Shown here: positions 1 to 37,064 of the stretch, piece after piece
How positions within the stretch are numbered: position 1 is the stretch's first letter
How the letters are laid out: each line of letters begins with the position of its first letter
DNA from: Lenisia limosa
Taxonomy: Eukaryota; Protista; Breviatea
NCBI GenBank assembly: GCA_001655205.1
Contig: LPNZ01003457.1
Location: forward strand, 1-37,064
Direction of reading: 5' to 3'
DNA length: 37,064 nucleotides
Made by a program: the position numbers and the translations under genes
Notes under the pieces: model-generated
Database searches by the model: none
Told to the model about the DNA's origin: nothing
What the model saw: the letters and a program-made list of their open reading frames with translations, nothing else

Positions 1-111
1 GGGGGGGGGGTCAATTATGTAGCAAGGAGAGATAAGGGAGAATATGGAAATACAAGGAACACCAGAAAAAAAGATACCAAATCTGCATAAAGATGCTCTA
101 TGTCAGCTTAC

Positions 112-3100
112 GTCATTGAACAGTCAGCACCAAAGTAGTTGGGGTCACAACTGCACTCCCCTGCACTGCTGCATCGCCCTTTGTTGAAGCACGGCATATC
201 GGCTCCTCCAGGGCAAAGCTGGTCACATTTGTCTCCATAATAGCCCGAGAAACAGATGTTACTGCCATCAATAACTCCTTGGGGGGGGGGGGGGGNNNNN
301 NNNNNNNNNNNNNNNNNNNNNNNNNNNNNNNNNNNNNNNNNNNNNNNNNNNNNNNNNNNNNNNNNNNNNNNNNNNNNNNNNNNNNNNNNNNNNNNNNNNN
401 NNNNNNNNNNNNNNNNNNNNNNNNNNNNNNNNNNNNNNNNNNNNNNNNNNNNNNNNNNNNNNNNNNNNNNNNNNNNNNNNNNNNNNNNNNNNNNNNNNNN
501 NNNNNNNNNNNNNNNNNNNNNNNNNNNNNNNNNNNNNNNNNNNNNNNNNNNNNNNNNNNNNNNNNNNNNNNNNNNNNNNNNNNNNNNNNNNNNNGTTCCC
601 TCAAAGCACACCCCATGGTAGCACTCTACAAGGTGAGCAGCACAAAATGAACGACTAGCTAATGGCAGCACGTACCGATATCACAGGTCTTCATAGCACA
701 GGTGTCGCCCTTCCACCCCAGGGCGCATTTACAATGGCCCGATCGTACGTCACAGTACCCGTCATTCTCGCATATACCTTTGGGATAACTCACATTTCAA
801 ATACAAGGCAACTCAATTCAAAAACAAGAGAACTCAGTTCAAACACATTAAGTTGGCCCACCCCTCACCGGGACATGAGTTGCAGCACTCGGATTCATGG
901 AACACCTCACTGTACGCCACGCCCCCCCATGAGAAAATCGTCTTAGTCTTCTTCCACATCAGTAGCTTGACCCAGATCTTGAGCTTGCCAGACACAAACG
1001 TCGTATCAGCCGCAATGTAGTCGCACATCTGACAAATTAGTACCATTTCTCAGCCACATGTTCCGTGTTAGCACCGCTTTCGACACCCTCTCACTTTCAA
1101 GGTATAGACATTGGCAGCAGCAGCGGCCGGGATGTGACCGTCAAAGAGGACAATCTGAGGGAAGGATAAGCCGAAACCCATGTTTATATACATTACATCT
1201 GGAAACCGGAGCATGACCACATGTTTGCAAAACCCACTCCAAGCTCAACACCAGCACCCGCGATGATGAAGTCAACTCCAAGAGAGCCCGTGAGAACCAG
1301 TCTAAAACTATCAGATATCGCGCATATGGTCAAACGGCACGAAATAGGGAGTGGAATGAGGGGGGCCAAGTCACAGGTTGGATGCTTACGCAGGGGCTGG
1401 GGAGACATAGGCGTAGACTTGAGCCATGCCGTAGTCTGACACACGAGGATACAGTCCGTACTCGACTGAGAGACGACCGTCGAGTCGAAGCTCAACACCT
1501 GAGTCTTAGCACAATATCGAGGCTCAAGAGAAGCTAATGATCATTCAGCATACCGATAGGGAAGCCTGCAATGACAAATTTGTACACCAGGTGGAAGAAG
1601 TTCATTGATCCCAAGTCTTTCACCTTCGAAAGAAATGAGGACACAATGTACATATAGTATACATATTTCAAATATGTGGAAATGAGAAAAAACAAAGGAG
1701 TAACTGGTTGAAGCAGTAAACACCATCATGCTTAAACAATATCATATGTTTAAAAGAAGAGTTCACCCTGTCCACCATTTTCTGTACGCTACCCTGGATG
1801 GCGACTTGAGGCTCAGCGGTGCATGTTGATGCTACCACTTCGCATTCATAGTCACGAGCAAGAGGGAACCAGTAATGGAATCCGCTGATTGCCTAAGGTG
1901 TGAGACGGTTATAAAATACAGGGTCCTTATCACCCCATAACAGACCTTAACAAACACAGCACCCTTGAAAGCGAAACAGTCGGCTTGATCCAGCTTGACA
2001 CTTGCCTGAAAGAGTCAGGAAAGAAGGCCACCCTACCAAAACCGCGGACCACGCAGTCATAACCTGACGCTGAGTGCCGAAGACAAGGCCTGTTACTTCA
2101 CTAAATTGTCATATTGCACTCCTAGCATTGAACTTACCCCCCGACAAAGGCCTTAACGCTGATGTGTCCGTTCTCCTCAAATGTGTTGATGTAGTTGAAC
2201 ATGCCACTGCTTTCAAACCTATGCTGTCAGACCCGCTCAACAATCCAAGCGGAGTCTCATTGGGCCCACTTTGCCTTCACCGCAGATGGACCAAACTCCT
2301 TGTTGATGGAGAAGTCGGGGTTGCTTGGTTTGACAAACGAATACGGCAATTCAACTGGGTCACCTGCTAGTCACCCAGGAAATCATTCAGAAGTAAAGTA
2401 AAACGCAGCAAAATGGGTGTAAAAATGAGACAAAACACCTACCATTCCCATCAAGCCATCTGTAGGTAGAAACACTTTCGCCTGAATATACATAAGACAT
2501 CAGGTCAGAGACGGGTTTCAAAAAGATATTGCGATGCTCTACCATTCCTGGCCCAAAAGCGTGGTTCTTACCTTCTTCACGCAGAGTATCACTATAGTAG
2601 TCAGATGACAATACAATTGAACAACCAGGTAATTGGAAGATCCACCTACCGTCTAAGGCCTTTACCACCCCTCAAAGAGTTCCGAACGGCAATTCTCAAC
2701 ACTGCGGAGGCGTGGGTGGCGTTCACACCCGGGCGACTGTATTCAAATGACGTCATCACTAGCTTGCGTTGTGAGGCTGCAGAAGCAGATGGAGACGTTG
2801 CGCGTGCGCGTGAAGACAGGATTCCCAGTGTAATGGCAGATGTGCTTGGCGGTAAGTGTGAAGACTTTGGAGAAAAGAACCGAGACAGGTTCGGTTAAAT
2901 GAGGGGAAAGATTCAAAGGTATCATATGATATAAAATATATGATATAGTATCATATATATCATGTATGTATCTTCCTGTGGTAGCTCAACAGATTACAAA
3001 TTGGCTCCACATACCCCGGAATAAGAAGGTCGTCATCGGTGACATCATGAGTGACGGGAGTGGGGAAACCCTCGTTGACAATCCTTGAGAGAATGGAAAA

Positions 3101-5692
3101 CAGCTCCGCCTTAATGGTTAGAAAAACCACATAAACGCAGAAAACCCAAAATCACTTGCCATTGAAGTAGAAGCACATTATATAACTGGATAAGAGTTCC
3201 CGGCAACCGTAGGGTGTACAGCGGAGGCAGCCGAGGCAGCAAGACGGTGTCCCTTTTCACAGCTTGCCACGTCACCACTTTGACATGATTGGTAAGCCTT
3301 GTCTAGAGCAGAGGATAGCATCACGGACGACTGTGCGATGAGTGTCAAATCAAGATCAAAACAAAAAGCCAAATTAGATACTACATACTTATGATACAAC
3401 TATATGAATTATATATCATAGAGTGTTAACAGTTGAGATAAACAGGAAGAATGGGCCGAGGTGTAAAACAACGAATTCACTTCCCACCTGCGGCAGTCCA
3501 GACTGTGCCACTGCATTGGCGACAGAAGACGTTTTTTCGCTATTATCAGCTGTTAAGAGCCAGCTTCCCACTTCCACTGACAGGTCGTGGTGTGTCCTGT
3601 TAGATCAGATTCAATTCTCACTTCCTGCTAAGCCCCCCCCCCCTCTTACAAAAGGAGCTCGGAGGCGTATTTGAACATTCCTGGTTGCGAACATGCTTCA
3701 ATAAAGCCGGATAAGCTCTCATCCTCACTTCTTTTGTGTGTCGCTGGTGCTTGACGCACAATTGTGGTCTCGTTGGTCAGACAAGCAAAAGACACTGTTC
3801 TTTTTCAATGCAAAGTTTCAAAATCAAAACGTAAAAAGTCCCTCTTACTTGGGAAAGACGGGGCTTTGTTCTCTTCATTGCGACACCATGGTAGGACTGC
3901 AGCTCCGCGAATCCAACAGGCGCAAGAGTTGCTTCTAGAGAGAGGAGTCAATAAATATATATTTAGGAAACAAAAAATCGTTTTGTATACCTCTTCTACT
4001 GAGTGACTTGATGTGTTTCAGCTCAGCTTGTCCGCTGGCAGTCATAACTACACAATAAGAAGATAACACAACAAAAAGAGCATGAACGGGCTAAAGCAAC
4101 CCACAGTTCCTTTCGTCCCTTTTGTTAGTGGCCTGGGGAATAGTCCAGACAGTACTGACGGAAGCCTCCTCCAAGAGTCCACTGGCTGAGAAGTGGTGGG
4201 CACTTGTCTCGTCAATAACAGCCTGGTGGAAGGTTTCAGTGACATAAGAACAAAAACAGCAGTAAATCACGAGTCAACATGACTAAACCATTACAAGGGC
4301 AAACCTTAGTGTTATCGGAGTCAAGTGGTTCATCAGGGTCTCTCTCGACATTGGCTTTTATGACGTCATGACCATTGGCCTTGCCCACAACACTCAGCCC
4401 ATCATCACGCCGACTCGACACTGTGTACGTGCGGAGGATGGATGATCCTTCTATAGTGGCGTGAACCCATGTTTTAAATTGGATTTAGAAGAAGTCATTA
4501 AACCATATATACACTAACACAAGCTCGGCGGATATCATCAAACAGCATAGTCTGAGAAAGAAAAACAGTACATGGCATGCAGATCTCGCGGAGGTTGCAA
4601 CCCACCTGAGCGTTGCGCGTGAGACTCTGACGGGATCACTGTCGAGAGGACTGACAAGATGGACTTCTTCAGGTTGGCAACAGCCTCATCTTCTGACTGA
4701 AAGAGGGGTGACTTGCCAGATGGTGACTCTTGTAAACATAAAAAGCCCCATAAACGTGTTTATTTTCATAATAACTGGCTTTAGTTATCTTATCTCAGCA
4801 ACAGCCATAAAAACAATCCGGCCACAGACCTGCGGATAAATAGTGTCGACGACTTCCTGTTGACACGTCATCGCAAAATACAACGGGTGGTTTTGAAGGA
4901 CCTGGCTCACACTGAACAAATGAAAGCCTGCTAAGCTTCATTCAAGTGAGTATGATTTTATGATAAATATTCATCAAGCAAAGAAAAAAATTGTCAACAA
5001 AAAAAACACCTAGTTACAGTGATAGACTCTTATCAACGAAAAATCTCAACCAACAAACTCTTGGCTCTTGTTTTCTCCAGTTTCCTCATCAAGAACGTTC
5101 AAACTAAACGGTGAGCTGATAAACATTACTGCCCCTTCTGTAGAAAGACAAAATGATACTACCATTTGTTGATTTGCCCAATAAAGAGAATATTGAGATG
5201 CTTACGTGGAATGCACAACATCCAAAGAGAACCAGCTATGCTCATCAGCATCTTTCCCAGTCAAATGGACTGCAATCTGATAAATGTTAGTCACCAGCAA
5301 ACATCAGTCTATCCAGATTTCACCTCCAAGCTCAGCTCACTTCGCTCTCGATCCGTGCATCTAGCGAACCGTCTTCGGCACTGCCCTGCAAAACGTGAAC
5401 AGCAGTACCCCTTTAATACCGTCTATTTGTGAAATTCTTACAACAAATTAAAAACAACGGTTCAGCATTCAATCCACCAACCTCAACTGTGGTTCCTTCA
5501 GGAGCATCAGTGTACAGAGAAGATTGAACCTTGGACGAAATATAGTAATGGTGGACCAATAAACCATCCTCATCTGCACCATTAGAACAAAGGAGCAGAA
5601 AGAAGACACCTACGTGTACTGCAACCGAAGGGTTCCACCGTCCAAGCAAATAGGAGAAGAAACGGAAGCAGGGATCTCAATGTACTCATCAT
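112..5692 (-). CDS. Secreted multi-exon protein: signal peptide, vitellogenin/MTP-like (LLTP) lipid-transport N-terminal region, beta-rich middle, EGF-like repeats; 3'-partial (continues past the left edge)
   Basis: ATG at 5692 gives MMSTLRSLLPFLLLFAW (signal-like), then an intron GTAGGT..TGCAG. Spliced exons include QVLQNHPLYFAMTCQQEVVDTIYPQ, EAVANLKKSILSVLST and TIEGSSILRTYTV, which resemble Vitellogenin_N motifs (inference). C-terminal exons are EGF-like: CENDGYCDVRSGHCKCALGWKGDTC and CFNKGRCSSAGECSCDPNYFGADC. The last visible exon ends at a GTAAG donor at 111. The N-gap at ~296-594 may hide exons. Confidence 0.75.
296..594. other. Assembly gap (N run) next to a poly-G tract, in an intron of gene 1
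   Basis: N run preceded by G15. Confidence 0.95.
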
Positions 5693-6026
5693 TTTGAGCA
5701 CAATTAGAGACAACAGGCCCTCAAAATGGGCGAAAATCCGGTTAAAAAAGATAGGGCGTCGACGTACTAAAATGCGCGTGGGACTTAAGCAAATTTGAAC
5801 TTTTTGAACAATAGCAGCAACCAAGTAGCAACATGGAAGAAAGAGAGTAAACAGTTATAAAAAATATTTGAGGCAGTAAGTAAACGAAGAAGAGATTATA
5901 GCTGTTGAGATTTCTCACTTTCTGTTAAAAGGAAAGCTCTTCTACTGCTATTCCCAGCGTCAAAAAGGTTTTATTGCGAAATTCGCACAGTAGTTCTTGA
6001 GGAACCGATTTTACCCCCTCCTCAAC

Positions 6027-7330
6027 ATGAACATCAACGCTCCAAAGAAACCAACCTTCGACTTCATCCCCCGCCTGCCAGTGGTTTTCACTGAAGTAAG
6101 TGGGAAGTAATAATGGATTGTTGCATGGTTTTGTGCTTTAATGCTTGGTGAAATCACATGGATTGTTGCACGGTTGTATCAATGCTTGGGTAAAACACCA
6201 CATTACGGCTTGACGGTCCTTTCTTGTTTTAGGATTCCTTCAAGTCAGTGGTGTTCAAGGATGGCGAGGTGGCGGACTCCGTGCCGCCCCCAAGCATGAC
6301 TGACGAAGCTTATATCCCTGTGTAGGTGTGGGAATAATGCTTTCTCTCTAGCCCTCTCTTTGGACCGCTCAATATTGACTATCATTTGCTTCAGTTTTAG
6401 CTGACAGCATAGGCTATTGAACCCCCCTCCACTGCCATCTTTTGGTCCTCTCAAATTTACATCAGGTTTGCTATATCCTTTTTGATGGTTTCTGGAGACC
6501 CATCTATTCAAAATCACCATTTCAGATGATGAGAAAAAGAAGACGGCCGAGTCATTGCCAACAACAGCAATTAACACAATAATTGTTGCCTTTTTAAGTA
6601 AAGGTTGGGGGTCCAACTTTTTTTATGTATTTTTAATCAATCTCTTCTAGGTTCATATCCCTTGACCTTCTAGAAGCTATACCACCTCAAGTGGTAACAG
6701 AAGCAAAGAAACTAGAAAAGTGGCAGTGGCAGCCAGAAGTATGGCAGGCTTATTGTCTTTTACTCTCCTACTTGAGCATCATGCTGATATACTAAACCTT
6801 CTGTATGGATTCATACGATTTAGTGCATGCCACATGGACGGCTATTTGGCACCTCAGCGACCAGGCTATGTGACTTAATGGTGGAAGTTCTCTCTCCAGG
6901 TTTGCTATTGATGAATAGATTAGTGCTTTGGGTGTTTTTTTGGTAATGCTTATAATCAGATAACAACGTTAGAATAACCCTCACGTGTCTAGGACTTGCG
7001 GATGCCGTGATTTGTTTCATGTTGGATCACGTCAAAGTATGGAGGTCATCTTTTCAGTTCATCTCACTACTGCAGATTCCAACAGAGCGACAGAGAATTC
7101 TCGAAACGGGTTTGATGCTTGGTACGATTCTTCAGCAGCCCACGCAAGTGTTGTTAAATGACTCGTTAACCGGAGCTTCAGATGAAGTAAAAGTTTGCAG
7201 GGGAGGAGGGCACGTGATTAACATTTATATTGTTAAGTAGAAAAACAAATGTTGTCATCCGTGCTTTACTATGTAGGCACTTGTTGAGAAGCGATGGCGT
7301 TTAACCAATACGGAGTTTGAGATTTGGTGA
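6027..7330 (+). CDS. Hypothetical multi-exon protein (roughly 250 aa), no family recognised
   Basis: ATG at 6027 (MNINAPKKPTFDFIPRLPVVFTE|GTAAGT). Successive exons joined by GT-AG introns: DSFKSVVFKDGEVADSVPPPSMTDEAYIP, DDEKKKTAESLPTTAINTIIVAFL, MPHGRLFGTSATRLCDLMVEVLSP, GLADAVICFMLDHVKVW..GASDEVK, ALVEKRWRLTNTEFEIW*, with TGA at 7328-7330. Some middle junctions are ambiguous. Confidence 0.65.
6113..6201. repeat. Degenerate two-copy ~45 nt tandem repeat in intron 1 of the orphan gene
   Basis: atggattgttgca(t/c)ggtt..aatgcttgg..aaa..cac starts at 6113 and again at 6158. Confidence 0.8.
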
Positions 7331-7418
7331 TGTTTTTAGTCCTTGTTCTTGTGGGTGAGTGGACCCGACTTGTTTACTATTTAATCTTTGATGAAGGATT
7401 GGTTTGAAATTATACATG

Positions 7419-10400
7419 CTACTTTGCATTAATATTAGCAGTAACTAATGGCACACCTCTTGATAATGAAACAACATATCTATTACACTACAATACAATA
7501 CAACATAACCATAACACCCAATAAATAATCCCAAAAAATACCATTAATACCTGAGTTTCCGTACAGAATCAGCCAATGTCGCTGTAGCTCTTTTTTGCTG
7601 CCTCAATTCAGCCTGCACTGATATACCTGGAACATAAACAAGTACCCAAAAACAGCACTTCCTCACCTTTCTGTTGGAGTTCTTCAATTTTTTGCGCTGA
7701 CTCTGATAACACGCTGTGGATTGTCCGATTGTATTTGGTGAGAACCTAAATTGTCAATACTTAAACCCTTGGAACCCAAATAGCTTATATCCACCTTGCC
7801 ACCTCAATCCTAGACAAGGCATCCTGGAGGGCGCGGGCAGTGGACGTCCGTTCAGTCTGGGTCTTTGAAGACGTGTTTCGGAGATTCTCATTCACTCGTT
7901 GGAGCTAAGCAAGGGATTAACTGAATTGCCCCTTGTGTGTAATGGCAGTCCTTCCACACACCTCCTGAGTTTCTTGCATTCTGGCAGTCTCGGAAGCTGC
8001 TGCTGCCTGGGATGCCCGTTTTGCGGACTCCAACTGGGAGCCAAGTCGTTCGATTTCAGCCTCAGCTGCCTGAAGACCACTTGCCTAATATGGTAAATGG
8101 CGTTTGACCAGGAGTAGAATTTCACCTGTTTTTCGACCAGGATCAGGGCCGAACCGCGTTCCTGAATCGCCTCATCAAACTGCTGAGTGAGGAGTTTCAG
8201 TTTGCCGCGTTCGTTACTCAATGATGCCATGGCTTCCTCGAGTTCGTCATTGAGCTGATGGGTGAGGGTTGGACATTGACTCACCCTGGAGGTGGCAAGC
8301 TGTGACCTTTGGAGGAGTTTCGTTGTCGTCTCAAGATTATCGATCGAGTCACGTGACGGCTGGCTCTTCTGAAGTGTAAACTAGTGTTTTGAGCGAATCA
8401 CAACCTTGCCCCTCGAACCATCTGGGCAAGTTCCATTTTAGTCCTATCAAGCTCCTCCCTCAGATCAGCAGAAGCGATGTAGGCAGCTTCGAGCGTGGCA
8501 GCTGGGGCGGCGTGTTGAAGGGCGTTCTCGAGCTCACTCATGGTAGACTGATGATTAAGAAATACAGTCCTGGGATGCTTACCTGAAGAAGTGCAATTTC
8601 CTCTTTAGCAGTTTGCAGCTCTGTTTCCAGTTCCTTGACTCTCGGGTCGGCTTGAGGTACTATTACTGACCCACTTGAAGGGAGCTTGGACTCACTCAGG
8701 TCTCGAGGCAGCAAATTGGGCGGAACCTTCGGTGTTAACGCCGCTAGATATTTTCTCATTTGCAACTATTCTGCACCATGAATGATTGTGACTATTCTGC
8801 CCCCTCGCACCATGAATGATTGTGACATAGCAGCCGGCCTGGGGGGAAGTGTGGCAGTGAAGCTGGGGGGAGACGGTGCTACAGGAGTCGCGGGAGAAGC
8901 TGCGTGTGAGAACTGTTCATAGCTTGCCATAGTACTCCCCCCCACTTTGTTTAAGTGTTTGGTGAGCCTTCTGAAGAGCCATATGCGCCTGACATGTGTG
9001 ATAAAAGGGAAATGCCAGCAATCCCTGAACTCCCAGATACCTCCTTCATCCGAGAGAACTTGGTACTGAGTTGCTCCATGTTGGAAAGCTCAGAGTTCAG
9101 CTTGTCTTTGCACGTGGAAAGTTTCTCGCCTGAGGTTTGCACCTCTGCTTGCAGTTTTTTGATGGTATCTTTGGTGTCAGAAACACATCGTAGAAACAGA
9201 GGAATCTAGATATCAATTCACTCCTCCAACCATTTGCAACACTTAGGTTATTCTCCAACAAAAGAGTAGCCTTTTGGGCTTCAAGAAGATGCTGTCACGT
9301 TAAAAGAGATAGAGATATTGGATAAAGGGGATTGGGACAGCATAATGCGGAGAAATTGTCTCACCTCTTTATGAGCAACCTTGAGTTGAGCGGTGTTCTC
9401 CGCTAGACTGGAAGCGCGCAGGGTTGCCACCTCTTTTTCAAGAGCATCTGCCCGGCTCCTAAGGTGTAACAATAGAATTTACAAAGACATTTTTGCGCTT
9501 CCTACTTTTGCTCATCCCTTGCAGTCACGATTTCCTGTAGTCTCAACCTTGCCTCCTGTAATCTAGCCATTGCCTCCGCCTGCAACACCCGCAGCCTGGC
9601 ATCTTCCTCTGACAAGCGACGAACCTGGGAGAATGGGGTGAACAATAACATTTACATGTACATGTCCACATATTACATGCAAACTACAAACCTCATTAGC
9701 GGAGTTAGTTGCTTCGGATTTTAGCGAATTGTACTTTTCTATTCTGTAAAATTCCGCATCAATTTGTAATTCCAACCTTCAGAATCACTTGCCTTGTTGG
9801 CTGCTGCTCTCTCACGAGCCTCTGCCGATGTCTTGTCCTTGAGTGCTTGAGAAAAGTCGGCCTCCAGGTTTGTCATTTTGTTCTCAGAGTCCCTGGCCCT
9901 CTTGGTGGCACCTTCCAGTTGGACTGACAGCTCAACTGCCTAAAAAGAGAATAAGTAAGAGGGTGATTACAAACCTGTTTCTCAAGGGCTGCTGCTCGAG
10001 CTTGTGCCTGTGACAAGTCCTGTTTGACACCAGATGTCGAGGCTGCTGACTCTCGGGCCATACGGGCCATTTCTGCCTCTTGTCTTCCGACCACTTCAGA
10101 CAGTTCTGATGCCGCCTTCCGAGCCTCTTCCGCCTGGTGTGAGGCGGACTTGAGGCTCTCATTAGCAACGCTGAGTTTGGCTTCAAGGTCAGATGATCTG
10201 GTTTGGAGGGATGACAGCTGTGACAGCTGCGCATGTGCATTATTCACGTCAGCCTATAATTGTGAAGGTTTTGGGGGTGGAATTTAACAATCATTTTGGA
10301 AATATCTTACCTGGAGATTTTGACATTGATTTTGTGTTCTCTCCTGTTCCTGAAGAGACGTTTCAAGTTCAAAACGGACAGTTGCCAGGTCTTGATCACG

Positions 10401-13400
10401 TGATCTCTTCAAGTTCTCATATTCCATTTTGAGCTTATGAGTTGAGGCATCGGATGCCCGTGAGGCTTCCTGTAAACAGGTGTAGATCCGTTCGAGCTCA
10501 GCAAGATGGTCACGTGACACCTTTACGTCCGTTTCCAAGGCGTCACGTTCGCGTGTGAGCTTATTCAAGAAGTGTGCAGATTCTTGGTGCTGTTGTTTGC
10601 TGTCATCAAGAGCCGATTGTAGGGAGGCAATCTTGTCCTCTGCAGTTTTGGCTTTGTTTTTCGCATCATTGCGCTCATTTTCGGCAATTTGGAGGTCACG
10701 ATGGGCCTCAACAAGGGCAGCGTCATCATGCTGGCACTCAACAGGCTTGGCGTCGAGTTGTGCTTTCATCTCCTGTAATTCCCTCTCAAGCTCAGCGGCT
10801 TGCTGGGACTGGGGGTAGGGTGAGTAAAACTCCTCATTAGTATGTTGAAACAGCATATTGAAAAAAATAATTAAGGTTTCAAACTATTGCCCCTCCCCCT
10901 CCCAGAATAAGTTGTAAGAACCCCGACCTTTGTTTCAATTGCCTGAATCAGACTTGGTATTCCTGAAAAAGTTACAACTATTTAGAAATTGACTCACCTT
11001 GGTTGTTGAAGTTCTTCTCTAGCGCCTCAAGCTTGGCTTCCAACACAGCTCTTTCCTATGCAATGAAAGGCACGTGACAGAGCACTTACCGTTAGGGCGT
11101 TACTCAACTCGTGCTCCTTCTGCAACAACATACTTTCAAGTCTCTCAACATCATGTTTCAAGCTGCTGATCTGCTTTCGGTCTTTGGTTTGGTCCTCCAG
11201 GTAGGATTTCTCCATGTCGGCAAGCTGGCCCTCCATTGACTGCAATATCAGAAGCCAGTAGTCTTGCAACCCACCTTGACCTTTGACCTTTGTGAGGAGT
11301 CACGCATCGTGCGCGCTTCCATCTCAGCCATCCTTGCCGTCAGTTCACTCACGCGAGCGTCGGACTCGGCAGCGTGGTCACGTGCAACCTGGTGGTCAGT
11401 CCAGACAAAAGGCTGTGGGGCCCAACCTCCAAGTCCTCGAGAGCGGCTTCTAAGGATGGTGGCATGCCGTCAACTGGTGTGTGAGGTAAAGGCTTTGAAT
11501 CATTTCCAACCCTTCGACAAATAAAGACACCCAAGAAACTCGTCACAAACTGGGCGAAAAGACCCCGTACCGGAGTAAACGCTTCCTAGATGCGGCCCGG
11601 CCTTAAGCTGAGTCGTCAGGTCACTCTTGCTCCGGTTAAGGCTCGGGTTGCTTGTGGAGAAGCTGGGCAGGCCGGCGATGCTCATTCGTCGCCCCGGCCG
11701 CGGCAACACATTCTCGTTGATAGGTGACAAAGGGGCGTCAATACCTGCTGCTGGGGTCACGTGGCGTTTAGCAGTGAGACAAGGCACGATAATGCTTGCT
11801 TTTTTTCCATTTATAGCAAACGCCTACTGAAAGGAGAGGGTGCTCTTGACAGTTGTGAAACGGTTTGATGGCTTTCTTGGAGGACTGAGAGGAGTGCCGT
11901 GTTTTGGTCAACAACACGTGCTAACGCTGAAGTGAGTTCGGAGGGCGGGGCTGAGACGTTAGAATGCCCCCACATGCTGGTATTTAACAATATTTTTTGA
12001 TGTTAATACTCCAATCAGATATATTCACTCATAATGGTTACCTTGGTTGGAAGGAGGAGGAGGAGGCATTGGGCTGAAACCGAGTTCATTAGCTGCTGCA
12101 TAGGGGTCATCTGGGTGGTCAAGACATACCATCGGGTAACATACCGGCATGCATGGGAGAGACTGTAATAGATGGTGGTGGCGGCGGCGGGAGGGGTGAT
12201 GAGGGGACTCCAAATTGAGAGGCGTTGCGAAGAGAGGTCACTTCTGTTTTGCAATTAGTTAGTTCCTTATACTGGCTTACTCCTGATAATGATATTATCC
12301 TACAGCAAAACTCCGAGTTTTTACTGGGAGTGGTTTTCTGATTATTTTACAAGGGGTTTTCCTGTTATATAACATATTGTATGATATCACCCCACATACC
12401 GTTATCCTGTGGTAATGTTGGAGGGCGAGGAGGAAGAGGGGTCCCAGGGGCGAGGGATGTCAGGCCCGCTTTAAAGTTAAAGAGTACACAGCAGTTAGGT
12501 AAATAACAATGCTGTCACCTTTATGGGCACTCAGAGCTAAGAGAAGCTGCTGGAGGGACTCATTTGAAGTCTTCAATGCTGCTGTCTCAACTTGTCTCTT
12601 CATAGACGCTTTAGACAGCTGGAATGTAAAAACAACAAAAGGCGCCACCTTCATGTTTTGTGCCTCAACTTCTTTCTTGAGATTCTGTACCTTGTCTTCG
12701 AGGTGATGCCGCCTTGTTGACTCCTTCGACAGCTTCGTTTCTGCCTTGTGCAGAGTAGCCTGAATAGTTCCACAGGACTCGGTTCGAACAGAAGAGGATA
12801 AACATAACAAAACATGGTGTTCATTGAACAACTATGATGAACAATTAGAGTCACTTTTCACCCAAAAACCTTAGTGGATAGAAGCTCGTTCTTAGTGGTC
12901 TCAAGAATTTTCTGATTTGACTGTAGCGCATGTGAGAGCGACTCATTCTCTGCGTCGGTTTCTCTGGGGGGAGAGGTATTATCTTATTATTGGGAATAGC
13001 TTCAGTGAATAAGTTATCTGATCTTTTCAGTGAACTCGTCCACCCCCTTACCCAAAAAGCTCAGTATCCCTATCAATTTGGTCCTTGAAGCGTTTATTCT
13101 GAAGTGTCAGACTTCTGACTAGAGGAAAGGAAGACAACTTACTTCTTCCAAAACGCTCTCCATGTCAATTTCCATGCCTCTGATCTGTCTCTGGTCGGCG
13201 GTTTTCCTTTGTCTCTCAACTATTGAGGTGAGTAAAGACTAAGAGCAGGAACACATCAGAATTGATCGCACATACTTTCTTGAAGCTCCTCTGCCTCCCG
13301 GATCTGTATTGGTCAGAAACAAGAGCCTTGTAATGGGCCTTGAGAGGGTATACAATTAGAAATACCCCCTTTTTCTTATCCCAACCAACCAAAGTGTTGT

Positions 13401-16400
13401 TGGCCTGTGTCAGTGCCGAAACCTCTTTTACAAGTTCAGAAGTGCTGCGCTACAGAATAAGGTTTCCAAGTACTACCCGCAGAGATATCGAAATGAGACC
13501 CTTTGGCAAACCTGAAGAGTGGCTGTCTCGTTTTCCAGGCCTTGGATCAGGGTATCCCGAGTCCCAAGCTCTTTCTGAACAAACTCGGACTCCTTCGTTT
13601 TGGACACCAAAAGGGACTCGGTCTGGGAAATGAGTTGGTCCTTAGCAAGGAGTTCCTGGTCTTTCTGTGATGACTCAAGGAGAAGAACATTAAGCTTAGA
13701 CTGAAGGGCAGCAGCGTTCTTGTTGTCTTGCTCCAATTGCTTAGAAGTGCGCTCCATATTCTCGGTGATACTCTGCTTCTGCAAAGTCAATTAAATGAAT
13801 AATATATATTTGACACTTAAATAAAACAGAACAGGTAATATAAGTCAGATGAGATGAAAAGTCAGAACAGATGAAAAGCATGTCAAAACAAACCAAATGA
13901 TAATGCTTGTTGAGTTTGCCCTCAAGCTCTTTCGTCCTCTGCTGCTCATTCAACAGGATCTGACCGGTGCTCTCCATGTCTTCTTGGAGCTGATAGCACT
14001 TCCTTTCCAGAGCCTTCTTTTCATCCTTCAGCTTATCCGTTTCAGCAAGAGAATTTTCGAGTTTGGCGTCGGCGTTTCGAATGTTACTGGTGAGTTTTGC
14101 AACCTCAGCCTACACGTGTGACATGGAGTCAAAATAAGTAGTAGGTGAGGAAAATGAAGACGTTAAATATCTGTCAGGGAGTTAGGAAAAGATCAGATGT
14201 GGTACCGAATAAAATGACTATACCTTAAGCTCCTCTTCTGCCTGAGTACAGGACTGGACAGAGGCCTTTTCAGTTTGCAATGTGTCATGTAGCAAAGCGG
14301 CTTGGCTCTCCGCTTCTGACACCCTGACCATGGCATCATCCATCCCTGACCGCAGACCCTCAAGTTCAAACTCAAGGTGGCTGCAGGTTGCCTGTGAGTT
14401 GGCATACTGCTCCTCAAGCTTCTCAATCTGAACATGGTAGGTGGCAATTTGGCCTGCTGACTTCCGAGCCAGAGATGACGTGTCAAAATGGGCTTGTCGC
14501 TCCTCCTGTAGAAGGTTCTCGAGATGGCTTGTGGATGCCTGGAGTGTCTCAATGTCACTGATCTGCGCAATGTAAGCGGAATCAAGGTTATTATGTGCAA
14601 ATTAAGAAAAAACATTAAAAACCAACGCAGAAATCCAGGAAACAATATCTCATCCGCAGACCTTATTTTGTACCTCAAGATTAGTGCGCTTGCTTTTGGC
14701 CTTCAGTTCTAGGATGACGGTATTTAAAGACTCAATTTCATCTTCAAGAGCCTTCTTGCCTGCCACACTCAAGTCGTTGCATGACTTCTGGCTCTCAAGT
14801 TCCTGCCTCAAGTCCTCAATAGTGCGTTCCAAGTCGATCACCTTCCTCTCGGTCTCTTTCAGCTGCTGTCTTTTCAATTCTCCTTCTTCAACTAGGCTAC
14901 CAAGCTTTTCCACCTTTTCTTCAGCAACCTTCACGTTGGCCTCAGCCTGGACAATAGTAGAAGCGTCACGGGCTGCGTTACTTGAAAGTTGGCTGCATGT
15001 CCGCGCCAGATCTATTTCGCGTCCTTCCGCCTCGGCTCGGAGTTGGTCGGCTTCCAGCACTCGACATTCCAAGGTTTTTACCTAAAACAGCCGTGAGAGC
15101 GTACACTCTTTGACATTTTGGAAATGATTAAGCAAACGGACTCACTCACCTTCGAAGCCAACCCATCAGCTAATTTAGTTACACTTTGCATGTCTGAGTG
15201 CATTGCAAGCGATTGTTCTTCAAGCCTTCCGATCTCCTTTTGATGTTCTTGTCCCATGTTTCCTGCGGGGGTCAATGGAGGGGCCCTATCATACATACAT
15301 ATGTATCAACCCTAAGGACCCCACGTTGTTTATTGATGTGATCGATCTCCCGCATTTCGGCCGCCTTCAAAGCGTCATTGGCGTCCTTCAGCTTGATATC
15401 GAGGGTTTTTTGGATCGAACGTGCTGCTGACGTCTCATGGCGGGAGAGGTCGGCTTCGGCAGACGCGGTCATGGTTTGGGCCCGGAGGGATTGCGTCTCC
15501 TCAAGAGCTTCCGAGAGATGCTTCTGACTTGACGCCTGTGAAGTTAGGAGTGCAGAGTGTCTTGGTTGAAGAGAACCCAGCTCACCAGCAGCCCTTCCAG
15601 TGTTTTAACTTCAGCTGCATACTTATCACTCAAATGGTGGGATTCCTCCAGGGCAATCTGCTGGGTCAGAATCTATGACCGCTATCATGAGATCAATCCA
15701 GTTTTGCAGACCTTTTGTGCTGAGAGTTCGGCCAAAGAGGACGTAGTTTTGGTGCGCAGCTCTTCAACTTCCTAATTGGGAATTATTAAGGCTTGGAGAG
15801 AAGTGATGATTGGCCGATCTGGGGTCAACCCTTGCGTACGATTTCCAAATGTTTGAGGTTTTCACGTGCGCGTGAGGATTGCGCCAGCGCCTTGTCCCGT
15901 TCAGAGATGGTGGTATCAAGAACTCTACCGTCTCTAGCTCGCTCCCTCTCAGCTTCCACAACCTGATTACGTGAGCTTCCAGAAAAGAAGAAACAATATC
16001 CTACCTTTGCTTCAGCATCATTGAACAACTGAAGTCTTTCATCCGCAAGTCCCTCAAAAATGAAACGGCTGAAGTGCAAAAAAAAGCTGTCAGTAAAGAT
16101 GCGAAATTATCCACCCCTCCCCCTACTTCAGCTGCAGCCTTGTTGGCTTCGCATAGGGCAATTCTGGCTTCTACACGCCTGAGAGACTCCTGTAATGTCT
16201 CGCATCTGATTAATTAGTGGATAATGAAAGAGTAACATGTAATACTTCAAAAATATGACAGTAACAGTCTGCCACCTACCTTATTTCAGTCTCTTCCCTC
16301 TCCGCATCGCTTTGCCTGAGCTCCCTCCTGGATTCTAGAACCGAAGCCTCGGCCTCTTGCAGCATTGCCCTTGCCTCACTCTCAGCCTGGCCGGCTCGGA

Positions 16401-19400
16401 GCACTGCCGAGTTTGCTTCATCCTTGGCCAACTTGGCTTCTCGCGAAGCTTGATGCGCCGTTTCTTTGTAGGCCGCAAGCTCGGCCTTACTCTGCTCCAG
16501 CTGAGATTCAAGCTTAGAAACAAGCGCCTTCTGTTCGCTGAGCTGGAGCTTTGTTGTTTTGAGTGTCTCCGTGATTGAGTCGAGTTCACGGACCGAGGCC
16601 GTGGAAGTGTCTTCAGACGTAGCGAGTCGCGACCTTAGTTCAACAATTATCGACCCGCAATCCGCGTGGTCCGACTTGATCTGTTCAATCTGGATCTTGG
16701 ACCCACTGACAACTCCCTGCAGCTCCGCCAGCTTGCGAGTCAGCTCAGCGTTGTTCTCAAGAACGGCGCGATTGGCATCATCGAGGCGCGCGCGCCCTGC
16801 ATCGGCGGACTCATACTCCTTCTGTGCCTTGGCGTGAAGCTGCTCAGAGTCCCGCAGCCGCATGTTACAACTATGGAGGTCAGTCTCCAGGTTATTAACA
16901 ACAAGGCGGGTCTGGCTCAGTTGAGCCGAAAGACTCTCATTATCATTCTCGAGGTCATGGCTCTGCGACCGAATGGAAGACTCAAGGTGCTTCACTTTCT
17001 CCAACTCGCCTGTGAGCGCCGCAACTGTCTTGGTCAATTCATCCGATTTGGCTGCTGACACTGATAAATCGAGTTCGAGCTGCTGCGCTGTTTCTTGGGA
17101 CCTCCGAAGCTCAAGGGATGCCGCCTCCAGCTCATTTTCGGTTTTGTCAACAATGGCTCTACTCTCCTTCAGTTTTTTGGAAAGCGCCAGATTAGCCGTT
17201 TTCAGAGCTTCATTCTCCGGGGTTAAAAAGTCGACGCTTGTCTGAAGTCCTTCGTTGGCATTCAAGGCAGTAGAAAGGCGGTCTGATAAGGCCTTGCTTT
17301 CTTCCGTCACGGTTTCTGCAATTGATTGAGCCTCAGCGATATCTGAAGTTAAGCACTCAACTTCTTTTTGAAGGGTGCTGTTCTCCTCCTCCAAACCTCT
17401 GGCCTTAGCAGCATTCTCATTGGCATGTGTTGAGAATTCCTCAATTTGCCGTGTGAGCGAGGTGTTTTGGGTGGACAGTGAGTCAATTTTGTTCTCAAGC
17501 CCAGACTTTTGCGTGTTGCTGAAAACCAGAAGCTCACTTGCTTCATCAAAGGACTTTTGTGTCTTCATTCTCTCAGCCTCTACCTGATCTCTGTCGGCCT
17601 GAAGGTTGGAAAGAGTCTCGTTCAGAACAACAATCTGCGAATTCAGTTCAGCATTACGGTCGTTTGCTTCTCGTGTCTCTTCAACCTGTCTTTGCAACGA
17701 GGACTGCAAGACAGACATCTCAGTCTGACACACATTCTGGGCATCCTTGGCAAAAGCAGAAGCGGCATGGGCCTGTTCAAGGGCCTGGTGGGCACCACGA
17801 AGGTCGGCCTCCAGATCGTCCCTTCGTTGCAGTAGGTCGGCACCGATGTTGTTCGCCTCCGTGATGCGCCTCTGATTCTCGTTATCGAGGGTCTCGAGAC
17901 GGCTGACTTCCGCCTTCAACTCCCGGGCTTCACTCTGCAAAGTTGAGAATTCGGCCATGCAGGTTTTGGCCTTCTGCAACATGGACTCACTGTCCTCGAG
18001 CTCTGATGCCAATTGGGCCGTCGACCGCTCCAACGCGGCGGTCTTCGCACTTTGAGCAACAACACGCTCCTCAGCCTCGACTAGGGCGTCTTCGACATCA
18101 CGCAGCTTTGCCTGGTGTCGTGCGAGTTGCTCACTCATCCGAACTTCAGTGGACGCACTAATTGTTTTAACTGAGTCAAGCTCAGCCTGAAGGTTGACTT
18201 TTTTCGATTGAAATCCAGCCGACAGTGCTTCGGCATCCAAGAGCGCTTGTCGGGTTGTCTTGAGCGCTGTCATCGTATTCGCGTGCTGCGCCATTTCATC
18301 CGCATACTGGCCCTCTAACCGGGCTAATTGTCGGTCCGAGGCGGATTGTCGGTCCTCCGACTCTTTAAGGCTGAACGTCAGGTCGGCAACAACCTGACGC
18401 GCATGAGCAACTTGCGTAGACGCCTCCTCTAAATCCCTCTCAACAGTAGCAAGTCGTAGTTCAGCTGCATGAGCATGACGCTCGCCTTCCTCCGCTTGCG
18501 CTGTCATTTTTACCAAGCTGGAACGGCAGGCGGAGAGTTGAGAGTTCCGATTGTCTTCAAGAGAATTCAGCTTGGAGTTTGCTGATTCGAAGTGGGTGAT
18601 GTCACTTTGTGCTTGTCGCAATTTGCTGACTTCCTTGGAGATCTTTTCTTCAGCCTTAGTGAGCTGCTCAGCTTTGACTGACAGTTGCGCTCTATGGTGT
18701 TACACAAGATGAAGCTCTTATTTCAGGATGATAATAATGACAGAGTTTCAATCCATATGATAAAACGAACCTGGCTTCAGCATCCAATGCCTCAAGTCGC
18801 TCGACCTTTCTTGACATAATCGACACCTCATTTGACAGCTCATTCTCGCGCTCCTGTGCCGCACGCGCTGTTATTCGCGCTATTGTCATCATCAACAAGT
18901 ACAGAATTTTTTTTAGAAACAAATATGGCAACAGTTGCAAGGGAACCAATCACATTGAACACATTATGAATACATGATTGAAATCATAATATTTAGATCC
19001 AGCACCATGACAGCCAAGCTCACCGTCAGAAAGACGAGATTCCACATCTGAGAGGTCCGTTTCGGCCCGCGTTAGCGAGGCCTGGGTCCGGTCCAACTGC
19101 TGGTGTATATTCTCATTGTCAGTCTAGATGGTAAATGACATCTAAAATGTTGTAGATTATTGCATAATAGTGTCCTTACATAGATTAGCAGGGATTTCAA
19201 TGTCAATATTGAAACAGCCCCCTGACCATTTGTGAAGCTAGGTTCTTTCTGAGATCGGAAATGACGTTTGCCGATTCTGTAGCAAGATGGGATGATGCTT
19301 TGTTTGCCGCATCCTTGTCCGCAAGGGTGTTTTCAAGTCCTCGGAGTTTTTCATTTTGCTCAGCAACCTACATATATTTATGAAAATTGTACTATTCGAT

Positions 19401-22115
19401 GAATAGTCTACCTTGGAATTTAGCTGTAATATCTCAAGTTGTTTCTCTGTTTCACGCTCTTCGGAACATTTCAATTCTTCTTCAATCTGTGGATAGAAAT
19501 TTTAGAAAAGGTCACCAAATTAAGGATATAATCATGGAGCCCAATTACCTGTTCTCTGAGCAAGTCAGCAGCTCTTATAGCATCTTCTCGGTTCAAGATG
19601 GTCATCTCAAGAGATTCTTTAATCTATAATATAACTAGTTTGAAAACCAGAAAAAAAAAGAAATACTGAATAATAATCATTGGAAATCAGACCTTGCTAA
19701 GTTCGATTGCTGCTTCCTCAGCCGACGCAAGAGAAGTACTTAGGCTCTCAATACTGTCATTATGACTTTTTAGGGCTTGTTCCATCTAGATTTGTGAACT
19801 GGCACAAAGAAACTGTCTTGATTTGCGAAAACCAACCTCCAGAATTCTCTCTTGATAGCCCTTGTTTTCTCCGCGCAACTCGGCCATAACTTTTTTAGTT
19901 TCTTCACTGAACGTTTGGAGGCTTGAAATTTCTGCCTTACTTTCTGACAAATCTGGGGGTTAGGTTACATATAAAAAAAACAAAACAAAAAATGGAGGGT
20001 TCTCTGAACACAACTAACCAGCAACTAGTGAAGCTTTTTCTATGTTGATCGAGCCTGTTGCTTCATCAGCAATATTGTGAACATTATTAATCTGAGAAGT
20101 TAACCAAAAAAATACCCGGCCAAGTCTATCTCCTTCAACATACCTCAGCCTTTAATTCTTCAATTTGGGCAGTAAACTCTGTTGCTGCATTCTCCATATT
20201 CTAAGACCGTGAGTGCCAAAAGAAAGGGACAAGCAGCAGCAGCAGCTCACGGTATCCATTTCCGCTATCACATCGGTGAATTCGAGTCGCTCTTTTTCAA
20301 GAGCATCTTCCAACTGCTCAGCTCGTTCCTGATTAGTTACGTTAATTAACATTGCTGCAACATACTGTCGCCTCCAAAGCCGTTACTGCATCATTTGAAG
20401 CTTGCTGAACTGCATCATTGAGGGCCCTCTCTAACTCCTCAACCTACAAAATGACATATCATAATTTTGGAATTGTAAAATCCTAATTAGCTCACCCTGT
20501 CATTGAGTTCAAGGTTTTCATCAACAGTTGCTGTTAACCTGTCATTGTCATCACATGTCCAGGAAATAAAAATGTGTCAAACGAAGAAAGGGTTAATCGT
20601 TTCTTGGTTGTCTCAGACACTGATAAAACCATAAAACAAAGAACAAAGTAAAACATATTGTTCTAAATAATTCTATCCCACTTTGCTTGGAAGTCGCTCT
20701 GAACGGCCTCGTAAGTCGCAAGTGTACCCTCAACATCACGACCTAAGGTGTTGGTTTGTGTTATGTTCAGGGGAAGAAGAGGATAATGAAAAAGAAAAAT
20801 ACAATACTCCCAACTTGTTGAGTTCTCAACGATGGATTCTGAGAGCTTCTTTTCTAAGTCTAAAATGCGGTTCTGTGCCTGCAATTCATGAGCATAATCC
20901 GAACCGGTCTGTCATAGACTCAGTACCCACTAGTTCGATATCAGCAAGATGCTCATTTTGACTCTCCTCAGCTGCCAGTAAAATCGCCTGAGTTTGTTCC
21001 TGCATTTGGGCGGCCCGCGATTCATGGAGAGCACAAAGGTCTTGTAGCTTGAAAGGTCAAAGGACAAATAACTCAGCCAAATTTTCCAATATTGTTTCAC
21101 TCAAAAAGGGCATTTTTAAGACACTCGATAAATGTTATTCCAGAAGGTCCCACCTCAGCGTTTTCAGCCCTTAGGTCCTGGACCTCTTCAGACGTACCGC
21201 CTCCCAACGACTTACTCTTGCACGCAAGTGACCTGCTGCATTAAAAAATAATTCCCATTGTCACTATAGCCACGGGATAAAACCCATTTTCAACACCATA
21301 CTGTGAGAGTGGTGTTCTGCCAGCAGCGCCAATGACAAGATTAACAGCAGCCTGCACTTCAGCCGGCAACCGTGAGAGTCGGGCCTCACCTTCTGTGATC
21401 AGACGCTGCTCCTGTAGTTGTAAATTGTAAAGTTGCAAAAACTGAGATCCTCTATTGGGATGCTACTCATTGCTGAAGTACACTTGGAATAGAGGGGTTG
21501 AGGGTAACATATTATCTGTAAACATCGCCACCCTTAAACTACAAATACAAACACAAATAAACAAATTAGCCAATTGATATAAAATTAAGGTTAAGAGCTT
21601 CAAAACAACAAACAAAACTCTAGTGTTATTATACTGACAACCCCCACCTCTGCAGCAATTGCAAGGGCTTCGTTGGATCCTTCTTCAACATGGCCAAGGG
21701 CTTCTCTTGCACTGGAAAGAGATTTGAAAAGCTAAATCGTTACAACAGTTAAGGGAATGTAGCTGAAAGCAACCCACAAGAAACTGACATCTACTCCTGA
21801 AGCCCAACAAAATAAACTTATTTACTGTGTTTTAACATTTTAAAGATCACAATCACCGGCACCCATTGTCCACCTACCTCAAGAACACCACTAGCATCAT
21901 TGTGGGACTTCAGAAGAGTGAAAAGGGTTGAATGGAGCTCTGATGACTGGGAAAATATCAATAATACTATATTTATTTAAAATTTAAGTAAGAAAGTATG
22001 AGAGAGGGCATATAGGACAAAGCGTTACTAAAACCAGAAACCTAACCTCTCTTTCGAGGTATTCTACTTCGCTAACAAGCTCAGGAATAAGATCCTCTGA
22101 ATAGGCGGTGGCCAT
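7419..22115 (-). CDS. Giant coiled-coil protein (several thousand aa, dozens of introns) with internal Pro-rich segments; no catalytic or motor domain seen
   Basis: Putative start MATAYSEDLIPELVSEVEYLERE|GTTAGG at 22115. Continuous E/K/L/Q/A/S-rich heptad-like exons on the minus strand, including the 781-aa ORF 16276-18621 and ORFs 14650-15072, 13473-13790 and 10284-10856. Probable last exon RGVPLVTANINAK*, stop near 7419. A split into two genes is not excluded. Confidence 0.75.
8765..8826. repeat. Short tandem duplication at an exon/intron junction of the coiled-coil gene
   Basis: gcaccatgaatgattgtgac occurs twice and actattctgc occurs twice, with a small ccctc-containing insert. Confidence 0.85.
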
Positions 22116-22587
22116 TCTCTTCTTAGGAGTGTACCTGCTCAGACCTCATTACATTGTTGTCGCGGATATTGAATAGTAACTGGATAGCTACTGTGATTGG
22201 CTCAAATTGTGCTTCAACCAACTTCAAAAAGAAAAAATTGAACAAAGCAAAAACGCAAAAACTGAAAAACCTGGAAATGAATGAAACCTGTTGTAGGTGC
22301 AGGCAAGGTGCAAGGGGGAGAGAGGTATGGTAACTAATTCCCAAATGCACTATTTTGTTGTAGCAGCAGCTACTAAGCAATTGTCCTATATGAGTGGCTT
22401 ACGATCCTTAATATATATATGTATATAGATAAAAGCAACAATGAACTAACTTGACAGATTTTTTTACAGACATATATTTTACAACAAGAAGCAAAAACAG
22501 AAGAAAAAGAAATACAGAAATAGGAAAAACAGAAAAGCATAACATGGAATTGAAAGAGAATCGTCAACAGAGTAACAAAGTATGTAT

Positions 22588-25500
22588 CTATCGGTGAGAT
22601 TCCTCGAGTTGCATCAGAAGCGAGGCCGTAAGACGCGGCCGATCTGGATCATAAGTTTCGACATCAAGGACAGGGTGAAAAGGTGAAAAGGAAGTTCAAC
22701 ATACCTTTCGCATCGTCAAGAGGCGGCTCATTCTCGGCATCATTCGTCATTTCGACTGCCACCTTCTTCTGACGAATACTGGGTAGACTCACGTTAATCT
22801 GTACGATGAGAAGAAGCGGGCAAAAAGAGAATAACATACTGCAGATTCACCGATAGTGGACGGAGGAGCCGGAGTGAGAGATGGGTTCTTGATGTCCAAA
22901 TCCATCACCGTCGTGGACGGGCTTGGGGGCTGTGTGACAGAAGCCGCCGGATATTCACCATAACGAGTCAGGAAATACGTCTGCATCTTTCCTAATAAGG
23001 TAAATGGTCCGCACCAAAGTCCTCTTACCCTTTCCTTTAATATCTATAGTGGGGCGACAATGGAACATAAAATCAGGGTTGCCAAGAATGGATTGACGAA
23101 CAACAGACGACACGTGCACGCAGCCAGGCTCCGAGGTTTGTTCCATCCTGCTTGGGTAAGATTCCTCACCCAGCTACTCCTCAAACCGGGCAGCTGCGTT
23201 GGAAACGTCTCCGATGACTCCGAACCGTGGCTGAGTTAACCCTACAACCCCCGCCACTGCAGGTCCGACTGACATTCCTTATTGGTTGGTGAAAAGAAGT
23301 ATAAAAGCAACAAACCGATTCTGACAGACAGTCCGCACATCTCATCGCCAAGTCCCTCAACCGCGTCAATCATGTCCATGGACATGCCACACATTCTAAA
23401 GGGTCAATACTGTTAAAGCAGGGTGGTAATTCAGAAAAATGGCTCGGATTTTCGTTCAATTTTCTCTTAGATTGACGCATATTGAACGTGATATACACAA
23501 AAACTTGGAGTCAAACGCATATTACACAAAAACTTGGAGTCAAACGCATATTGAACGTTCTAAATTTTCTGAATTACAACTGTACCCAATCAAACCTGAA
23601 AGTGTGATCTTCGCACGGGTCTGGTACACCTGAAGCGAGCATATAGCCATCGCCAGCTGTTTCAACTACTCTGTGAATACATGCAGCTGATGCCCCACCT
23701 TTATATACGCCATGCAGTCCTATCAAAGCGTCGTAAGCGGTGTAGAGAGTGTTGAGCAGACGAATGACGTGGACTGGCTGAGACCCCGCAGCGAACGCAG
23801 TAAAACCTGAGCCAAGTGACAAGGAAGTCTTATTTTGTCTTTGAGAGAGAAGGGCGTACCTTTGATATCGGAGAAAAGCACTGTGACTGAATCGTAGGAA
23901 TACGCAGTGGCCCGCCCGGTTTGCCTAAGTTCTATTGCAACCACTTTTGGCAACATCTACAGAATTAGAAGGTAATGGAACTTAGCATTTATCAACTCCA
24001 ATGCTAACTTGGAAGAGAAGGCGTTCAGTGAGTTCGACTTCCCTTTTCTTTGACTCCACTCTATTGTTCCACATGCTGGCCAAAACAAACGACACAATGA
24101 ACAGGAATATGACCAGCACAACTTGAGGGTTAGAAGAACATAATCTCGCCACCCAGCTTACCAGCGCTGATGATGGATGAAATCATGATTTCTTTAAAAG
24201 GTTGTTCGCTCTCATCCACCAGAGAAACCAGAATCCAGGATGCAGTGTTTTGTTGGGCAATCTCCTCCAAGGACTGTAGAGATAACTTGGAGTAGCACAA
24301 CCAACCAATCCTTCCTGACTCATTGATGACCGTTCCGGGTATACAAAGGCCACAGACACCAAATCATTTGATTCTGTGAATCGTTGGTTTGTGAACCTTG
24401 CTTCCAACCGCATCTCCTCAATCTGAAATGTCAAGAGAGACATGCGAGCACAAAAAGAGAGTAGCACTGCATACCACTTCCCAGGCATCTGTGTTGTGCA
24501 TCTTCATGACATGTGTGGGTTGGTCATACATGAAACCCCATTCAACAAGTGGCGTGGATCCCAGAAGGAAATAGCTAAAAAGTGACGAAAGAAGAAAAAC
24601 AAACCCATCCGCATTCATGAGTAGCGTTTCGGATGATGATTTACTAGAGGCGCTGAGTGTGTCCAGTATAAGTTGTCCTGGAATGTGAGATTCTCCTCTA
24701 GGTATCACGAAAAGCTCCACACCCAGACCTTTGAAGTTAATAATAATGCTACCAAGTTTGTTGTTAAGAGGGGACCACACCGGACGACCAAATCGAATCA
24801 TTGGGTTTGGTGGGTCCTGAGAAGGTCAAATGCTGTGCGACTTGAAAGTCCCCAATTGCAACACATTTTCATATGGCATTTCACTTTCACGAATTGCAAA
24901 CCTCAATTTGTCCATTTTCCACATTCAAGTCAAAAGGTGAGGCGTACACAACGCCCGGAAGGGCAGAGTAACTCTCGATAAAGTAATAACGGTCGCTTTT
25001 ATCTTGAAGGCCAGATTGGCCGATCTGTTGAATTAGCTGAAATTCTAGATATGACATGCGAAAACCCTTCAAGGCCCTCAGACCACTATCGGCCCATCAT
25101 CATTGTTAACCCGTACAGTTTCAAAACCATCGTTGTTTAAGAATCGAATCTAATGAAATAAGGGAACATGTGCAATGATAACAAAAAATAAGCCGATTTG
25201 GCGAAACTCACCTGAGCATAGACTCCTTCTCGTGAACTTGAGGAGGCACTGAAAACCTCTTGAATATTTGTCACCTCTTGTGGGATAGGAATTGAGTCAT
25301 TGGAGGGATCTGAGATCAGTGACAAGACTGAATTGGACCTTGTCATCCCAACCTTGACTATCATTTTTTTTACTCTTCACTTGTATTTTTTTTATGATCC
25401 TAGACTAATTTATTTTCATAACCATTTTCCAGTATAACATTAACATCTGAAAGTCTTGTGCAAATACCAAAAATACAATCACTAATGTCCTAAATACACG

Positions 25501-26585
25501 CTATTATTTGCAGTAATTATACAACATTCGCGAAAAGAAAAGCGTGCTTCGGATATCAAAGACAACTTTCCCATTTGAAACCCTGCTATAATAAGACAGT
25601 TTAGTATGACAGATAGGAAATTCCAAACTCTTTAAGTTATATATCCTACTGCTCAAGAAGATAGGAAATTCAAAACTATTTTAGTATATCCTACTGCTCA
25701 AGAAGATAGGAAATTCCAAACAATTTATCCTACTGTTCAAGAAGATAGGAAATTCCAACTATTTAAGTTGTATATCCTACTGTTCATCGAATAATCATCT
25801 TAATATTTCTTATTGACGCTTAAAGACAAATAGACTCATTCACTTTCAATTAGTCCGAATAGGTGGATGAATTATGTCCCTCCTACTGTCAACCATCGGG
25901 AAAGACGTGTCCTTCAGCAGGGATGAAACGACGTTGGCCACGTAGTTACTGTCTTGATGGACTGTGCGAAGACCCAGCGTCACCTCACTAGAGAGCAGTC
26001 GTACCTTTGAAGTTATTCTCCGAGCCAGTCTAACCTTTTCAAGCTCGAAGGCCTCGAGTAGAGATTTTTCATTCTTGATCCGCGTGTTGTAGTAGAGCAG
26101 AATTAAAATCAAGCAAATGAGCGTTGACGGTATCCAGAGGAGAAAGCTTCTTGTAAGAATTGACTATAAAATGAGTTGACCTTGAAATATTTAAAATTCT
26201 TCATCCCAAGACCAACTTTTGCATGAGACCACTTCATTAGAGGCATAACTTCCCCATTTGGTAAAATAACACGGTCTTCCATCACGCTTTGGCTCTTCTT
26301 GAACCGCGAAAAAGTTTTACGCGAGCGAAATTCTTCAGAAAAGGGTTTACTTAGGGCTGATGAATTTGCAACCTGGATGTGATGGGCACTCCTCATTGTG
26401 CCTGGAGTCGATGAAACACCTGCTGAACTTGATTTCGACTTCTTTACACTGATAGGACTTGCCGGAGGTGTCATCTCACCAGGAGTCCCGGGTAGACTGA
26501 GCTTTCTTTCATCCTTGGGGCTAAAATCAATCTCATTCTTCTGAAATTCAGAAGGATCAGCCTCAAACAGCTGAGCTGATGACAT
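22588..26585 (-). CDS. Two-TM receptor class III nucleotidyl (guanylate/adenylate) cyclase with an extracellular dCache-like sensor
   Basis: Start [10 protein letters not shown] at 26585. TM1 [20 protein letters not shown] (~26085-26150). Sensor exons include [89 protein letters not shown] and WILVSLV. TM2 [27 protein letters not shown]. Catalytic motifs: [77 protein letters not shown]. Stop TAG at 22588-22590. Joining across the ~580 nt intron (~25310-25890) is inferred. Confidence 0.85.
23475..23558. repeat. 29-nt exact tandem duplication bracketed by 15-nt direct repeats, in a cyclase intron
   Basis: acacaaaaacttggagtcaaacgcatatt occurs at 23495-23523 and 23524-23552. acgcatattgaacgt occurs at 23475-23489 and 23544-23558. 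Confidence 0.9.
25611..25786. repeat. Four-copy ~40-48 nt minisatellite inside the long cyclase intron
   Basis: Units read agataggaaattccaaac + AT-rich variable part (tctttaagttata / tattttagta / aatt / tatttaagttgta) + tatcctactg(c/t)tcaaga. Confidence 0.92.
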
Positions 26586-26811
26586 TTACTTCAAAAAAAC
26601 GAATATACAAACTAAAAATGAATTATATTTGAGAAGAAGTAAAGAATAAGTGTCAAAGAGAAGCACCTTCTCTTCTTCAAGGCAATAAAGGGCCTATCGG
26701 GGATTGGGAATTTTGTGAAAAAACCCGATTTCATTACGGTGGCGTAGAACGGGTTTATGAGTTTGTTGCCAAGTGCCAAGACGTTGGGATTATGGCGCCT
26801 ATTGCCCTAAA

Positions 26812-29800
26812 ATGAATACATTAGTACCACCACCTACTAGACAGGGCTTTGAAGCTCCGTATTTCGAAGTCTCTGTCGCAAGAGACCGCTTCTCAGATGG
26901 CGAAGGCTCCCCTCTCTCTCTCAGCATCTCACAGGCTTCTAGTGAGCAATCGCTCTCTATTTCATCCAGGTCTGCTCACAGTGAACGCAAGGGAAGAAAA
27001 GTTGCCTGCCTCGCTTGTCGTGGAAACAAGTTGAAGTGTGATGGTAATCATCCATGTGCCAATTGCAAAAAGAGAGGAAAGGGTATGAACTTGTGTTTAA
27101 CTAAAGGGGTGTTGGTGGTTTAACATTACATTTTTGAAGCCCTAATCTTCCTCTGATCATTTATAGATAAAGTAAAGGAATATGATATCAAACCTATTAT
27201 CTATGCTAGGATATCTATTTGAAGTGCTGTACTATTCGACAATTGACAAATAAGATTTTCTAAAGATTATTTCCTGATGGGATGCAAATAATTCAGCTCG
27301 GGTTTTTTTTTTTTTTTTGNNNNNNNNNNNNNNNNNNNNNNNNNNNNNNNNNNNNNNNNNNNNNNNNNNNNNNNNNNNNNNNNNNNNNNNNNNNNNNNNN
27401 NNNNNNNNNNNNNNNNNNNNNNNNNNNNNNNNNNNNNNNNNNNNTGTTTCATACTCCAGATTGTGAGTTTCGTGCACACAAACGTCCGGGCCCAAAGACA
27501 AAATCCGGTGACGTGTCCTTCGCACGTTCCACCTCGCCAAACACCCTGCAGCTTCCCGTCAGACAGTCCAGGACAAGAAGACTCTCTGTAGGGACGAACT
27601 TAATGCTTTCAATTCATCTGATATATTGTTCGTGGTTGTCCAAACCCGCCCCTTTTCTCACATTTCAGCCTGTGCGTTCACTGTCTACTCCCGATGTGAT
27701 GTCGGCTCAGATTGACTCCAGATTGAGAAGTGCGTCGGCTTCTGCGTCGGGTACCGAAGTTTCCACACTGTTTCCCCAGGTCTCAGAGGTTTGTATCTTA
27801 AAATTGGCTTCTAATGGCAATTCAGCTCCTTATGGGTGACAATCGGGCAACGTCTCCGCCACCGGAGCCATCTAACGCATGGGCTGCCCAAAGCGAGTCC
27901 AGTTCATTCTATAGTCCTTCAACGGCTTATAGCGGTTCAGATTATGTCGGTTCTGGAGTAGCAGGGTTGCATGTTCTTACTCTACAGTTTTACGAATGCG
28001 AGTCGCATGTTTCATCAAGTTCCATCGCGGCTCCTATCGAAGATACTGCCAATGCCACTGCTGTTCCCACAATTACTCCTATCATCATTTCATCTTCTTG
28101 TCTGTTGGTCGATGTTGTGTCAATTGAGATTAACTATGAGTTTTATGGGCTGTTAATGTTTTATTGTAATACTCTAATATATCATACCTCAGTTCATGTT
28201 TTAGCCATTAACGCACCTTCCTTCCCACTAACCGGTTCTGACTTTGCATCTTTTCGAGGCATCTTCAATGGTAAGTTCAATGTTGTGTGAGTTTTCTCAT
28301 TTTCTTAGAAACCTATTTGAAATTTGCTTCTCTGATGGGTATTGTTGCATCAGTCATACCTTTTCATGAAGAGCCTTCTGATTCAGTAAGCTTTGTTGCC
28401 AGTTGCCGTCATCGTGTTTAAAACAGTAACATGATCCAGGTGGAACAATTTGTCCATCACACAGCTTGCTACATTGGTGCGAATTTCTTCGGACGCTCAG
28501 CAATGGCTAAAAGGTATATACTACTGTGTATCATATACTGAACCTTGGAAATTGTCCCCCTTTTTAATGTTTATTATTCAGCCATCACGAAGCGGCTCGT
28601 GGCCTGGTGGGAGAAATCATTGACAACAACCATGAAGCTCTCCCTGCTGCTATCTTTGTTCTCGGGACTCATCATCTTTTTGAAGGAGATGTGCCTCGTT
28701 TTAAACACGTACGTTGCAATTGATCTAATTTCAGCAACCCATTGGATGAGGTGTTGATTGTTCAGATGGCCCGGGTATCCTTTTCGCAATCGCAATTGGC
28801 TGAGTCTGACAGTACCCTTTCTCGATCTCTCCAAACTATCTGTAGTTTGCTGCCAGGTGAGCTGATCAAAGGACTGATTTTGTTGTGGTAGTTATCAAGA
28901 ATTCATGATAATATGGACCAAAATGAAGCGTGGTTATTAATGTGATGCTCGAAACTGCGTGAATTACTTCGGTCCAGTCCAACCGTCACCTTTTTAGAAG
29001 GAATCCCAACCCATCTCTCACACCAACTTCACTACTTCTCCATACTCAGGTGAGAGCGTCACTCATTGATAGTCTCTCCAATTATCCCTTTTCATTCTCT
29101 CGCAATCTCTTATCACACCCAGAATCTTCTCCTTATTTGTTGGTCCGCTTTGTTCACTCTGGCCACAACAATTGGAAGGAAAAACGGCCCCGGCACTTCT
29201 CAATAAAATGCCACCTTCTGCCGAAAGCTTCCTTAAAGCTGCAATTGCCTCAAATGGAAAAGCCATCTCCCTCCTAACATCACACCAGCACCTGCGACCT
29301 ATCCAGCAAAAGGATGCTGAAGCAATTGCTGATGTGGGGACCGTTTGTTTTATCAATCCTCGCAGCAACCTGGTCCACCGTGTTGATCTTTTCAGCTTCT
29401 TTCAAAATGGGAAGAACCTGTCAGCTCCAACTACCTTGATCAATTCTATTCTGCGAGGCTAAGTATGCACCCCTTTTGTCGTTGCAAACACTTCCACGCT
29501 GACAAGGTTTAACCTATTTAGACCTCATGCTAGCACTTCTCCACTTTCGGTGCGAACAAAATGAAGTAGCACGTCACCACTCAGCTCTTTTGTGCCAAGT
29601 TCTCTCTGTGAGGGGGGGATAGTTCGTTTTTTGGCTTCACACAAACTCTGTTTCTGTTTAGGGAATAAGAAGGCCCATGTTCTTTGTAATTGACCTTGTT
29701 TTAGACTGCAGGAAATGCTTTACTTGCTTTTGGACGGGCGGAAGCTTCTCTCCTTCACAATCTTGTCACATTCCTTGCCAGTTTCTCTGAGGTATACTTG

Positions 29801-30425
29801 TCTACTCCCGCTCCTTAAGCCAGATCTTATGTTTTTATGCCAAATATTGAACTGTTTTATAACAGCTTAGGTTGCCCACTTGAACACAATCCTGAAGTTT
29901 GTGCAGAATATCTGTAGGGAAGGGAGCTGGGTATTTTGTCCTCGCATCATCTCACCTTTTAGCGTCTGGAAATCTGAAAGTCGAGGCCGCATCAATTCAG
30001 TCCGACATTCAAGTGTGTCTCCCTTGGATCAATACCCCCATCAGTCCCTTCGACAAAAATTGTAAGCTTATCTCACGTCTAACATTTCAGCCCTTCTCCC
30101 TCTCAATGACCTTCTTGACACACTTTCCCTCCCAATCCCCCCGGCTCCGAACACACAGTCCCCGCCCTTAATTGTAAGGAGTTATTAAGATATTCTTCAC
30201 AGCCAAATTCCAAGTTAATGCTTCAGACAACCCCGGGGTGGTTGGAGGAGTACGACACCCCCCCTTTACTTCCGAGTTCACAAGAGGTCAGTGTGGCTGT
30301 TGCGTTACAACGTAACGTTGATGAGCTTCCCTTCGTTCATGCTTATGATTTAGATGAACTACCCCCCTCCTCTTATGTTTGCTTCTGATGACAGTGACTT
30401 GTCCCAACTTCCCTCTTTCTATTGA
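26812..30425 (+). CDS. Zn(II)2Cys6 binuclear-cluster transcription factor
   Basis: ATG at 26812. After splicing across the gap-containing intron the motif reads CLACRGNKLKCDGNHPCANCKKRGKDC (C-x2-C-x6-C-x5-C-x2-C-x6-C), followed by basic HKRPGPK, a Ser/Pro-rich linker, a helical middle region and an acidic/Pro tail ending SQLPSFY* (TGA 30423-30425). Confidence 0.88.
27320..27444. other. Assembly gap (N run) next to a poly-T tract, in the intron splitting the Zn cluster
   Basis: N run preceded by a long T run. Confidence 0.95.
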
Positions 30426-30651
30426 TTAGGTAAGCTAATGTCATTTTCTTTGACAATTAAGCTATAGTTACGTATAGCCCAGAGTGTGCGACTATTTATT
30501 GTATGTTTATTAGTAAATTAGGAACTTCTTTCAAATATATATGATTTTCTATTTCCGGTAAATCAGTTAAAAATTCGATATTAATAAACGCCAACAGTGT
30601 AGCTGGCTACCTTTCACTATTTTGTTGTTTCCTGTCAGCAATCATGGCGCC

Positions 30652-33600
30652 TTAGATTGGCACAGTGTCAGGGTTGACATAGTCCGGGGGCTCATATCCT
30701 TCTTCAGGGTAGGGCTTGTAGAAGGTTGCAGGGGGGAGCTAAATGGACTTATTGTGGAGTAAAAATGGGTGTAATATAGGCAGCGCATTAAACAATTATC
30801 AAATGTCAGATAATTGACTCACTTGGAATTCAGAGTCGGATCCGTCTTGATTGGCCACGTAGTATGAGATATAACGAACTTCGCCGGTCTCCTCAAGGAT
30901 CTAGTGTGATAAGCAAGCACCGCCACATTACGATCACGTACCTCATTGGTCACGTGGAAGTAGATGATGTCCTCTCTCTACAGAACTATTAAATTGAATT
31001 GCGACCTTTTCTCACTTACCCCCTTTGGGTCAGCTGGATAAAACCTTGCAGACATTGGGAAGCCCATTCCAAATATCGCATGTTGCCCTAGATACGCCAC
31101 ATTTCCCTGGATATGAAATCGGTTAGAGCAACCCTACTTCTCTGAGGGTGTTCCTATTAGGTTGAGGAGTATTGATCCACGCATGAAGAATGTAAGTCTC
31201 CATTGTCATCGGTCTTGGGAAAACCCCAATATACTCTGTGTCTTGTTGAGGAGGATATTCAACACTAAGACGTGAGGGTGTGAACTGGAATACATCATAA
31301 TAACTTTTTGCTCACCCATATTTCTTGGGGAAGTATGTTTCACAAGTTGGACCGGATGTTGAGAATGGGGCACCCCCACCACCCACAGGGAATGGTGAAA
31401 GTAGCTTTGGTCCTACCATCAGTAAATGGCTTGTCATGACAAACCTTCAGTTGGGACTTCTTGTCGCCTCTTTCTGAAAGGCAACTCTGTAGATCGTCTC
31501 TTTGCTTCCTATTGCGTCAATATCACAAAATCATACTCTTTGGTTGTTTGGTGAGGGGTTCGCAACTGGAAGCTCTCCAGGGTCTAATTTCAGTCAATGA
31601 CATAAATTGAAATAAATGGCTATCGATGAAAGTCCACTCACTTGAGTATTCTGAACAGCAGGGAAAGTATCTCGTGTCTTCAGTGATACCCATGACAGCA
31701 TCGTTCCAGGGGCTGATCTCAATATTGACCTGAGATGCGGGTTGTGTTACACCTGGATTCTCGCCTTGCCATACTGCCCATAATCGGTCTGCCTCGCCAT
31801 GCAATGCTAGAGGTGGTCAATGTCCCATTTATGACATATTCGAACCAGTGAAAAATACAATTTAGACAACCACGCACCCCAAAATAGAGGATCGTAAGCG
31901 GCTGTAAGGACAAGACCTAAGTCTCCACCACCTTGTCCGTGGGCTAAAAAAACATTAATTGTGATGGAATATGGTATGAAAGTTAGACAATGGGCATTTA
32001 ACAGACCTGAATTGTGAGCACTTTCAACATCCTGAGTCATTTCTGCAAACGTGTTCTTAGTGAGTGCTTGTGTAGCCTAATGTTAGTTCATGCTGAAATG
32101 AATAACTTACAGTGTTGACAATGTTGGGCCAAATTGGCTGTCCAGGTTGCCAGCCCCGAGAAGTGAGAGTATTATCCCATTTGCGTCCACGATAGAGAGG
32201 ATTGTCTGTCTCAACTCCTATATAGTATGTAATAAACAGCAAGCAAGAGTATGGTACTCACCGTTCTTCATGTACTTCTCATTTCTGAATATTTCGGGTA
32301 CAGCATGAGTCTGGGCTTCTGAACTACCCCAGTGCCAATACGGAAGAGTTACCTGAATCATCACACATGATTTCTAGAAATCTGGTACAAACAGTTGGTT
32401 CATATTCCATTAAGATCTTCTCGAGTTTGCAAAGGTAGTGCCTGTGCCAGGGAAGGAAGAGGGATGAAGAATGTGGACAATATGCTTGATCCACACCTGC
32501 GAAAGGAGGAATACCTCCATGGATACCAGCGATATCAATCCACCTAGGCTGTAAGTGTCAATTAATTCCACCAACTTGTTTCCGTCATCAAACAAGGCTT
32601 GATACGCATTACGCAGAATTTGGACTTCGGCATCAGTCAAGTCATCTGCTGACTTCCGAATCTAATCGTCAATGATGAAATTGAATTTTACAAAATTACA
32701 CTGTTATTAATATTTACTGAATGTTGCTCACAGATATTCTAACACATGTGTCGGGAAGGGGCTCAACTGGGTCTGGGTCTGGATTTGGGTCTGGATCTGC
32801 AGTAGTGGTTAAAACCATTTTGATGAGTTACCACATACCGGGAGGATCAGTTGGAACATCACTGCCATCTGTGCACTGAGCGCACTTACAGCTCTAGAAT
32901 TTCAGATCCTTTTTTTTAGCCAACTTACCACAATGTTGTACGGGAACTCAGCATTGTATAGTGCACGGCAGGTGTCATTTTTGGCACCACAACAACCAGT
33001 ACATCTTGGGAGATTTCCAGCAACAATCTGAAAAATAAGCAACTTAAAATGATAATATACCTCGAGGCGACATGTTGAAGGAAGCTCCTCTGAAATTGGT
33101 GGTTCGGGAACCGGTTCAGGCTCTAAAATGTGAAACATAACACCAAGCTAGATCCCATACCGTCAGGATCATGAACATTGATCACACCACCCTAAACTGT
33201 CAGAACTTAAACAATGACAATGTCAGCCAACCATTGCTGGGTGGAAGTTGCATTGATAATACAGTTTATCTGGAGTTGCATCGTTCGGAGTGAAATCAAA
33301 TTGTCCAGAGCTTAATGGGTTTGAAGGAACACCGATTCCACCAACTGAGTTACCAAAACCACCCAGGTTTCTGCAAAGTCAAATTTAATGAGATTATCCT
33401 CACGATGTTGTGATATAAAGAGGATGGCTTCGTCCAGTGTTAACAGTGAAGCTGTAGGTCACACCTCGGATGAGTTCCAAAACTGCACCTTGTTCGCCAT
33501 TAACTGAGTAACCCTGAAAACTTAGTTTCACCGTTGTTCTGTTTGGTGTTGGAGGAATTTGAAACATTCCATAGTTAGTCTAAGCTAAACTAGATAAAAA

Positions 33601-33877
33601 ATTAAAAATCAATATCGCTAAGGTAATAAACTTCTAGTATTATTTATTTTGCTTAGAAAGTTTTGTTTTTACATAATTCTCCCTCTACATACCTGCACTG
33701 AACCAATGCCAAACCAGGGATGTTGTGCTGACTTTTGCTGGGTGACAACGGAGAACGGTGCTACAAGGTGAGTATGGACAGTATTCAAATATTCAATACC
33801 AATGACATGCCAAATATCCACAAACGTGTTACCGCGCAAAAGGCTGTTGAAAAAAGCAAAAGAAAGAAGAACCACAT
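30652..33877 (-). CDS. Secreted tyrosinase (type-3 copper) with N-terminal cupredoxin-like domain, Cys-rich module and C-terminal domain
   Basis: Signal peptide MWFFFLLLFSTAFCA (ATG 33877). CuA: WIDIAGIHGG, AYCPHSSSLFLPWHRHYL, VTLPYWHW. CuB: VESAHNSAHG, TAAYDPLFWALHGEADRLWAVWQ. All six His ligands are present. N-domain contains GRSHPLYIT and LYYQCNFHPAMGGVINV. Last exon YEPPDYVNPDTVPI*, TAA at 30652-30654. Confidence 0.9.
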
Positions 33878-34241
33878 TGCTTTGCTGCAAGAGAAAAAGG
33901 GGGAAGGCAAAACAGGAAACCTAGAAACCTATGCAAAAAGCGAAAAGGATATTGTCACTAATCATGCAGTAAACTACAATTAACTTTTTGGAAACAAAGT
34001 TTGATATGCATAGCAAGATATGAGACATAAACAGTCTTTGAATTGACTGACCTTTGTTCACGAAATCGATGGCACTTGCCTTTTTTGGGAATGTCTGTCA
34101 TTTCACACTCTTAAGTATCCTCCTCCACAACTTCGCCACCTCAATTATGTGTTGATGTGTTGTTGATTTGTTGATTTGATTTGCACACCCGAGCCTGACC
34201 CGAGCACCTGATCACCGCTCGCTGTGGGAATGGGCATGGGG

Positions 34242-34248
34242 TATAAAT
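34242..34248 (+). promoter_or_regulatory. Probable TATA box of NAP1
   Basis: TATAAAT lies about 75 nt upstream of the NAP1 ATG, between a GC-richer stretch and a T-rich leader. Confidence 0.45.
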
Positions 34249-34319
34249 CCTCCAGAAAAATTTGTCCTTTTTAGCCCTTTTTTTTCGTTTTATTTGCGTC
34301 AAATTAAACAAGAAACATT

Positions 34320-35998
34320 ATGCCCCAACTAAGTCAGGAAGATATGTTGGCCATGCTCATGGAGGTTTGTTTTGTTTCGCTTTTTAACACTGTAGAAAGC
34401 TGTTGGCTTCTCGTCTGGGTATGTTGAGACTCTCCCCAAGGTGGTTCGCGGACGTGTTCGTGCTCTGAAGCAACTTCAGGTTTGTTGTGGGTTTAAAACT
34501 GCAAATTGTTCATCTTCTCAGCTTGCGTGTATACTGATTACTCTTTAGGAAGAGATTGATGCTATTCTTGTCGAGTATGAGAAGGAGAAGCTTGAAATTC
34601 TTGCCAAGATTGAAGATGATGAAATCTTTGAAAAAGTATGGATATTCGCATTAATGATACTTTTTTTTTCAATTTTATTGACTTTATATGTAGAGACGTC
34701 AGATCATTTCTGGAGAGGTGGAGGTCGAGAAAAAGGAGGATGAGGAAGATGAAGAGGAGGAGGTTAGCAGGTGACCATAGTACAAGTGCATACCTTCTTT
34801 ATGACTATTGTAGGATAGCAATGGTGAGAAGGGCATTCCTGACTTCTGGCTGACTGCTTTCAACCACTCTCCCGTATGTGATTGGTATTGCCTGGCTGAC
34901 CATTTGCTTCTTGGCTTTTCCCAGTGACACAATAGATAGCAGAGTTCATGAGAGATGAGGATGCTGAGCCCCTTGCAAAGCTGACACATGTACACTGCAA
35001 ATCTGAGCCTTGTGGATTGGTATGAGGGAAACTCTGAATATATCTTAAAAAAAGTCTGTTCCTTACTGACATTCAGATCACGGACTGCAAGTTCCACTTT
35101 GAAGAAAACGGCTTCTTCACCAACAAGGTTGGGAATAATCAGAAGGATGGCTGAGGTCTTTTTTCATGGTTCCAGGTCCTAAATATCCGTCTGACGGCAG
35201 CTATTGACGTATCACCCGAGAAACTCGGTCTTAAATTGATAAAATCTGAAGGTGACGTTATCAACTGGAAGGAGGGCAAGAAGTTGACAGCCGAGGTGAC
35301 TGAAAAGACCCAACGCTCGAAAAGTTGGCTTGGCCATTGATCACATTTCTCATTTACATCGCTATCTTTCATACTAATGTTGTAGAGACCGGAAAGACCC
35401 GTGTTGTCAAGGATGAGAAGGCCTGCAAGTCTTTCTTCAGACTGTTCGACATATTGGATCTTTCTCAGGTATTACCCAGTCTATCATATGTTTTTATCTG
35501 ATAATATGTACATATGTAATAACACGATATATTTTTGGTTGTAGATGAATTGCTGTTAATGGCATTAGGAGAAGCCAAGCGATCCTGATGCAGCCGAGTT
35601 CCAGGAAGAACTTGTGAACGGTCTCGAGTCGATTGAGTACATTGTGTCCAGGTGCGTGGCGCAAGTGGATGGTTGTTTTATCAACTCTTTTTGACGCTTT
35701 AGGGGTATTGAGGCCTTTGCTGGTACTCTCTTTGACGAAGACGAAGATGAAGATGAAAATGAGGAAGAGGAAGACTACTCTGATGAAGGTGAGGGGAACC
35801 TCATACAATCCTGTTCTCAACTTGGAGTGTCTTTAAAATTCTCCCATCTTGTCTCGAGGCTTATACATTTTAGATGAAGAAGAAGATGAAGATGATGATG
35901 CCGCTCCTGCTGATGGAGAGGAGGTAGGAGGAGGGGATACTAATTGCTTGTACATTATTCTCTAACATTTACAGAAACCCGAGTGCAAACAGCAGTAG
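34320..35998 (+). CDS. NAP1: Nucleosome assembly protein 1 family histone chaperone
   Basis: ATG at 34320. Motifs RVRALKQLQ, KGIPDFWLTAF, FHFEENGFFTNK, INWKEGKKLT and KSFFRLF, an acidic D/E tail, and terminal KPECKQQ* (a CaaX-type end typical of animal and plant NAP1). TAG at 35996-35998. Confidence 0.93.
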
Positions 35999-36076
35999 AT
36001 CAAATAACGTCCAGGTATAATGAACTTTTTTTTTGTAACAATTTACTCGAACACGAAAATGACAATCGTTAATTAC

Positions 36077-37064
36077 CTATTTCAGANNNNNNNNNNCAGC
36101 CATCCAGTCGGGGTTGACGAACTTCTCAATGTAGTTACGGATGGAGTCGGGGAGAACAACAACACAGCGTTGGCCCTAGAAAGGTCAGCAACAGCACAAA
36201 ACAAGTGACTGTGTCCCATGTAACAAACCTCCTTGAGGTCCTTAGCAGCGATAAGGGCAGCCCAGACAGCGGAGCCGGAAGAGCCACCGCAAAGGAGACC
36301 CTCCTCGCGGATGAGGCGACGGGCCATGATGAAGGACTCCTTGTCCTCTGACTTGATCCAGCGGTCAATTAGAGAGCGGTCAAGAACATCGGGAATGAAA
36401 CCGTAACCTGTTCGAGTCAGAAAACGGATTCATAAGGAATCAAGGTTTGACTTTTTGCGTACCGATACCCTCAACGTGGTAGCTTCCGACTTCTCCGGGG
36501 CCGGCAAGAATGGAACCGACGGGGTCAACACCAACAATGATGCAGTCGGGGTTGGCCTCCTTCAGGCGGCGGGCAATACCGGTGATGGTACCTCCAGTAC
36601 CGACACCCATAACGCACATGTCAACCTGAACTGTCACATGGGAACACTAGGGCCACAAGCATTAACCATCAGACAATCGCAATGAACCACATTACCACTC
36701 ACCTTGCCGTCGCATTGATCGAGGATTTCCTGTCCAGTACCGTAGTAATGGGCATCAGGGTTGTTGCAGTTCACGTACTACACCATCAGTATCTTGGTGG
36801 GAACATTGACATCTAGGTCAAGAAACCAAACCTGGTCAAGGATGTGGGCATCTTCCATCTCTTCCTTGAGCCTGTTGGCAACACCAATGTGAGAATCCTA
36901 GAATATCAGGCACAATTGCATGAACTCAAAAATAAGTATTGTTCTAGTAAAAATGACCTACAGGAGAGTCGAAAGAAGCCTCAGTGGGAGTCTGGACCAC
37001 CTTCGCGCCAAGAGCCTGTGAAGATGAAAATTGGAAAGAAAAAAGAAAAAGGCGGAGGGGTGGG
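36077..37064 (-). CDS. CBS: Cystathionine beta-synthase family PLP enzyme (fold type II); 5'-partial
   Basis: Exons [67 protein letters not shown] (PLP phosphate loop), [33 protein letters not shown] and [18 protein letters not shown]. The 3' end is uncertain because of the 10-N gap at 36087-36096. Confidence 0.88.
36087..36096. other. 10-N scaffold gap at the 3' end of CBS (true size unknown)
   Basis: Ten Ns, a typical placeholder length. Confidence 0.9.

What the first reader, a model, noticed from the sequence alone, without database searches (positions are those of the whole stretch)
30652..33877. Cupredoxin (type-1 Cu) - tyrosinase (type-3 Cu) fusion: candidate self-loading or self-reducing phenol oxidase
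Seen: after the signal peptide, FSVVTQQKSAQHPWFGIGSVQGYSVNGEQGAVLELIRGVTYSFTVNTGRSHPLYIT..FDFTPNDATPDKLYYQCNFHPAMGGVINV provides His (33424-33426) plus Cys-x2-His-x2-Met (33232-33252), the full blue-copper ligand set. The same spliced ORF has an intact binuclear site, the Cys-x-His (YCPH) of thioether-forming tyrosinases, and Glu plus Asn next to HisB1 (VESAHN), associated with monophenolase activity. Known: Streptomyces tyrosinase needs a separate caddie protein to load copper, met-tyrosinase must be reduced to turn over, and type-1 sites feed electrons in laccases and nitrite reductases. Inference: the cupredoxin acts in cis as a copper donor or electron shuttle. I do not recognise this T1+T3 architecture as a characterised enzyme.
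Basis: partly seen in the sequence, partly recalled or inferred. Interest (0 to 1): 0.85.

Follow-up and report, generated by a model that had tools for sequence, protein, structure and literature searches.

The report
Blue-copper module fused to a tyrosinase
A protist gene appears to encode a secreted tyrosinase carrying, on a long flexible tether, a small blue-copper-type domain of a family otherwise found on marine phage tail fibres and surface proteins; the combination looks new, but it has no transcript evidence and nothing yet shows that the two copper sites work together.

Summary
A 24-exon GT-AG model on the minus strand (ATG 33877, TAA 30652-30654, 675 aa) closes without a stop. It joins a signal peptide, a ~105-aa N-domain, two Pro-rich linkers around a Cys-rich module, a complete tyrosinase core, a dibasic-rich linker and a C-terminal lid-like domain.

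The N-domain is a genuine cupredoxin. It scores 50.7 bits against a profile built only from marine phage and bacterial homologues, and it gives two colinear hits to Pfam PF25489. A homologue modelled at pLDDT 90.5 matches rusticyanin, nitrite reductase, amicyanin and plastocyanin. His60, Cys107, His110 and Met113 fall on the family's ligand columns. Of 84 distinct copies, 67 keep all four and nine have lost all or three of them, which argues for a real metal site.

No other tyrosinase with this domain turned up, and the nearest tyrosinases (bacterial type, 37% identity) start at the catalytic domain. However, only single exons could be submitted, so absence elsewhere is not shown.

The proposed in-cis copper donor or electron shuttle role is untested. 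The module occurs mostly in non-redox fibre and adhesion proteins, and here it is separated from the enzyme by about 95 residues. No RNA evidence exists.

Verdict: a new variant of a known kind, of moderate interest.

The parts
30652..33877 (-). Whole gene model: 24 exons, 675 codons, ATG 33877 to TAA 30652-30654
   Evidence: All 23 introns are GT-AG, 28-179 nt. There is no in-frame stop.
33833..33877 (-). Exon 1: signal peptide (15 aa, hydrophobic core)
   Evidence: Read from the sequence. No signal-peptide predictor was run.
33161..33737 (-). Exons 2-5 (33693-33737, 33404-33513, 33232-33370, 33161-33191): cupredoxin N-domain, model residues about 16-121. His60 is at 33424-33426. Cys107-x2-His110-x2-Met113 is at 33232-33252.
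   Evidence: Two colinear Pfam PF25489 hits. 50.7 bits to a family HMM built without window rows. Ligand columns aligned. A homologue model has the cupredoxin fold.
33061..33122 (-). Exon 6: first Pro/Glu-rich linker
   Evidence: Translation.
32839..33027 (-). Exons 7-8: Cys-rich module (9 Cys) with an R-C-x-G-C-C motif
   Evidence: Weak PDGF/VEGF hit, PF00341, E 5e-4, 20.8 bits, below the 27-bit cut-off.
32732..32796 (-). Exon 9: second Pro/Asp-rich linker
   Evidence: Translation.
31642..32661 (-). Exons 10-16: tyrosinase core, model residues about 216-470. CuA is H254, C268-x-H270, H279. CuB is E380, H383, N384, H387, H410.
   Evidence: Exon 11 alone hits PF00264 at E 2.4e-10, 41.6 bits against a 22.6-bit cut-off. 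blastp to P0014 gives 36.6% identity over 224 aa, E 2e-38, contiguous.
31445..31583 (-). Exons 17-18: basic linker with KRR (481-483) and RKRR (490-493) dibasic sites
   Evidence: Translation. A cleavage role is inferred only.
30652..31412 (-). Exons 19-24: C-terminal beta-rich domain, lid-like
   Evidence: Weak similarity to the C-terminal domains of P0014 (13 bits, E 4e-5 in a 19-sequence set) and of the fungal P0009. The exon 19/20 junction is the least certain one in the model.

Best explanation
One gene encodes a secreted, modular pro-tyrosinase. Its catalytic core and C-terminal lid-like domain are of the bacterial type. I infer that they work as in other latent tyrosinases: O2 binds the two-copper site, phenols are oxidised to quinones, and the enzyme is probably activated by cleavage at the KRR/RKRR sites before the C-terminal domain.

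In the eukaryotic lineage two extra modules were added in front of the core, between extended Pro-rich linkers: a copper-site-bearing cupredoxin and a small Cys-rich module. Both are encoded by blocks of exons that start and end in phase 0.

The cupredoxin most likely binds one copper through His60, Cys107, His110 and Met113. I think it most likely acts as an independent accessory module, meaning a copper-stabilised extracellular domain used for positioning or binding, as its relatives on phage fibres and surface proteins appear to be. It is probably not a fixed electron wire into the tyrosinase site. Occasional electron exchange by transient docking remains possible.

Shown here: the gene structure, domain identities, fold of the family and ligand conservation. 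Inferred: copper binding, secretion, cleavage and the accessory role.
For: Gene model and domain identities:
- The 24-exon ORF is intact.
- The largest intron between the cupredoxin exons and the tyrosinase exons is 70 nt. The first Met inside the tyrosinase part lies after CuA, so there is no room or start for a second gene.
- The tyrosinase core is validated against P0014 and PF00264.
- The N-domain is homologous to a family profile at 50.7 bits and to PF25489.

Fold and metal site:
- The family model has pLDDT 90.5 and a cupredoxin fold.
- The PDB profile search puts plastocyanin and nitrite-reductase type-1 loops on the same Cys/His/Met columns.
- Of 84 distinct copies, 67 keep all four ligands and nine have lost all or three of them.

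Context of the module family:
- Partners are phage Gp9/10 baseplate, collagen, C1q, subtilase, LRR, IPT/TIG, F5/8-C and Laminin_G_3 proteins.
- There is no tyrosinase within 10 kb of four bacterial copies.
- The nearest tyrosinases begin at the catalytic domain and have no cupredoxin neighbour.
Against: - A His/Cys/His/Met site has no established role other than electron transfer. Its Pfam relatives (PF25489) sit in DM13-DOMON-cytochrome b561 proteins, which are redox proteins. Finding it next to another copper redox centre may therefore not be accidental.
- No RNA supports the model.
- The spliced protein itself could not be folded or scanned whole, so the distance and any docking between the two sites are unknown.
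- The function of the module in phage fibres is itself unknown, so reasoning from that context is weak.
Confidence: 0.45

Rival explanations
1. Tethered electron shuttle. The blue-copper domain takes single electrons from an extracellular reductant. By docking on the catalytic domain it reduces met-tyrosinase (Cu(II)-Cu(II)) to the oxygen-binding deoxy form. This would remove the lag phase and keep the enzyme active where o-diphenols are scarce.
For: - The type-1 ligand set is complete and under family-wide constraint.
- The related PF25489 domains of At5g54830 and Skeletor lie in predicted electron-transfer proteins and are the top Swiss-Prot fold hits.
- There is precedent for an extra tethered cupredoxin on a copper enzyme: the three-domain nitrite reductase of Hyphomicrobium denitrificans, PDB 2dv6, is the second-best structural match.
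Against: - About 95 residues of Pro-rich linkers and a Cys-rich module separate the domains.
- Two electrons are needed, and a type-1 site carries one.
- Most relatives of the module sit in non-redox proteins.
- The closest tyrosinases need no such partner.
- No second example of the pairing was found.
Confidence: 0.25
2. In-cis copper donor (caddie-like). The N-domain holds copper in the secretory pathway and hands it to the binuclear site, as the separate MelC1 protein does for Streptomyces MelC2.
For: - Cupredoxin-fold copper chaperones exist: CupA of Streptococcus pneumoniae, described in the review PMC7558416.
- The nearest tyrosinases here show no caddie gene in the contigs seen, so loading must be solved some other way.
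Against: - The site is the classical buried His/Cys/His/Met type, which binds copper tightly. It is not the Cys/Met-rich exposed site of chaperones (my own knowledge).
- One copper per domain cannot fill a two-copper site.
- No part of the gene gave a hit to a caddie family.
- The same module is abundant in proteins with no copper enzyme attached.
Confidence: 0.07
3. The fusion is not real as a protein. The locus may be silent or decaying, or the true transcripts differ from my model. This is possible because other contigs of this mixed assembly are reported to use non-AG acceptors.
For: - No transcript was found in the only RNA run of the study.
- No orthologue was found anywhere.
- Earlier notes report GT-TG introns in this assembly.
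- The exon 19/20 junction is weak.
Against: - 675 codons across 24 exons stay open.
- Every catalytic and ligand residue is intact.
- Junctions are confirmed by gap-free alignment to independent homologues for both domains.
- Introns between the domains are at most 70 nt.
Confidence: 0.1

Closest known systems
Bacterial-type tyrosinases with a C-terminal extension (P0014-like, 389 aa; Pfam PF00264)
   Same: The catalytic core is 36.6% identical over 224 aa, with all six His, the Cys-x-His motif, and Glu and Asn at CuB. There is a weakly similar C-terminal domain.
   Different: These proteins start directly at the catalytic domain, or with a Tat signal. They have no cupredoxin, no Cys-rich module and no Pro-rich linkers. 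They have no introns.
Cupredoxin modules of marine phage baseplate/tail-fibre-like proteins and bacterial surface proteins (e.g. Synechococcus phage S-N03 'baseplate wedge tail fiber connector', residues 344-458)
   Same: This is the same domain family (40-46 bits pairwise, 50.7 bits to the profile). The His...Cys-x2-His-x2-Met pattern and the HP and LYYQC motifs are the same.
   Different: The partners are fibre, collagen, C1q, LRR or protease modules, not a copper enzyme. The function there is unknown.
Pfam PF25489, At5g54830-like domain (Arabidopsis cytochrome b561/DM13/DOMON protein residues 388-509; Drosophila Skeletor 544-729)
   Same: It is the only Pfam family hit by both N-domain exons, colinearly. 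It gives the top Swiss-Prot fold matches of the family model.
   Different: Each fragment scores below the 27-bit cut-off, and the spliced domain could not be scanned. This gene has no DM13, DOMON or b561 part. I could not check whether those proteins keep the four ligands.
Molluscan haemocyanin functional unit h (KLH1-h, PDB 3L6W)
   Same: It has a tyrosinase-superfamily type-3 copper domain and a cupredoxin-like domain in one chain (PMC6992001, citing Jaenicke et al. 2010).
   Different: There the cupredoxin-like domain is C-terminal and, to my knowledge, has no copper site. It is an oxygen carrier, not an enzyme. No sequence relation was seen here.
Three-domain copper nitrite reductase of Hyphomicrobium denitrificans (PDB 2dv6), and multicopper oxidases
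   Same: An extra type-1 cupredoxin is attached to a copper enzyme (nitrite reductase). A type-1 site feeds another copper centre (laccases). Both are structural matches of the family model.
   Different: The acceptor centres there are built from cupredoxin domains (type-2, or the trinuclear cluster). Here the partner is a helical tyrosinase-type binuclear site reached only through long linkers.
Streptomyces MelC1 caddie with MelC2 tyrosinase
   Same: A helper polypeptide is dedicated to a tyrosinase.
   Different: The caddie is a separate protein of a different fold without a Cys/His/His/Met site (my own knowledge). Exon 11 gives only weak similarity to MelC2 (NF047834, E 0.001) and nothing matches a caddie.

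Membership tests
Tyrosinase / type-3 copper (PF00264) | Profile match above the curated cut-off | tested here: met
   Exon 11 alone scores 41.6 bits against a 22.6-bit cut-off, E 2.4e-10. The spliced core against P0014 gives E 2e-38.
Tyrosinase / type-3 copper (PF00264) | Six copper-binding histidines (three CuA, three CuB) | tested here: met
   H254, H270 and H279; H383, H387 and H410. They are in conserved motifs and aligned to P0014 and other homologues.
Tyrosinase / type-3 copper (PF00264) | Cys-x-His at CuA, and Glu plus Asn at the first CuB His (features linked to the thioether bond and to monophenolase activity) | tested here: met
   C268-P-H270, E380 and N384 are present in the sequence. 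The bond and the activity themselves are not testable here.
Tyrosinase / type-3 copper (PF00264) | Phenol oxidase activity and oxy-form spectrum | not testable with these tools
   Needs expressed protein.
Cupredoxin, type-1 (blue) copper domain | Greek-key beta-sandwich fold | tested here: met
   This was tested on a homologue, not on the window protein. The AF2 model of P0023:343-457 has pLDDT 90.5. Foldseek PDB hits are rusticyanin, nitrite reductase, amicyanin and plastocyanin, E 5e-5 to 1e-3. The window domain is tied to it by 50.7 bits.
Cupredoxin, type-1 (blue) copper domain | Ligand set His ... Cys-x(n)-His-x(n)-Met at the canonical positions | tested here: met
   His60, Cys107, His110 and Met113 lie on the family's ligand columns. 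The profile aligns these columns with the plastocyanin and nitrite-reductase type-1 loops. 67 of 84 copies keep all four, and nine have lost all or three of them.
Cupredoxin, type-1 (blue) copper domain | Match to the classical Pfam models PF00127 / PF13473 | tested here: inconclusive
   There was no hit for the separate exons. The spliced domain could not be submitted. Atlas feature searches place both exons near PF00127 and PF13473 clusters, which is a lead only.
Cupredoxin, type-1 (blue) copper domain | Copper binding, ~600 nm band, small parallel hyperfine EPR splitting | not testable with these tools
   Needs protein.
PF25489 At5g54830-like domain | Profile match above the 27-bit cut-off | tested here: inconclusive
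   Two colinear fragments scored 20.2 bits (profile 31-62) and 16.8 bits (profile 88-118), each below the cut-off. The whole domain could not be scanned.
PF25489 At5g54830-like domain | Association with DM13, DOMON or cytochrome b561 domains | tested here: not met
   No such domain was found in any exon of the gene.
Multicopper oxidase (laccase-like) | Two or more cupredoxin domains carrying a trinuclear cluster | tested here: not met
   There is only one cupredoxin domain. The second copper centre is a tyrosinase-type binuclear site.
MelC1-type tyrosinase caddie | Sequence similarity to caddie proteins | tested here: not met
   No caddie family appeared among the Pfam or NCBIfam hits of any exon.

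The most novel reading that the evidence does not exclude
This would be a self-priming phenol oxidase. A tethered type-1 copper domain would deliver electrons to a tyrosinase-type binuclear site. That would be an independent, modular reinvention of the type-1-feeds-oxygen-site logic of laccases, built from unrelated folds, in a protist from a low-oxygen culture.
Probability: 0.2. Interest if true: 0.85.

Novelty: new variant of a known kind. Interest (0 to 1): 0.55.

Why it matters
Tyrosinases stall in the met form and need a reductant or an o-diphenol to start. How they are primed and how they receive copper outside Streptomyces is still poorly understood. A natural protein that carries a blue-copper centre on the same chain would be a ready-made test of whether one-electron delivery can prime a binuclear site. 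It could also be a template for lag-free engineered phenol oxidases.

The follow-up also showed something independent of that question. The N-domain belongs to a large family of cupredoxin modules on marine phage fibres, bacterial surface proteins and protist proteins, and these modules keep the four copper ligands. I found no paper on this in the one literature search aimed at it, which used the terms cupredoxin, cyanophage and baseplate. It raises the question of what a redox-type copper site does on a virion.

Tried and rejected
- **Whole-protein searches were not possible.** The spliced protein has no reference, so Pfam, structure prediction and the large database searches could only take single exons of at most 54 aa.
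- **Exhaustive phmmer of exon 11 against 1.84 billion representatives.** It gave 19 hits, the best at 62% identity over 50 aa. None was an orthologue, and none of the 13 whose sequences I read carries the N-domain. Four of the multi-stretch hits (P0001, P0004, P0006, P0010) gave no blastp match to the model and are spurious; the other two (P0003, P0016) are repeated type-3 copper units that do match its tyrosinase core.
- **RNA evidence.** The one RNA run of the study holds nothing for this gene. The other run is the DNA source.
- **Close relatives of exon 4 and exon 11.** None was found for either exon in JGI metagenomes. For exon 4, none was found in IMG/VR or by word search in the 5.8-billion protein set.
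- **phmmer of exons 3 and 4 against PDB sequences.** Nothing was found.
- **Aligning all tyrosinase exons to P0014 to build a search profile.** MAFFT scattered the fragments, so I abandoned it.
- **Profile search with a full-length phage protein as first row.** The profile took in the whole phage protein. The 120 rows listed are phage-like, and none carries PF00264. This is uninformative about fusions.
- **Gene neighbourhoods.** There is no cupredoxin gene beside P0014 or P0015. There is no tyrosinase within 10 kb of four bacterial copies of the module.
- **Brute-force enumeration of C-terminal splice paths.** It timed out, so I solved the junctions by hand.
- **Two-gene reading.** I rejected it because there is no start, signal peptide or space between the domains.
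- **Multicopper-oxidase reading.** I rejected it (see membership test).
Full report
**What is in the sequence**

Reading the minus strand of 30400-34200 shows a typical intron-rich eukaryotic gene. I rebuilt it by hand and checked it by script.
- It has 24 exons and 23 introns, all GT-AG, of 28-179 nt (mostly 31-44 nt).
- The 2028-nt CDS runs from ATG 33877 to TAA 30654-30652 without a stop, giving 675 aa.
- One detail differs. The in-frame acceptor is at 33738, so the mature protein starts near QKSAQHPW.

**Layout of the protein (model numbering)**
- Signal peptide, residues 1-15.
- N-domain, about 16-121, with His60, Cys107, His110 and Met113.
- A Pro/Glu-rich linker.
- A Cys-rich module with an R-C-x-G-C-C motif.
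- A Pro/Asp-rich linker.
- The tyrosinase core, about 216-470. CuA is H254, C268-P-H270 and H279. CuB is E380, H383, N384, H387 and H410.
- A basic linker with KRR (481-483) and RKRR (490-493).
- A C-terminal beta-rich domain running to residue 675.

**Is it one gene?**

No RNA evidence could be obtained. Of the two runs found, one is the DNA source of the contig. The other is a poly-A metatranscriptome of the same study and holds none of this locus. The case for one gene therefore rests on structure.
- The frame stays open through all 23 junctions.
- The introns between the last N-domain exon and the first tyrosinase exon are 38, 33, 35, 42 and 70 nt. That leaves no room for a terminator and a promoter.
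- The tyrosinase part has no Met before CuA and no signal peptide of its own.
- The junctions are confirmed by independent homologues. Residues 216-434 align without breaks to the bacterial-type tyrosinase P0014 (36.6% identity, E 2e-38). Residues 22-106 of the N-domain align without breaks to a family profile.
- The C-terminal domain shows weak similarity to the C-terminal domains of P0014 and of a fungal tyrosinase, across the exon 20/21 junction.
- The exon 19/20 junction is the least secure.
- Earlier notes of this scan say the assembly is a mixed culture. They attribute its eukaryotic contigs to the breviate Lenisia limosa, with many GT-TG mini-introns. I did not verify that for this contig. 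In this gene every intron can be modelled with AG.

**The tyrosinase**

Exon 11 alone passes the Pfam gathering score for PF00264 (41.6 bits). All six histidines, the Cys-x-His motif, and the Glu and Asn at CuB are present. The closest proteins found are bacterial-type enzymes that begin exactly where this catalytic domain begins. The 215 residues in front of it are therefore an addition. The added modules are encoded by exon blocks that begin and end in phase 0, which fits insertion by exon shuffling. That last point is an inference.

**The N-domain**

Pfam gave no hit to the classical plastocyanin models. Both main exons hit PF25489 (At5g54830-like domain) colinearly: 20.2 bits on profile positions 31-62 and 16.8 bits on positions 88-118. 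PDB sequence searches with the exons found nothing.

The turn came from tblastn against phage genomes. Both exons hit virion, baseplate and tail-fibre-like proteins of marine cyanophages.
- With the spliced domain, local phmmer gives 40-46 bits to these proteins over residues 27-104.
- A search seeded with the S-N03 protein returned 27 marine phage-like proteins carrying the domain.
- A profile built only from eight of them scores the window's domain at 50.7 bits.
- The same domains also give weak PF25489 hits.

**Fold of the family**

An AlphaFold2 model of one family member (P0023:343-457, with the family alignment) has pLDDT 90.5 and is all-beta.
- Foldseek against the PDB returns rusticyanin, copper nitrite reductases, AcoP, amicyanin and plastocyanin (E 5e-5 to 1e-3).
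- Against Swiss-Prot models, the two best hits are Skeletor residues 544-729 and At5g54830 residues 388-509, followed by MauL and amicyanin. This ties the family to PF25489.
- A profile search of PDB sequences aligns the family's Cys/His/Met stretch with the type-1 loops of nitrite reductase and plastocyanin. It also aligns the first His with the plastocyanin His. These hits are marginal (E 0.03-0.2) but consistent.

**Is the copper site likely real?**

In the alignments the window's His60, Cys107, His110 and Met113 fall on the family's ligand columns. Across 84 distinct domain copies in the fetched proteins and loci:
- 67 have His/Cys/His/Met.
- Nine have lost all four or three of the four. 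These include the first repeat of P0021 and related proteins, and four tandem copies in a Cryomorphaceae protein.
- Three partial hits (first His column not aligned) keep Cys and His and have Gln in place of Met.

This all-or-none pattern is what a functional metal site produces. Copper binding itself is not shown.

**Context of the module**

AFDB clusters and Atlas structures show the same module, at TM 0.8-0.96, in several kinds of protein:
- T4 Gp9/10-like baseplate proteins;
- collagen- and C1q-containing phage proteins, and subtilases;
- BspA-type LRR surface proteins, and CHRD, DUF7282, F5/8-C and Laminin_G_3 proteins;
- protist IPT/TIG fragments.

Some are annotated as blue copper domain proteins. 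Four bacterial genomes carry the module in large proteins, and none has a tyrosinase within 10 kb. No tyrosinase appears among the listed relatives. No cupredoxin gene lies beside the two nearest tyrosinases whose contigs I read.

**How it most likely works**

The robust part is a secreted modular pro-tyrosinase with a copper-site-bearing cupredoxin at its N-terminus. For the role of that module I weigh three readings.
- **Independent accessory domain (about 0.45).** This is favoured by the family's mostly non-redox partners and by the roughly 95 residues of extended linkers and a Cys-rich module between the domains. It is also favoured by the self-sufficiency of the closest tyrosinases.
- **Tethered electron shuttle (about 0.25).** This is favoured by the chemistry of such sites, by the redox context of PF25489 in DM13-DOMON-b561 proteins, and by the precedent of a nitrite reductase with an extra cupredoxin (2dv6). 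It has to overcome the one-electron versus two-electron mismatch and the lack of a fixed geometry.
- **Copper donor (about 0.07).** This is the least likely. The site type holds copper tightly and carries only one ion, although cupredoxin-fold chaperones such as CupA do exist (PMC7558416).

About 0.1 remains for a silent or mis-modelled locus.

The dibasic sites before the C-terminal domain suggest activation by proteolysis, as in other latent tyrosinases. That is an inference.

**Comparison with what is known, and novelty**

A tyrosinase-superfamily domain with a cupredoxin-like domain in one chain is known from molluscan haemocyanin unit h (PMC6992001). That domain is C-terminal and, to my knowledge, copper-free. 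Literature searches for tyrosinase with cupredoxin or plastocyanin-like domains found no description of a type-1 plus tyrosinase enzyme.

My database tests of the pairing were limited to single exons and to the top-ranked relatives. I can therefore say it was not found, not that it is absent.

I rate it a new variant of a known kind. Interest is moderate because the pairing is intriguing and directly testable, but it is unexpressed in the available data and functionally unproven. The wider family of ligand-bearing cupredoxin modules on phage fibres is a separate lead worth following.

Noticed in passing
L006:1268-2770 (phage S-N03), L004, L005, L007-L010; proteins P0020-P0164: About 110-aa cupredoxin modules with a His/Cys/His/Met set are widespread in marine cyanophage baseplate/tail-fibre-like proteins and bacterial surface proteins. 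67 of 84 copies keep all four ligands, and nine have lost all or three of them. I found no paper on a blue-copper-type site on phage virion proteins in the search I ran.
   Followed up: partly
window 32929-33027 (-), exon 7: The Cys-rich module has an R-C-x-G-C-C motif and a weak PDGF/VEGF cystine-knot hit (PF00341, E 5e-4, 20.8 bits, below cut-off). This is an odd module to find between a cupredoxin and a tyrosinase in a protist.
   Followed up: no
window 31445-31508 (-), exon 18: KRR and RKRR dibasic sites lie in the linker between the tyrosinase core and the C-terminal domain. They are candidate convertase cleavage sites for activating a latent enzyme.
   Followed up: no
L010:6898-9381: A Cryomorphaceae protein has four tandem copies of the module, all lacking the copper ligands (SSNI, HSNI, QSDL, QSSI). 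This looks like a natural ligand-free branch of the family.
   Followed up: no
window 26773-27123 (+): An ORF carries a fungal-type Zn2Cys6 binuclear-cluster motif (C-x2-C-x6-C-x5-C-x2-C...). It hints at the lineage of this microbial eukaryote.
   Followed up: no
window about 300-600 and about 27320-27450: There are runs of N (assembly gaps) inside the window, seen as X runs in ORF translations.
   Followed up: no
window 30652-33877: All 23 introns of this gene can be modelled as GT-AG with lengths of 28-179 nt. Earlier notes on other contigs of the same assembly report 21-35-nt introns, about half of them ending in TG. Either this contig is from another eukaryote in the culture, or the usage differs between genes.
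   Followed up: no
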